Assembly (NCBI GenBank): GCA_038889235.1 | Contig: JAWAHN010000003.1 | Coordinates: forward strand, 438,058-470,057 | Reading direction: 5' to 3' | Length of the DNA stretch: 32,000 nt | Source: Candidatus Jordarchaeales archaeon | Lineage (GTDB): Archaea > Asgardarchaeota > Jordiarchaeia > Jordiarchaeales > Freyrarchaeaceae | Part shown: piece by piece, positions 1 through 32,000 of the stretch | How positions within the stretch are numbered: position 1 is the first letter of the stretch | Layout of the letters: every line of letters begins with the position of its first letter | Notes under the pieces: generated by a model | Told to the model about the DNA's origin: nothing | Databases searched by the model: none | What the model saw: only the letters and a program-made list of their open reading frames with translations | Translations under genes and position numbers: made by a program

Positions 1-224
1 CCTTCAAGCATCGACCTGATAATCCACATTCTTCCACTGTTTAGGTAGCCTTCCCAAAGCTTGTAGTAAGATCCAGAGGGGCACCCTTCTATCATTCCTT
101 CGTAAAGCGTGCCTTTGTACTCTCCGATGCCCTCCCTGTCTGGTTCTCCTGAGTAGGAGAACATGCATGCTTTGCAGTGTATGCACCTGAACAGTTCCTT
201 CTTTAATGCTAGTAGGTCTTCCAT
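1..224 (-). CDS. (Fe-S)-binding oxidoreductase, GlpC/HdrD-like N-terminus; runs off the left edge
   Basis: Manual translation from ATG at 224 (not in ORF track): MEDLLALKKELFRCIHCKAC...EGCPSGSYY...NSGRMWIIRSMLE; a CxxCxxC-(long spacer)-CP ferredoxin-type motif followed by a GR motif. Confidence 0.7.
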   Translation of the reverse strand, partial: MEDLLALKKELFRCIHCKACMFSYSGEPDREGIGEYKGTLYEGMIEGCPSGSYYKLWEGYLNSGRMWIIRSMLE

Positions 225-598
225 TTCGCCATCCCCACGATACATTAATTTAGTTTATTTTTTAAACTTTTTGTTCCGCACAGAGGGGGTTTTCGTCTCT
301 CCATCGAAGAGTACTGGATATAAATTTTGTGTCGCAACCCCCTTGCAGGCAGCTTCTTCGAACATATTAACCCTAAAAACGTGGACACTACTCCACTCTA
401 ACCCAGCCCTCTTTAAGAACCACCTGCTGGTTTTTCACCCAGTCGCTTCGCGTCAGCCGTTGAGGGCGCTGCCGTTTGCCGCTCCCGCCGCCACATGTTT
501 TTCTCTACAAGTTCTCCGTTTTAGCCTGCATCGACTTGAAAAAGCGCAGCCCTAACTTGCCTCTGCGACACTATACTATGCGGGGCTTGTGTATCTCG

Positions 599-2167
599 TC
601 ATCCTAGGCACTTTCTTATTTTTGCCGCTTCGTAGAGGTATCTTCGCGCTTCCCCGTTGTTTTCTTCCAGGTAGGATATGAGGAAGTTGTTTATGGTGTT
701 CGCGTGCTTTCTCTGGGTGAGGCTCCTAGGCCCCACTTTTACTTGCAGGTAGTTTTGGGCTACTTCTATGTCTTCGAGTATCTTTGTTATGGCGAGGGCT
801 AGCTTTTCCTCTTGTGCCCCGACTTTTCTAGCTATTTTCGAGCATGCCCCGCTGATGGCGTTTATGTTTTCGTATGATAGGTGTTCCGCGGCTGTTTGTA
901 CATCGTGTTTAAGGTTGACGTAGTACATGTTTAGCGTGTCCCATTCTTCCTCGTTCAGGTTTTCCAGCGCCCTTAACCCTATGAGTTCGGGAGGTATTCC
1001 TAGCGTGTAGAGTGCTGCCGCGAAAGGTATGGCTCTTGGTAACGTAACGCCGCCTAAGCTTCTACTGTAGCCGAAAAGCCCTATGTGAAGTTTTCTAGAC
1101 CTTCTCTTTGGGACAAGAGATGCAACGTCGTTTATGAGTGATGCTAAGTTTGTTACAACCTCCTGGTAGCTTGCCTTGAGTTTTTGTATCACGCTAATCA
1201 AAATTTCTTCTTCGTGTGGTTCTATGACCTGCTGCTTGCCGTAAGGTAGTAGGGTGTTGAGCGATTTCACGGTTTTCTTGACCTCTTCCAACGGGTGGTC
1301 GTATTTTAGCGCCGACTGTATTGTTACGGTGCAGACCCCCTTATACTCTTCGAGAAAGTTTTTGATGTTGTTAGGCGAGAGGTGCCCCCTGAAAGGCAGT
1401 GTTCCAACGCCTATTATGGGGTATATCGGTGTCCCCGTCTCCTCCTCCACTCTCGCAAGCATTGAAAGAGCTATCTTGGAGAGAAGGACTGCTGGTATGA
1501 TGCCATAGTTCAAGGCTGGATCGGACCTTGCGAGGAACGTTCTGAGGTAAGGCGGGTGAACCACGTTGATGTATTCGGCAACTATCTTGTCGGCTCTCAG
1601 GAGGCTTTCCATGTCCTCTATTAAGGGGATAACCTCTATGGTCGGGGGTTTGAAGCATCCAAGCCAGTCCACCACCTTCACTGAGTCGTCGAGTTCTATT
1701 TCCTGTATTCCGGCGACTGCTCTTCTATAGTAGTTGTAGAGCCAGAGTAGTTCTCTACCATTCGTGGTGAAGGGAAGTATGACCTCGAATATCGGTGTTA
1801 CCTCCACGTTGTAGAATTTTGATGAGACATCGAAATTTACGGGTATGCTCGCAAGGCTCTCAACTATGATCTTCTTTTCGGCTTCTTCGACCCTCGGGTT
1901 TGGAAGCCTGTAGGTAAGGAAGATGTCCCTTCCGATCACGTTTTCCCTGAAGTACTCTCCGTAGTTGAGGAGGAGTTTTCTCATCACATGGGTGTCGACG
2001 TCCTTTCCCTCAGCGTCCCACATGACCTCCTGGCATCCAAGCTCGCTGAAGGCGAAGAAGGCTTCGTAGACTTCGTCCTCTCCCTCGAGCACCTCGCCTT
2101 TACACCACTGGGGGACAGTAGCATTGTCCGGGTGCTGGGTTGACATTGTACGAGGTATAACTCTCAA
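599..2167 (-). CDS. ppcA: Archaeal-type phosphoenolpyruvate carboxylase
   Basis: IPRTMSTQHPDN N-terminal signature, FLARSDPALNYG, PFRGHL, KLHIGLFGYSR, LPRAIPF motifs; likely TTG start at 2167 (ORF open to 2200). Confidence 0.95.
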   Translation of the reverse strand: MRVIPRTMSTQHPDNATVPQWCKGEVLEGEDEVYEAFFAFSELGCQEVMWDAEGKDVDTHVMRKLLLNYGEYFRENVIGRDIFLTYRLPNPRVEEAEKKIIVESLASIPVNFDVSSKFYNVEVTPIFEVILPFTTNGRELLWLYNYYRRAVAGIQEIELDDSVKVVDWLGCFKPPTIEVIPLIEDMESLLRADKIVAEYINVVHPPYLRTFLARSDPALNYGIIPAVLLSKIALSMLARVEEETGTPIYPIIGVGTLPFRGHLSPNNIKNFLEEYKGVCTVTIQSALKYDHPLEEVKKTVKSLNTLLPYGKQQVIEPHEEEILISVIQKLKASYQEVVTNLASLINDVASLVPKRRSRKLHIGLFGYSRSLGGVTLPRAIPFAAALYTLGIPPELIGLRALENLNEEEWDTLNMYYVNLKHDVQTAAEHLSYENINAISGACSKIARKVGAQEEKLALAITKILEDIEVAQNYLQVKVGPRSLTQRKHANTINNFLISYLEENNGEARRYLYEAAKIRKCLG

Positions 2168-2303
2168 CTTGACAAACACCAACTTAACTTTTACCTTCAC
2201 TGAAAAATTGGGGCAATATAAACCTTATTATGTAAAATGATTGTTGGGCAAAAACAACATAAAATTTTACAAATGTAAATATTCAGCTGCAACCTGCCGA
2301 GTA

Positions 2304-3623
2304 CTACCGCGCAGTCTTTCTTAGAAGCTCGACCGCCTCGCTGAGGGGTATTTGTTCGTAGCGCTTTTTTTCATCCCTCAGGTAGACTGTCACGGTTCCA
2401 GTTGACTCCTCTTTCTCCCCGACGAATACCAGGGCGCGTATCCCCTTCTTCTCCGAGTACTCAAGCTGCTTCTTGTGGCTTCTCCTCATAAGGTCCACTT
2501 GAGTCTTCAATCCCTCCTTTCGCATCTCTTCAGCAACTTTGCGAGCGTAGCCTTTACACTTCTCATCCAAAGATATGACGAAAACCTGTGTACACGTTTT
2601 CTTTTCGAGGCTGAAAAGCCCCAACTCCAGCCCGGCGTCTATGATCCTCTCAAGCCCTATGCTCACACCCGTCGAGGGAGTCTTAGGACCGCCGTAGCGC
2701 TCTATGAGGTCATCGTATCTTCCTCCTCCCGCCAGTGCGCCTATCCTAGGCTCGTCCACGTAGACTTCAAGTATTGGCCCGGTGTAATAATCTAGCCCCC
2801 TCACCATGCTTAGGTCGAGCACTATGTTGTTCTTGTGACTAGAAAGGTCCATTAGTTCACGCAAGTGTCCGACCGCTGTCCTAACGTTGGCGTTACGCCC
2901 AAATTTGTCCTCCAGCTCGTCGAGCGACTTTTCCGGGTTTCCCGAAACCCCCACGGTCTCCATTATCTTTTCGACCTCAGCTTCCCCCAGCCCTGCCTTG
3001 AGTAGCTCGCCTCTCACCCCACTCTCCCCTATCTTCTCGAGCTTGTCTATAGCTCTGAACACCTCTAAGACTTTCCCTTCACCATAGCGGGAAATGTTGA
3101 ACTCCTCCTCGAATATACCTTTCAAGAGGCGTCTGTCGTTCAGTCTTACTCTGAACTCCTTGTAGCCGAGTGATTCCATCACGTCACACACGACATCGAC
3201 TATCTCAGCGTCAGCTTCAGGGTAGGGTGATCCGACTATGTCCGCATCACACTGCCAGAACTCCCTGTAGCGCCCCTTCTGGGGCCTTTCATGTCTCCAG
3301 ACGCGGCCAATGTGGTACCTTTTGAATGGCAGCGTTGGAGGGTTGCTGGCGACAAACCTGGCAAGGGGCACTGTGAGGTCGTATCTGAGGGCAAGCCACT
3401 CGCCGCTCCACGGGTCCTGGAAGCGGTAGAGAAGCTTGGATTCAACCTCCTCCCCATACTTGCCCTTCAACGTCTCCCAGTACTCTATTGCGGGTGTCTC
3501 CAAAGGGTCGAACCCGTAGCGTTCAAAGACGTCCTCGATCACACTTATAACTCTCTTCCTTAAGAGGAGGACTTCTGGGGGGAAGTCTCTGAAGCCGCGG
3601 GGAATACTATACCTGGTCGACAC
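2304..3623 (-). CDS. hisS: Histidyl-tRNA synthetase
   Basis: PRGFRDF, LRYDLTVP, GRYREFWQCDADIVG, RGLDYYTG, GGGRYDDL, GLERI motifs; GTG start at 3623 after GGAGGTG Shine-Dalgarno. The ORF-track extension to 3788 runs into the tRNA gene and is spurious. Confidence 0.97.
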   Translation of the reverse strand: MSTRYSIPRGFRDFPPEVLLLRKRVISVIEDVFERYGFDPLETPAIEYWETLKGKYGEEVESKLLYRFQDPWSGEWLALRYDLTVPLARFVASNPPTLPFKRYHIGRVWRHERPQKGRYREFWQCDADIVGSPYPEADAEIVDVVCDVMESLGYKEFRVRLNDRRLLKGIFEEEFNISRYGEGKVLEVFRAIDKLEKIGESGVRGELLKAGLGEAEVEKIMETVGVSGNPEKSLDELEDKFGRNANVRTAVGHLRELMDLSSHKNNIVLDLSMVRGLDYYTGPILEVYVDEPRIGALAGGGRYDDLIERYGGPKTPSTGVSIGLERIIDAGLELGLFSLEKKTCTQVFVISLDEKCKGYARKVAEEMRKEGLKTQVDLMRRSHKKQLEYSEKKGIRALVFVGEKEESTGTVTVYLRDEKKRYEQIPLSEAVELLRKTAR

Positions 3624-3693
3624 GGACACCTCCGCACTGACCAGCAGTTTACCGCCTGGAGAACGAGGCGGACTAGTGGAAGTGAAGTATGAG

Positions 3694-3842
3694 GGTGCCG
3701 GGCGGGATTCTCGTGGATTGTATCCAAGTCGAACCCGCGACCTCGGGACTGCATGCACACGTGCTTTGCTGCCCCGACCTGGGTCCACAGTCCCGCGCTG
3801 GTGGGGCTTCCTACAGCTCTCCCAGGCTGAGCTACCGGCACC
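3694..3842 (-). tRNA. tRNA-His(GTG) with encoded G-1, C73 and four predicted introns (3818-3800, 3784-3767, 3765-3749, 3727-3708)
   Basis: Removing 19+18+17+20 nt from 149 nt gives G-GTGCCGG-TA-GCTC-AGCCTGGGA-GAGC-G-CGGGA-CTGTGGA-TCCCG-AGGTC-GCGGG-TTCGACT-CCCGC-CCGGCAC-C (75 nt, all four stems perfectly paired); BHB or BHB-like motifs at each junction; CCA not encoded. Confidence 0.9.
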
Positions 3843-3865
3843 TCAACAAAGAGATAGTCACTTAG

Positions 3866-3880
3866 TTTTTAAAGGTTTTC
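3866..3880 (-). promoter_or_regulatory. BRE/TATA promoter of tRNA-His
   Basis: Minus strand GAAAACC-TTTAAAAA ending 24 nt upstream of the tRNA G-1. Confidence 0.6.
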
Positions 3881-3916
3881 TGCTCTTCGGCGGCTCTGAG
3901 AATGGTCCTGGGAAGC

Positions 3917-4330
3917 TTACGTCCCGTTTTCACGCTTTTCTTTTGAGTTGCCTAGTATGCTCCTAACTTTCTTGACTGTCCCCCTAAGCTTCTGGAGCAT
4001 TAGCCCAAGCTGGTGTTCGGGTATCCCTGCGGCGACCAGTATCACTTGACCAGCTTCCATGGCGATGATGAAGCCCTTGGTCCCGTGTACTATACACTCT
4101 GTCACATCACCCTGGATGAACGCTTTAGAAATAAGGTTGCATGCGGAAAAAAGGCTGAAAGCGCTCTCTAGGGCCTTCTCCGGGTCAGAGTACTTGAGCC
4201 TTTCAACTACCATGTTCCCCGAGAGGTCCAACACTAGGATGTCGACATTTCCTGGGTAGTTCTCGTTCTTCAGGAGAGTATTCAATTTCTCTGCAATCTC
4301 CCTACTTATGGGACTAGCGCGCTCTATCAA
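3917..4330 (-). CDS. Roadblock/LC7 domain protein
   Basis: Pattern ILVLDLSGNMV...TECIVHGTKGFIIAMEAGQVILVAAGIPEHQLGLML fits the roadblock/LC7 (MglB-like) fold; likely TTG start at 4330. Confidence 0.7.
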   Translation of the reverse strand: MIERASPISREIAEKLNTLLKNENYPGNVDILVLDLSGNMVVERLKYSDPEKALESAFSLFSACNLISKAFIQGDVTECIVHGTKGFIIAMEAGQVILVAAGIPEHQLGLMLQKLRGTVKKVRSILGNSKEKRENGT

Positions 4331-4526
4331 GGTTTCCTCGCCTCGGAAAAAGAAGGGGCTACAAGAACACCACACACTGAGAAGCGGTGAAATATAAAGA
4401 TTCTAGTTAAGACATACATTTCTTCAGCTTTGGAGCCCAAGGGGGTTCCATGCTTCTTCACGGAGGAGGAAAAAGAAATATTGAGGATAGCGCGATGTAT
4501 CAGCAAGAGGCACGGAGGAGAGCGAT

Positions 4527-5015
4527 TTGGGTGCATTCGCTCCCGGTGGTCTCGAAAGCGCGGCAACGCTTCCGAAAAATATCTTGAAATACTGCATGCA
4601 GTGCTCGCTGTGCTCGAGCGTCTGCCCCACAGCCCGCCTCGTCAAAGAGTTTAACCCTAGACGCATAGTTTGGGGAGCGATCCTGGGTCTCGAGGATGAC
4701 GCTGTGGAAAACGGCAGCGTGTGGTTCTGCCTTAGTTGCCACCTCTGCTCCGAGGTATGCCCCATGAAGGTGAAGGTTTCAAGCCTGATGACGTTCTTCA
4801 AAAACCTGCTCGCTGAAAGGGGGAAAATCCCAGAGGGGGTCCTACAGGAGGCGAGCATGATTTTCAAGACTGGGAGAGGGGTGCCATACTCGCCCGCCGT
4901 CGAGAAGAGGAGGGCTTCTCTATCGCTTCCCCCACTTCCACCCGTTGACATCGAGGAGATTAAAAAGCTGCTGGGCAGGCTGAAGCTACCGATCGAGGGA
5001 GGAGAGGGGAAATGA
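4527..5015 (+). CDS. hdrC: Heterodisulfide reductase subunit C-like (copy 1)
   Basis: CMQCSLCSSVCP and WFCLSCHLCSEVCP 4Fe-4S motifs, NPRRIV; overlaps hdrB start. Confidence 0.9.
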   Translation: MGAFAPGGLESAATLPKNILKYCMQCSLCSSVCPTARLVKEFNPRRIVWGAILGLEDDAVENGSVWFCLSCHLCSEVCPMKVKVSSLMTFFKNLLAERGKIPEGVLQEASMIFKTGRGVPYSPAVEKRRASLSLPPLPPVDIEEIKKLLGRLKLPIEGGEGK

Positions 5016-5884
5016 CGGATTATTCGCTCTTCTTGGGGTGCATTATCCCCTTACGGTTCCCCTTCCTTGAAGCGTCCTCGAGGAAAGTGCTTGACCTTCT
5101 GGGCGTGAGGTGTGAAACGCTTAAGGGTGCAAGTTGCTGCCCCGACCCTGTTGGCGTCCAGTCTGTTAGCTTCAAGGCGTGGCTTTACATTGCTGCTAGG
5201 AACCTAGCGCTCGCCGAGGAGGAGGGGAGGGACGTTTTGACTCTTTGCAGCGGGTGCTTTGAGACCCTTAAGACCGCCAGGGAGATTCTGCTGCAGAGCC
5301 CCGAGCTCATGGAGGAGGTGAACGAGGCCCTAAAGAGCATAGATAGGGAGTTTAAGGGGGAGGTAGACGTCGTGCACCTAGTCGAAGCTATATACAGAGT
5401 TGGGCCCGGAAAGGTGAGAAACATGGTTGTGAGGGAGCTAGACGCCGGGGTGGCGGTTCACTACGGGTGCCACTTGTTGAGGCCAAGCGAGCACCTTAGG
5501 TTCGACGACCCGGAGAACCCGAGGAAGCTGGATGAGCTCGTCGAGGCGCTCGGTGCCCGGAGCGTTGAGTACGAGTACAAGCACCTGTGCTGCGGGGCGA
5601 CTGTGGGCAACGTCAAGAGGGATTTAGCCCACGAGTACGTTAAGTGGAAGCTTAAGTTTATCGCTAGATCGGGGGCGGAGTGCATGGTTGTAGCCTGCCC
5701 CTTCTGCTTTGCGCAGTACGACCTTGGACAGGTAGAGCTCAGTAGGAGGGGGGAGAGGTTCAACCTGCCAGTCTTCTACTACCCTGAAATGCTCGGCCTA
5801 GCTTTAGGTTGCAGCTATAGGGAGCTTGGGCTACACATGCACAGGACGAGCGTGGAGCCCTTCCTGAGAAAACACATACTTTAA
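5012..5884 (+). CDS. hdrB: Heterodisulfide reductase subunit B-like (copy 1)
   Basis: FLGCIIP, SCCPDP, TLCSGC, HYGCHLLRP, LCCGA, VACPFC cysteine-rich CCG motifs. Confidence 0.93.
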   Translation: MTDYSLFLGCIIPLRFPFLEASSRKVLDLLGVRCETLKGASCCPDPVGVQSVSFKAWLYIAARNLALAEEEGRDVLTLCSGCFETLKTAREILLQSPELMEEVNEALKSIDREFKGEVDVVHLVEAIYRVGPGKVRNMVVRELDAGVAVHYGCHLLRPSEHLRFDDPENPRKLDELVEALGARSVEYEYKHLCCGATVGNVKRDLAHEYVKWKLKFIARSGAECMVVACPFCFAQYDLGQVELSRRGERFNLPVFYYPEMLGLALGCSYRELGLHMHRTSVEPFLRKHIL

Positions 5885-5891
5885 CTCGTTC

Positions 5892-6083
5892 TCAGTAGCT
5901 TTCGCCCATCTCCCGCAGAGTTTTCTTGAGCTGGCTGATCGTTCTAGCCAAGTTGTTCAGTATGATAAGGTCGTCCCGCGTTTTGTGCTCTTTCCCCCTA
6001 AGATACTCCCTGTAAACTCTTTGAAGCTCCTCGAGGAACGCTTTCACGTCCTCCTTGCTCATCTTCACGTGAAACTCTAACAC
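5892..6083 (-). CDS. Small hypothetical protein (63 aa, helical)
   Basis: Fills the gap between hdrB and endA; charged amphipathic composition; no recognised motif. Confidence 0.5.
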   Translation of the reverse strand: MLEFHVKMSKEDVKAFLEELQRVYREYLRGKEHKTRDDLIILNNLARTISQLKKTLREMGESY

Positions 6084-6224
6084 CCAGGAGCCCTCCGCAG
6101 ACGAGATGAAGAGTCTAGTTGAGGGAGACTAGAAGGGAAAAATAAAGACGCGTAATAGTGAGAAAATACCGAGGCGGCATCCAGGCGCCGGGACTAAAAA
6201 GTAGCTTTCCAGCTCCAAGACTTG

Positions 6225-6812
6225 TTAGAACGCGAGCTGCAACACGTTGTAGTACACTACGTCCCCTTGCCTGTTTACTAAAGCCATCGTGAGCTGCTTC
6301 CTCGTGCTAACTGCGAGCTTGGTGACGCGGTCGAGCTCCTTAAGGTCTATGGGGGTTCCCTCGGTAACAATGTATATGAGGTTCTTCGCCACTTCCTCTC
6401 CAGCCTTGCAACCCCTCGGGTATAACCTGAAGTCTATTCCGCCGCCGAAGCCCTGCTTGACAACATACCCTCTGCTCCTCAAGTCCCTGTAGACGAGGTA
6501 CCGCACCCAGACTTTTGGATCCCTTTTACTGAAGTGCTTCACAAGGTCGCGGAACGCGTACTCCCTCCCTTCTTCGTCCTTAACTATGAGTCTTCCACGC
6601 TCCACAAGTAGCAGGGCTTCAACCGGTGTTAGGTGGAGCTTGCCGTCGCCTTCAAACTCGCCGTAGCTACCTTTCTCGTATATCTTTCTGCCCTCCTCTT
6701 CGCTTACGACAACCTCGTCGTCTCTCAGCAGGCCGGAGAAGACCTCTAGTTCTTCCTCTCCTTCCTCTTTGAAGAATAACCCCTCTTGCTGCTCTTCCCT
6801 TTCTTCCTCCAT
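6225..6812 (-). CDS. endA: tRNA splicing endonuclease subunit, probably the non-catalytic (beta/structural) type
   Basis: LHLTPVEALLL, YLVYRDLRSRGYVVK, DFRLY, STRKQLTMA motifs; the catalytic His position is not His. Confidence 0.85.
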   Translation of the reverse strand: MEEEREEQQEGLFFKEEGEEELEVFSGLLRDDEVVVSEEEGRKIYEKGSYGEFEGDGKLHLTPVEALLLVERGRLIVKDEEGREYAFRDLVKHFSKRDPKVWVRYLVYRDLRSRGYVVKQGFGGGIDFRLYPRGCKAGEEVAKNLIYIVTEGTPIDLKELDRVTKLAVSTRKQLTMALVNRQGDVVYYNVLQLAF

Positions 6813-6891
6813 TTAACGCCACCAGAACTTTGTTATATGGGGAAGTGTTTTAAAGTTTCCCTGCACCGAAGGGAGAAGTGGTGACCTGAAG

Positions 6892-7407
6892 TTGCTTGCC
6901 GGCAAACTGAGGGAGTTGCTTAAGGGGGCACGTAGGGTCGCAGTGATAGGCGTGGGGAGCAGGTTTAGGGGGGATGACGCGCTAGGTCTGGAAGTAGCCA
7001 GGAGGCTTAAAGGAGCCGGGCTGAGGGGCGTGCTGGTGGTGGAGGCTGAAACCGTGCCTGAGAACTTCACAGGCGAGCTTAGAAGGTTCCACCCAAGCCA
7101 CGTCTTGCTCGTGGACGCAGCGCACTTTGGAGGTAAACCGGGGGATGTCGTCGTAGCGTCCGGCTCCTCATCCATGCGCGGAGTTTCTTTCTCGACGCAC
7201 CACATGCCGCTTTCCATGTTCGCAAGATTCGTTGAGGCATCAATAGGCTCAACGGTCGTCCTGGTTGGGGTCCAGCCGGGTAGCCTCCACGGGGAGGGGC
7301 TCTCACCCGAGGTGGAAGACGCGGTGTCAATTCTCACAAAGATTTTAAGCGAAGTCCTTTCAGAATTACCGGGCTTAGAGGCGGTGTCCGAAATTGGAGA
7401 GAATTAG
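6892..7407 (+). CDS. hycI: Hydrogenase maturation protease, HycI family
   Basis: VIGVGSRFRGDDALG, ETVPENF, LLVDAAHFG, STHHMPL. Confidence 0.9.
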   Translation: MLAGKLRELLKGARRVAVIGVGSRFRGDDALGLEVARRLKGAGLRGVLVVEAETVPENFTGELRRFHPSHVLLVDAAHFGGKPGDVVVASGSSSMRGVSFSTHHMPLSMFARFVEASIGSTVVLVGVQPGSLHGEGLSPEVEDAVSILTKILSEVLSELPGLEAVSEIGEN

Positions 7408-7948
7408 GGCTTTCATAGCGGTGGACGTCCAGGATCCGGGCGTTCTCGAAATGGTTAGGCGGATACAAGAAGATCTTTCGCGCCACGTGAAAGCTAAGTT
7501 CGTCGAGCTTGAGAACATCCACTTCACATTGAAGTTTCTGGGGGAGATAAGCGAGGAAGCAGTGGAGGAAGTTCACGGGGTCATGAAGGAGCTGAAGTTT
7601 GAGCCATTCGAGCTGAGGCTGTGCGGGGTAGGCTGCTTCCCCGACGCGAGGAGAGTAAACGTGATATGGATTGGGGCCCGCGAGGGGGGCGATAAGCTCA
7701 CCCTTCTGGCAAACGAGCTGGAGAGAAAGCTTAGGAGGCTGGGCTTCGAGCCCGAGCAGAGGCCGTTCACCCCGCACGCCACGATAGCTAGGGTGAAATA
7801 CGTCCAAAGCCGCGAGGGTCTCGTTTCAACCCTTGAAAAGATGAAAAACTTGGAGATTGGTAGGATAGTCGTCGACTCGGTCAAGCTTAAGAAGAGCCAG
7901 CTGACGCCTAAGGGGCCAATATACACGACGCTTAGAAGCGTCCCGTGA
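7394..7948 (+). CDS. thpR: RNA 2',3'-cyclic phosphodiesterase / 2'-5' RNA ligase (2H family)
   Basis: Two HxT motifs (NIHFTLKFLGE, PFTPHATIAR), RAFIAV N-terminus, GPIY C-terminus. Confidence 0.93.
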   Translation: MERIRAFIAVDVQDPGVLEMVRRIQEDLSRHVKAKFVELENIHFTLKFLGEISEEAVEEVHGVMKELKFEPFELRLCGVGCFPDARRVNVIWIGAREGGDKLTLLANELERKLRRLGFEPEQRPFTPHATIARVKYVQSREGLVSTLEKMKNLEIGRIVVDSVKLKKSQLTPKGPIYTTLRSVP

Positions 7949-9381
7949 GGGGACGAGAGTTGAGCAGGCTTAGCGAGGTGTGCCAGCGAGTCCTCGAAAA
8001 AATAACGCCTACACGCGAGGAACGGGAGAGAGTGCTCAAGCTAGCCGAGGAAGTAATTCGGAGGATATCCAGGGAGGCTGAGGCTTTAGGAGTCGAGGTG
8101 AAGCCCATGCTTGTAGGCTCTATGGCGAAGGACACGTGGATTAAAGGGGACCAGGACGTGGACATATTCATGGTCTTCCCCCAGAAGTACGGCTTCGAGG
8201 AAATAGGAGAAATAGGTTTGAAGATCGCGAGGAGGGTCACCGGGGGGAAGGGGGAGGAGCAGTACGCCGAGCACCCCTATTTGAGGACTGAGATTGACGG
8301 TTACACGTTTGACCTCGTCCCGTGCTTCGAAGTCGAGGACGCCACAAAACTCCGCTCCTCGGTTGACAGGACACCGCTCCACACGCGCTACGTGCTAAGC
8401 CGAATGGACGAGAGACTTAAAGGGGAGACGAGGCTGCTCAAAGCTTTCATGAAGGGGGTGGGCGTCTACGGAGCCGAGCTGAAGGTCGGAGGGTTCTCCG
8501 GCTACCTCTGTGAGCTGCTAGTAATAGCTTACGGGTCGTTCGAGTCGGTTCTCAGGGCGGCGACGAGCTGGGGGAGCAGGGAGGTTATAGACGTGGAGAA
8601 GCACTACGATGACCCCGAGAGGCCGCGCAAGATGTTCAACTCCCCCCTCATAGTCATAGACCCCGTTGACCCGAAAAGGAATGCAGCTGCAGCAGTTACA
8701 CAGCAGAAGCTCAGCGAACTCAAGGCGGCCGCCGCAGCCTTTCTAGAGGAGCCGAGCGAGGTATTCTTCTTCCCCCCGAAGCCGAAGCCGCTGACCGCTG
8801 AGGAGCTCGCTGCCAAGATGAAGGAAAGGGGGACATCGATGATCTTCATCGAGTTCAGTACGCCGAGGATTCCGCCGGACAACCTTTGGGGGCAGCTCAC
8901 CCGTTCAATCCAAGCCTTGCATAACCTCTTGGAGAGAGAGGACTTCAGGGTGGTCTCGAAAGACGTGTGGTCGAGTGACGAGAAGACCATTTTCATCTTC
9001 GAGCTTGAGTCAAGGAGAATCCCCTCAGTCAAGAGGCACATCGGCCCCCCGCCAGCTTCCCCACACCAGAGGCGCTTCGTGGAAAAACACTTGGGCTCAC
9101 CTCGGACTCTTTCGGGGCCCAGAGTGGAGGGGGACAGGTGGGTTGTTGAGGTGAGGAGAAAGTACACTGAAGCCGACGCGCTGCTAAGGGACGCGCTCAG
9201 GAACCCATCACACATAGGGCTGGGGAGCTACGTGGCAGAAAAGATTTCCGAGTCGTTCTCGATCTACGTTGACGAGGAAATACTCGGCTTTTACTCGGAG
9301 AACAGGGATTTCCAAGAGCACCTCACACTGAAAATGATAGGTAGACCGAGGTGGTTGATGAAGGAGGAGGGCCAGCGCTAG
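7945..9381 (+). CDS. cca: Archaeal (class I) CCA-adding enzyme
   Basis: GSMAKDTWIKGDQDVDIF, YAEHPY, SVDRTPLH, GGFSGYLCELL, DPVDPKRNAAAA. Confidence 0.96.
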   Translation: MRGRELSRLSEVCQRVLEKITPTREERERVLKLAEEVIRRISREAEALGVEVKPMLVGSMAKDTWIKGDQDVDIFMVFPQKYGFEEIGEIGLKIARRVTGGKGEEQYAEHPYLRTEIDGYTFDLVPCFEVEDATKLRSSVDRTPLHTRYVLSRMDERLKGETRLLKAFMKGVGVYGAELKVGGFSGYLCELLVIAYGSFESVLRAATSWGSREVIDVEKHYDDPERPRKMFNSPLIVIDPVDPKRNAAAAVTQQKLSELKAAAAAFLEEPSEVFFFPPKPKPLTAEELAAKMKERGTSMIFIEFSTPRIPPDNLWGQLTRSIQALHNLLEREDFRVVSKDVWSSDEKTIFIFELESRRIPSVKRHIGPPPASPHQRRFVEKHLGSPRTLSGPRVEGDRWVVEVRRKYTEADALLRDALRNPSHIGLGSYVAEKISESFSIYVDEEILGFYSENRDFQEHLTLKMIGRPRWLMKEEGQR

Positions 9382-11486
9382 CTTAGCCTAGGCTTCTCAA
9401 AGTGCACGACTGGAAGCACACCGACACCGTAGCTGTAAACCTTAGCCCTCATAAACTCCTCGCTCGTAGGCTCGCCTTTCAGGGGGATTATGGCAGCCCT
9501 GACCGTCCAGCTGCCGGAAAGGTGCTCGAACTCGTTGTCTTTGAAAGTTGTCTCGGTCACGAAGAACGAGACCTCGCTCCTAGCGTCCTTAACCTCCTTC
9601 ATAGCCCTAACACCGCAGTCAGCTGCAACGAGGAAGCCAACGTCTCCGCTGAAGACCGCCGCCCAGTCATTCACCAGCAGGAACCTCTGCTTTCCCTTTT
9701 CAATCCTTACCTTACTGATGTAGCCCCCGAGCTCTCTCCATATCGTCCTCGGCCTGGGAAGACTTAGCACCAGTAGCTCAGCAGATCCGGAAAGCCTTCT
9801 GTGAACGCTTGCCTGCGTCTCGACCTCCAGCATGGGGAGCCCGTCGTAAACCCTGTACTTGTTCACAACTGTGGAGTGCTCAGATGGTTTAAACGTGGAT
9901 GTGACCTCGGCGTAGACCCCGCGCTCCCCCCTGTTGGTCACCTCAACCTTCACTTCGCCATCCGGCTTATCCCCCTCAAGCTTAAACCGCTGGGAAATGA
10001 GCGGGGCTTCACCCCCGTAAGTCACTCCTGCCCCTGGGCAGGATATGATTGACGGAAAGCCGCCGTCCAGCTTAACTTCGACCAGTCCGTTTGACAGCAG
10101 GTTCTCAGAGGCGTGGAGCACCCCCCTGCCACTTGAAGGGGTGCCCTTTGCGAGGGTTAGTGTGGCGGTTTCGTCTGCTCCCAAGCTGCCCGTTAAGGCC
10201 AGCACTCCCCACTTGAGGAAGCCGTCGGGGAAGAGCTTAGCCGCGATTAGGTCGCACGCGACCTGCTTTCCGTCTAGGTTGGCTGACAGCTCGCTCGGCT
10301 TGAAGAGACCCCTGTCGAACTCGACTTCAACCCTTAGAGGTGTCGGTGGCGTCGGGAATCCGTGGAAGTTGTAGAGAACTATCTGCCTTGCGCCTTCGGG
10401 TGGGCGCTTAAACCTCAACGTCTTCTCGCTGAGAATCGTGGAGGCTATGTTGGCTTTCTCGTAGGCGAGCCTCAACTCGTACTCTCCTTGGATTCTCTTT
10501 TCAGCCCTAGGGTTCCAGCCAAACTTGTCCGAGTTTTGCCCTAAGAGTAGCCAGTGCTTTGCTTCAGCTATCTCTCTTTCCTCGGTCTCGACGTTTAAGC
10601 CGGCGCTTTTTGCGCGCTTAAGCCACCACTCTGCCTTCGCTATTTCTCTGCGCGCCACCTCGTTGAGGGTCCAGAGGTGCTGGTCCCATGGGTCGCGGAG
10701 CCACATGCCATGATCATATACGCCTAGAGCCCATGTGGAGTCGAGCAGGTTTACGGTGACACCCTGAGGAGCCTTCTCCACTATCTCGCTCGCAAGGGCA
10801 AACCTTACGCCTTCCATCCCGCGGAGCGCCTCGACTATCGCTTTGAGGCGCGAGGGGTTAGCTATCTCGGCATCGTCCAGAATGGTTAAGCCGCCCCCAA
10901 GCTCCACGGCTTTCTTGACTACGTTGACGGGGTCTAGGAGGGATGAAACGTGGAGTATGAATGGCAGTTTCGCGCCGTCCTCGCCTTCGACGACGTGAAC
11001 CCTGAAGTCGCTTGACACTCTCTTGTCGAAATCGCTTACTTGGAGGTAGTTGAGGAGAAGGAATTTTACCCCCAGCCTCCTGAGCATGGAGGGGAGGAAC
11101 GGGTGGTATGCGCCCTCCTGGGCGAAGTAGCCTTGAGAAACGCGGCCGAACGCGCGCTTAAGCCCCTCCACCGCCATCTCGTGTTGAAAAGCGAACTCCT
11201 CCCAGGTGTGCATCGACGCCAAGCTGAAAGACCACGTGTCGAGTATGACTTCGAACTGGCCTCTCTTCACTCCCTCCCTTATCCCGTCCAGCACGTCTGG
11301 GGCAACCCTTTCGAGGAATGGGATGGTCTTCGACACCTCGACGTCCCATCCAATCCTAACGTCAGGGTTCTCCAGCGCGAACTCCAGGAGCCCCCTGTAA
11401 AGGTTTGGAAACCATCTCAAAACCTGTTCGTCGGTATATTCCGCATACCACATGTTCACGTGGAAGTTGAAGTTCACGAAGAACAT
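9378..11486 (-). CDS. Glycoside hydrolase family 57-like protein with C-terminal beta-sandwich domain
   Basis: FNFHVNMWYAE start, FLERVAPDV, FAQEGAYHP (nucleophile region), DDAEI, STWA, LLGQNSD; ATG start at 11486 preferred. Confidence 0.7.
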   Translation of the reverse strand: MFFVNFNFHVNMWYAEYTDEQVLRWFPNLYRGLLEFALENPDVRIGWDVEVSKTIPFLERVAPDVLDGIREGVKRGQFEVILDTWSFSLASMHTWEEFAFQHEMAVEGLKRAFGRVSQGYFAQEGAYHPFLPSMLRRLGVKFLLLNYLQVSDFDKRVSSDFRVHVVEGEDGAKLPFILHVSSLLDPVNVVKKAVELGGGLTILDDAEIANPSRLKAIVEALRGMEGVRFALASEIVEKAPQGVTVNLLDSTWALGVYDHGMWLRDPWDQHLWTLNEVARREIAKAEWWLKRAKSAGLNVETEEREIAEAKHWLLLGQNSDKFGWNPRAEKRIQGEYELRLAYEKANIASTILSEKTLRFKRPPEGARQIVLYNFHGFPTPPTPLRVEVEFDRGLFKPSELSANLDGKQVACDLIAAKLFPDGFLKWGVLALTGSLGADETATLTLAKGTPSSGRGVLHASENLLSNGLVEVKLDGGFPSIISCPGAGVTYGGEAPLISQRFKLEGDKPDGEVKVEVTNRGERGVYAEVTSTFKPSEHSTVVNKYRVYDGLPMLEVETQASVHRRLSGSAELLVLSLPRPRTIWRELGGYISKVRIEKGKQRFLLVNDWAAVFSGDVGFLVAADCGVRAMKEVKDARSEVSFFVTETTFKDNEFEHLSGSWTVRAAIIPLKGEPTSEEFMRAKVYSYGVGVLPVVHFEKPRLS

Positions 11487-11787
11487 GCAGAGACCTCCCT
11501 CACAAAGCCTTACTATTCCGGCGAACATCGTAATTAATTTTTTCAAGGACTGTGCTTCCAAGCAGATGCACGCCCTCGAAGACCGGGTTAAGGTTCTGGC
11601 GGCAGCACCGCGAACCTCGGCTCTCAGGAGAACAACGGAGGCTGCTACCGCCCTAGAGCCGTGAGTGTTGCGTGTCCCCCTTGAGGAAAAAAGTGGGGGT
11701 TGCGAGGGGTTAGGGTTTAAGGGGGCTTTAGTGCGTAAAGTTAAGTTGGAAGCCTAGTGGTCTATTGGTTTTCGGCTGCAGTTTGGG

Positions 11788-13032
11788 GTGGTCTTGTTGA
11801 GTGAGTCTGAGGCTTTCGCCGCCGTGGATGAGATGAGGGGTGAAGCCGTCCGCCTGCTCAGGGAGCTGGTGAAAATAGACACGGTTGTCCCCCCAGGGCG
11901 TGGCTATGGGGAGATGGTGGATTTCCTCGATCCAGTGTTCTCAGAGCTCGGTTTCAGAACGAAAAGGGTTGTCGTTCCGGAGGAGAAGGTTAAGCTCATC
12001 CCTTACCCCTTGGAGGGGCCACGCGTTAACCTTGTGGCGAGGAGGGAGGCGGACAAGCCCCCGCTCACCATATACGCTCACATGGACGTGGTTCCCGTCG
12101 AGGAGAAGTGGAGTGTACCGCCCTTTGAGGGAGTCGTGAAGGACGGCAGGATCTACGGGCGCGGCGTGGCGGACATGAAAGGGTTTATAGCAACTGTTGT
12201 GACTGCGTTAAGGGTGGTACACGAGCTGGGCTTAAAACCGAACTACGACATCACCTGCGTGATGTGCACCGACGAGGAGCTCGGAGTATACCCTGGAGTC
12301 TACTACTTGGTGGATAAGGGCTACGTGAGAGGGGACGTGATATGCGGCGAGCTAGTCCACGGCATCATAGGGGTCGGCTTCGCCGGGTCAGTCCACTTCA
12401 AAGTGAAGGTTAAGGGTAAGTCCGCGCACACCGGGATGTGGTGGACTGCCGTCAACGCCATCGAGAACGCGCTCCCAATACTCGAGGAGGTGGTGAAGCT
12501 TAAGGAGAAGCTGGTTGCACGGAGGTCAGAGGTGCCGACTGTGCCAACCCCCTTCGGGGACAGGCTGGTTCCAACAATCTCGGTCAACATGGTGCATGGA
12601 GGGGTCAAGGAGAACATAATTCCAGGAGAGTGCACTTTCTCCGTCGACAGGAGGTACATACCAGAGGAGGACGAGGAGGAGGTTGTATCCGAGTTTCTCA
12701 GGATTGTCGAAGCCGGCAAGGCTAAGAGCAAAGCCCTAGACGTGGAGGTAAGCACAGTTAAAGTTTACAAGCCGTTCAAGGTGAGCCCGGAGAGGCCTAT
12801 AGTGAGAAAGCTCGCGGAAGCCGTGAGGCACGTGACGGGGAGCCAGCCGGCGTTCATAGGAGTCGCCGGGTCGACTGACATGGGGTACGTCGCCCAGAAG
12901 GGGCACGACGTCGCAGTTATGGGCGTCGGAGACATATTCTCTAACTTCCACGGAGCGGACGAAAACATAAGGGTAGATGACATGCTCACGTACGCCAAGG
13001 AACTAATCTACCTAACATGCTTCCAACGATAG
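11788..13032 (+). CDS. M20 family metallopeptidase (ArgE/DapE-like)
   Basis: YAHMDVVP, GRGVADMKG, DEE, GKSAH, FHGADE. Confidence 0.92.
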   Translation: MVLLSESEAFAAVDEMRGEAVRLLRELVKIDTVVPPGRGYGEMVDFLDPVFSELGFRTKRVVVPEEKVKLIPYPLEGPRVNLVARREADKPPLTIYAHMDVVPVEEKWSVPPFEGVVKDGRIYGRGVADMKGFIATVVTALRVVHELGLKPNYDITCVMCTDEELGVYPGVYYLVDKGYVRGDVICGELVHGIIGVGFAGSVHFKVKVKGKSAHTGMWWTAVNAIENALPILEEVVKLKEKLVARRSEVPTVPTPFGDRLVPTISVNMVHGGVKENIIPGECTFSVDRRYIPEEDEEEVVSEFLRIVEAGKAKSKALDVEVSTVKVYKPFKVSPERPIVRKLAEAVRHVTGSQPAFIGVAGSTDMGYVAQKGHDVAVMGVGDIFSNFHGADENIRVDDMLTYAKELIYLTCFQR

Positions 13033-13131
13033 CAGCCCTAAAGCAGTCCAGGAGAAGGCTTCTGGAGAGTTTGGCGTCAAGTTGCCGGGGCCGCCTTGGG
13101 CTTAGAAGCGGCAAAAAAAGGGGAAGAGTGG

Positions 13132-13758
13132 TTACAGCGTGGCGTTCATGAACTGCGATATCTGTGGCATCAGGTTGTTTAGTACGGCTCCCGCCTCAGA
13201 CTGCCAGGAGAAGGCGAGGTACGCTATTATCGCCAGGCATACGCCGCAGAGGATGACGTTCACCGCGTGGTTATCGTAGCGCAGCTTGGCGATGCGAAGG
13301 TCTCTCTCGTGGTTCCATAAGAAGTCCCTTAAGCTTTCCTGCTTCCGCGGAAGTATGTATGGCAGGGTTCTTACGCCAGTGGGGTTAAAGGAGTCGATAA
13401 ACCAGTGTGAAAAGATCGCCGCAGCCGCTATGGCAAAGTATGGCTTAACGACTAAGCCTATCACCAGCGGCAACCATATGAGGGTGAGTATGCTGTGAAG
13501 TAGACCGCTCCTGTGCATCACCTTCTCTCTCTTCAACAGCTGGTCCAAGTCTGGCAGTATACCGAAAAAGCCACCTGCTGCTAGCGGCGGAACCGAACCT
13601 GAAAGAGCAAGTTGAACCTGCCACGTCGAACTGTACTTGTACAAGCTCATTAAGACCTGGAACTGGGAGAACAGTGTCCCCTTCAGTTCAGGAGATATGA
13701 AGGAAACCACGAGGGCGGCTGCAGTCGCTCCAACAATAATATGAGTGTACTTTTGCAA
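13132..13758 (-). CDS. Membrane-bound metal-dependent hydrolase (YdjM/DUF457-like)
   Basis: THIIVG, LPDLD, HRSGLLHS, SHWFIDSFNPTGV plus hydrophobic segments. Confidence 0.8.
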   Translation of the reverse strand: MQKYTHIIVGATAAALVVSFISPELKGTLFSQFQVLMSLYKYSSTWQVQLALSGSVPPLAAGGFFGILPDLDQLLKREKVMHRSGLLHSILTLIWLPLVIGLVVKPYFAIAAAAIFSHWFIDSFNPTGVRTLPYILPRKQESLRDFLWNHERDLRIAKLRYDNHAVNVILCGVCLAIIAYLAFSWQSEAGAVLNNLMPQISQFMNATL

Positions 13759-13759
13759 A

Positions 13760-14137
13760 TCACTTCCCTCCCTTCTTCACAGCTTTCCCTTCCTTCACTT
13801 TCCTCGCCTTTTCCTCTCCCTTCTTCTCAACTCCCTTCATTGCAGCCCTAGCCTCCTCCCGCCACCTAACAATCTGATCCTCGGAAATACCCTTTATCTC
13901 ACCGCCAAGCTTCTTTGGGTCCGCGTTAAGAAGGTCTCCGACAGTCCTTACACCATGCTTCCTAAGCAACTCAGCCTTCTTCGGCCCTATACCCTTGATT
14001 ATCTCTACAGGGGAGTTCAACGTCACCTTTCCCTTCGCCGTGACTTCCCCTAAGCCGAGCGCCGAGCCCACTACCGCTAGCAAAAGAGACAACCCTATAC
14101 ACACAAAGTAAACCAACAGTTGAGGTATATCAAACAA
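13760..14137 (-). CDS. Helix-hairpin-helix protein with N-terminal transmembrane segment (DUF4332-like)
   Basis: IKGIGPKKAELLRKHGVRTVGDLL HhH motif; hydrophobic N-terminus; Lys-rich tail. Confidence 0.7.
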   Translation of the reverse strand: MFDIPQLLVYFVCIGLSLLLAVVGSALGLGEVTAKGKVTLNSPVEIIKGIGPKKAELLRKHGVRTVGDLLNADPKKLGGEIKGISEDQIVRWREEARAAMKGVEKKGEEKARKVKEGKAVKKGGK

Positions 14138-14409
14138 CGCTCCCTAGCCTCCCAGAACACAAAGCTTTCCTCTAACCAAAGGCAGACCTAGCAATTCACT
14201 TATCTGTCTTATTATTTATTATCTGTTTTATTTTTTTACATATAATATTTGCCTTTTTTATAAATTAATTTACTCTTTTGGTGTTTTTGTGTGAGCTGCT
14301 GGGTGGCATTTTGGTGGTTGCTGAGGGCGGCTTTGCTGGTGTTTTCGATGGACCTAATTGGAAAATTTTTAATATGATTGCCGTCACAGGTTTCCGGGTT
14401 GGGGGGTTC

Positions 14410-15708
14410 ATGATGGGTGATGGTAGCATAATAGTTATCTCGGATTGCCACTTGGGCTTGGTTAGTGGTGGGAGAACGAAAGGTGTGGTTTGCGAGCCGG
14501 ACAAGCTTGGCCAGTTCTTGAGTTGGCTTATACGCTTGGAGAGGGGGGAGAAGTTCACTGTCGCACTGGGTCCCTGGGGTGGGGGTCGCAGTGAGAAGGT
14601 TCTGAAGGCGCCTGAGAAGGTGATCCTGCTCGGGGACATAGTGGAGCTGTGGGACGCCGCGGACCGTGAAGTTGACCAGTGTAGTAGGCCTATTTTCGAC
14701 TTGCTTGGGAGGATGAGATGCGAGAAGATTTACGTTTTAGGGAACCACGACTACGATTTGAAGTCGCTTGTCGGCACATATCCTTCTGGGGAGCAAACCT
14801 TGAAGATAGTTGAAGAATGCTACCCGGAGCAGGTGGAGGATGGGAGAGTGGTGACTTTGGAGAAGGGTGACAGGGGTTACTTGTTCGTCCACGGCTACCA
14901 GTTCGACAAGATATTCAGGTTTCACCCGTGGAAGTTACTGCCTGGAGTACGCTCGGGGGCTATAGCCTTCGGCAAGTACGGTGACGTCTTCGTCGCGCTC
15001 CTTGTAATCAGCGTTCTAGCGTGGCTACTGGACTACTTCGCGGCGCATCAAGCCGCCCTAGGCGCGACCGCACTCATCCAAACCCTGCTCTTGGTAGGTT
15101 TCCCGGCGCAGCTCGCCGCGCTAAGCCTTTTGAGCTTGTCAGGCTACTGGGCCACGTTGCACCCGGTTTTATCTGTCCTTGGCAACAGTGCCCTCATTTT
15201 ACTCTGGGCTATTCTGGGCGGCCCGCGAATAGTCTACCTTTACGGGAGGAGGGTTTGGAGCAGGCTGGTTGGAACAAGGTATAACCGCGAGGCCTCCATT
15301 AGGGGGCTCCGCTCTTGGTGGAGGAGGTTTTCCAGGGGGAGGGCTGTCGATGCCAAGAACTTAAGAGTAGTCTACGGGCACACGCACCTCATCGACATGA
15401 TCCCTCCCGAGGAGCTGGCCGCAGACATAGGTGTGAACGTCACAGCTCTAAACATCCCCGCGTGGGTTAAGGACTATACGGAGAAGCACAGGCAGAAGCT
15501 GCGTGCGGCGTGCCTTTACATAGACGACGAGGACGAACTCTTCATAGGGTGGGACTGGAACGAGAGGAGGCCCTTCCTAATCCCAGTGGAAGCGGTTTAC
15601 GAGAGGAGGAAAAATGGAAAGATATCCGAGGGCACCGCCGAAAAGCTTCTGAGCATCGGGTGGCCGAAGAGCATGGTTGACACCTGGCTGAAAGTGAAGA
15701 TAACCTAG
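14410..15708 (+). CDS. Calcineurin-like metallophosphoesterase with internal transmembrane insertion
   Basis: ISDCHLG, LLGDIVE, LGNHD, FVHG, YGHTH motifs; long hydrophobic block between HG and GHTH; ATG start at 14410 preferred. Confidence 0.85.
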   Translation: MMGDGSIIVISDCHLGLVSGGRTKGVVCEPDKLGQFLSWLIRLERGEKFTVALGPWGGGRSEKVLKAPEKVILLGDIVELWDAADREVDQCSRPIFDLLGRMRCEKIYVLGNHDYDLKSLVGTYPSGEQTLKIVEECYPEQVEDGRVVTLEKGDRGYLFVHGYQFDKIFRFHPWKLLPGVRSGAIAFGKYGDVFVALLVISVLAWLLDYFAAHQAALGATALIQTLLLVGFPAQLAALSLLSLSGYWATLHPVLSVLGNSALILLWAILGGPRIVYLYGRRVWSRLVGTRYNREASIRGLRSWWRRFSRGRAVDAKNLRVVYGHTHLIDMIPPEELAADIGVNVTALNIPAWVKDYTEKHRQKLRAACLYIDDEDELFIGWDWNERRPFLIPVEAVYERRKNGKISEGTAEKLLSIGWPKSMVDTWLKVKIT

Positions 15709-15769
15709 ATCGAGACATCCAACGAGGGGTGTTCAGCCGCCACGCTGCAGCTCAGGTAGCTGAGCCCTC

Positions 15770-16558
15770 TCACTCTTCCAGTATTGCTACAGCTCTACAC
15801 CAGCCGGCTGAGGCGCCTTTGACCTTCACCGGGAAGCATGCGAACTTGAAGCCGTAGGGCTTCCTGAGGACGTCGTAGAGGTAGTCGAGGTTGGCGAGCT
15901 TCTCTACGTGGACGCACTCTTTCAATCTTGCAGCGTAGTGCGCTTCCCAGATCACGCTGGCGTCGCCGGTCTTCTCGTACTCCTCTCTAATGACCCAGAA
16001 CGGCCTGTCCCATCCCCAGGCGTCTGTCCCCATAACCTTCACCCCGTGGTCTACGAGCCAAAGTGTCGCCTCCCCTGTCATCCCGCATCCCGCATTGAGG
16101 TACTCACGCGTCCCCCAAAGCTTGTCCGCGCCAGTCATTATCAGGACTATGTCGCCGGGCTTTAACACGTATCCTATTTCCTCCAGAGCACGCTTTAGGT
16201 CCTCCACGGTGACCCTTGAGCCTCGTGGCTTGTGCCTCATGTCAAGTATTACTCCATCCCCGTAGCACCACTCGAGAGGGACCTCGTCAATCCTCCTCGC
16301 CGGCTTCCCCTCAACTACTGGGGCGAAGTGCCAAGGAGCGTCCAGGTGCGTTCCATGGTGGGTTGAAAGATTGTTGAGGACGTCGTCAGCCCACCCGAGC
16401 CCGCCGGGTAACTCTTCCACCTTGCACCCGAAAACCAGGCTCATCAGAGCGGCGCCCTCCTCGTGCCCCTTGTGGATGACCTCGGGAGGAGAATACTCGC
16501 TTAGGGTAGGCTCTATCGGAACACTCAAGTCGACTATCCTAACTCTACCCAGGCGCAA
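15770..16558 (-). CDS. Cyclase family protein (kynurenine formamidase-like)
   Basis: HHGTHLDAPWHF, GDIVLIMTG, GTDAWGWD, EKLANL, RAVA. Confidence 0.9.
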   Translation of the reverse strand: MRLGRVRIVDLSVPIEPTLSEYSPPEVIHKGHEEGAALMSLVFGCKVEELPGGLGWADDVLNNLSTHHGTHLDAPWHFAPVVEGKPARRIDEVPLEWCYGDGVILDMRHKPRGSRVTVEDLKRALEEIGYVLKPGDIVLIMTGADKLWGTREYLNAGCGMTGEATLWLVDHGVKVMGTDAWGWDRPFWVIREEYEKTGDASVIWEAHYAARLKECVHVEKLANLDYLYDVLRKPYGFKFACFPVKVKGASAGWCRAVAILEE

Positions 16559-16732
16559 CCCCCCATTACCCTTAAGATCACCAGCGACAAGCCAATTGAA
16601 AAATTTTGTTTCAGCCTAACGGGCTGCTGCAGGTGTCTACACGTGCGGGCGCCGCTTAAACCTGAAGGTAAATTTTTTAAAAACATGGAATCCCTGTAAC
16701 AACGGCAGGTTACCCCTGCTTCTGGATAACCG

Positions 16733-17302
16733 GTGAAAGGTGAAGCAGGAATGGTGGAGGCGTACCGCGAGATAAGCTCCCATTTCAGGAAGGAGTTGGC
16801 CGAACTGCATGAGGAAGGGGCCTCGATCAACTACTGCTACCAGTGTGCGACCTGCTCCGGGATCTGCCCCGTGTTCAGGTATAATCCGAAGTACAATCCG
16901 AGGAAGCTTATAGAGGGCATGTTGACCGGCAGGAAGGAGGAGATGGTGAAGGACCCGAACATATGGCTGTGCACGGTCTGCCACAACTGCACCGAGGTCT
17001 GCCCTCAGGGTGTAAGGGTGAGCGAGCTACTAACCGTGCTCAGAAACCTTGCAACTAAAGCCGGGAACTTCCCGGACCACTTGAAGGCTGAAGTTAAGGT
17101 CCTAGTTGAGACCGGGCTCGTAAACGCCCCCTCTAAGGCGACAATCTCTAGAAGGGCTAAAATGGGGCTTCCGGAGCTAAAGACAGCTGACCCCGCCGAG
17201 ATCAAAGCCCTACTCGAACACTTGGGATTTATAGAATTGATGGCTAAAGGGGAAAAGAAAGAGGAGAAAAAGGAGGAGAGTAGCGGTGGCGGGCAACAGT
17301 AG
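16733..17302 (+). CDS. hdrC: Heterodisulfide reductase subunit C-like (copy 2)
   Basis: CYQCATCSGICP and WLCTVCHNCTEVCPQG; ATG at 16751 is an alternative start. Confidence 0.92.
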   Translation: MKGEAGMVEAYREISSHFRKELAELHEEGASINYCYQCATCSGICPVFRYNPKYNPRKLIEGMLTGRKEEMVKDPNIWLCTVCHNCTEVCPQGVRVSELLTVLRNLATKAGNFPDHLKAEVKVLVETGLVNAPSKATISRRAKMGLPELKTADPAEIKALLEHLGFIELMAKGEKKEEKKEESSGGGQQ

Positions 17303-18185
17303 TGGTTACGCGATGTTTTTAGGCTGTGTTATACCCAACCTCTTACCGCACCTCGAAATATCCATCAGGAAAGTTTTTAGCAGGCTTGACGTAGAAGTGA
17401 AGGACATCGCCGGCTTCTCATGCTGCCCCGAGCCAATAGGTATACCGGGACTAGACATCACAACGTGGGTGGCGCTGGCGGCGAGAAACCTGTGCGTGGC
17501 TGAGGAGGCGGGCTTGGACATAATCACCTTCTGCAACGGTTGCTTCGAGACGCTTAAGGAGGCTAAGGTGCTGCTCGAACACGACGCCAAGCTGAGGAGC
17601 AAGGTTGCCGAGGCCCTCTCAAAGATTGGAAGAGAGTACAAGGGGAGGGTTGAGGTCAAACACTTCGCCCAAGTGCTCTACGAGGACGTTGGACCCGCGA
17701 AGCTCAGGAGCTACGTCGAGAAGCCGCTTAAAGGCGTGAGGGTTGCAGCCCACTACGGGTGCCACATTCTCAGGCCAAGCCACCTGCTCCAAGTGGACGA
17801 CCCGTTCAACCCCGTCCTGCTCGACGTGCTCGTCGAGGCCACTGGAGCGGAGAGCGTGGACTACTTCAGGAAGTTCCTATGCTGCGGGTGCGGTGTAGGC
17901 AACTTGGACGAGAACACTAACGTTAGAATGGTCATGGAGAAGCTCTACTACATGACGCAGGCTAAGGCTGACTGCATGACCGTGCTCTGCCCGGTCTGCT
18001 TCAGGCAGTATGACGTAAGGCAGATGATCATCAACAAAACTTACGGGACGAACTACAACATACCAGTGCTCTACTACACTCAGCTCCTCGGGCTCGCCAT
18101 GGGTATGACCCCGGACGAGCTTGAGCTCAAGTCTAATAGGACGAAGGTCGACCCATTGCTTGCGAAGATTGAAGGAAAAGTGTAG
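17286..18185 (+). CDS. hdrB: Heterodisulfide reductase subunit B-like (copy 2)
   Basis: FLGCVIP, SCCPEP, TFCNGC, HYGCHILRP, LCCGCG, VLCPVC. Confidence 0.93.
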   Translation: MAGNSSGYAMFLGCVIPNLLPHLEISIRKVFSRLDVEVKDIAGFSCCPEPIGIPGLDITTWVALAARNLCVAEEAGLDIITFCNGCFETLKEAKVLLEHDAKLRSKVAEALSKIGREYKGRVEVKHFAQVLYEDVGPAKLRSYVEKPLKGVRVAAHYGCHILRPSHLLQVDDPFNPVLLDVLVEATGAESVDYFRKFLCCGCGVGNLDENTNVRMVMEKLYYMTQAKADCMTVLCPVCFRQYDVRQMIINKTYGTNYNIPVLYYTQLLGLAMGMTPDELELKSNRTKVDPLLAKIEGKV

Positions 18186-18196
18186 GAGGAGAGCTG

Positions 18197-20551
18197 TTGG
18201 CTAAGACGGGTCTGTTCATTTGCGACTGTGGTGGAACCCTAACCAAGAACCTAGACTTCGACGAGCTGGCCTCGTGGGCTAAGAAGAGCGGCAGATTCGC
18301 CGTCGTGGTGAGGCACAGCGACCTTTGCGGCGAGCCCGGGCTCAAGGAGCTTAGGGAGAGCGTTAAGAAGGCAGGCGTGGACCGGGTGGTTATAGCAGCC
18401 TGCTCCCCGAAGGTTAAAGGGGAAGTGTTGTCTAGGGGTGTTGAAGCTGGCGGGCTGAGCAGGTATAGCGTTGTCTTCGCCAACATAAGGGAGCAGTGTG
18501 CTTGGGCTCATCCCGGCCGGCTCAAGGAGGCAACCGAGAAGGCCAAGGCGCTCGTGAACGCTGCAGCTATCAGGGCGGAGAAACTTGAAGACGTGCCCAT
18601 TGGAAAGATTCCGATGACCCAGAGGGTGCTGGTGATAGGTGGAGGGATCAGCGGCATCACCGCAGCCCAGGAGCTGGCCGAGCTGGGATTCCAGGTCACA
18701 ATAGTTGAGAGGCAGCCTACGCTTGGAGGGCTGTGCCTCAAGCTTGGAACGGTCTTCCCGACGGACGACTGCTCGCTGTGTGTTAGGACGACCGCTTGCC
18801 CGGGTCTCGGAGGAGATTCGACCAGGAAGTGTATTTACAGGGCTGCCATAGAAGTGGACCCGCGCATACAGGTGATTACCAACGCTGAGGTCGTCAAGGT
18901 GGCGGGGGAGGTTGGCAACTTCGCTGTGACCGTGAAGAAGAAGCCGAGGTATGTTAGCGACGCGTGCATAAACTGTGGGGCCTGCGCCGAGGTTTGCCCC
19001 GTCAGCGTCCCAGACGAGTTCAACCTCAAGCTGAGCGAGAGGAAGGCGATATACCTCCCGTTCCCGCAGGCTGTTCCGCCAATATACGTGATAGACCCGG
19101 AGAACTGCAAGTTCAAGGAGTGCGCTAAGTGCGTTGAAGTATGCCCGGTTAACGCGATAAACCTCGACGAGAAAGAGGAGGAGGTCGTAATCAACGCTGG
19201 AGCGATAATTCTGGCGACCGGGTTCGAGGAGTACGACCCGAGGAAGCTTGTGGACTACGGTTACGGCAAGCTTCCGGACGTGGTTACTCAGGTCGACCTT
19301 GCCAGGTTGCTCGACATAACGGGTCCGACGGGCGGCAGGCTTGCCAGGGTTTCGGATGGACGCCCCGTTGAGAGGATAGTGATGATACAGTGCGCCGGGT
19401 CGAGGGACGAGAAGCACAACTTCTACTGCTCCAACATATGCTGCATGATAGCGCTCAAGCATGCCATAATGATAAAGAAAAGGTTCCCGGAGGTTGACGT
19501 GGTCATAGCCTACATGGACATTAGGCCCGTTGGCTCGATGTATGAGGAGTACTACAGGGAGGCTAGGGAGCTTGGCGTCACGTTCGTGAGGGGTAAGCCG
19601 GCGTGCATTGTCCCAAGCGAGGACGGAAAGCTCGTGGTTGAAGTTGAGAACACGCTGACCGGGGAGTACAACAGGATTAAAGCGGACATGGTTGCCCTAT
19701 CAATGTCCATGGTTCCGTCGAAGGGGACGCGTGAACTCGCAGCGATGCTCGGCGTCAAGCTTGGTCCAGACGGCTACATAAGCCCCCTCGACAGAAAAGT
19801 GAGGCCGGCTGAGACGAACGTCGCAGGGGTGTTCGTCGCCGGAGCAGCCATGACACCAATGGACATACCGTCAAGCATCTCCCACGCCTCAGCCGCGGCA
19901 ATCATGGCGGCGCGCCTCATGAAGAAGGGCGTCGTGGAGAAGCCACTACTAACGGCAATGGTGAACGAGGAGACCTGTGGGAAGTGCTTGGTGTGCCAGT
20001 GGGCCTGCCCCTTCAAGGCTATAAAGGTGGTTGAGGGGGAGGCTGCCAAGGTTGCAGAGGCGAAGTGCTTTGGCTGTGGTTTGTGCGCCAGCTCGTGTCC
20101 AAGCGAGTCCATCCAGCTGAGGCACCACACGGACGAGCAGATCGTGGCGACGATCAGGGGGCTTGTGACGGACGGGGTGAAGCCGAACATAGTGGCTATA
20201 GCGTGCTACGAGTGCGGCTACTCGGCAATAGACTACGCCGGCATGCTGGGGCTCGAGTACCCTGTAAACGTGAAGGTGATGGAGGTGCCATGCACGGCAG
20301 TCATTGACCCGCAGGAGATACTTAGGGCGCTGACTGACGGGGTTGACGGAGTACTAATAGTCGGCTGCTTCGAGAAAAGATGCCACTTTGATAGAGGAGT
20401 AAGGGCGATGGGTGCGAAAGTGGCGCTCCTCAAAGCGATGCTAAAACAGTTGGGGATGAACCCGCAGAGAGTCCAGATGGTTAACGTGGACTGCGCCGAG
20501 GCAGACAGATTCGTCAACGCGGCCAAACAAATGATAGCGCAGCTGCAGTGA
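18197..20551 (+). CDS. hdrA: Heterodisulfide reductase subunit A fused to C-terminal MvhD-like 2Fe-2S domain
   Basis: FICDCG, AACSP, NIREQC, VIGGGISG, FPTDDC, inserted 2x4Fe-4S, IQCAGSRD, CSNICC; C-terminal IACYECGY / VPCT / GCFEKRCHF MvhD cysteines. Confidence 0.94.
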   Translation: MAKTGLFICDCGGTLTKNLDFDELASWAKKSGRFAVVVRHSDLCGEPGLKELRESVKKAGVDRVVIAACSPKVKGEVLSRGVEAGGLSRYSVVFANIREQCAWAHPGRLKEATEKAKALVNAAAIRAEKLEDVPIGKIPMTQRVLVIGGGISGITAAQELAELGFQVTIVERQPTLGGLCLKLGTVFPTDDCSLCVRTTACPGLGGDSTRKCIYRAAIEVDPRIQVITNAEVVKVAGEVGNFAVTVKKKPRYVSDACINCGACAEVCPVSVPDEFNLKLSERKAIYLPFPQAVPPIYVIDPENCKFKECAKCVEVCPVNAINLDEKEEEVVINAGAIILATGFEEYDPRKLVDYGYGKLPDVVTQVDLARLLDITGPTGGRLARVSDGRPVERIVMIQCAGSRDEKHNFYCSNICCMIALKHAIMIKKRFPEVDVVIAYMDIRPVGSMYEEYYREARELGVTFVRGKPACIVPSEDGKLVVEVENTLTGEYNRIKADMVALSMSMVPSKGTRELAAMLGVKLGPDGYISPLDRKVRPAETNVAGVFVAGAAMTPMDIPSSISHASAAAIMAARLMKKGVVEKPLLTAMVNEETCGKCLVCQWACPFKAIKVVEGEAAKVAEAKCFGCGLCASSCPSESIQLRHHTDEQIVATIRGLVTDGVKPNIVAIACYECGYSAIDYAGMLGLEYPVNVKVMEVPCTAVIDPQEILRALTDGVDGVLIVGCFEKRCHFDRGVRAMGAKVALLKAMLKQLGMNPQRVQMVNVDCAEADRFVNAAKQMIAQLQ

Positions 20552-21272
20552 CACTCCTCTACGGAATCTCTCCCCTTTTAATTTTTCTCGAAGTGGAGAA
20601 GGCTGCTTCTTCAACGAGCCCCTTCTTTCTCAACGAACACATCTCGGTAGTCGAGTTTCACTTCCAATTTACTAGCATTATTTGTGCTGCTTAGGCTCTT
20701 TTTACCTTTAGCCGCCTTCTTCGGCGCCGTTAGAATCACGATGAACAACATGGCTCCCTCCCTTCAACAATTCCAGCTTCAAAGGGGCCTATCGACTTCC
20801 TCTCTGCTCTCGGCACGCGCCGGCCACCCCTCCAACAATCAAGAGGGTTCTCGTGGAAAAGTCTTATTCCCCGCCTCGTCTAGTCCGAGACCTAGTAAAG
20901 CGTACCGGACTCTCCGTCTCTCCAGCAACTCTAGGAATTCTTCTTTTTCGGTTTCTAACGAGAAGGGTTTAAAAAAGGGCGAAAACCATTGCGCGATTTA
21001 GGCTTCAACGCTTTCAGGTTGAAGTAGAGCGAGGCAGCGCTCTTCATCGTTTTCTCGAGCTTGGGTTGCAAGGAGGTCGAGAAAAAGTCTTAAGGGGCTT
21101 TTTCAGAGCGGATGAAGTTATTTTAACCCTTGCGACGAGTAGTAAAGGTTAGAGTGAAAAGGAGTTCACTTGGAACCTCTCCACAGTGTGATTCATCTGG
21201 GTGGCACTTTAGCCGCGCCGCGTTGAAGCCCGGAAATCGGAGGGCGCACGCCGCCGTGGGGAAGGCGGGGAT

Positions 21273-22088
21273 CTAGGAGTTGGCGCCGCTCTTCTCTTTT
21301 TTCGGAAGCTCAACGTCCACTACTCCCATTCCCCCCGTCCTCTTCACCCCAATGTTCGAGTACGTGGCATACTCTGAGAGCACCGCGACCCATGGAGCGT
21401 ACCCGTCGGTTTTCTTTAGGTAGAAGTCTGCGTGGCCTACGAAGCCGGCCACCCTCCTCTCCTTTCCCATGGAGACGGTCACGGTTCTCAGCGAGTAGTT
21501 GCGCACGTACACGTTGTCTGAAACCCACTTGTAAAGCTCGTCCACGTCGACCTTAACGTAGTCTGGTGCGAAGGCGTTCCACAGCCTCGCAACGCTCGGG
21601 TAAATGTACCTCGGGTCCGGGAAGAGGAAGGGGAACTCGACGCCGTGCACCGAGAGCTGCGTCGGGGTCCTAAAGAACACTCTGAACCTGTCGCTGACCG
21701 ACACCCCCTCGATGAGCTCCTCGTAGCTCTTCCTCTTCACGCCCACCTCGACGAGTGAGAAGTCCACCTCCCCGAGCTTAACCTTGAAGTCGAAGAGGCG
21801 CTCCAGCAGCTTCTCTCCAACCTCGTCGACGAGGAAGCCCAGCCGAAAACGGAACTCGTCCCCAACCCTGACGTGGAAAAGGTCGCCGTGAACCCTCCCC
21901 TTGCCAACCGGGAAGGCCGGGGAGACACTGTAGGGTCTAAGCTGGTTTGGAGCGTGGAGAGCGTTAGCGAGGCCCGGGTCCACTTTGGCGAAGAAGCCCA
22001 GAAGCCCACCCCTAACCAGGTGCCCCGAAAACCGCCTTATGCCGCCCGAGCTAAGGGCTGAGACTTTAACCACAAGTCCCAGGGGCAT
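21273..22088 (-). CDS. cas6: CRISPR pre-crRNA endoribonuclease Cas6
   Basis: Gly-rich C-terminal loop YSNIGVKRTGGMG, RPYSVSP, FRTPT, LFPDP, GFVG motifs; next to a CRISPR array. Confidence 0.92.
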   Translation of the reverse strand: MPLGLVVKVSALSSGGIRRFSGHLVRGGLLGFFAKVDPGLANALHAPNQLRPYSVSPAFPVGKGRVHGDLFHVRVGDEFRFRLGFLVDEVGEKLLERLFDFKVKLGEVDFSLVEVGVKRKSYEELIEGVSVSDRFRVFFRTPTQLSVHGVEFPFLFPDPRYIYPSVARLWNAFAPDYVKVDVDELYKWVSDNVYVRNYSLRTVTVSMGKERRVAGFVGHADFYLKKTDGYAPWVAVLSEYATYSNIGVKRTGGMGVVDVELPKKEKSGANS

Positions 22089-22134
22089 GCACGTCCCTCC
22101 ATTCAGACCGCCGGAGAAACGCCAGCTTCCACAC

Positions 22135-23670
22135 TCATCCAGTTGACGTTAACCCTAGTTTTTCACCTGCAGCTGGCACTCCAATGGATGGGTGAGCATA
22201 GGGGGTTTGCACGTACTTCGTCCTCCTCGGCCTTATGTCGACCAGTATCGGCGTCCTCGTCGCCATACCTGTGACCATTGCGGTCCCGGTTGGCAGCAGG
22301 GGTATCCTTTCGGCTTCGTCGGCGCTCGCGTAGTCAAGGATGGGCTTAAGGTACTCTATGTCGTAGGCCCCCTCTATTCGCAGTATGATCTTCGTGCCGC
22401 ACTGCGTTAAAACATCCTTGTCGAGCCCCGCAACCCTCTGGCTCGTCAGGCACAATGTAACACCAAACTTTCTCCCCTCCCTGGCTATCTTCCTCAGCAC
22501 AGAAGCACAGTAGCTTTTAACCCCCTGCGGCGCGAACCTATGGCTCTCCTCCACCACCACGACCACCGGTGGAATCTCACCCCTCCTCCTCGCATTAAAA
22601 ATTTTCTCTAAAACCACCCCGACCACAGTCCTTCTAATCTCCTCGTCCACCCCTCCGCTCACATCCAGGACCGTGAGGTGGCCCGGCTTGACTAGGTCAC
22701 CGACCTTCACGCTCTCCCCGAAGAAGACGAACTCGTTCAGAGCCTGCAGCTTCCTTAAGATAGCCGCCAGCGTGTTCCTCTGGAAACCCCACTCCCTCGC
22801 AGTAGTCTTTACAGCGGCCAGCAAGTCGTCCAGCCTATACCCCTTGCCCCCTATCTTCCTGAGAGCTAGGTGGAGGAGGTCTGCCTGCGCGTCGCTTAGG
22901 TCGCACACCTCGGCTAGAGCATACGGGTTCAGGTCATCTATGCTTATCGACAGCTTCCTGTCTCCCTCTTCCCCCAGCGAGTAGACAGTTGTCGGGAAGC
23001 CTCTCGGCGCCAGGCCAAGCGCCCTCACCCTTTCAATTTCCTCCGGGTTGTTGTTCGCCTGCGAGAAGAACCTGTACTCTCCGTGTGGGTCGACAGCCAC
23101 CACGGGGAACCCTTTCTCGAGGAGTTCCTCAACGAGCACACCGACCGCGTAAGACTTCCCGCTCCCCGTGGCCCCTAGGACCGCAACGTGGTATGGTAAG
23201 AGGAGCTCCGGGCTCAGCGCGACCCTGACATCGTTATTCCCCCTCATGGTGCCAATGAATAGCCCGTCCGGCCTGAACTTTAGGAAGGCCTCGAGGAGCT
23301 CGGCCTTAGCCCTGTAAACCGTGTCCCCCGGCTCGGGTGGCACCTCAGGAGGCAGCAGCCTGTCCCCCCGCAGGACACCCACAACCCTAACCTTCGCCAC
23401 CCTCCACCTTCCAACTCGCGTTGGGAAGCGCGCCTTAACCGGGATACCTTCCTCCAGGTGGAATTGGAGGAACTCCGGGCTGGAGAAGTACTCGTTGTAC
23501 GTCTGGATCGAGTACACGCGGCCAATCATCACGCTCAGTCCAAGGGGGACCTCGACGTACTCTCCAACCTTCACCTCGACGTCCCCGGCAACCTGAAAGG
23601 AGAAGGCCAAGTGGTTTGGGGTCTGCCCGTCGCATATTATCGTTCCAAGCTCGACCGCACGCTCAGCCAC
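22135..23670 (-). CDS. herA: HerA-like ATPase with N-terminal HAS barrel
   Basis: HVAVLGATGSGKSY (Walker A), DPHGEY, VVEESHRF (Walker B), REGRKFG, SQRV; GTG start at 23670 after GGAGG overlapping the upstream stop. Confidence 0.93.
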   Translation of the reverse strand: MAERAVELGTIICDGQTPNHLAFSFQVAGDVEVKVGEYVEVPLGLSVMIGRVYSIQTYNEYFSSPEFLQFHLEEGIPVKARFPTRVGRWRVAKVRVVGVLRGDRLLPPEVPPEPGDTVYRAKAELLEAFLKFRPDGLFIGTMRGNNDVRVALSPELLLPYHVAVLGATGSGKSYAVGVLVEELLEKGFPVVAVDPHGEYRFFSQANNNPEEIERVRALGLAPRGFPTTVYSLGEEGDRKLSISIDDLNPYALAEVCDLSDAQADLLHLALRKIGGKGYRLDDLLAAVKTTAREWGFQRNTLAAILRKLQALNEFVFFGESVKVGDLVKPGHLTVLDVSGGVDEEIRRTVVGVVLEKIFNARRRGEIPPVVVVVEESHRFAPQGVKSYCASVLRKIAREGRKFGVTLCLTSQRVAGLDKDVLTQCGTKIILRIEGAYDIEYLKPILDYASADEAERIPLLPTGTAMVTGMATRTPILVDIRPRRTKYVQTPYAHPSIGVPAAGEKLGLTSTG

Positions 23671-23674
23671 TCGT

Positions 23675-25114
23675 TCATCCTCCAAACGACTTCTTCGCTC
23701 TCTCAGAGTCTCTAGCCCCCTGAATCTTTTCCAGCATGCCCAGCAAGCCCGCCTTGAGGCCGACCTCAACAGACTTCTCGAGCGACAGCAGGTTGTTCAT
23801 AGCCTCCTGCCTAGCCACGGAAACCACGCTCGGCCCCGCCTCGATTCTCTCCCTCAACGGGGCGGAGGTCAAAGTGTAAGCCAAGTCGGCAACCCTCTTG
23901 TGGTCGCTCAGCGGGTCCCTCGACACAAACTCGTACTTCGTCACTATGCCCCCCCGGGACAGGTAGAACTCGTAGACGTCCTTGACAGGAGGCTTACCCT
24001 TCTCCTCCCCCCTCTCTATCAGACACGTGGAGTCACCGTCCTTCAAGACCAAGGAGAGGAAGGCGAGGTCGTTCGCCTTACCCGGAATCCCACCGAGGAC
24101 CTTGCTGCAAACCCTGAAGAACACGTTGTCAGCCGAAGTCGGGCTAACCCCGACCAGCGTGACCCCCTTCTCGCGCGCCACCCTAACCAGCTCATAGAAC
24201 AACTTGTTGCAAGTATCCCTCAGCCTAGCAAGAGTCTTAGACGCCACAAGGAAGCCGTGGGGGACCAGCGAGCCAAGCCTAAAGTAGACGTCGAATTTGT
24301 CGCCGAGCTCCTCCAACAACTGTATCCCAAGCCTGTAGTGCTGAATCTCCCTCAAATACCTCGCCGCAATACTCCTCCCCGCCTGCAAAAGCTCCGGAAA
24401 GTCCGTGGAGAACTCGAAGAACGGGTCCCCCTCCCCGAAGGGCTCAAAACCCTTAAAAGCGTGCAAGTCGGGAATCCGCCTCCTAACCGACTTATCCGGG
24501 TTAAGAACACCTCGCTCAAAAAAGCCAACAAAACCCCCAACACTCATACAGACAACAGTCAAAACAGTAAAGTCGAACAACGCCAAGTTACGAATACTGT
24601 GAGCCGGAGCCGAGCCGGCAACACATACACCGTCAAGAAAAACCTCCCTCGCAAAACCCGGAAGAACAAGGCGCTCACCAAGAAGCCTAACAGGCAAAAC
24701 ACGCCCCCCAACAGCCACCCCAACCAGCCTCTCCCTAACCTCCTCCCCCGAAACCATCGGAAACTCAAGCTTCTTCAAAACACGCAAAACCTTCCCCGAA
24801 ACAGGCCCACCAACCAAGCCAGCCTGCAACCCCCCAAAATCCTCAACAACAGAAGTATAGGAAGGCTCAAAAAACAAATCCTCCCCCACCCTCCTAGCAA
24901 AATCCTCATTAACAACATACCTCCCAGCACCCCTATAAGACAAAACCCCCAAACTCACAAGGTCATCAAGATAATCCTTCACAGCCCTCTCAGTCAAATC
25001 AACCCTCTCAGCAAGCCTACCAACACGAACCTCACCATCAACAGACTGAAGCTCCAAACAAGCATAAAAAACCACAGCAAGCCTAGCCCTATAAGTCGAC
25101 CCAGTCCGCCCCAA
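23675..25114 (-). CDS. Winged-helix domain fused to NurA-like (RNase H fold) domain with degenerate active site
   Basis: N-term GRLAERVDLTERAVKDYLDDLVSLGVL wHTH; VCVAGS / REIQHY / YFRLGSL / LVGVSPTS resemble NurA motifs with Asp replaced; translationally coupled to herA; TTG start at 25114 after GGTGGTG. Confidence 0.65.
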   Translation of the reverse strand: MGRTGSTYRARLAVVFYACLELQSVDGEVRVGRLAERVDLTERAVKDYLDDLVSLGVLSYRGAGRYVVNEDFARRVGEDLFFEPSYTSVVEDFGGLQAGLVGGPVSGKVLRVLKKLEFPMVSGEEVRERLVGVAVGGRVLPVRLLGERLVLPGFAREVFLDGVCVAGSAPAHSIRNLALFDFTVLTVVCMSVGGFVGFFERGVLNPDKSVRRRIPDLHAFKGFEPFGEGDPFFEFSTDFPELLQAGRSIAARYLREIQHYRLGIQLLEELGDKFDVYFRLGSLVPHGFLVASKTLARLRDTCNKLFYELVRVAREKGVTLVGVSPTSADNVFFRVCSKVLGGIPGKANDLAFLSLVLKDGDSTCLIERGEEKGKPPVKDVYEFYLSRGGIVTKYEFVSRDPLSDHKRVADLAYTLTSAPLRERIEAGPSVVSVARQEAMNNLLSLEKSVEVGLKAGLLGMLEKIQGARDSERAKKSFGG

Positions 25115-25236
25115 AACAACACCACCAGAAATAAACTTCCAAAAAAACAATACAATACAAAAAATAAAAACATAACCCAACACCCAACCCCAACACCAGC
25201 AAACCCACCCCATCCTCCAAACTCAAACATCCTTTT

Positions 25237-25272
25237 CTTTCAATCCCCACTTGTTGGGACTGTTTTTGTTTC
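25237..25272 (-). CRISPR. Degenerate terminal (trailer) CRISPR repeat, isolated from the rest of the array by a 3,025-bp insert
   Basis: ctttcaatccccacttgttgggactgtttttgtttc: 34/36 identical to the array consensus. Confidence 0.93.
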
Positions 25273-26267
25273 GTATAATTCCGCAAGTGTGTGAGGCCTT
25301 CCTCACAGAGAGACAGAAGTATGATGACCAACTTTTAAAACTAGAGGCTGGAACCGAAGAATACGAGAACATCAAGGCGAAGAGAGACGTGATGAAGTTC
25401 CTCACGAACGCCGTCTACGGATACCTGGCGTACCGGGGTAGCAGAATGTTTGACGTTGATGTTGCGTCAACGGTGACAGCTCTGGCTAGAGAGGGAATAA
25501 TGAAGGTGTTAGAATTCTTCGAACAGCTGGGGTATCGCCCGCTATACTGTGACACAGACAGTGTCTTCGTCCAAATGCCGTTTGACAAGGCCACAGCGGT
25601 CGTCTCCCAGGTCAACAAAATGCTGGAGAAATACCTGACAGAGAAGTATGGAATCAAGAAGTGTAACATCAAGTTGAAGTTTGAGAAGTATTCATCCAAA
25701 GTTCTGTTTCTTGGAGTTAAGAAAAGGTATGCCATGAAGGTCGTGTGGGAAGGTTCTGAATGCAACTACGTCAAAGTCGTCGGATTCGAAGCTAAGAGAA
25801 CAGACCAGTCGGAGTTCACGAGGAAGTTGCAGAACGACGTCCTCAACATGTTGCTCAATGGTCAAAGCCTACACGAAATAGTCAGCTACGTCAGGGAGTC
25901 TGTGAAGGGATACAGGGAACGAAGCCTAGATGAAATCTCTATCCCTAAAGGGATCGATAAACCTCTACATGAATACAAGTCGAAGCCACCTCACGTCAAA
26001 GGAGCCCTGCTAGCGAACGCATATCTAGGAGCCAGGTTCGGTGTCGGCAGCAAGGTGAAAATGTTGTACGTCAAGCATGTTCCAGGCTTGCCTAGGACGG
26101 ATGTGATATGTTTTGAAACACCCAAACAGCTGCCCGAAGGCGTGGAGGTGGACTGGGATAGGATGATTGAGGTCTCTGTCAAGCAGAAGTTGGAAGACAT
26201 ACTGGAAGCGGTTGGTATAGGTTGGTCAAACATTCTCGGGTCTGAGAACCTTGACAGGTGGTTGTGA
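25273..26267 (+). pseudogene. polB: 5'-truncated family B DNA polymerase (fingers, part of palm, thumb)
   Basis: Starts at IIP (normally GIIP) at the repeat edge; motif B KFLTNAVYGY, motif C YCDTDSVF, KKRYA, GFEAKRTD; motif A and exonuclease domain missing. Confidence 0.9.
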
Positions 26268-26914
26268 TGTTAGTTGCAGATGCAAACGAACCCGTAGAGA
26301 TAGTTTCTAGGCTCCGGGAACTGGGTTTGGAAGTCGAAGTGAAGCGGTTGGATGTAGGAGACTACCTCGCCACTACGTCTGAATTCACAGTTGCCTTCGA
26401 GAGGAAGACTGCTGAAGACTACATCTCAAGTCTGGAGACTGGAAGACTGAACAACCAGGCCTACCAACTGTCCGTCAACTTCCCCATCTCCTTCCTGTGC
26501 ATCATAGGTTCAGTTTCCTACGCTCTCTCCTTCAGGAAGATCAACAGGAAAGCGTATATCTCCTCGATCTCAAGCATCGCTCTGAAAAGGGCAGGGGACG
26601 GCTGTAGAGGTCAAGTCATCTCACTGCAATTTGAAACAGAATATGACTTCACGCTGTTCGTGAAGTGCGTCCACGACCAGCTGTGCAAAGGGGAGTTTGA
26701 AAGGGTTCCCAGACTGAAGGCCCCAGGTGTGGGTAAGAGTGAAAAATTCATAATGCTGACAGCAATCCCCGGAATCGGTGAGAGGAAGGCGAGGAAGATC
26801 TATGAGCACTTCGGAAGCATAGAAGCCGTGGTTAAAGCCTCCGTCCAGGAGCTGATGGAGGTTGAAGGAATAGGGGTTGAGACAGCGAGGAAGATCTATG
26901 AATTCTTCAGGTAG
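26267..26914 (+). CDS. ERCC4/XPF-family nuclease with C-terminal (HhH)2
   Basis: ADANE, VGDY, AFERKT..DY..S...GRL..Q, LTAIPGIGERKA, VEGIGVETA; ATG overlaps polB stop (TGATG). Confidence 0.9.
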   Translation: MLVADANEPVEIVSRLRELGLEVEVKRLDVGDYLATTSEFTVAFERKTAEDYISSLETGRLNNQAYQLSVNFPISFLCIIGSVSYALSFRKINRKAYISSISSIALKRAGDGCRGQVISLQFETEYDFTLFVKCVHDQLCKGEFERVPRLKAPGVGKSEKFIMLTAIPGIGERKARKIYEHFGSIEAVVKASVQELMEVEGIGVETARKIYEFFR

Positions 26915-26916
26915 GG

Positions 26917-27225
26917 GTGGTCAGGTTGACGGAGGAAATGCTGGTGGAGGCGTGTAAGAGGTTTCCGTACGATGACCACAGGAGGTATCTGTTGTTCCTG
27001 TGTGGTGCGCTGGGAATACAGGAGGATGTGGCACAGATGATCTCGTGGAGGATTTCAAGGGGAGATAAAGGGACTGTGAAGTTCATCGTCAGATTGCTGG
27101 TGCATTCAGGGAATGGTAGGACACTGTCACGATTCCTGCGGATCCTGGAGCCAAACCTAGCTGGGGAGTTTATGACTGAGGAGGTTATCAAGTTAATTAT
27201 AGAAGCGGAGGTGAGTAAAAAGTGA
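26917..27225 (+). CDS. Hypothetical protein (102 aa)
   Basis: Fills the gap between the ERCC4 and AAA genes, with a GTGA overlap to the next gene. Confidence 0.6.
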   Translation: MVRLTEEMLVEACKRFPYDDHRRYLLFLCGALGIQEDVAQMISWRISRGDKGTVKFIVRLLVHSGNGRTLSRFLRILEPNLAGEFMTEEVIKLIIEAEVSKK

Positions 27226-28205
27226 AGAAGGATGTCTTCTTAGACGAAAGGCTCAGGGAGGCGATGAAGAAGATAATAGAGTATGAGGAGAGAGAAGAGG
27301 AGAGAATCGCCAAGGACGAGGTTCTCTCCAAGCTGGGTGTGAAGCCTTACTGGGACTGGCAGGACGTCGGAGTTGACTTCAACGACATAAAGAAGCTGAG
27401 GATTGCAGGGGTCGTGATGGTCATCGGTGGGAGGAGGAAGCGCTACCTACTCGTCAACCGTGAGGAGACGAAGAGGAGAATTGAGGAGATCGAAAGGTTG
27501 GAGCGTGAGGCAATAAACGCTGCAATATCCCAGCCCATCCAGGTGCCGGAAGACATGTTCGACGTGATAATCGGGTATGACGACATGAAGAAGTTCCTGA
27601 AAAAAGTGGTGACCTTAGACGAGCCGTTCCACGTGCTCTTCGTCGGTCCACCAGGCACTGCGAAAACCCTCTTCCTCATGGAGTTCGAAAGAATCCCACG
27701 GTCCAAACTCATAACGGCCGGAACGAGCACCAAGGTCGGGATAAGAGACCTACTGATCGAGGAGAGACCGAGGTTCCTCCTGATAGACGAGTTGGAGAAG
27801 ATAGGGGACCCGAACGACTTGAGCGTTCTACTGACACTGATGGAGTCTCAACGAGTCATCGTAACCAAACACGGAAGCATCACTGAGGAGAGGTTCCCAT
27901 GCTCCGTCATCGCCGCCTGCAACAGCACCAAGAAACTGCCCCAAGAACTGTTGGACAGGTTCCAGGTGTTCCGGCTGAGGAAGTATACGAGAGAAGAATA
28001 CATAGAGATAGTCAAGACCTTCCTCACGAAGAGGAGGGGTGTGAGTGAAGACGTGGCAAAGTACATCGCTGAGAAGGTTTCAGAGTACACGCTGTCCGTC
28101 AGGGAAGCTGTGAGAGTGTCAAAGGTTGCGAAAACCATTGAAGAGGTAGATAAGGTAATAAAGCTGTTTAGAACGTATTCAAACACACAGGAGGTGAGTG
28201 AATGA
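27222..28205 (+). CDS. AAA+ ATPase (RuvB-like core) with N-terminal extension
   Basis: Walker A GPPGTAKT, Walker B FLLIDELEK, sensor AACN, Arg finger LLDRF. Confidence 0.9.
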   Translation: MKKDVFLDERLREAMKKIIEYEEREEERIAKDEVLSKLGVKPYWDWQDVGVDFNDIKKLRIAGVVMVIGGRRKRYLLVNREETKRRIEEIERLEREAINAAISQPIQVPEDMFDVIIGYDDMKKFLKKVVTLDEPFHVLFVGPPGTAKTLFLMEFERIPRSKLITAGTSTKVGIRDLLIEERPRFLLIDELEKIGDPNDLSVLLTLMESQRVIVTKHGSITEERFPCSVIAACNSTKKLPQELLDRFQVFRLRKYTREEYIEIVKTFLTKRRGVSEDVAKYIAEKVSEYTLSVREAVRVSKVAKTIEEVDKVIKLFRTYSNTQEVSE

Positions 28206-28297
28206 AAGGAGAGGTCTGCGAGTAATGCATAACGATATTCTGCATCGGCGTCGTGGCCTACGCTCTGTCAACGAGCATCGAAAGCGCCTTCTACATA
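28202..28297 (+). pseudogene. Probable broken N-terminus of the next foreign gene (membrane-like), cut by the repeat
   Basis: ATG overlaps the AAA stop (ATGA) after GAGGTGA; reads MKGEVCE*CITIFCIGVVAYALSTSIESAFYI up to the repeat. Confidence 0.35.
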
Positions 28298-31200
28298 CTT
28301 TCAATCCCCATTTGTGGGGACTGTTTTTGTTTCTTTTGGGGTCCCGGCTGAGGACCCCTCGGAGGAAGACTTCTTTCAATCCCCATTTGTGGGGACTGTT
28401 TTTGTTTCTTGGACGAGTTGACAAACGTCCAGAGGGAGGACGTCTTATCTTTCAATCCCCATTTGTGGGGACTGTTTTTGTTTCATAATATACATCACGA
28501 CGGCACGGGAACCAAAGGTTTCCGCTTTCAATCCCCATTTGTGGGGACTGTTTTTGTTTCTTTTGAACCCGTCCCTCGCGAACACCCATCGGAAGACCTG
28601 ACCTTTCAATCCCCATTTGTGGGGACTGTTTTTGTTTCGAGAAGGTGGTGCTGTTACCACCTGAAAATCGAACCGCTAAACTTTCAATCCCCATTTGTGG
28701 GGACTGTTTTTGTTTCTGGGAGGCGGCCAAGGCCATAGCCGAAATGGTGGAAAACTTTCAATCCCCATTTGTGGGGACTGTTTTTGTTTCCCGTTGCCAT
28801 GGTGTTTCCTCGTGGACTAGTGAAGTGTACTTTCAATCCCCATTTGTGGGGACTGTTTTTGTTTCTCGAAATGTTGGTTCCGGAGTCAGCTTCAATCTTC
28901 ACTCTTTCAATCCCCATTTGTGGGGACTGTTTTTGTTTCACGCGGTATTTCTGAGGCAAAGCGGCAGGTGGTACATTTTCTTTCAATCCCCATTTGTGGG
29001 GACTGTTTTTGTTTCTCCACGTGTTCGGGGTTGGAAGCACGATTACAATGCACCCTTTCAATCCCCATTTGTGGGGACTGTTTTTGTTTCCCAACATCTC
29101 AAATGTGCTCGAAGACGCCGCCAAGAACCACCTTTCAATCCCCATTTGTGGGGACTGTTTTTGTTTCCCCCTAACTCCCCCATTTTATTACTTGTTTCAA
29201 GAAGCCGCTTTCAATCCCCATTTGTGGGGACTGTTTTTGTTTCGCGGAGGCAAAGCCTCGCGAAGGCGGCGAACTTCCTCTGCTTCACTTTCAATCCCCA
29301 TTTGTGGGGACTGTTTTTGTTTCTAGTCGACGAACTCGCGGAAGACGCCGCGCCTTAAGAGGTCTTTCAATCCCCATTTGTGGGGACTGTTTTTGTTTCT
29401 AAACGCAAAAGCTTCATCCACACCTCTATGCTCTCCTTTCAATCCCCATTTGTGGGGACTGTTTTTGTTTCACAAGATAGTAGTCGAGCGACCCAGCGGG
29501 ATCAAATTTACCTTTCAATCCCCATTTGTGGGGACTGTTTTTGTTTCGATTGAAAGTTCTCATCCCGCGGGGCTCTGATCCCCAGCCATGAAACTTTCAA
29601 TCCCCATTTGTGGGGACTGTTTTTGTTTCAGCAGATAAAAGAGCTTGAGAAGGCCATCAGGCAGAACTTTCAATCCCCATTTGTGGGGACTGTTTTTGTT
29701 TCCAGAGAAAGCACCGCGCTCTCCGGCCTCTTCTTCAACCCTTTCAATCCCCATTTGTGGGGACTGTTTTTGTTTCTGCAAAGTCCTCTGGCACGTCTGA
29801 AGAGATGACCTTGTTCCACTTTCAATCCCCATTTGTGGGGACTGTTTTTGTTTCGGGAGGCTGTTGAGAAGTTGAAGAAAACCATTGAAAGTGTCTTTCA
29901 ATCCCCATTTGTGGGGACTGTTTTTGTTTCTGAACGAAAAAGACTGGGCACCTATCATAATGTATCACTTAGCTTTCAATCCCCATTTGTGGGGACTGTT
30001 TTTGTTTCCTAGGACACGCTAACCCAAAACCCGAAAGCCGCCTCTGAGCTTTCAATCCCCATTTGTGGGGACTGTTTTTGTTTCAAGAGATACCGGTGTA
30101 TCCTCCGGGTATAGGCGGAATATGCTTTCAATCCCCATTTGTGGGGACTGTTTTTGTTTCCCCGGACCCGGTCACTTGCAGGACCCTGAAGCATATCTCT
30201 TTCAATCCCCATTTGTGGGGACTGTTTTTGTTTCTAGTAACTTGAACGCCGACATGGTTGACGGAAAACACTCACACTTTCAATCCCCATTTGTGGGGAC
30301 TGTTTTTGTTTCTTGCGTGTTCGAGTTCAAAACAACGCGGAAGTTCACGCTTTCAATCCCCATTTGTGGGGACTGTTTTTGTTTCAACATCGTCCGCGAG
30401 ATAATTGAAATTATTAAAGAAATCTTTCAATCCCCATTTGTGGGGACTGTTTTTGTTTCCCATCCACCTCCAGCGATAACAGTGAAAACCCTAATAACTT
30501 TCAATCCCCATTTGTGGGGACTGTTTTTGTTTCGCGCGTTCCTACACGGCTACCCGACGAGCAGGGACTTCACCTTTCAATCCCCATTTGTGGGGACTGT
30601 TTTTGTTTCCGAAATCCTCTTCCGCGGGATCTCTGCTATATTTTCCAACTTTCAATCCCCATTTGTGGGGGACTGTTTTTGTTTCATGTAAAAGTGCGGC
30701 AGATTACCGGTCCGGGGGAAAACTTTCAATCCCCATTTGTGGGGGACTGTTTTTGTTTCTTTCGGGTCCGTGATCAGAACCGAGAGGAGCGGTGTCTCTT
30801 TCAATCCCCATTTGTGGGGGACTGTTTTTGTTTCTGCTAGCAACCATTTCAAATCTAAAAGGGCTACCAACTGACTTTCAATCCCCATTTGTGGGGGACT
30901 GTTTTTGTTTCTTTAACAAACGATCTCGTGTGGGGAAGCATTCCCCACTGGGTCTTTCAATCCCCATTTGTGGGGGACTGTTTTTGTTTCAGGCTCCGAT
31001 GTCGCCGAGTATCCCGGAATAGGCGGTGGCTTTCAATCCCCATTTGTGGGGGACTGTTTTTGTTTCGAGCAAGACGTAAAAAAACAAAGGGAAGCTGATC
31101 AAGAAGCCTTTCAATCCCCATTTGTGGGGGACTGTTTTTGTTTCGATTCTCGTCTCGGCGCTGAACAAGCAGAGGGAGAAGTACACTTTCAATCCCCATT

Positions 31201-31988
31201 TGTGGGGGACTGTTTTTGTTTCCTGGAAGCTTACGAATGGAAACACAAATTCAATCCATTCACTTTCAATCCCCATTTGTGGGGGACTGTTTTTGTTTCT
31301 AAGATTTGTAGTTTTGGGAGTACGGCATATCCACCGTACCTTTCAATCCCCATTTGTGGGGGACTGTTTTTGTTTCATACTGAGGAGGATGCTTGAAAAG
31401 AGCCACGTTCCAAAGACTTTCAATCCCCATTTGTGGGGGACTGTTTTTGTTTCGTCTTGGGCTTAAACTTCTTCAGCTTTTGAATTCGCCTAACTTTCAA
31501 TCCCCATTTGTGGGGGACTGTTTTTGTTTCCGCTACTAGGTCACCGTGGCGCTCCGCGACCTCAATCCACTCTTTCAATCCCCATTTGTGGGGGACTGTT
31601 TTTGTTTCGAAAGACGCCTTTAGATGGTGGAGAAAAGGCATAATCAACTTTCAATCCCCATTTGTGGGGGACTGTTTTTGTTTCGCCCCGCAACGCCCTC
31701 TTGATTTTCTCCTTCAACTCACTGTCTTTCAATCCCCATTTGTGGGGGACTGTTTTTGTTTCTTCTAGCGTTAATCTGTGTAGCTGGCTTGGTGTCACCT
31801 TTCAATCCCCATTTGTGGGGGACTGTTTTTGTTTCATTATAGTTTGGATGTATGAAGCTGTTGCACAACAGCTTTCAATCCCCATTTGTGGGGGACTGTT
31901 TTTGTTTCCTAACGCCGGCTTCAAGCTTATCACCTGCGCTTGAACTTTTTACTTTCAATCCCCATTTGTGGGGGACTGTTTTTGTTTC
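28298..31988 (-). CRISPR. CRISPR array: 49 repeats here (31 x 36 nt, then 18 x 37 nt), spacers 36-46 nt; continues to or past the right edge
   Basis: Repeat on minus strand GAAACAAAAACAGTCCCC(C)ACAAATGGGGATTGAAAG; CCCCA-CAAA-TGGGG stem ends at the canonical 8-nt ATTGAAAG handle; degenerate repeat at left end implies the leader lies to the right. Confidence 0.99.
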
Positions 31989-32000
31989 CTAACGCCGGCT

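Follow-up and report, generated by a model that had tools for sequence, protein, structure and literature searches.

A conserved tRNA-His gene, apparently divided into five exons by four short introns, in an Asgard archaeon of the Jordarchaeia

The tRNA-His locus and its neighbours

The stretch of DNA analysed here, hereafter the window, is 32,000 nt long (G000:C3:438058-470057) and belongs to a genome, G000, of 2.14 Mb that is 95% complete and not closed. Coordinates given without a contig name are those of the window. The sequencing runs that contain the stretch are hot-spring metagenomes. On the minus strand lies a tRNA-His gene of 149 nt, which begins with G-1 at 3842, ends with the discriminator base C73 at 3694 and does not encode the CCA end. 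Taking out four inserts of 19, 18, 17 and 20 nt, here named introns D, A, B and T, leaves a 75-mer that ARAGORN calls as tRNA-His(GTG) with all four arms, and the inserts account for 74 of the 149 nt. A first-pass annotation of this DNA had described a 75 nt cloverleaf after four removals, at 22/23, 37/38, 38/39 and 59/60, and had remarked that half of the gene is intron; both descriptions hold. The extra G-1 is present opposite C73, and it is encoded in all five family genomes. The boundaries of exons and introns are listed in Table 1 together with the flanking features.

Table 1. Coordinates of the tRNA-His gene parts and of associated features in the window.
Feature	Coordinates	Strand	Basis
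Exon 1: G-1, acceptor 5' strand, D-stem 5' strand, D-loop to position 22	3819..3842	-	sequence comparison
Intron D, 19 nt, at 22/23, HBh'-type BHB	3800..3818	-	BHB scan
Exon 2: positions 23-37 (D-stem 3' strand, 26, anticodon stem 5' strand, C32 T33 G34 T35 G36 G37)	3785..3799	-	
Intron A, 18 nt, canonical 37/38 position	3767..3784	-	BHB scan
Exon 3: single base A38	3766..3766	-	A in 6/6 sequences
Intron B, 17 nt, at 38/39, relaxed BHB	3749..3765	-	
Exon 4: positions 39-59 (anticodon stem 3' strand, variable loop, T-stem 5' strand, T54-C59)	3728..3748	-	
Intron T, 20 nt, at 59/60, strict hBHBh'	3708..3727	-	BHB scan
Exon 5: T60, T-stem 3' strand, acceptor 3' strand, discriminator C73	3694..3707	-	
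Promoter-like BRE/TATA element GAAAACC-TTTAAAAA	3866..3880	-	read from sequence; function inferred
hisS (histidyl-tRNA synthetase)	2304..3623	-	Pfam tRNA-synt_His 1.9e-46, HGTP_anticodon 9e-19
EndA paralogue without catalytic His	6225..6812	-	Pfam tRNA_int_endo 2.8e-21, tRNA_int_endo_N 1e-14

The promoter-like element stops 23 nt upstream of G-1, a distance that is kept in the orthologues. On the other side of the gene, and on the same strand, hisS lies 70 nt downstream, with a Shine-Dalgarno sequence GGAGGTG (3633-3627) and a GTG start at 3623, as judged from the sequence and its orthologues. The order of tRNA-His followed by hisS is kept in 5/5 family genomes. In four relatives the spacer between the two genes (3624-3693 in G000) contains a TATA-like TTAATTTTAT box (TTAAGATTTTAT in the sister-genus genome G004) and a T-rich stretch. 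The G000 spacer has neither, which suggests that tRNA-His and hisS are co-transcribed in this genome.

Further features of the surroundings can be noted. Within the spacer, at 3652-3671 on the minus strand, there is an inverted repeat CCGCCT (3671-3666) / AGGCGG (3657-3652) with an 8 nt loop and no T-run after it. An archaeal-type PEP carboxylase (PEPcase_2, 4e-188) is encoded at 599-2200 on the minus strand and a CCG-domain protein resembling heterodisulfide reductase at 5012-5884 on the plus strand. The open reading frames at 3917-4375 and 4424-4951 gave no Pfam match.

The tRNA-His gene escapes the standard finders. ARAGORN did not call the unspliced gene in the window or in the genome, whether introns were allowed or not. 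The Rfam covariance model for tRNA did not find it either, at the gathering or at the E<=10 threshold. Over the whole 32,000 nt window no tRNA was reported by ARAGORN or by the Rfam library. The expectation, voiced in the first-pass annotation, that such tools may miss the gene is thus borne out for these two programs.

Orthologues, intron motifs and the tRNA genes of the genome

Using BLAST with the tRNA-His locus we found orthologues in three genomes of the same genus and in one genome from another genus of the family. The comparison set comprised six distinct sequences, namely those of this genome (G000), of genomes G001-G004 and of the metagenome contig L184; G000-G003 represent four species of one genus, while G004 and L184 represent its sister genus in the same family. 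All six sequences splice to 75 nt and share the same exon parse, apart from the D-arm insert, which the sister genus lacks. In comparison with G000 the exons are identical at 69-73 of 75 positions (92-97%), whereas the introns are 45-79% identical. Exon 1 is the same in all six sequences except for C/T at position 17. Two of the few changes in the exons are compensated: the pair G28:C42 of G000, which spans both anticodon-loop introns, is A28:T42 in relatives, and at 26:44 the G26/A44 combination has become A26/G44 in G003. Furthermore, G004 and L184 lack the D-arm insert altogether, with the gap falling precisely on the predicted junction, and these sequences therefore provide a natural intron-less allele.

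The tRNA-His of G001 is identical to that on a public contig of Candidatus Jordarchaeia archaeon isolate QC4. A scan with the first 16 nt gave QC4 as the only useful match among the matches listed, the others being mostly bacterial tRNAs. The first-pass annotation had referred to Thermoproteales-type archaea for non-canonical and multiple introns; the genome is instead that of an Asgard archaeon of the Candidatus Jordarchaeia, as this match of the same-genus orthologue in G001 indicates. In the same order, genome G006 has a tRNA at the published coordinates of Freyarchaeia tRNA-Met #35 (PMC11291895).

We did not find a Freyrarchaeaceae tRNA-His by BLAST, by the 5' exon (2 mismatches), by an anticodon-plus-intron pattern, by the 3' exon (3 mismatches) or by hisS synteny. 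Matches to the anticodon-plus-intron pattern were rejected, as they fell in a dehydrogenase gene, and the 3'-exon matches (3 mismatches) were rejected as tRNA-Met and tRNA-Arg. At five Freyrarchaeaceae hisS loci (L188-L192) no tRNA-His stands beside hisS. These loci have a conserved element of ~150 nt about 60-200 nt upstream of hisS, which lies downstream of a promoter-like TTTATATC box and directly before the Shine-Dalgarno sequence of hisS. Within it are a hairpin CCAACG...CGTTGG and an 8 bp long-range helix GGCTGGAG / CTTCCAGCC. The element is no tRNA; it may be a structured leader.

We then scanned the 149 nt precursor for BHB motifs with a 4 bp central helix and 3 nt bulges that are cut after their second base. 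In G000 the motif of intron D has the central helix TGGG/CCCA, the bulges AGA and CCA, an inner helix of 3 bp and an outer helix of 1 bp. Among the four species of the genus intron D measures 15-19 nt and its intron-side strand reads CCCA, CCCG, CCTG or CTCA, with the pairing to TGGG always 4/4; the h' helix has 3 bp in G000 and only 1-2 bp in the relatives. Intron T in G000 combines the central helix TTCG/CGAG with an inner helix TGGAT/ATCCA (5 bp) and an outer helix of 5 bp, which is the T stem. In all six sequences this intron has a 4/4 central helix, an outer helix of 5 bp and an inner helix of 3-7 bp, the last being kept through compensatory changes (TGGAT/ATCCA, TGGT/ACCA, TGGGC/GCCCA, TGG/CCA and a longer form that begins with TGGAGGT).

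For intron A the scan gave the central helix CTGT/GCAG, the bulges GGA and CAA and an inner helix CCC/GGG (3 bp) in G000; each of the six sequences has a 4/4 central helix here and an h' of 2-5 bp. Its outer helix is the anticodon stem of 5 bp, which is formed only once intron B has been removed. The motif is consequently HBh' in the primary transcript of every sequence and becomes a strict hBHBh' once the 38/39 insert is out. Canonical BHB geometry, with 4/4 central pairs, is found for introns D (where present), A and T in every orthologue. Per 5000 shuffles, the observed BHB score of the G000 introns was reached 12 times for D, 30 times for A, 24 times for B (best of two registers) and 0 times for T.

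These results agree closely with the motifs proposed in the first-pass annotation. Its 19 nt insert at 22/23 with a weak outer helix and its strict BHB around a 20 nt insert at 59/60 both reappear in the scan. The strict BHB that it placed at 37/38 stands as to the motif, which was recovered exactly, with the refinement that strictness is reached only after removal of the 38/39 insert. Its description of the 38/39 motif as relaxed is also apt, the 17 nt insert having no canonical BHB in G000.

Metatranscriptome X8, from the same study, gave 0 locus reads among raw reads at about 3% sampling. The RNA-library run X4 gave one contig of 1502 nt from a related strain (90-95% alike), which carries the locus in unspliced form and may represent DNA or precursor. 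Exon joints of tRNA-His were seen in none of four runs, with X8 sampled at about 3%, X4 giving the one unspliced contig and X10 giving nothing. Inside the gene the X4 contig differs from G000 by one base, at window position 3813 in the loop of the D-arm intron; in the flanks there are many changes and small deletions.

In order to place the gene among the tRNA genes of its own genome, we surveyed G000 (95% complete), for which ARAGORN reports 7 tRNA genes without introns and 14 with one intron allowed. A heuristic based on the acceptor and T-arm finds ~33 tRNA-like loci of 75-207 nt (median ~130 nt), among which only a tRNA-Arg(CCG) on contig C6 is uninterrupted. By the same heuristic the present locus is the only one of the ~33 with the G-1 and C73 pairing, and 0 of 39 intact His-type anticodon hairpins in this unclosed genome lie in a tRNA context on a heuristic check. 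The locus at 3842-3694 is therefore probably the only tRNA-His(GUG) gene of this archaeon. A heuristic strict-BHB solver gave 0-4 introns per solved gene and left tRNA-His and about 14 more plausible loci unsolved. It parsed both tRNA-Phe(GAA) (C1:758710-758857) and tRNA-Cys(GCA) (C2:264787-264943) as four-intron genes, so that tRNA-His is not unique in this respect. Heavy interruption is the norm for the tRNA genes of G000, and four introns are not unusual there. Two tRNA-like loci of 207 nt (C1:907829 and C1:1018102), which the solver did not solve, may hold more introns.

With this survey at hand, we considered whether the locus could be a decaying or unprocessed relic, the working tRNA-His gene lying elsewhere, possibly in the unassembled 5% or in split form. 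Such a relic would fit the absence of visible processing in the RNA runs (X8 at about 3% sampling, X4 with one unspliced contig), a genome that is 95% complete, and an intron B motif that in G000 is the weakest in the family. However, the exons are strongly constrained and their stems change in a compensatory manner while the introns drift, and the promoter, the G-1/C73 pair and the hisS synteny are kept in five genomes. The heuristic search of G000 found no second candidate locus, and with only 7 genes visible to ARAGORN without introns and a median length of ~130 nt, interruption does not set this gene apart from the other tRNA genes of the genome. We consider a relic highly improbable. Collectively, our data make it very probable that 3842-3694 on the minus strand is a real, conserved and functional tRNA-His gene cut into five exons by four introns.

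The abutting anticodon-loop introns and exon A38

Introns A and B abut on either side of a single base. Intron A ends in GCAG-NA throughout the six sequences; the conserved A of position 38 comes next, then 13-20 variable nt and T39. Because the 3' cut of intron A falls after the second base of the CAA bulge and a 7 nt anticodon loop is needed, exon 3 consists of A38 alone.

The motif of intron B is less regular. In every sequence the 5' strand of its central helix sits inside intron A, where it overlaps with the GCAG of the latter. In the sister genus (G004 and L184) the motif is complete, with a 4/4 central helix CAGT/GCTG, the bulges AAG and AAT cut after their second base, and an outer helix of 4-5 bp formed by the G-rich 3' part of intron A with positions 40-43. 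G001 and G002 have 3/4 central pairs and an inner helix of 4 bp with a compensatory change (GCGC/GCGC vs GCGT/ACGC). The canonical register has 1/4 central pairs in G000 and 2/4 in G003, the two genomes that carry GCAGCAA in place of GCAGTAA. A register shifted by one base, with a 4 nt 5' bulge, restores 3/4 central pairs in both; it is flanked by an outer helix of 5 bp in G000 or 3 bp in G003 and, in G000, by an inner helix of 3 bp. Across the sequences intron B is flanked by h of 3-5 bp and/or h' of 3-4 bp.

In G000 we found no canonical BHB for intron B, either before or after removal of intron A. Hand checks of the inner-intron boundaries 75-91, 76-92 and 77-93 gave no BHB, and these were rejected. 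The GCAG/ATGC register, which has the 5 bp outer helix, was rejected as a productive cut as well, since it would cut one base early and leave a 6 nt loop. In the shifted register, cleavage according to the canonical ruler would lose A38 and leave such a loop, and the productive cut is therefore expected after A38. Nearly all of intron B of G000 (3749-3765, minus strand) is taken up by two palindromes that overlap, CACGTG and TGCATGCA.

The missing canonical motif in G000 raises the question of whether there are only three excision units. The 36 nt between G37 and T39 would then be a single canonical intron of composite build, or a twintron with its inner portion leaving first, and the last base of the insert would become position 38. 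Nested introns with ordered removal are known in Crenarchaeota (PMC3728597, which cites Tocchini-Valentini 2009), and in G003, G001, G004 and L184 both candidate bases for position 38 are A, so that these sequences cannot separate the two parses. In the other two the parses differ: a composite insert would make position 38 a G in G000 and a C in G002, with A elsewhere, whereas the four-intron parse gives A38 throughout. All six sequences keep, at 4/4, the GCAG and NAA elements that put a cut right before A38. In G000 the other inner-intron boundaries checked by hand yield no BHB, and a single 35 nt intron in the G000 anticodon loop, likewise checked by hand, has 1/4 central pairs and was rejected. 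A three-unit gene is improbable on this evidence, if somewhat less so than a relic.

Given four introns, the geometry around A38 bears on the order in which A and B are removed. The helices of the two introns share the bases C-A-G and therefore cannot form at once. If intron A is removed first, intron B keeps 0-2 of its 4 central pairs; if intron B is removed first, intron A gains its outer helix of 5 bp. The central helix of intron B borrows the 3' end of intron A, which suggests that the 38/39 intron is spliced first, around A38, and an order of B then A never releases the one-base exon. On these structural grounds we put the chance that structure enforces the removal of B before A at about even.

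The folds do not favour one conformation. MFE folding of the anticodon region (37 and 70 C) gives structures that differ between orthologues, and the B-first form is not shown consistently. Intron B of G000 ends in GCAG, the tetramer of the intron A central helix, and its MFE fold consequently extends the anticodon stem by CTGT/GCAG. That neither conformation is favoured by MFE folding would suit a gene with four real introns in which the 37/38 intron leaves first, as an HBh' substrate, or in which there is no fixed order, with a highly permissive endonuclease recognising the 38/39 intron by nothing but its inner helix and bulge. Intron A does present a full HBh' motif in the primary transcript of all sequences, and in G000 and G003 the intron B cuts fit the canonical geometry relative to their 3'-side helix (inner for the 5' site, outer for the 3' site) and not to one common central helix. 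On the other hand, four simultaneous cuts in the anticodon loop would set the one-base exon free as a nucleotide. We regard the opposite or unfixed order as rather unlikely. The fuller proposal, that introns A and B are interlocked around a one-base exon with mutually exclusive motifs, intron B taking over 3-4 bases of the intron A central helix, that the 38/39 intron must go first and that hisS is possibly co-transcribed in G000, is put forward tentatively and with somewhat less than an even chance of being right as a whole.

The genome encodes enzymes of the kind that such a precursor would need. It has two EndA genes (PF01974, 111 and 77 bits). One is a catalytic-type paralogue of 196 aa (G000:C1, L140:1192-1782) that keeps the Tyr, His and Lys positions (Y..H..K) and has Aeropyrum pernix EndA, chain 3p1z_B, as its best match (4e-47). 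The other, of 195 aa, lies 2.4 kb upstream of the tRNA-His gene in the window (Table 1); a Val of this protein aligns with the catalytic His (GIDHAP) of its paralogue, and it is probably a structural, beta-like subunit. A catalytic and a non-catalytic EndA of ~180-200 aa each is the pattern of alpha2beta2 enzymes, and the two proteins would make up a putative heterotetramer. Endonucleases of the alpha2beta2 type are linked to lineages with non-canonical or multiple introns and with hBH and HBh' substrates (PMC4090602). RtcB is encoded by one gene (600 bits).

These elements can be assembled into a proposed model of processing. The BRE/TATA promoter of the tRNA-His gene itself would drive a transcript of ~150 nt, a precursor with four short BHB introns, and the archaeal splicing endonuclease would excise the D-arm, the two anticodon-loop and the T-loop introns, its catalytic and His-less EndA subunits acting as they do in broad-specificity alpha2beta2 enzymes. 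The 38/39 intron would go first, after which the anticodon stem would adjoin the 37/38 intron and complete its strict motif. The exons would be joined by RtcB. Transcription, actual excision and splicing order are all inferred here from sequence. If the model is correct, the 4 nt 5' bulge in two species would imply that the Jordarchaeal endonuclease sets the intron B cut from the inner helix and not by the canonical 4 bp ruler. The abutting 37/38 and 38/39 introns would furthermore offer a compact and testable substrate, both for the permissiveness of an Asgard endonuclease and for RNA structure that enforces a splicing order.

Comparison with other interrupted tRNA genes

The tRNA genes of G000 fit the heavily interrupted type of the Jordiarchaeia (Jordiarchaeaceae/Freyrarchaeaceae), in which most genes have several intervening sequences. 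For the Jordiarchaeaceae and Freyrarchaeaceae a recent preprint gives 2.0-2.4 intervening sequences per tRNA gene and up to five in one gene, and it names D-arm inserts as those missed by tRNAscan-SE (Goswami et al., bioRxiv 10.64898/2026.10.13.758758). Four introns are also listed for tRNA-Arg(TCT), tRNA-Ile2(CAT) and tRNA-Leu(GAG) of Freyarchaeia and for tRNA-Trp of Atabeyarchaeia-2 in Supplementary Data 4 of Valentin-Alvarado et al. 2024 (PMC11291895), a study that reports introns in 92-95% of tRNA genes. The first-pass annotation had held that four introns would be at or beyond the described maximum. This view has to be given up: because the 2024 table lists four and the 2026 preprint up to five, four introns per tRNA gene are no record and the known maximum is unchanged.

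The present gene is like the published Asgard tRNA genes in its lineage, in its multiple short non-canonical BHB introns and in a D-arm insert of the kind that annotators miss. It differs in that a tRNA-His is recovered here, whereas the published table for the complete Freyarchaeia genome has 38 tRNA genes and no entry for His, Cys, Phe or Glu (PMC11291895). The Freyarchaeia tRNAs for these four amino acids may be too interrupted for tRNAscan-SE, as the tRNA-His gene described here is for other finders. The searchable portions of PMC11291895 and of 10.64898/2026.10.13.758758 make no mention of a one-base exon, of abutting 37/38 and 38/39 introns or of a splicing order, nor did a full-text search of the searchable literature turn up any account of a one-base tRNA exon. 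Only the splicing order and the odd 38/39 geometry of tRNA-His may hence be new.

The recovery of a tRNA-His gene that ARAGORN and Rfam miss is useful for the annotation of Asgard MAGs and for establishing their tRNA complements. The published tRNA tables of the lineage are incomplete, with no tRNA-His given for the complete Freyarchaeia genome. The comparison of six sequences, including the natural allele without the D-arm intron, adds to the picture of repeated intron gain in the Jordiarchaeia.

Outside the Asgard archaea the closest parallels are found in the Thermoproteales and other Crenarchaeota (Sugahara 2007/2008 and Tocchini-Valentini 2009, as reported in PMC3728597 and PMC4090602). 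BHB, hBH and HBh' introns in the D-arm and T-loop are common to both. The Crenarchaeota, too, have nested introns in which removal of one intron is needed before the motif of another can form (PMC3728597, citing Tocchini-Valentini 2009), much as the motif of the last anticodon-loop intron would be completed here. In both, the introns go with an endonuclease of the alpha2beta2 type, predicted here from the two paralogues (PMC3728597, PMC4090602). The difference lies in the phylum and in the number of introns, which according to PMC4090602 reaches up to three per tRNA gene there, compared with four in the gene described here.

A more distant parallel is the red alga Cyanidioschyzon merolae (PMC3728597), which likewise has several BHB-type introns per tRNA gene, with inserts in the D-loop and T-loop. 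In that eukaryotic nucleus the order of removal tracks motif stability, and the introns fold independently and are not interlocked, in contrast to the mutually exclusive anticodon-loop motifs that we tentatively propose for the Jordarchaeal tRNA-His.

Follow-up and report, generated by a model that had tools for sequence, protein, structure and literature searches.

Twintrons, in which one intron lies within another and the two are removed in order, are known from the group II and group III introns of the Euglena plastid. Among archaeal tRNAs, the nested multi-intron pre-tRNAs of the Crenarchaeota (Thermoproteales) are spliced sequentially according to the available part of PMC3978253, which cites Sugahara 2007 RNA and Tocchini-Valentini 2009 PNAS. 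In the Asgard lineage considered here 92–95% of tRNA genes are interrupted, as stated in the accessible part of PMC11291895, and the accessible text of preprint 10.64898/2026.10.13.758758 gives a mean of 2.2 inserts per tRNA gene with up to five in one gene. Nested, adjacent or sequential introns did not turn up in a word search of the accessible preprint text, nor are they or a splicing order described in the passages of PMC11291895 that were searched. As far as the same text goes, the census in the preprint counts inserts of at least 10 nt, so that a composite block of 35 nt would be scored there as one. Published tables for Freyarchaeia and Atabeyarchaeia already list tRNA genes with four introns. 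For a complete Freyarchaeia genome the published tRNA table has no tRNA-His row, and the tRNA-His row of Atabeyarchaeia-1 contains two introns 3 nt apart which are listed without comment.

Here we describe a tRNA-His(GTG) gene of a hot-spring Asgard archaeon (Jordarchaeia) in which two of four predicted introns, designated A and B, appear to flank a single exon base. In the literature searched we found no published one-base exon between two BHB introns and no intron motif that borrows a strand of another intron. The gene resembles other tRNA genes of the same and sister lineages, where most genes have at least two introns and some up to 4–5, located in the D-arm, anticodon and T-loop, and where standard finders miss many of them (PMC11291895 and preprint 10.64898/2026.10.13.758758, both as far as accessible). 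It is also like the crenarchaeal nested pre-tRNAs, as these are described in the available part of the source, in that one pre-tRNA carries several BHB introns, the last BHB would be completed only after another intron has been removed, and EndA and a ligase would do the work. It is unlike them in belonging to an Asgard (Jordarchaeia) lineage and in having introns at 37/38 and 38/39 around one exon base. A further difference is that the exon-side strands of the intron predicted to be removed first come from the other intron, which holds for the part of the source available; a similar layout could be drawn in the primary papers.

With the Euglena twintrons the gene would share a hierarchy in which one intron has to leave before the other is spliced correctly. 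It differs from them in depending on a protein endonuclease rather than on self-splicing ribozymes, and in that intron B lies beside intron A rather than inside it and borrows sequence from it.

Materials and Methods

The window is the whole stretch of 32,000 nt that was analysed, contig C3:438058-470057 of a 2.14-Mb genome that is 95% complete, and all positions refer to it unless a contig is named. Nine distinct gene variants from two genera were compared, namely that of the own genome (L001), those of four species representatives (L002-L005), one from a metagenome (L034) and three that were reached via the neighbouring gene hisS (L095-L097). An exact 27-nt pattern taken from the 5' exon matched only four species representatives, of which three are hot-spring MAGs named Candidatus Jordarchaeia, Jordarchaeum or Jordarchaeales and the fourth is a mislabelled relative.

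Introns were located with a BHB motif scan. In comparing orders of splicing a motif was scored as passing when the central helix had at least 3/4 pairs and the outer helix at least 3 bp, together with either an inner helix of at least 3 bp or a complete central helix (4/4). The 5' bulge could be 3 or 4 nt long, as could the 3' bulge in the comparison of four models. A strict motif was taken as a central helix of 4 bp between two 3-nt bulges on opposite strands, with outer and inner helices of 2 bp or more. This criterion was set post hoc, after the data had been seen. ARAGORN intron calls on partly spliced constructs mis-assigned the anticodon as Asp and were left unused.

Results

The unspliced tRNA-His was not detected in the whole window by ARAGORN or by Rfam at the gathering threshold. 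The BHB motif scan found four inserts, at positions 22/23, 37/38, 38/39 and 59/60, and the 75-nt RNA that remained after removal of these four blocks was folded by ARAGORN into a perfect tRNA-His(GTG) cloverleaf in which G-1 pairs with C73. The features of the gene and its surroundings are given in Table 1. The coordinates and letters of a preliminary description of this DNA were all exact when read on the minus strand. In a BLAST comparison exon 2 matched an intron-less tRNA-His of another Asgard family exactly. The D-stem intron has a motif with 4/4 central pairs, an inner helix of 3 bp and an outer helix of 1 bp by motif scan, and it is missing from the second genus (L005, L034); the motif of the T-loop intron was strict in each of the five species first compared (5/5). 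The anticodon-arm stretch predicted for the mature tRNA with A38 is CTGTGGATCCCG.

Table 1. Features of the tRNA-His locus and neighbouring genes, in window coordinates.
Feature	Position	Strand	Description
hisS (histidyl-tRNA synthetase)	2304..3629	-	Pfam PF13393 + PF03129; start codon uncertain; ~65 nt downstream of tRNA-His, same strand
tRNA-His(GTG) gene	3694..3842	-	149 nt, 75 nt when spliced; G-1 = 3842, discriminator C73 = 3694
Exon 5	3694..3707	-	positions 60-73
Intron 4, T-loop 59/60	3708..3727	-	20 nt; strict hBHBh' gcggg TTCG [AC|T] tggat..atcca CGAG [AA|T] cccgc
Exon 4	3728..3748	-	positions 39-59, TCCCGAGGTCGCGGGTTCGAC; T39 = 3748
Second GCAG, 3' end of B	3749..3752	-	pairs with CTGT (3787-3790) and extends the stem to a 9-bp helix; competing fold predicted by RNAfold
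Intron B, 38/39	3749..3765	-	17 nt, AGCACGTGTGCATGCAG; inner hairpin GCA (3764-3762)/TGC (3757-3755), central strand ATGC (3754-3751), bulge AG|T
One-base exon, A38	3766	-	between the canonical cut sites of the intron A and B motifs
Intron A, canonical 37/38	3767..3784	-	18 nt, ACCCAGGTCGGGGCAGCA; from BHB motif scan
TCGGG inside intron A	3773..3777	-	copies 5' strand of anticodon stem; pairs with CCCGA (3747-3743) as outer helix of B
Exon 2	3785..3799	-	positions 23-37, AGCGCGGGACTGTGG; anticodon GTG at 3788-3786; G37 = 3785
Intron 1, D-stem 22/23	3800..3818	-	19 nt; TGGG [AG|A] gct..agc CCCA [CC|A]
Exon 1	3819..3842	-	G-1 to G22
TATA-box-like element	3866..3873	-	TTTAAAAA; ~24-31 nt upstream of G-1; predicted from sequence alone
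EndA paralogue	6225..6812	-	195 aa; PF01974 + PF02778; 2.4 kb from tRNA-His

Genome-wide, ARAGORN returned 14 tRNA genes, nearly all of them intron-bearing, and the Rfam tRNA model gave 12 above threshold; most tRNA genes of this genome are hidden by multiple introns. This is in line with the published picture of a lineage whose tRNA genes are nearly all interrupted. A tRNA-Gln candidate was noted on contig C1:988589-988715 (minus strand), with the motif CGCT [GA|T] tggattcct..aggagtccg AGCG [AA|A], an inner helix of 9 bp, no outer helix and a G at the U33 site. It may be another case in which a neighbouring intron must be removed first.

In the motif of intron A the strand CTGT (3790-3787) forms 4/4 central pairs with GCAG (3772-3769), the bulges are GG|A and CA|A, and an inner helix of 3 bp is made by CCC (3783-3781) with GGG (3775-3773). 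The outer helix has 0 bp with intron B present, being set 17 nt away from the 3' bulge in the primary transcript, and 5 bp (cggga/tcccg) once B is removed, which gives a strict hBHBh' motif. Intron A is then a textbook case of a canonical 37/38 intron, from which it differs in the primary transcript by this displacement. It had been proposed that the BHB of A forms only after B is removed, and this was found to apply to the outer helix but not to the central helix, both bulges and the inner helix, which can form with B in place.

The motif of intron B reads tcggg GCAG [CAA|A] gca..tgc ATGC [AG|T] cccga and is in this gene of the relaxed class, having 3/4 pairs and a G.A mismatch in its central helix, one 4-nt and one 3-nt bulge, an outer helix of 5 bp and an inner helix of 3 bp. 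Its outer helix is made of intron-A sequence and exon bases 40-44. The GCAG strand is shared by the motifs of A and B and the two are therefore mutually exclusive in time. Both motifs were reproduced by the BHB scan, in keeping with the preliminary view that the 35-nt block is composite and that A38 is the only exon base between its two parts. Since intron A itself starts with A, sequence alone cannot tell which A (3784 or 3766) is kept, and deletion of 3784-3767 or of 3783-3766 leaves an identical product; the one-base exon is assigned because the canonical rule puts the cut after the second base of the bulge. Its definition is clearest in L005 and L034, whose A and B motifs are both strict, with cuts at TA|A and AA|G.

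The layout with A and B was present in 9/9 variants, all of which carry both introns, and no relative with intron A alone was found among the variants collected. Removal of a downstream piece B of 13-20 nt left a strict A motif with A38 in every variant (9/9), with 4 central, 5 outer and 2-5 inner base pairs, and this occurred at one internal point per variant or, in L005, at two. The base that follows H3'-xA was A throughout the nine variants. The same anticodon arm, CGGGA-CTGTGGA-TCCCG with A38, occurs in an intron-less tRNA-His of another Asgard family (L061-L066). In an alignment of six variants 97.7% of the cells in the anticodon stem, both helices of A and the hairpin of B were paired and 5 pairs were changed on both sides, compared with 32-47% pairing when, as a control, the alignment was slid by 1-3 columns. 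The inner hairpin of B showed compensatory changes among the relatives. The central helix of A has ACGG rather than GCAG as its 3' strand in L097, and the pairing with CTGT is kept. Because the pairs are conserved with compensatory changes, and because L097 has kept its pairing, these comparisons indicate that the internal A motif is real and under selection, and a single 35-nt intron would not need it.

The copy of the anticodon stem within intron A was observed to track the exon stem. A CGGGA/TCCCG stem goes with TCGGG, which pairs with CCCGA, and a CAGGA/TCCTG stem goes with TCAGG or CAGG (L003, L005, L034), TCAGG pairing with CCTGA. This makes sense only if the copy pairs with the exon. 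The G-to-A change in the copy of L003 costs the inner helix of A one pair and keeps the pairing with exon T42. The exons of six variants (species representatives and metagenomes) differ only at one D-loop position, by a compensatory change in the anticodon stem, at V-loop 44 and at T-loop 59, and L096 and L097 have a few further differences in the D-arm and T-loop.

No tRNA-His was found in the sister family f2 (Freyarchaeia-like) by BLAST with the gene, by three patterns, by BLAST with the intron-less tRNA-His or by hisS synteny. Members of this family (L092, L093, L094) have a conserved element, TACGGTGGCTGGAGCTGACYGTTTCCACA ... CTTCCAGCC, with a long stem, ~60-160 nt upstream of hisS; it sits where Jordarchaeaceae carry tRNA-His and is not tRNA-like.

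In the model in which B leaves the primary transcript first and the 5' strands of its motif come from the 3' half of intron A, the motif passed in 8/9 variants. It was strict in two (L005, L034; (t)cagg CAGT [AA|G] .. GCTG [AA|T] cctg(a)), relaxed in six including the own gene, and failed in L097. After removal of A it passed in 0/9, and the earlier claim that the motif of B is built from intron A sequence was thereby upheld. Shuffled B sequences passed the post-hoc criterion in 1.5-6.5% of trials and A and B shuffled together in 0.03-0.5%, and placements of the same length elsewhere within the gene gave 0-1 passes per ~100. Together with the recurrence of the layout in nine variants from two genera, the shuffling results speak for more than chance. 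The relatives have no common pairing register for B, and with two registers the best consensus of the B conformer had 63.9% or 79.5% of cells paired. A single intron at 38/39 with its 5' cut after A3784 was also considered and had a motif in 0/9 variants. When the whole genome was scanned for this architecture (stem, central helix, bulge, extra insert, stem, T-arm), control sequences gave as many matches as the real genome or more, which makes the scan uninformative.

RNAfold gave energies of -14.0 kcal/mol for the A conformer and -12.0 kcal/mol for the B conformer at 37 °C, and at 75 °C both stood at ~-1.1 kcal/mol. For the own precursor the predicted minimum-energy fold was a third structure, at -20.8 kcal/mol at 37 °C, in which CTGT pairs with the second GCAG. 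This competing fold masks the motifs of both A and B; the second GCAG is limited to the own genome and its closest relative L095 (94% HisRS) and is absent in the other species. Minimum-energy structures predicted by RNAfold varied between the relatives and did not discriminate the models.

In metatranscriptome X6, 0 of ~12.9 million raw reads sampled (~3% of the run) fell on the locus, and X7 also gave nothing. RNA library X4, a sediment metatranscriptome, yielded a 1.5-kb contig on which the locus of a related strain is unspliced; this contig could represent DNA or precursor. Compared with window positions 3580-3960 this strain has 1 substitution in the 149-nt gene (at 3813, in the loop of the D-arm intron) versus 13 substitutions and 11 deleted bases across 232 bases of flanking sequence.

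Ordered splicing in which B is removed before A is the reading that we prefer, at a probability of roughly 0.6, the cut sites, the order and the enzymes all being predictions. The preliminary description had held that splicing must go B then A. This order is indeed the best reading, given a B motif that is present in the precursor of eight variants and in none of the nine once A is gone, but "must" is too strong because the B motif is relaxed, L097 fails, there is no single register and the minimum-energy fold is a third one. We think it unlikely that there are two introns without an obligate order, in which cleavage of A, or of its 5' site, comes first or follows no set order and B is then released through a very relaxed motif, a bulge-helix-loop or some feature outside the scan model. 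The formation of the central helix, both bulges and the inner helix of A with B present would permit this, as would the irregular precursor motif of B in most relatives and its failure in L097, and RNAfold favours the A-type junction in L003 and L004. Heteromeric EndA enzymes are moreover broad in specificity and accept half-motifs, so that the 5' site of A might be cut early. However, once A has been removed the central helix at the boundaries of B is limited to 3/4 pairs, some of them G.U wobbles, an uninterrupted outer helix is absent, and none of the nine variants has an acceptable motif (0/9); the tracking of the exon change by the stem copy in intron A is sensible only if that copy is paired with the exon.

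Excision of the whole 35-nt block (3784-3750) in one step appears quite improbable. Its 5' site would be GG|A and its 3' site would lie in cggga CTGT [GG|A] .. GCAT [GCA|G] tcccg, giving G38 in the product, and a relaxed motif with 3/4 central pairs and the full 5-bp outer helix does exist at those boundaries in 7/9 variants. According to the available part of PMC3978253 most canonical archaeal introns use relaxed hBH forms. The block motif, however, needs a 4-nt bulge, has no inner helix, leans on G.U pairs and falls to 2/4 central pairs in L005 and L034, and it passed in 0/9 variants. One-step excision also leaves the perfectly conserved internal strict motif (H3'-xA-A and the covarying inner helix) unexplained. 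The base before T39 is G in L001 and L095, C in L004 and A in the remaining variants, and one-step excision would thus leave a variable position 38 (G, A or C) in the otherwise nearly invariant exons of close relatives. A decaying pseudogene with motifs around B that arose by chance is very hard to credit. Standard tRNA finders do miss the gene, yet it is the sole tRNA-His-like locus of the 95%-complete genome, its exons are near-invariant across the variants apart from compensatory and a few loop changes, its position beside hisS is conserved, and between the two strains compared above the gene has stayed nearly unchanged while its flanks have not.

The genome contains two PF01974 (EndA) genes and one PF01139 (RtcB) gene. 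The EndA of catalytic type is on contig C1 (1056473-1056727) and is closest to crenarchaeal catalytic subunits. The paralogue in the window has a Val aligned to the residue that we take to be the catalytic His of M. jannaschii EndA and is probably a non-catalytic (structural) subunit of a heteromeric endonuclease. Two EndA copies, one of them without the catalytic His, fit a heteromeric enzyme of broad specificity.

The pairing of tRNA-His with hisS was kept in 8/8 relatives checked, and since no T-run separates the two genes in the window they may be co-transcribed. The closest non-Jordarchaeia homologues of the HisRS are from Thermoproteota at ~59% identity, the HisRS of the sister family being 34-35% identical, a pattern which hints at horizontal transfer. 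The window also contains a CRISPR array at 28298-30599 (minus strand) of 31 identical repeats with the core CAGTCCCCACAAATGGGGATTGAAAG and a spacing of ~75 nt, and a degenerate copy at 25237-25262.

Discussion

We propose that TCGGG-GCAG, which makes up the 3' half of intron A, takes the part of the 5' exon in the precursor. The TCGGG would pair with exon bases 40-44 and GCA(G) with the (A)TGC at the end of B, and together with the hairpin of B this would make a BHB-like motif. EndA would cut after A38 (3766) and before T39 (3748), freeing B, and RtcB would ligate A38 to T39. This ligation would bring the anticodon stem beside the CTGT/GCAG helix and so complete the strict hBHBh' of A, which would then be cut by EndA at G37|A and CA|A, with RtcB joining G37 to A38. 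Since the GCAG strand is shared and the two motifs are exclusive, the one-base exon would never be released alone. The outer helix that A lacks in the primary transcript would be the feature that holds A back, and the reverse order would strand B in the anticodon loop without a motif.

Intron B can on this proposal be regarded as an intron-dependent intron, the exon half of its motif being supplied by a copy of the anticodon stem in A. A second intron could in this way have settled at 38/39, where the mature tRNA has no usable motif, and the one-base-exon layout would have been kept family-wide; we regard the arguments for and against this interpretation as evenly balanced. That B was inserted into a gene which already contained an intron would be a logical reading of its history. 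The case of A and B is a refinement and not a new mechanism, because ordered removal of nested BHB introns has already been published.

The layout explains why standard finders miss tRNA-His in this lineage, as ARAGORN and Rfam did here and as the Freyarchaeia table without tRNA-His illustrates. At 149 nt the gene is a compact test substrate, since its two folds exclude each other and should set the sequence of four cuts and two ligations, with a single-base exon among the parts to be joined. Interest in it is likely to be moderate and to lie with specialists in tRNA splicing and with annotators of Asgard genomes. The finding bears on the build-up of tRNA introns in Asgard archaea, since if a resident intron can supply a motif strand, the number of possible sites grows with the intron load. 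If intron-dependent introns were general in Jordarchaeia, introns would open sites for more introns, which would help to explain the runaway intron load of these organisms.

Follow-up and report, generated by a model that had tools for sequence, protein, structure and literature searches.

Within a stretch of 32,000 nt from an Asgard archaeon (“the window”), three genes of the same orientation encode a protein that combines a winged helix-turn-helix (wHTH) with a NurA fold (geneA), a HerA-family ATPase, and a predicted Cas6 (Table 1). The first of these proteins joins a winged-helix domain to a true NurA-fold domain; judged by alignment, every canonical metal-binding position of the latter is replaced. 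The geneA/HerA pair is recurrently found beside CRISPR arrays, Cas6, Cas1-Cas2-Cas4, and type I-A/I-B effectors in several Asgard lineages. We propose, with a probability of roughly 55%, that the operon specifies a CRISPR-associated HerA motor, the NurA partner of which has turned into a non-catalytic, DNA-binding adaptor.

Table 1. Features of the operon and its surroundings (positions counted from the first nucleotide of the window)
Feature	Position	Strand	Description
geneA	23675..25114	-	479-aa wHTH + NurA-fold protein, canonical catalytic residues absent, TTG start
N-terminal winged helix-turn-helix domain	24860..25114	-	residues ~1-85 of geneA
NurA-like RNase H-fold domain	23837..24790	-	residues ~109-426 of geneA
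HerA-family hexameric ATPase/translocase	22135..23670	-	511 aa, GTG start
Cas6 endoribonuclease (predicted)	21273..22088	-	271 aa, ATG start at 22088
Upstream region of geneA	25115..25200	-	T-rich TATA-like boxes and GGTGG before the start
Lone degenerate CRISPR repeat	25237..25272	-	former trailer end of the array, 122 nt before the start of geneA
CRISPR array	28298..32000	-	at least 49 repeats of 36-37 nt, runs off the contig end

A sequence-only reading of the window had described three co-oriented genes at the trailer of an array, the first two of them translationally coupled, and an ORF check of the window confirmed all three on the minus strand. The genes for geneA and HerA are closely coupled: the geneA stop codon TGA (23677-23675) is followed 4 nt further on by the GTG at 23670, and the ribosome-binding site of HerA, GGAGG, lies within the final geneA codons, the two genes not overlapping. 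The start codon of Cas6 is located 46 nt past the HerA stop codon and is also preceded by GGAGG. The operon is flanked by HdrABC/MvhD on the left and by a PolB fragment, an ERCC4-HhH gene, and an AAA/MCM-like gene on the right; as had been stated before, neither mre11 nor rad50 is among these neighbours in the window. RNA-library contigs from a relative with 95-97% identity span all three genes, and one of them bridges the Cas6/HerA junction, which is a weak hint that the operon is expressed, DNA carry-over being a possible source of these contigs. RNA run X8 gave no contig for this region, and in run X4 the flank at 20664-21319 is uncovered; contigs of this kind can show neither absence nor strand.

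The Cas6 protein scores 63.7 bits with TIGR01877 (cut-off 58.65), matches PF10040 (E 4e-13) and the Cas6 models of PADLOC, and is encoded in the vicinity of CRISPR sequences, i.e. 3.2 kb from the array and 3.1 kb from the lone repeat. The sense strand of the array is the minus strand, read towards geneA, as is evident from ATTGAAAG at the end of the repeat's reverse complement. It had been speculated that the module is related to an oversized spacer; nothing was found that links the NurA-like/HerA module to this 3-kb insert between repeats. The nearest cas effector and adaptation genes in this assembly are located on other contigs, and Cmr2 is present elsewhere in the genome.

NurA forms a toroidal dimer with 5′-3′ exo- and endonuclease activity. 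The NurA/RNase H-like identity suggested earlier for geneA was borne out both by fold and by profile comparison. NurA was the best match of the predicted structure (mean pLDDT 65, i.e. of moderate quality) in Foldseek and in VIA-align alike. All of the four best Foldseek matches are NurA proteins (E 2e-5 for 2ygk), and VIA-align superimposed 233 residues on S. solfataricus NurA (2ygk_B, chain residues 15-314 of 319) with a Z score of 13.8 and an rmsd of 4.0. The HerA-NurA complexes of D. radiodurans (7f6d_G, Z 10.0) and T. kodakarensis were also matched, as was the TdpAB partner (8wet_G, Z 9.4). Comparison of the geneA family with 27 Pfam-positive NurAs by hhalign yielded 99.3% with an E value of 1.5e-20 over 315 columns, and the family profile reaches the Pfam-positive NurAs at an E value of about 1e-11. 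Pfam, NCBIfam, and PADLOC gave no NurA match to geneA even at E ≤ 1, and sequence searches of solved structures with geneA, the family profile, or the canonical NurA set returned no NurA chain. The catalytic columns were set via the alignment with Pfam-positive NurAs and published motifs, because the numbering of the solved NurAs is not directly transferable by sequence. The domain carries a conserved insert that is specific for the family, EPF..GEPFYE..TDFPELL.

The second protein matches DUF87 (PF01935, E 4.7e-30), HerA_C (PF05872, E 2.9e-14), and the HAS-barrel (PF09378, 25.8 bits). The Walker A, Walker B, and REGRKFG motifs noted in the sequence-only reading were all recovered (GATGSGKS, VVVVVEESH, REGRKFG), and GATGSGKS, VVVEESH, REGRKFG, and SQR are invariant in 12 HerA orthologues. 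Wherever a locus extends far enough, the gene directly after geneA is a HerA gene. Complex prediction for HerA and the NurA-like domain (residues 105-479) gave a value of 0.01 against a mark of 0.32, from which the tool yields no verdict on binding.

The geneA family is small, with 78 matches among 1.84 billion representatives, and is mostly confined to Asgard archaea. CRISPR arrays, Cas6, Cas1-Cas2-Cas4, or type I-A/I-B genes were found within 10 kb in about 10 of 13 homologous loci (the window, L013, L015, L017, L018, L021, L023, L029, L035, and L031), the loci devoid of such linkage being L019/L034, L016 (upstream side only), and L024. In four loci, Cas6 is the next gene after HerA. The array trailer faces geneA in four of five loci, and in L021 geneA lies beside the leader. 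The linkage to CRISPR is thus upheld in the homologues. The precedent of type III-associated pairs that had been invoked holds for the CRISPR linkage as such and not for the type, as the linked effector and adaptation genes belong to types I-A/I-B; neither Cas10 nor csm6 is present in the gene tables examined. DUF2797 was matched in 10 of the 22 genomes with geneA versus 122 of the 378 others, with an HMM that misses the copy in the own genome of the window.

The operon could instead encode a HerA-based module for defence or restriction that functions on its own and has no more in common with CRISPR-Cas than shared defence islands, its NurA-like protein sensing or binding foreign DNA and its HerA scaffolding or driving an effector in trans. 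We regard this as unlikely. It would agree with the PADLOC scores of HerA, which are highest for a generic anti-phage model (PDLC04105, 139 bits, compared to 91.8 bits for the “Type III coevolved” Cas-HerA), and with the patchy distribution of the family (22 of 400 species genomes). Likewise, L019/L034, with a homologue of 72% identity, lies amid TnpB and HepT genes and has neither CRISPR nor cas genes within 10 kb, and distant wHTH-NurA relatives with retained catalytic columns are paired with HerA and a DpdA-like gene rather than with CRISPR. However, no recognisable effector is left when the nuclease is dead, Cas6 is part of the same operon in four loci, and the linkage to arrays, Cas6, and Cas1-2-4 persists down to 33-42% identity and in several Asgard classes.

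The N-terminal domain raises the question of gene regulation. The start of geneA was assigned to the TTG at 25114, in agreement with the sequence-only reading, because all 19 homologues (19/19) begin with MGRTGSTYRARL; a longer ORF from the ATG at 25213 was rejected, its 33 extra residues being common to no homologue. The predicted winged helix was recognised at the level of the fold, residues 2-86 of the model matching MarR/IdeR/IclR/SmtB-type folds with Z scores of 9-10.3 and rmsd values of 1.7-3.5 Å (VIA-align), while Pfam matches were weak (HTH_24 and Rrf2). The region upstream of geneA is also conserved in L018 and in L019, where no array lies upstream, and on the basis of its sequence is probably geneA's own promoter.

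These features would also suit a protein that acts mainly as a transcription factor. Its wHTH would bind array, leader, or cas promoters, and its NurA-like domain would serve together with HerA as a sensor or remodeller by which CRISPR expression is tuned. The wHTH is of the MarR/IclR/ArsR type, geneA lies immediately beside arrays and once beside a leader, its upstream region is conserved, and wHTH regulators, Csa3 among them, are indeed employed by type I-A loci. Nevertheless, we consider this quite improbable: an obligate hexameric translocase partner is unusual for a repressor, a wHTH also serves as a non-specific DNA grip in helicases (MCM, RecQ), an operator-like repeat was not identified, and the linked type I-A loci already carry Csa3.

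The view that the NurA partner is non-catalytic is based on a comparison with the catalytic residues of S. solfataricus NurA (D58/E116/D133; PMC3326311) and Pfu NurA (D51/E105/D126/H411; PMC3300031). In Pfu/Sto NurA, activity is abolished by a single substitution at any one of three positions, namely the first Asp, the Glu, or the His/Asp, and in the Sso enzyme by D58A (PMC3326311, PMC3300031). The catalytic columns Asp-Glu-Asp-(His/Asp) correspond in the core family to Ala/Ser, an invariant His, a variable residue, and Arg/Lys. In motif I, GVDGG is changed to G-S-A/S; in motif II, the Glu of R-x3-E is replaced by the invariant His (His259 in geneA); in motif III, DGS has become x-GS with variable x; and the C-terminal IEAD is changed to S-(V/S)-A-(R/K). 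The strings VCVAGS, YFRLGSL, and SVARQEA, from which catalytic loss had been proposed, are present in geneA. The missing C-terminal His and the replaced motif I Asp both stand, the position of the latter being corrected, since the Asp column corresponds to Ala169 of G-S-A and not to the Ala before GS. The canonical metal ligands are missing throughout the family, i.e. the loss is kept in homologues. Sixty columns are invariant across homologues with identities of 31-93%, a pattern of conservation by which geneA is under purifying selection.

An active nuclease with a rebuilt, non-canonical site (e.g. His259, His286, Asp329, Asp349, and Asp361, all of which are invariant in the family) would make the pair an ordinary resecting Cas-NurA/HerA. 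The expectation that no acidic site has been rebuilt is sustained for the canonical ligands and left with one exception, because the invariant His259 stands in place of the catalytic Glu and a non-canonical site could be built around it; several acidic residues are invariant, and the same His occurs in a related subgroup that has kept all Asp columns. However, Asp329, Asp349, and Asp361 match canonical D195, D224, and E236 and thus are not new compensating residues. Both metal-binding Asp residues and the C-terminal His/Asp position were lost together, and one substitution is enough to inactivate the characterised enzymes; a functional nuclease is thus very unlikely.

Hardly any credence can be given to a housekeeping DNA-repair paralogue in a coincidental CRISPR neighbourhood. 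Rampant paralogy in this genome (four canonical NurAs and eight HerA-like ATPases) speaks for it, but the CRISPR linkage extends over different lineages, the catalytic residues were lost, and mre11/rad50 were not found nearby. The canonical NurAs closest to the family profile, P0060 and P0063, have housekeeping surroundings that include no HerA or CRISPR and gave no clue to an origin from a CRISPR-linked canonical NurA.

The sequence-only reading had offered a regulator, a scaffold, and a prespacer-delivery motor as possible roles. For the CRISPR-associated motor with a non-catalytic adaptor, the most likely role would be that of a non-cutting, DNA-guided HerA translocase/helicase that assists type I CRISPR and probably does so in adaptation. 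A NurA-like dimer would cap the HerA hexamer and thread DNA inward, as it does in canonical HerA-NurA, and the winged helices may assist in loading or aiming the complex on DNA. DNA unwinding by HerA requires NurA, and nuclease-dead D58A NurA suffices (PMC3326311); the nuclease-less complex would accordingly resemble S. solfataricus HerA-NurA D58A in vitro and act as an ATP-driven helicase/translocase. Most likely, it would open DNA or feed it to Cas4-Cas1-Cas2 during spacer acquisition or array upkeep, and a role in adaptation has been proposed for CRISPR-linked nurA/herA pairs (PMC3396285). The adjacency to adaptation genes does not separate the possibilities, fitting adaptation, interference, and regulation alike. 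We put forward only tentatively the narrower idea that a nuclease-dead NurA ring with winged-helix grips makes HerA a dedicated adaptation motor, unwinding foreign or array DNA or feeding it to the Cas4-Cas1-Cas2 of type I-A/I-B systems. If true, archaea would have their own equivalent of RecBCD/AddAB-assisted spacer acquisition, one in which Cas nucleases do the cutting.

Retention of the motor while the nuclease is switched off argues that CRISPR needs translocation or unwinding from the pair, and not resection. The presence of an additional winged helix points to DNA targeting, which is open to experiment, and the sister branch beside DpdA with its intact catalytic columns offers a natural comparison of active and inactive forms. 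The family adds a CRISPR accessory group that goes unnoticed by the present models of Pfam, NCBIfam, and PADLOC, and it resides in Asgard hosts, the defence systems of which are of interest with regard to how eukaryotic immunity arose.

In comparison with the canonical HerA-NurA resection complex (S. solfataricus 2ygk, T. kodakarensis 9x1l-n, D. radiodurans 7f6d), geneA shares the RNase H-like NurA fold, the adjacent HerA with HAS-barrel and RecA-like ATPase, and the non-catalytic motifs GS-(I/L)-x-PH, Y-x-FY, and P-S-V. In contrast, it lacks the metal ligands, has a wHTH and a conserved acidic-aromatic insert, and occurs in a CRISPR context without mre11/rad50 linkage. The HerA-scaffolded anti-phage systems (Sir2-HerA, DUF4297-HerA, and TdpAB, 8wet) likewise combine a HerA hexamer with the product of the gene directly upstream; geneA resembles the TdpAB partner in structure, and HerA fits the PADLOC anti-phage HerA models. 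Their partner, however, is an active effector (NADase or nuclease), whereas geneA appears catalytically dead and tied to CRISPR.

Closest is the Cas NurA/Cas HerA accessory pair of Thermoproteales and other Crenarchaeota/Aigarchaeota (Bernick 2012, PMC3396285; Vestergaard 2014, PMC3973734; Shah 2018, PMC6546367, clusters 57/58). There, too, dedicated nurA-herA paralogues lie beside CRISPR arrays and cas cassettes, as in the P. aerophilum row nurA-csm6-csm6-herA-cas6, and the adaptation role stands as a proposal. The differences are that those NurAs match Pfam NurA with E values of 1e-7 to 1e-16 (PMC3396285), whereas geneA has no Pfam NurA match; that geneA has an N-terminal wHTH fusion and no csm6 separates the genes; and that the neighbours are of type I-A/I-B in Asgard hosts instead of type III. 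Loss of the catalytic columns, established for the geneA family against Pfam-positive NurAs and published motifs, would be a further difference. As Thermoproteales have provided examples of CRISPR-linked HerA/NurA pairs from 2012 onwards, the inactivated pair is a variant rather than a new kind of system, and a CRISPR-associated HerA/NurA pair with an inactivated NurA in an Asgard archaeon is a previously undescribed one.

Three consecutive, co-oriented genes were confirmed on the minus strand of the window, for geneA (a protein with a winged helix-turn-helix, wHTH, and a NurA fold), HerA and Cas6, and neither mre11 nor rad50 adjoins them, in accordance with the sequence-only reading. The open frame of geneA extends back to an ATG at 25213; we assigned the start to the TTG, because 19 of 19 database homologues start with MGRTGSTYRARL. 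Four bases separate the geneA stop from the HerA start, with GGAGG within the final geneA codons, while the HerA stop and the Cas6 start are 46 nt apart, and GGAGG precedes Cas6 as well. The RNA-seq metatranscriptome of a different study includes contigs at 95-97% identity to the operon; between them they span geneA, HerA and Cas6, with one contig running across the Cas6/HerA junction. They weakly hint at transcription in a relative, since contigs reveal no strand or level and may stem from carried-over DNA.

Positions of the features discussed, and neighbours of the geneA-HerA pair (window positions unless a locus L or contig C is named)
Feature	Position	Strand	Details
geneA	25114-23675	minus	479 aa; TTG start at 25114
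HerA gene	GTG start 23670	minus	second operon gene
Cas6 gene	ATG start 22088	minus	third operon gene
Left flank of operon			heterodisulfide-reductase genes
Right flank of operon		opposite	PolB C-terminal fragment, ERCC4-HhH nuclease, 102-aa ORF, AAA/MCM-like ATPase
Lone degenerate repeat	25237-25272		122 nt upstream of geneA
Array	28298-31929		two repeat variants over these positions; array continues off the contig end
Variant ...GTGGGGACTG...	28298 to about 30609
Variant ...GTGGGGGACTG...	30647-31929		one extra G; leader-proximal side
CRISPR features within 10 kb	window		array, Cas6
	L013		Cas6, then full type I-A operon
	L015		arrays both sides; Cas1, Cas2, Cas4, Cas8b, Cas7
	L017		Cas1, Cas2, Cas4, Cas7
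	L018		Cas6, array
	L021		79-repeat array abutting geneA homologue
	L023		Cas1
	L029		array, Cas6
	L035		Cas1, Cas2, Cas4, Cas8a, Cas7, Cas3
	L031		more distant relative; Cas1, Cas2, Cas4, Cas7
TnpB/IS605-type and HepT-like genes	L034:2448-5417, 8933-9121		beside CRISPR-free close homologue
DUF2797 (PF10977) genes	L015:4700-5611, L017:3805-4701, L021:20487-21380, L023:9886-10779, L035:5663-6568, own genome C4:562-1383		directly before cas1
Distant wHTH-NurA relatives (P0099, P0103)	L032:4923-9337, L033:6873-11085
Pfam-positive NurA loci, own genome	C1:219203-221102, C2:153424-155414, C1:526238-528362, C3:313139-313927

The geneA family occurs in Jordarchaeia/Freyarchaeia, Baldrarchaeia, Borrarchaeia and a few MAGs labelled Thermoproteota. 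Matches were found in 22 of 400 sampled Asgard-phylum species genomes, including six of six in one genus, which is a patchy, accessory-gene pattern. Directly after geneA comes HerA at all loci whose sequence extends far enough. The proposed association with CRISPR extends to the homologues, with arrays or cas genes within 10 kb of the pair at the loci tabulated; the clear exception is a homologue at 72% identity (L019/L034). The TnpB/IS605-type and HepT-like neighbours in L034 hint that the pair moved into this location. An autonomous HerA-type defence module, merely co-localised with CRISPR, would be compatible with this exception; a role in type I CRISPR is favoured because of the neighbouring genes. 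The array end facing geneA is the trailer in four of five loci and the leader in one of five. Conservation extends about 90 nt upstream of geneA, even in the locus without an array, which suggests that geneA has its own promoter.

The DUF2797 gene is followed by cas1-cas2-cas4 where the Asgard locus extends far enough, and occupies the position held by Csa1 in type I-A systems. It matches no PADLOC model, and its HMM has matches in 132 of the 400 Asgard species genomes. In another Asgard genome, a genome-wide search revealed one in-frame TGA in the open reading frame surrounding the Borrarchaeum member of the family (G307:C4:146883-148289).

No NurA match for geneA was found in Pfam, NCBIfam or PADLOC, which returned only weak winged-helix matches. 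An AlphaFold2 model from 20 homologues (mean pLDDT 65) has an N-terminal wHTH, with Z of about 10 versus MarR/IdeR/IclR-type domains. As a rival reading, geneA could use this wHTH to regulate the array or cas genes. NurA was the best structural match of residues 109-426 in both fold searches (S. solfataricus 2ygk, Z 13.8, rmsd 4.0 A, 233 residues, nearly the whole chain), followed by D. radiodurans NurA (Z 10.0), the TdpAB partner (Z 9.4) and, in Foldseek, T. kodakarensis NurA. The family profile retrieved only 78 proteins from 1.84 billion representatives, and its matches outside the family itself are NurAs recognised by Pfam, beginning at E about 1e-11. Aligned with 27 Pfam-positive NurAs by hhalign, the family scored 99.3% probability (E 1.5e-20, 315 columns). 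Fold, profile reach and profile-profile match together establish the NurA ancestry that had been read from motifs, although the sequence falls outside current family models.

The active site of S. solfataricus NurA comprises D58, E116 and D133, and D58A is nuclease-dead (PMC3326311); that of P. furiosus NurA comprises D51, E105, D126 and H411, and mutants of D51 (or its StoNurA equivalent), E105 and H411 were reported to be inactive or nearly so (PMC3300031). We aligned the catalytic columns of 40 family members, 12 intermediate relatives and 27 canonical NurAs. In the core family, G-V-D-G-G has become G-S-A/S, with Asp in no member; R-x3-E has an invariant His (His259); D-G-S-(I/L)-V-P-H reads x-G-S-L-x-P-H-G-F, with variable x that is Asp in three sequences only; and I-E-A-D is replaced by S-(V/S)-A-(R/K). 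The catalytic loss noticed in geneA is therefore conserved; for motif I, the absence of Asp stood, while the register proposed earlier needed a shift of a few residues that leaves the conclusion unaffected. Non-catalytic motifs are still shared with NurAs (GS..PH, D/E of RDT and GERT, YxFY, PSV), and 60 columns are invariant among homologues at 31-93% identity. The replaced and the invariant columns together indicate that selection maintains the protein, though in a role other than that of a canonical metal-dependent nuclease. A less likely reading is that it is still an active nuclease via a non-canonical site, e.g. one rebuilt with His259 or His286.

The distant relatives P0099 and P0103 keep the Asp columns of motif I, motif III and the C-terminus, and the same His replaces the motif II Glu. 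At each locus, a DpdA/TGT-like gene (PF23859) precedes and HerA follows, which may represent a DpdA-NurA-HerA DNA-modification or restriction module; the L032 contig also has phage capsid and cement genes.

The HerA motifs reported as intact (Walker A, Walker B, REGRKFG), together with SQR, are kept in 12 of 12 aligned orthologues. Canonically, the HerA hexamer carries a NurA dimer as its cap, and this dimer steers DNA into the hexamer. HerA alone does not unwind DNA, but does so with nuclease-dead D58A NurA (PMC3326311). By analogy, the geneA-HerA pair would most likely translocate along or unwind DNA at the expense of ATP without cutting it, in the service of type I CRISPR, with adaptation as the favoured stage, and the winged helices could help to load or aim the HerA complex. 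A role in adaptation was proposed for the Thermoproteales nurA/herA pair by Bernick et al. (PMC3396285). That the pair is a chance neighbour of CRISPR is hard to reconcile with the tabulated linkage.

Past the AAA/MCM-like gene, the array has at least 49 repeats and extends off the contig end. Reverse-complemented, the repeat ends in ATTGAAAG, so that the array, like the operon, reads along the minus strand. Judging from the lone degenerate repeat, the operon occupies what used to be the trailer end of the array; most of the repeats now lie beyond a 3-kb insert. In metagenomes of the likely source samples, contigs stop at the lone repeat (25236-25272) or branch off there, and alternative continuations include 38-nt pieces between repeat copies, suggesting that the array end beside the insert (PolB fragment, ERCC4-HhH, AAA/MCM) is variable in the population. 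Further arrays with the repeat of the window lie at contig ends of this genome; on the rest of C3 (the contig with the window) or on its other contigs are genes for four canonical NurAs, two type I modules and a Cmr2. The 2.1 Mb of the genome contain eight DUF87/HerA-like ATPases, and three of the four Pfam-positive NurAs adjoin a HerA; Freyarchaeum deiterrae was likewise reported to have four NurAs (PMC13748450).

CRISPR-associated HerA/NurA pairs as such are already known and catalogued, including nurA-csm6-herA-cas6 of P. aerophilum (PMC3396285, PMC3973734, PMC6546367, PMC10910872). The Asgard pair differs from them in the extreme divergence of geneA from family models, the wHTH fused to its NurA domain, the coordinated loss of catalytic residues, the distribution in Asgard archaea, and a type I-A/I-B context with adaptation genes, in contrast to the type III context with csm6 of the catalogued pairs.

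Follow-up and report, generated by a model that had tools for sequence, protein, structure and literature searches.

Gene-sized pseudo-spacers in CRISPR arrays are, to our knowledge, represented by one published example (2013), SiL-E1, whose array presumably belongs to a type I-A system. Multi-kilobase DNA is inserted by the Cas1-family integrase of casposons, elements that encode cas1 and polB themselves, are bounded by terminal inverted repeats and produce duplications of 14-15 bp. Recombination between spacers and protospacers was reportedly described in staphylococci by Varble et al. in 2019 (Nat Microbiol), with single crossovers and phage-CRISPR hybrids that are said to transduce the locus. 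Off-target Cas1-Cas2 integration, together with neo-CRISPR units, is credited in PMC6698737 to Nivala, Shipman and Church 2018. SiL-E1 itself, in the CRISPR_2 array of Sulfolobus islandicus LAL14/1, is a ~2-kb plasmid pseudo-spacer with five ORFs, for which Jaubert et al. 2013 (Open Biol 3:130010; PMC3718332) proposed the same two mechanisms that are weighed below, spacer-protospacer recombination being one of them.

Here we analyzed a 32,000-nucleotide stretch of DNA (the window) from a hot-spring Jordarchaeales (Asgard) archaeon, in which 3,025 bp fill a spacer slot among the oldest units of a CRISPR array. This insert is a further case of the rare pseudo-spacer type known from SiL-E1, and the features of the locus are collected in Table 1.

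Table 1 Features of the insert, its left flank and the adjoining CRISPR array, in window coordinates.
Feature	Position	Strand	Remarks
cas6	21273-22088	-	Pfam PF10040
herA-type ATPase	22135-23769	-	PF01935/PF05872
479/512-aa gene	23675-25114/25213	-	No Pfam match
Last 30 nt of conserved flank	25207-25236	.	30-mer unique in genome
Degenerate terminal CRISPR repeat	25237-25272	-	2 mismatches to 36-nt repeat, both in hairpin
Pseudo-spacer insert	25273-28297	+	Collinear fragment of viral/mobile-element replication module
Family B DNA polymerase, C-terminal ~330 codons (~45%)	25275-26267	+	Open to natural stop
ERCC4-type nuclease with two C-terminal helix-hairpin-helix motifs	26258-26914	+	PF02732, PF14520
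Small ORF, 102 aa (or 95 aa from 26938)	26917-27225	+	No family match
MCM-like AAA+ ATPase, 327 aa	27222-28205	+	PF00493, PF07728, PF00004
92-nt tail	28206-28297	.	Possible start of further viral gene, or partly old spacer
CRISPR array, 49 further repeats	28298-32000	-	Runs off contig end

Position, borders and reality of the insert

A preliminary description of this DNA had placed the 3,025 bp between a repeat ending at 25272 and the next repeat starting at 28298, which matches the coordinates found here. On the left not a single extra base intervenes, as polB codons begin directly after the degenerate repeat, and on the right the insert abuts the first regular repeat. Chance matches to the degenerate terminal repeat numbered 0 in 100 shuffles, and folded as RNA its hairpin reaches -10.1 kcal/mol vs. 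-14.1 kcal/mol for the regular repeat; no Rfam family matched the CRISPR repeats. An ordinary spacer acquired by Cas1-Cas2 was rejected on length, as the insert lies far beyond the 36-54 nt ruler of the genome's 133 ordinary spacers (four arrays, 132 spacers of 36-48 nt plus one of 54 nt).

The crRNA of the array is read from the minus strand, and its repeats change from 31 copies of a GGGG variant to 18 copies of a GGGGG variant toward the leader. The leader is on the right: read as its reverse complement, the repeat ends in ATTGAAAG, and the GGGGG (younger) variant and the T-rich leader are likewise found at the right end of the array, which therefore places the insert at the trailer (old) end. 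Of the earlier proposal that the insert marks the oldest event in the array, the trailer-end position stands, but its being the oldest event would follow only if the insert had been written by an integrase. Type I-A genes and one Cmr2 gene are present in the genome, and the array is of type I-A/III-B, with the insert in its last spacer slot. At least four arrays of the genome share the same repeat, and contigs break inside arrays.

Two independent assemblies from two samples establish the insert as real DNA and not the de Bruijn chimera of the earlier concern. A Logan contig (L015; k = 31, run SRR21619497) equals window positions 25207-28325 at 100% and passes unbranched from the flank through the degenerate repeat and the whole insert, reaching 28 nt into the repeat that follows. 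From run SRR27730019, one contig (L017) extends from the flank 18 nt into the degenerate repeat, and a second allele (L041) corresponds to positions 26210-28325 at 98.9%, with an identical right junction. Differences between the alleles affect 23 of 2,116 insert positions vs. 0 in the last 2.9 kb of the flank, a pattern that fits either repeated exchange with related viruses via fixed anchors or an old event. These differences divide into 11 synonymous and 12 non-synonymous ones (67.5% non-synonymous expected, P = 0.09), which gives no clear sign of selection on the cargo. A chimera, in which the assembler entered a co-assembled virus at one protospacer and left it at another, could be suspected because the genome is a draft in 8 contigs that contains N gaps, and several contigs end in arrays. 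We nevertheless consider it very improbable, since the k = 31 contig from another assembler lacks the two branch points that a chimera requires, the second sample repeats the right junction on a 1.1%-diverged allele, and these runs and this genome have yielded no record of an intact parent polymerase or of further viral genes. We conclude that the 3,025 bp represent genuine, inherited DNA from a virus or mobile element that infected this Jordarchaeales lineage.

The left flank (21273-25213) is syntenic with that of a sister species (G003) at 78-81% nucleotide identity. Conspecific assemblies diverge exactly between 25236 and 25237, continuing into the insert-bearing array, a plain array (L020) or cas3 (L016 and L019), so that presence of the insert is strain-specific. 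Two Logan contigs of SRR21619497 share exactly the 30 nt preceding this point, which indicates a branch in that sample, and a search for more context of the cas3 configuration returned one short contig on record. A rearrangement breakpoint coincides with the outer edge of the degenerate repeat.

Cargo genes and viral relatives

The view of the insert as a foreign replication module is upheld by a gene order shared with virus-like contigs, a lower G+C content (0.497 vs. 0.565 in the flank), and the absence of the rest of the element from the genome, in which neither the N-terminal half of polB nor other genes of the module were found elsewhere. The polymerase fragment spans positions 119-450 of the 453-position PF00136 profile (Pfam) and 464-844 of the 856 positions of phrog_262. 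It starts in frame at the conserved G-I-I-P, and an alignment with 725-750-aa homologues at ≤52% identity confirmed that motif A and the exonuclease are missing, as had been noted before; with motif A and PF03104 (exonuclease) absent, a functional family B polymerase was ruled out. The ERCC4-type nuclease is full length and retains the GDY...ERKxxxD motif, and the MCM-like ATPase includes both Walker A (GPPGTAKT) and Walker B (IDELEK) motifs, with 148 homologues, many of them from virus-like contigs. The 92-nt tail had no detectable homology to anything, and the reading of the insert as ending inside the start of another gene has a 24-codon ORF in this tail as its sole basis.

In two virus-like contigs (L013 and L014), polB, the ERCC4-HhH nuclease, an intervening position and the AAA ATPase follow in the same order as in the insert, with the nuclease homologues (225 aa in L013, 218 aa in L014) directly after polB. 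Both contigs also encode queuosine-type DNA-modification genes, an STIV B116-like gene and a NUMOD3 endonuclease. The insert is collinear with these relatives at only 30-52% amino-acid identity. The parent with an intact polB that had been anticipated did not appear among phage and plasmid records, viral contigs or 5.8 billion proteins, the last including no full-length polymerase with >52% identity to the insert polB. There was likewise no blastn match between the insert and phage or plasmid records, no donor among viral contigs searched by protein, no exact word from either insert end in viral contigs, no left-end word in metagenome contigs, and no repeat word in JGI metagenome contigs. Exact protein identity look-ups recovered only the two Logan contigs, and searching genome contigs with the polB alignment returned distant relatives only.

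As previously stated, the insert contains no integrase, cas1 or terminal inverted repeats (Pfam and an inverted-repeat check), nor any transposase domain. An IS element or transposon was rejected on these grounds and because the ends cut through genes, as was an integrated provirus, since an integrase, an att duplication (the two ends share no direct repeat) and structural genes are all lacking. We also rejected a provirus split by array rearrangement (no other part of the element in the genome), a single-crossover (Campbell) integration via one spacer (the insert ends share no direct repeat), and a virus-borne repeat serving as recombination site (the junction lies inside polB, and the residues encoded by the repeat are unlike those of a polymerase).

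Possible origins of the insert

Related loci provide further observations. In the sister species and in L042, a homologue of the ATPase lies outside the repeats at the orthologous place, next to the array trailer in the sister species, and these copies group with the window copy in the ATPase tree (support 91/77); G003 lacks counterparts of polB, the ERCC4 nuclease and the small ORF. The sister species also carries a second kilobase segment, of 1,383 bp, between two repeats, and its ATPase gene contains a 37-nt stretch resembling repeat ends that is duplicated around a 39-nt foreign piece. This 37-39-37 unit is an apparent product of off-target Cas1-Cas2 integration.

The sequence data do not single out either of the two proposed mechanisms, long-prespacer integration and spacer-protospacer recombination. 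We tentatively favor a double recombination event, in which two old spacers recombined with their protospacers, over the Cas1-Cas2 route, at somewhat less than an even chance. The array would once have had two spacers against the element, in the same orientation and ~3 kb apart on the element genome, and a linear piece of the invader, such as an interference product, would have recombined with both. Through an ends-out double crossover, with ~40 bp on each side, the viral DNA between the protospacers would then have replaced the repeat(s) between the spacers, and the expected outcome would be repeat-exact borders and genes cut at both ends, with no integrase and no duplication. In Sulfolobus, ~40-50 bp of homology are enough for recombination. 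The coincidence of insert borders with repeat borders and the second kilobase segment in the sister species count in favor of this route. Against it, two correctly ordered and co-oriented spacers would be needed at the oldest end of the array, and within the arrays compared, namely the four of this genome (G000), L020, L042 and G004, no spacer matches the insert (its terminal ~40 nt included) or its viral relatives. Spacers had no match in the insert, the genome or virus-like contigs, nor in phage records for the C3 and C2 arrays, and because no protospacer was found for any spacer, this system has no PAM assigned. The lack of a GG after the first 36-46 nt of the insert also counts against double recombination, under an assumed CCN-type PAM that may not be this system's. 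Finally, double recombination leaves unexplained both the breakpoint at the outer repeat border and the sister-species ATPase beside the trailer.

The integrase route is unlikely on balance, if a serious contender: type I-A Cas1-Cas2, alone or through an aborted half-site event followed by repair, would have joined an unprocessed multi-kilobase fragment by its 3' ends to both repeat borders, duplicating the repeat, with later spacers added on the leader side. It would account for repeat-exact borders that bear no other integration signature, cas1, cas2 and cas4 adjoin a leader on contig C4, and the off-target footprint in the sister species suggests an integrase that is active and not strictly bound to arrays. 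Both kilobase segments, moreover, are 1-2 slots away from the trailer, which would fit entry into young arrays. Yet the other 133 spacers, all of 36-54 nt, argue that the ruler works, Cas4 is present, and the flanking repeats differ at 2 positions, so that later mutation must be assumed. We know of no direct demonstration of kilobase DNA being inserted by CRISPR Cas1-Cas2; only casposases are known to do so, using terminal inverted repeats. For SiL-E1, "faulty protospacer processing" was among the options of Jaubert et al. (PMC3718332). In a broader form, which we regard as improbable, the adaptation machinery of Jordarchaeales, and perhaps of type I-A hosts generally, may occasionally write gene-sized invader DNA at a repeat, either because Cas1-Cas2 joins unprocessed fragments directly or because nicks that Cas1 makes at repeat borders are repaired. 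A different possibility, also unlikely, dispenses with spacer-like capture: an old mobile-element remnant would long have stood beside the array trailer, as the sister-species ATPase does, with the degenerate repeat a relic of a decayed second array or of an array-array rearrangement, and with deletions that ended at repeat borders. The orthologous place and tree position of the ATPases in G003 and L042 speak for such a remnant, and arrangements of array relic, gene cassette and array are ordinary in this family (in G004, a type III operon lies between), as solo repeats also occur (e.g., in G002). The breakpoint with cas3 in conspecifics, a cas3 remnant in G003, and the several same-repeat arrays in which contigs break, making repeat-repeat recombination plausible, are also consistent with it. 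However, a deletion would have had to end exactly at the inner repeat border in the middle of polB, for which the chance is at most a few percent. No leader is found on the right side of the degenerate repeat, and a young fragment is suggested by the truncated polB frame, which has stayed open for 330 codons. Divergence between the ATPases also amounts to 0.94 substitutions per site (64% amino-acid identity), whereas flanking orthologues retain ~80% nucleotide and 84-87% amino-acid identity, and the other cargo genes are missing from G003.

Whatever its origin, the insert is probably passenger DNA at present, which may be tolerated because its trailer-end site blocks no downstream spacers. Leader-driven transcription is expected to run antisense into the insert, where the first U-run on the crRNA strand occurs after ~700 nt.

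Implications and comparison with known systems

This locus adds an Asgard example of gene-sized pseudo-spacers, evidence from two samples of an inherited, polymorphic structure, and a sister species with both a kilobase segment and an apparent off-target integration. It makes testable whether spacer homology or the Cas1-Cas2 integrase writes long DNA into arrays. If recombination is responsible, CRISPR memory would be a route of virus-to-host gene flow; if an integrase acted, the spacer-length ruler could fail in vivo. If gene-sized writing occurs, arrays would be occasional sites of gene capture, the insert might still confer immunity through a leader-proximal guide and a long antisense RNA against virus replication genes, and the 1,383-bp segment and off-target integration of the sister species could reflect the same loose integrase. 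In practice, array-finding programs break such loci apart, and automated annotation would label the cargo as host replication genes.

Among described systems, casposons differ from the Jordarchaeales insert, which has neither its own cas1 nor terminal inverted repeats nor a 14-15 bp duplication, and the two cas1 genes of the genome lie on other contigs, so that a casposon was rejected. Off-target integration, as cited in PMC6698737, is alike in duplicating a target of repeat length around inserted DNA, and the 37-39-37 unit of the sister species fits it exactly; the pieces described there are of normal spacer length, whereas the window insert, located at a true repeat, exceeds them ~75-fold in length. 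The staphylococcal recombinants attributed to Varble et al. 2019 resemble our locus in that spacer homology of ~30-40 bp is the site at which invader DNA and array recombine, precisely at the repeat edges, but they are single crossovers, whereas our case would call for two crossovers, stably maintained in the chromosome of an archaeon. SiL-E1 and the Jordarchaeales insert are both kilobase-sized and collinear with a mobile element; each lies between two repeats in the array of an archaeon, without unaccounted bases or attachment sites, and both are strain-specific and followed by ordinary spacer-repeat units. The donors differ, a conjugative plasmid for SiL-E1 (82% nucleotide identity to its closest donor) and a virus-like replication module for the Jordarchaeales insert (at most 52-64% amino-acid identity). 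Unlike SiL-E1, the Jordarchaeales case involves an Asgard host, a degenerate terminal repeat as one of the flanking repeats, and an insert that is polymorphic in the population, with diverged alleles in two samples.

Setting and content of the insert

The window (C3 438058-470057) comes from a 2.14-Mb draft genome in 8 contigs with N gaps, estimated as 95% complete, and contig C3 terminates within the CRISPR array. The NCBI names of close homologues in congeneric genomes assign it to Candidatus Jordarchaeales, a hot-spring Asgard group. As the preliminary description had noted, one slot of this array is far above normal spacer length, and repeat and spacer coordinates confirm this: the slot measures 3,025 bp, whereas the 132 other spacers across the genome's four arrays are 36-48 nt long, apart from one of 54 nt. 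Shuffled sequence yielded no match comparable to the degenerate repeat on its left, which can still fold (-10.1 kcal/mol, against -14.1 for the regular repeat). The repeat's reverse complement terminates in ATTGAAAG, and copies with an extra G occupy both the right end of the window array and the leader end of an array on contig C2 of the same genome, where a T-rich leader is visible. The extra-G side, read together with the C2 leader, therefore places the crRNA strand on minus, the leader on the right, and the long piece in the oldest slot of the array, adjoining a typical degenerate terminal repeat.

Coordinates of the features discussed (positions in the window unless another stretch is named)
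Feature	Position	Characteristics
C/A-rich stretch, plus strand	24500-25236	GC skew -0.5, AT skew +0.5
Degenerate repeat	25237-25272	two mismatches
Insert	25273-28297	
Logan contig, SRR21619497	25207-28325	3,119 bp, k=31, 100% identity
Second contig, SRR27730019	26210-28325	98.9% identity
36-nt repeat	28298-30609	31 copies, 0 mismatches
37-nt repeat variant (+1 G)	30649 to window end	18 copies
Shift from GGGG to GGGGG, two arrays of the window's genome	30647-32000; G000:C2:111-3152	
Last two spacers	31907-32000	first 12 nt identical
37-39-37 unit, sister species	L039 1919-2031 (G003:C34); L042 9886-9998	37-nt stretch doubled around 39 nt
Segment between 30-nt repeats, sister species	L042 11485-12867	1,383 bp
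30-nt-repeat array, sister species	L042 12868-13420	
Paired 35-nt repeat, sister species	L039 8279-8385 (G003)	two copies, 72 nt apart
Solitary repeat, another species of the genus	L047 10075-10110 (G002:C23)	well-formed
Trailer of another array, window's genome	L033 1300-8400 (G000:C5)	

The shift toward GGGGG on the leader side occurs in two separate arrays, a common variant that suggests exchange or shared templating between them, and the leaders of the two arrays have their first ~125 nt in common. The shared start of the last two spacers, where the contig stops, means either that a spacer was duplicated or that the assembly looped there.

Immediately past the repeat, the polB frame begins as I-I-P-Q-V-C, corresponding in the alignment to the G-I-I-P conserved in family B polymerases of 725-750 aa, and continues for 330 codons to the natural C-terminus of these homologues; alignment thus upheld the earlier reading of a start at IIP with motif A and the exonuclease domain missing. 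The fragment is followed by a full-length ERCC4 nuclease gene (two HhH motifs, GDY...ERKxxxD intact), a small ORF without family match (95/102 aa), and a 327-aa MCM-like AAA ATPase gene with both Walker A and Walker B. Two long metagenomic contigs, those with the best-matching polymerase homologues, show the same arrangement, in which polB is followed by ERCC4-HhH, then by one or two small genes, and then by this ATPase; nearby lie queuosine-type DNA-modification genes, an STIV B116-like gene, and a NUMOD3 endonuclease. The insert is therefore a collinear part of the replication module of a virus or mobile element. Its G+C content is 0.497, compared with 0.565 in the left flank. A search of the insert returned no transposase and, in agreement with the preliminary description, no integrase, cas1, or terminal inverted repeats, and no direct repeat is common to its two ends. 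The rest of the donor element is absent from the genome, in which the N-terminal half of the polymerase was matched weakly, and by two chromosomal polymerases only.

Transcription from the leader would run antisense to all four insert genes, and on the leader-transcribed strand the first run of at least five U lies ~700 nt into the insert. The genome carries type I-A genes and a Cmr2 gene. Type I-A and Cmr crRNAs are 3'-trimmed, so that the ~40 nt adjoining the repeat at 28298 could still yield a working guide.

Junctions and variants in independent assemblies

To examine the junctions, we used independent assemblies located through exact protein identity. The Logan contig from SRR21619497 starts with 30 nt of unique flank, runs through the degenerate repeat and the entire insert, and ends 28 nt into the next repeat. 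An assembly chimera entering and leaving through two protospacers, the alternative raised at the outset, needs a branch ~40 nt inside each end, and unitigs end at branches, but this contig runs through both positions. In SRR27730019, one contig extends from the flank 18 nt into the degenerate repeat, far enough to cover its first diagnostic base, and another has an identical insert-repeat junction. With an unbranched k=31 contig and the same right junction in a second sample, the chimera is not borne out. No full-length polymerase >52% identical to the fragment was found among 5.8 billion proteins, a collection that includes the Logan proteins of both runs, and we regard an assembly artefact as highly improbable.

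Assemblies with 99.85-100% flank identity (mostly ~99.9%) part ways exactly at 25236|25237. The window continues there into the degenerate repeat and insert, one conspecific assembly (L020) into a regular repeat, an ordinary spacer, and an extra-G repeat, and two others (L016, L019) lack any repeat and carry a 718-aa cas3 gene ending 14 nt inside the shared flank. Two SRR21619497 Logan contigs join at this position by a k-1 overlap, and at least two configurations therefore coexist in that sample. Since the sister species (G003) lines up collinearly with the cas3 configuration across the junction and retains a cas3 3' remnant, the array-bearing configurations are derived, and the terminal repeat has a novel junction at its outer border. 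Comparison of the two samples showed 23 differences over 2,116 positions of the insert (21 transitions; 11 synonymous and 12 non-synonymous differences, not significantly off neutrality, P = 0.09) and 16 over 13,982 positions of the flank, with 0 in its last 2.9 kb. The explanation is either an insert that predates the coalescence of the flank or sequence exchange between the insert and related viruses. The flank also includes an extremely C/A-rich stretch, upstream of and within the 5' part of the nurA-like gene, with the same bias in the sister species.

Related loci in the genus

A homologue of the insert's ATPase (64% amino-acid and 72% nucleotide identity) lies at the orthologous place in the sister species (G003 and its longer conspecific L042), between the nurA-like/herA/cas6 operon and the CRISPR arrays, outside the repeats. 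In a tree of 51 homologues this copy is sister to that of the window (support 91/77), over a path of 0.94 substitutions per site, far above that of flanking genes. A 37-nt stretch of the sister-species gene, which encodes AKNETLSKLGLK (the counterpart of AKDEVLSKLGVK in the window) and resembles both CRISPR repeat ends, is doubled around a 39-nt foreign piece, breaking the gene. This unit looks like the expected footprint of off-target Cas1-Cas2 integration, i.e., a neo-CRISPR unit, a concept attributed to Nivala et al. 2018 as cited in PMC6698737.

L042 further contains a segment exactly between two 30-nt repeats, which splits an array two repeats from its trailer and includes a 121-aa gene running into the repeat and a 246-aa Bles03-like gene (PF08939), the latter not found in G000, G001, G002, or G004 (the window's genome and three relatives). 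Together with the window insert, this segment indicates that kilobase pieces at repeat borders recur within the genus. By contrast, the trivial layout is seen in G004, where a type III cas operon, with the usual inexact spacing, accounts for the long distance separating an array relic from the main array.

Several other arrangements were observed near repeats. In L042, just 22 nt, without a leader, separate the 30-nt-repeat array from a neighboring array with 50 repeats of the 36-nt type, and the composite is presumably read from one leader. The paired 35-nt repeat of the sister species lies between cas6 and hdrA in a mini-array-like geometry, and the solitary repeat in another species stands in non-array DNA. 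Beyond the trailer of another array in the window's genome come ~750 nt of G/T-rich DNA and then genes for a 415-aa RadA, a FEN1-like protein (C-terminal 60% of the profile only), and a RadB-like ATPase, which may form another repair or replication module at an array trailer.

Origin of the insert and comparison with known cases

Two routes yield repeat-exact borders without element-encoded machinery, i.e., double recombination and Cas1-Cas2 joining or repair. We tentatively favor the former, in which ends-out double recombination would have paired two spacers already in the array with their protospacers in the invader, because it relies on known reactions alone, would give the same junctions whenever the event recurred, and allows the degenerate repeat to be an ordinary terminal repeat, and because the length ruler evidently holds in 133 other spacers, with cas4 present. 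Against it, neither an anchor spacer nor a spacer targeting this virus family turned up in the arrays searched, and the insert's first 36-46 nt are not followed by GG, although GG may not be this system's PAM. The apparent off-target integration in the sister-species ATPase gene and the location of both long pieces near the trailer add weight to Cas1-Cas2 joining of an unprocessed long fragment, or to repair at Cas1-made nicks, an origin we consider unlikely on balance. The ATPase synteny in the sister species also agrees with an old remnant beside the trailer combined with decay of a second array, but this would require a deletion stopping exactly at the repeat border, mid-polB, and fits poorly with a truncated polB frame that is still open, making it improbable. 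The novel junction at the outer border of the terminal repeat is poorly accounted for by every one of these hypotheses.

To our knowledge, no gene-sized pseudo-spacer was previously known from Asgard archaea. The nearest known case, SiL-E1, is a ~2-kb fragment, with five ORFs, of a pING1-like plasmid; it lies in CRISPR_2 of Sulfolobus islandicus LAL14/1 with an identical repeat on either side. It was called unprecedented in 2013, and the same two candidate mechanisms were left open (PMC3718332). Both are kilobase pieces of a mobile element or virus between array repeats, and for the Jordarchaeales insert, population-level support and companion events make the mechanism testable.

Follow-up and report, generated by a model that had tools for sequence, protein, structure and literature searches.

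In a Candidatus Jordarchaeales hot-spring Asgard archaeon, a 3,025-bp stretch of DNA fills a single spacer slot of a CRISPR array, at its old end. The window, which is the whole stretch of 32,000 nucleotides that was analysed, contains 49 repeats of this array, and the array runs off the end of the contig. The insert occurs once in the genome and is about 75 times as long as the ordinary spacers, which measure 36–46 nt. It is flanked by direct copies of the repeat of this array, a degenerate terminal repeat (25237–25272) on one side and the first consensus repeat (from 28298) on the other, after which ordinary repeat-spacer units follow. Genes in the insert were called from open reading frames, Pfam, motif checks and PDB matches. 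The features of the locus are:

21273..25213, minus strand: Cas6, HerA and NurA-like genes, on the trailer side of the array
25237..25272, minus strand: terminal (trailer-most) degenerate repeat, two mismatches to the consensus at positions 14 and 19 of the plus-strand reading
25273..28297, no strand: pseudo-spacer in a single spacer slot, predicted fragment of an L039-type mobile element
25275..26267, plus strand: family B DNA polymerase (polB) remnant, C-terminal 330 residues (Pfam, motifs)
26267..26914, plus strand: short XPF-type ERCC4 nuclease with (HhH)2, 215 aa, intact (Pfam, motif, PDB)
26322..26358, no strand: protospacer, 34/37 to the second-newest spacer of a sister species, 100% in L039, 5' flank TCT
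26938..27225, plus strand: orf95, intact, 95 aa from TTG 26938 (102 aa from GTG 26917)
27222..28205, plus strand: AAA+ ATPase with an MCM/clamp-loader-like P-loop core, 327 aa, intact (Pfam, motifs, PDB)
27599..27637, no strand: protospacer, 36/39 to a sister-species spacer, 95% in L039, 5' flank CCT
28206..28297, no strand: tail of the fragment, 92 nt, no recognisable gene
28298..32000, minus strand: CRISPR array, 36-nt repeat, with a 37-nt variant from 30649

Genes of the insert and array context

All genes of the insert lie on the plus strand, with the polB stop and XPF start overlapping in TGATG and the orf95 stop and ATPase start in GTGA. Motifs B (KFLTNAVYG) and C (YCDTDS) are retained in the polymerase remnant, which aligns to residues ~415–748 of homologues of 731–750 aa, the first ~415 residues being absent; its amino acid identity to the 743-aa polB of the free element L039 is 91.5%. 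A functional family B polymerase, defined by an exonuclease domain together with motifs A, B and C, was considered and rejected: the remnant lacks the N-terminal/exonuclease part and has no DxxSLYP-type motif A. The nuclease carries a GDx(n)ERKx3D motif at residue 33 followed by a C-terminal (HhH)2, matches PF02732 and HhH families in Pfam, aligns end to end with the solved 214–219-aa XPF chains 2bhn/2bgw (E 7e-17), and shares 93% amino acid identity with its L039 counterpart. These features identify it, at the level of sequence, as a short archaeal form of the XPF/Mus81/Hef ERCC4 nucleases.

No family could be assigned to orf95 (no Pfam, PHROG or Atlas lead at or above 0.9), and a 95-aa homologue of 74% identity occupies the same place in L039/L040, with an omega of 0.22. 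The ATPase has Walker A (GPPGTAKT) and Walker B (LLIDE) motifs; PF00493 matches residues 124–237 only, and an MCM structure in the PDB matches over 133–314 (E 1e-5). An MCM replicative helicase was rejected, since MCM proteins join an N-terminal OB/zinc region to the AAA+ domain in ~600–700 aa, whereas this protein has only 327 aa and matches in its P-loop core alone. It is accordingly classed, by its predicted product, as an AAA+ ATPase of the MCM neighbourhood and not as MCM.

An earlier note on this DNA had described the nuclease, the small ORF and the ATPase as full length. This holds, with the nuclease and ATPase motifs present and XPF and orf95 of the same lengths (215 and 95 aa) as in L039. 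Its account of two broken terminal genes was borne out on one side only: polB is truncated, but the supposed broken gene on the right (28206–28297) has no homologue and is just an unassigned tail. In-frame TTG codons, which it had placed inside the repeat ahead of the polB remnant, are indeed found there, at 25251, 25254 and 25266.

Four lines of evidence indicate that the array is transcribed in the minus-strand sense: the ATTGAAAG handle, with the repeat reading ...GGGGATTGAAAG on that strand; degenerate repeats, which in three of the four arrays mark the low-coordinate end; the leader with cas1-cas2-cas4 at the high-coordinate side, continuing on contig C4; and a T5 run on the plus strand of every repeat, against only two such runs in 3.7 kb of array in the minus sense. 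The plus-strand genes of the insert are antisense to such a pre-crRNA, as had been pointed out before, and the handle repeat on the 5' side is intact. The insert unit is the last in the array, at least 3.7 kb from the leader, and the degenerate terminal repeat still folds, at -10.1 kcal/mol compared with -14.1 for the consensus. All four arrays of the genome have identical repeats, and one spacer is common to two of them. A check for self-targeting found that none of the 134 assembled spacers of the genome matches the insert or L039.

Beside the leader, contig C4 has NCBIfam matches to Cas3' and Cas3'' (as separate genes), Cas5a, CsaX (scoring below the curated cut-off) and Cas1-Cas2-Cas4. These genes and the Cas6 in the window assign the predicted array-owning system to type I-A. 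Cmr2 is present alongside the type I-A adaptation and effector genes at the leader, and both type I-A and type III-B effectors are predicted to serve the array.

Donor element and natural alleles

The free element L039/L040 shares 86.6% nucleotide identity with the insert and is collinear with it from the first base after the repeat (25273); the L039/L040 sequences end inside the ATPase gene, and the border comparison is one of the left junction. There the fragment lies flush with the repeat, collinear with the free element and with polB cut mid-gene. Its first 22 nt differ from L039 at 5 positions, which is not clearly more than the 13% overall, and L039 has no repeat-like sequence or attachment site at the equivalent point. 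The sequence comparison identifies the source as an L039-type mobile element, in whose free form polB is complete. The element type encodes polB, a primase, clamp-loader-like ATPases and 7-deazaguanine genes. It probably infects this genus of Jordarchaeales, and four leader-side spacers of a sister species match L039 at 95–100%, with YCT flanks. No capsid gene was found in ~30 kb of a more distant relative (L014/L038), and the element may be either a virus or a plasmid. Searches for the insert elsewhere gave nothing useful in PLSDB plasmids and INPHARED phages (blastn/tblastn) and found none in IMG/VR; a JGI metagenome scan with the insert ATPase as query likewise found none.

A single Logan contig from the probable source run spans 25207–28325, with a depth 0.85 times that of the chromosome. 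A second, independent metagenome study again shows both junctions, on contigs differing from the window at 25 sites, and this second metagenome also contains an allele with an ordinary 37-nt spacer instead of the insert. The insert is polymorphic in nature, not fixed. The alternative spacer had no match in an exact search and none to the insert or to any fetched element. The insert shows 25 differences in 2.9 kb, and the flank 2 in 4.1 kb. This excess was considered as a sign that infecting elements cause gene conversion, but it was discarded as evidence, because Logan contigs follow the majority path and do not show the flank of the strain in which the insert occurs, a minority.

Open frames in the insert are intact in both insert-bearing alleles. 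The dN/dS comparison that the earlier note had proposed reveals strong purifying selection in the element lineage (omega 0.06–0.22). The two array-borne alleles, in contrast, differ by 11 synonymous and 12 non-synonymous changes, against a simulated neutral mean of 7.6 synonymous (P = 0.09), a test on 23 sites with little power. The changes after capture cannot be told apart from neutral evolution.

A relic of this ATPase family is also present in the sister species, in the equivalent position on the trailer side of an array. This relic belongs to the same clade as the insert ATPase (dN 0.29, dS saturated), is frameshifted at its N-terminus and has no flanks in common with the insert, and the sister species lacks the polB, XPF and orf95 of the insert. 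In the ATPase tree, the window copy, the sister copy and a free-context copy (L035) form a polytomy, and independent captures appear as likely as descent. That array end of the sister species also contains a second repeat-flanked insert, of 1.4 kb.

Origin and possible use of the insert

The pseudo-spacer is probably an arbitrary cut from the replication operon of an L039-type element, its intact genes being passengers of a recent capture. Cas1-Cas2-Cas4 may have pasted an unmeasured fragment into the array, perhaps ectopically, or the element may have recombined with the array; in either case a repeat-repeat rearrangement would have followed entry. Plain Cas1-Cas2 insertion duplicates the repeat and adds one unit. 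Here the left repeat is degenerate, the right one matches the consensus, and the other allele's ordinary spacer is not there, so at least one further event is needed. Three genes would be whole because they lie inside the cut of a gene-dense operon and the capture was recent, and their antisense orientation would be one of two equally likely outcomes. The sister-species relic at the same place counts against the capture explanation, since pure accident does not predict it.

Leader transcription and a Cas6 cut in the repeat at 28298–28333 would give an RNA starting with AUUGAAAG and continuing as the reverse complement from 28297 down, so that in any crRNA made from this unit the tail (28206–28297) would supply the 5' part of the guide, next to the handle. 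Type I-A and III-B crRNAs undergo 3' trimming down to ordinary length, and known maturation of this kind would reduce the transcript to an ordinary crRNA against the part of the element that lies downstream of its ATPase gene; persistence as a stable 3-kb antisense RNA is less likely.

For the origin alone, homologous recombination in place of an integrase is unlikely but deserves some weight. It could have taken the form of a double crossover between the element and matching spacers, or of the arrival of a repeat-flanked unit from another array, for which the four identical-repeat arrays and their common spacer offer an opening. The insert replaces a spacer and was not added beside one, as recombination would have it, and the same scenario is listed for the published SiL-E1 case (PMC3718332). 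Against this, the other allele's spacer matches neither the insert nor any fetched element, the first 22 nt carry no clear excess of divergence, and 36–40 nt of homology is short.

It is doubtful that the adaptation machinery stores gene-sized DNA and that the stored piece is used, whether as antisense or guide RNA or as an expressed XPF/ATPase reservoir against the element. If this were true, the sister-species relic and the 1.4-kb insert would reflect a regular process and not accidents.

The RNA form of such use is improbable. In it, read-through of the array would yield a long antisense RNA, as suggested in the earlier note; this RNA would pair with the mRNA of the element's replication operon, or serve as a very long guide, and so block the invader. 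Orientation and handle are right for it, folding of the terminal repeat is retained, the host has an RNA-sensing Cmr2/Cas10 effector, and the element still threatens the genus. The orientation is nevertheless a one-in-two event, the unit stands at the very end of the array, the minus sense of the insert contains three oligo-T tracts (26742, 27217 and 27600), established 3' trimming would shorten the product, and in another natural allele an ordinary spacer takes the place of the insert. In the source study, two metatranscriptome runs, ~3% of each of which was read, gave zero reads across 7.5 kb, host genes included, and so do not bear on the question.

Equally improbable is expression of XPF, orf95 and the ATPase from the plus strand and their co-option, for example as a decoy or poison subunit against the element's replisome or as helpers of the neighbouring HerA/NurA-like module. 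A strong Shine-Dalgarno sequence precedes each start, the plus strand of the insert has no T5 run, frames survive in two alleles despite 25 differing sites, and the sister species has a same-clade ATPase in the same place. The insert has no promoter of its own, however, as the promoter-bearing upstream part of the operon was not captured; the neutral-like changes after capture, the frameshift and unshared flanks of the sister copy, the polytomy with L035 and the allele lacking the insert also argue against co-option.

Finally, the insert is almost certainly no assembly chimera in which the repeat linked element reads to the array, a possibility the earlier note had named: the array does end the contig and repeats do break the assembly in four places, but the left repeat is a unique variant, no contig continues from the insert ends into element DNA, and both junctions are crossed by one contig and recur in the independent metagenome.

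Comparison with known systems

The kilobase pseudo-spacer in this array is real and rare, with one published precedent. Our search of the literature found a single kilobase case in print, SiL-E1 of Sulfolobus islandicus LAL14/1, in which a ~2-kb piece of a mobile element with five ORFs lies between two array repeats (PMC3718332, Open Biol 2013). SiL-E1 is collinear with a free element, with similarity up to the repeats, and is followed by further units; related strains lack it, its host has type I-A and III-B systems, and the same two origin scenarios were proposed (PMC3718332). It is the closest precedent, sharing with our insert a kilobase element piece between repeats, collinearity with a free element, further units, lack of fixation and a I-A/III-B host. 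The present insert differs in its 3-kb size, its position in the very last slot beside a degenerate repeat, the cut inside a polymerase gene and its Asgard host, and also in having two natural insert alleles and one ordinary-spacer allele, with a sister species that holds fresh donor-targeting spacers.

Canonical Cas1-Cas2(-Cas4) acquisition, for which ectopic (non-leader) insertion has been reported in Sulfolobus type I-A, resembles the present case in that foreign DNA joins the repeat exactly (here seen at the left border), the donor is targeted by arrays of this kind and adaptation genes sit at the leader; it differs in the length of the DNA, the flanking repeats, which here are not a duplicated pair, and the trailer position. 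Virus-borne mini-CRISPR arrays that recombine with host arrays through their repeats would also put element DNA beside repeats, but L039 lacks repeat-like sequence at the left-junction point, where a repeat would disrupt its polB. Casposons, whose Cas1-family integrase inserts kilobase DNA with target duplication, commonly carry a family B polymerase and are similar in both DNA length and cargo. A casposon was rejected: the insert has no Cas1 (casposase) and no terminal inverted repeats, its polB is truncated, and its ends are direct-orientation CRISPR repeats.

Spacer slots filled by kilobase DNA are relevant to the question of how strictly substrate length is measured by Cas1-Cas2, and to the relation of the CRISPR integrase to casposases, which move kilobase DNA. 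Relative to the Sulfolobus precedent, what is new here is a defined donor, natural alleles that either carry or lack the insert, a host that is not a member of the Sulfolobales and a sister species that targets the donor, together with a new replisome-carrying, 7-deazaguanine-encoding element family linked to Jordarchaeales hosts.

Array orientation, features and genes of the insert

Contig C3 of the 2.14-Mb genome (8 contigs) ends with the window, and the insert lies there within the following features:

25237-25272: extra copy of the array repeat, with 2 mismatches
25273-28297, genes on the plus strand: the insert (pseudo-spacer), 3,025 bp
First ORF, plus strand: polB part (family B polymerase, C-terminal 330 residues), supported by Pfam, motif and PDB checks
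Second ORF, plus strand: short XPF nuclease, 215 aa, with GDx(n)ERKx3D and (HhH)2
Third ORF, plus strand: orf95, 95 aa
Last ORF, plus strand: AAA+ ATPase, 327 aa, Walker motifs intact
28298 to contig end: CRISPR array, 49 repeats

Of the 134 spacer slots in this genome's four assembled arrays, only the 3,025-bp unit between the 25237-25272 repeat and the array is over-long, and the insert is present in a single copy. Ordinary spacers measure 36-46 nt. The repeat changes leaderward from 36 nt (GGGGAC, 28298-30640) to a 37-nt variant (GGGGGAC, 30649-32000), indicating that the variant is the repeat being copied in the array's newer half.

Four independent lines place the pre-crRNA on the minus strand, in agreement with the earlier note. 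The repeat, read on the minus strand, ends in ATTGAAAG; degenerate repeats lie at the low-coordinate array ends on contigs C2, C3 and C5; contig C4 opens with the terminal 17 nt of the repeat, followed by a leader of ~480 nt, a DUF2797-like gene, cas1, cas2 and cas4 (with csaX, cas3'', cas3', cas5a and a Cmr2/Cas10 gene downstream), and the sister species, a related member of the Jordarchaeales, has the same leader/cas order within one contig; and a T5 run on the plus strand is found in each repeat, against two such runs in 3.7 kb in the minus sense. It follows that the cargo genes run antisense to the pre-crRNA and that the insert occupies the slot farthest toward the trailer.

Several further features of the arrays were observed. 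The C2 and C3 arrays have one spacer in common (39/41 nt identical), and the C1 array contains two pairs of neighbouring spacers that are identical within each pair. Long low-complexity tracts flank the arrays (window 25100-25236; C4:18-500; trailer flanks on C1, C2 and C5), A/C-rich on the trailer side and, on the same strand, G/T-rich over ~480 nt on the leader side. Within the leader, a conserved CGGAAC...TTTATA...GTTCCG element is shared with the sister species.

Reading-frame, Pfam, motif and PDB checks consistently bore out the intact XPF/ERCC4 nuclease, small ORF and AAA+ ATPase described earlier; their stop and start codons overlap (TGATG, GTGA), and a strong Shine-Dalgarno sequence precedes each insert gene start. 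Over its full length, the 215-aa nuclease matches a solved XPF chain (2bhn/2bgw). The polB part, whose alignment starts with the codon immediately following the repeat, corresponds to residues ~415-748 in homologues of 731-750 aa; motifs B and C are retained, and ~415 N-terminal residues, the exonuclease domain among them, are missing. Both terminal genes had been described as broken; this is shown for polB only, since the final 92 nt of the insert contain no recognisable gene.

Reality of the insert and its natural alleles

Logan contigs from two runs, belonging to different studies, were mapped on window 21200-28700. In the probable source run, a single 3,119-bp contig covers 25207-28325 at a depth of 102, against 121 in the flank. 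In the independent run, X2, the left junction lies on a contig covering 25225-26041 and the right junction on one covering 26210-28325 (L015), with 25 sites differing from the window. Neither run yielded contigs leading out of the insert ends into other DNA across 21200-28700. An assembly chimera, the possibility raised against the insert in the earlier note, is excluded for practical purposes, as one contig spans both junctions and both recur in the independent run. The observation is confirmed: the insert is a real object.

The pseudo-spacer unit is polymorphic in nature, because the independent run also contains a 113-bp contig on which the terminal repeat leads into a normal-length spacer (37 nt) and then a repeat. 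This contig parts from the insert-bearing contig directly after 25254, so that the first difference is repeat position 19, one of two degenerate positions; such a branch would fit a chimeric terminal repeat arising from repeat-repeat recombination. A minority path seen in the probable source run departs from the chromosome exactly at 25236/25237, where the terminal repeat has its outer border, into TATAGAGGCCTC..., which has no match among the sequences retrieved in this analysis; this path is a third allele at the array end. The 42-nt spacer at 28639-28680 occurs with non-array flanks in both runs, on contigs of 1,190 bp (independent run) and 226 bp (source run), indicating that its target element is present in both hot-spring samples.

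Donor element, relatives and selection

An orf95 homologue search of Logan contigs retrieved L039 (SRR21619492) and L040 (SRR21619491), from a free mobile element related to the insert donor. Their module order is queuosine/7-deazaguanine genes, TGT, a full 743-aa polB, XPF (215 aa), orf95 and ATPase, and the 7-deazaguanine set of this family is full (QueC/D/E, FolE, TGT). Over 2.4 kb the insert shares 86.6% nucleotide identity with these contigs and aligns collinearly from its first base onward, with protein identities of 91.5% (polB part), 93% (XPF), 73% (orf95) and 86% (N-terminal half of the ATPase); no repeat-like sequence occurs at the L039 point corresponding to the junction. A more distant 38-kb relative (L014/L037/L038) also encodes a primase-like protein, two RFC-like ATPases, a PD-(D/E)XK nuclease, ParA, ParB and MoxR, and no capsid gene was found in ~30 kb of it. 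Four leader-near spacers of the sister-species array match L039 at 100, 97, 95 and 95%, and two of them also match the window insert at 92%, where the two protospacers are preceded 5' by CCT and TCT. These matches indicate that CRISPR systems of this type currently target the donor within the genus. This host-element link of the L039/L040 family was not found in two published Asgard virome papers.

The dN/dS comparison with free-element homologues proposed in the earlier note gave a low omega (0.06-0.22), which reflects selection during life in the element; there was no significant sign of post-capture constraint. Between the two array-borne alleles, ERCC4-orf95-AAA carries 11 synonymous and 12 non-synonymous changes, a weak test, against 7.6 +/- 2.2 synonymous changes expected in simulation with the observed mutation spectrum (P=0.09), and the same simulation put the probability that no stop codon would arise at 69%. 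A gene-dense operon, cut recently, explains why the genes are intact. Between the window and X2 alleles, 18 of 23 transitions are A/G on the coding strand and K/R swaps are many, which may be only purine-rich codon usage.

In the sister species (three MAGs; host genes 79-88% identical), 5.6 kb separates the NurA-like gene from the array. This stretch carries an ATPase of the same clade as that of the insert (63% identity, N-terminus frameshifted), and in the three MAGs it is without polB, XPF and orf95 and has no flanks in common with the insert. Between the two ATPases dS is saturated and dN is 0.29, and dN/dS alone does not tell descent from separate captures; in the ATPase tree, the window copy, the sister copy and the L035 copy (non-array context) form a polytomy. 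The same 5.6-kb stretch also holds a second array, with a repeat unlike that of the main one:

L016:11463-13354 (also L017, L018): second array, 30-nt repeat GTTTCAAGCCCTTATAGGTATTCTTGCAAC, 8 copies, adjoining the trailer of the main array

A lone identical copy of this repeat lies 1,371 bp upstream. The intervening stretch, with two minus-strand ORFs of 130 aa and 242 aa (the latter with a Bles03/PF08939 match), makes up another kilobase insert flanked by repeats; the window's genome lacks this repeat type. In G006, a complete genome belonging to a different family within the order, the NurA-like/HerA pair lies directly beside a 79-repeat array (L030, G006:C1:72000-91000) of opposite orientation, leader side toward the pair, and without insert; genome G004 has the pair without a nearby array.

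Origin, predicted RNA and precedent

The left flanking repeat is degenerate, the right one is consensus and the ordinary spacer is missing, flanks that plain integration does not yield. Either integration followed by a repeat-repeat event or a unit brought in by recombination could have produced them.

In type I-A and III-B systems, Cas6 cleavage is followed by trimming of the crRNA 3' end to ordinary length. By analogy, Cas6 would cut upstream of the insert unit, and the predicted RNA would be trimmed at its 3' end to an ordinary crRNA, complementary to element plus-strand transcripts just downstream of the ATPase gene. The odds of the full 3-kb antisense RNA suggested previously are lowered further by the insert's far-end array position and by three oligo-T tracts in its minus sense. 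Among the ~3% of reads sampled from each of the source study's two metatranscriptomes, none mapped to window 21200-28700, the host genes there included.

To our knowledge, this is the first pseudo-spacer in an Asgard archaeon. Its anatomy is that of SiL-E1 in Sulfolobus islandicus LAL14/1, the one published case found, for which the authors propose either an error in prespacer processing or recombination with spacers already present (PMC3718332). The pseudo-spacer is a second, better-documented case of this rare known kind.
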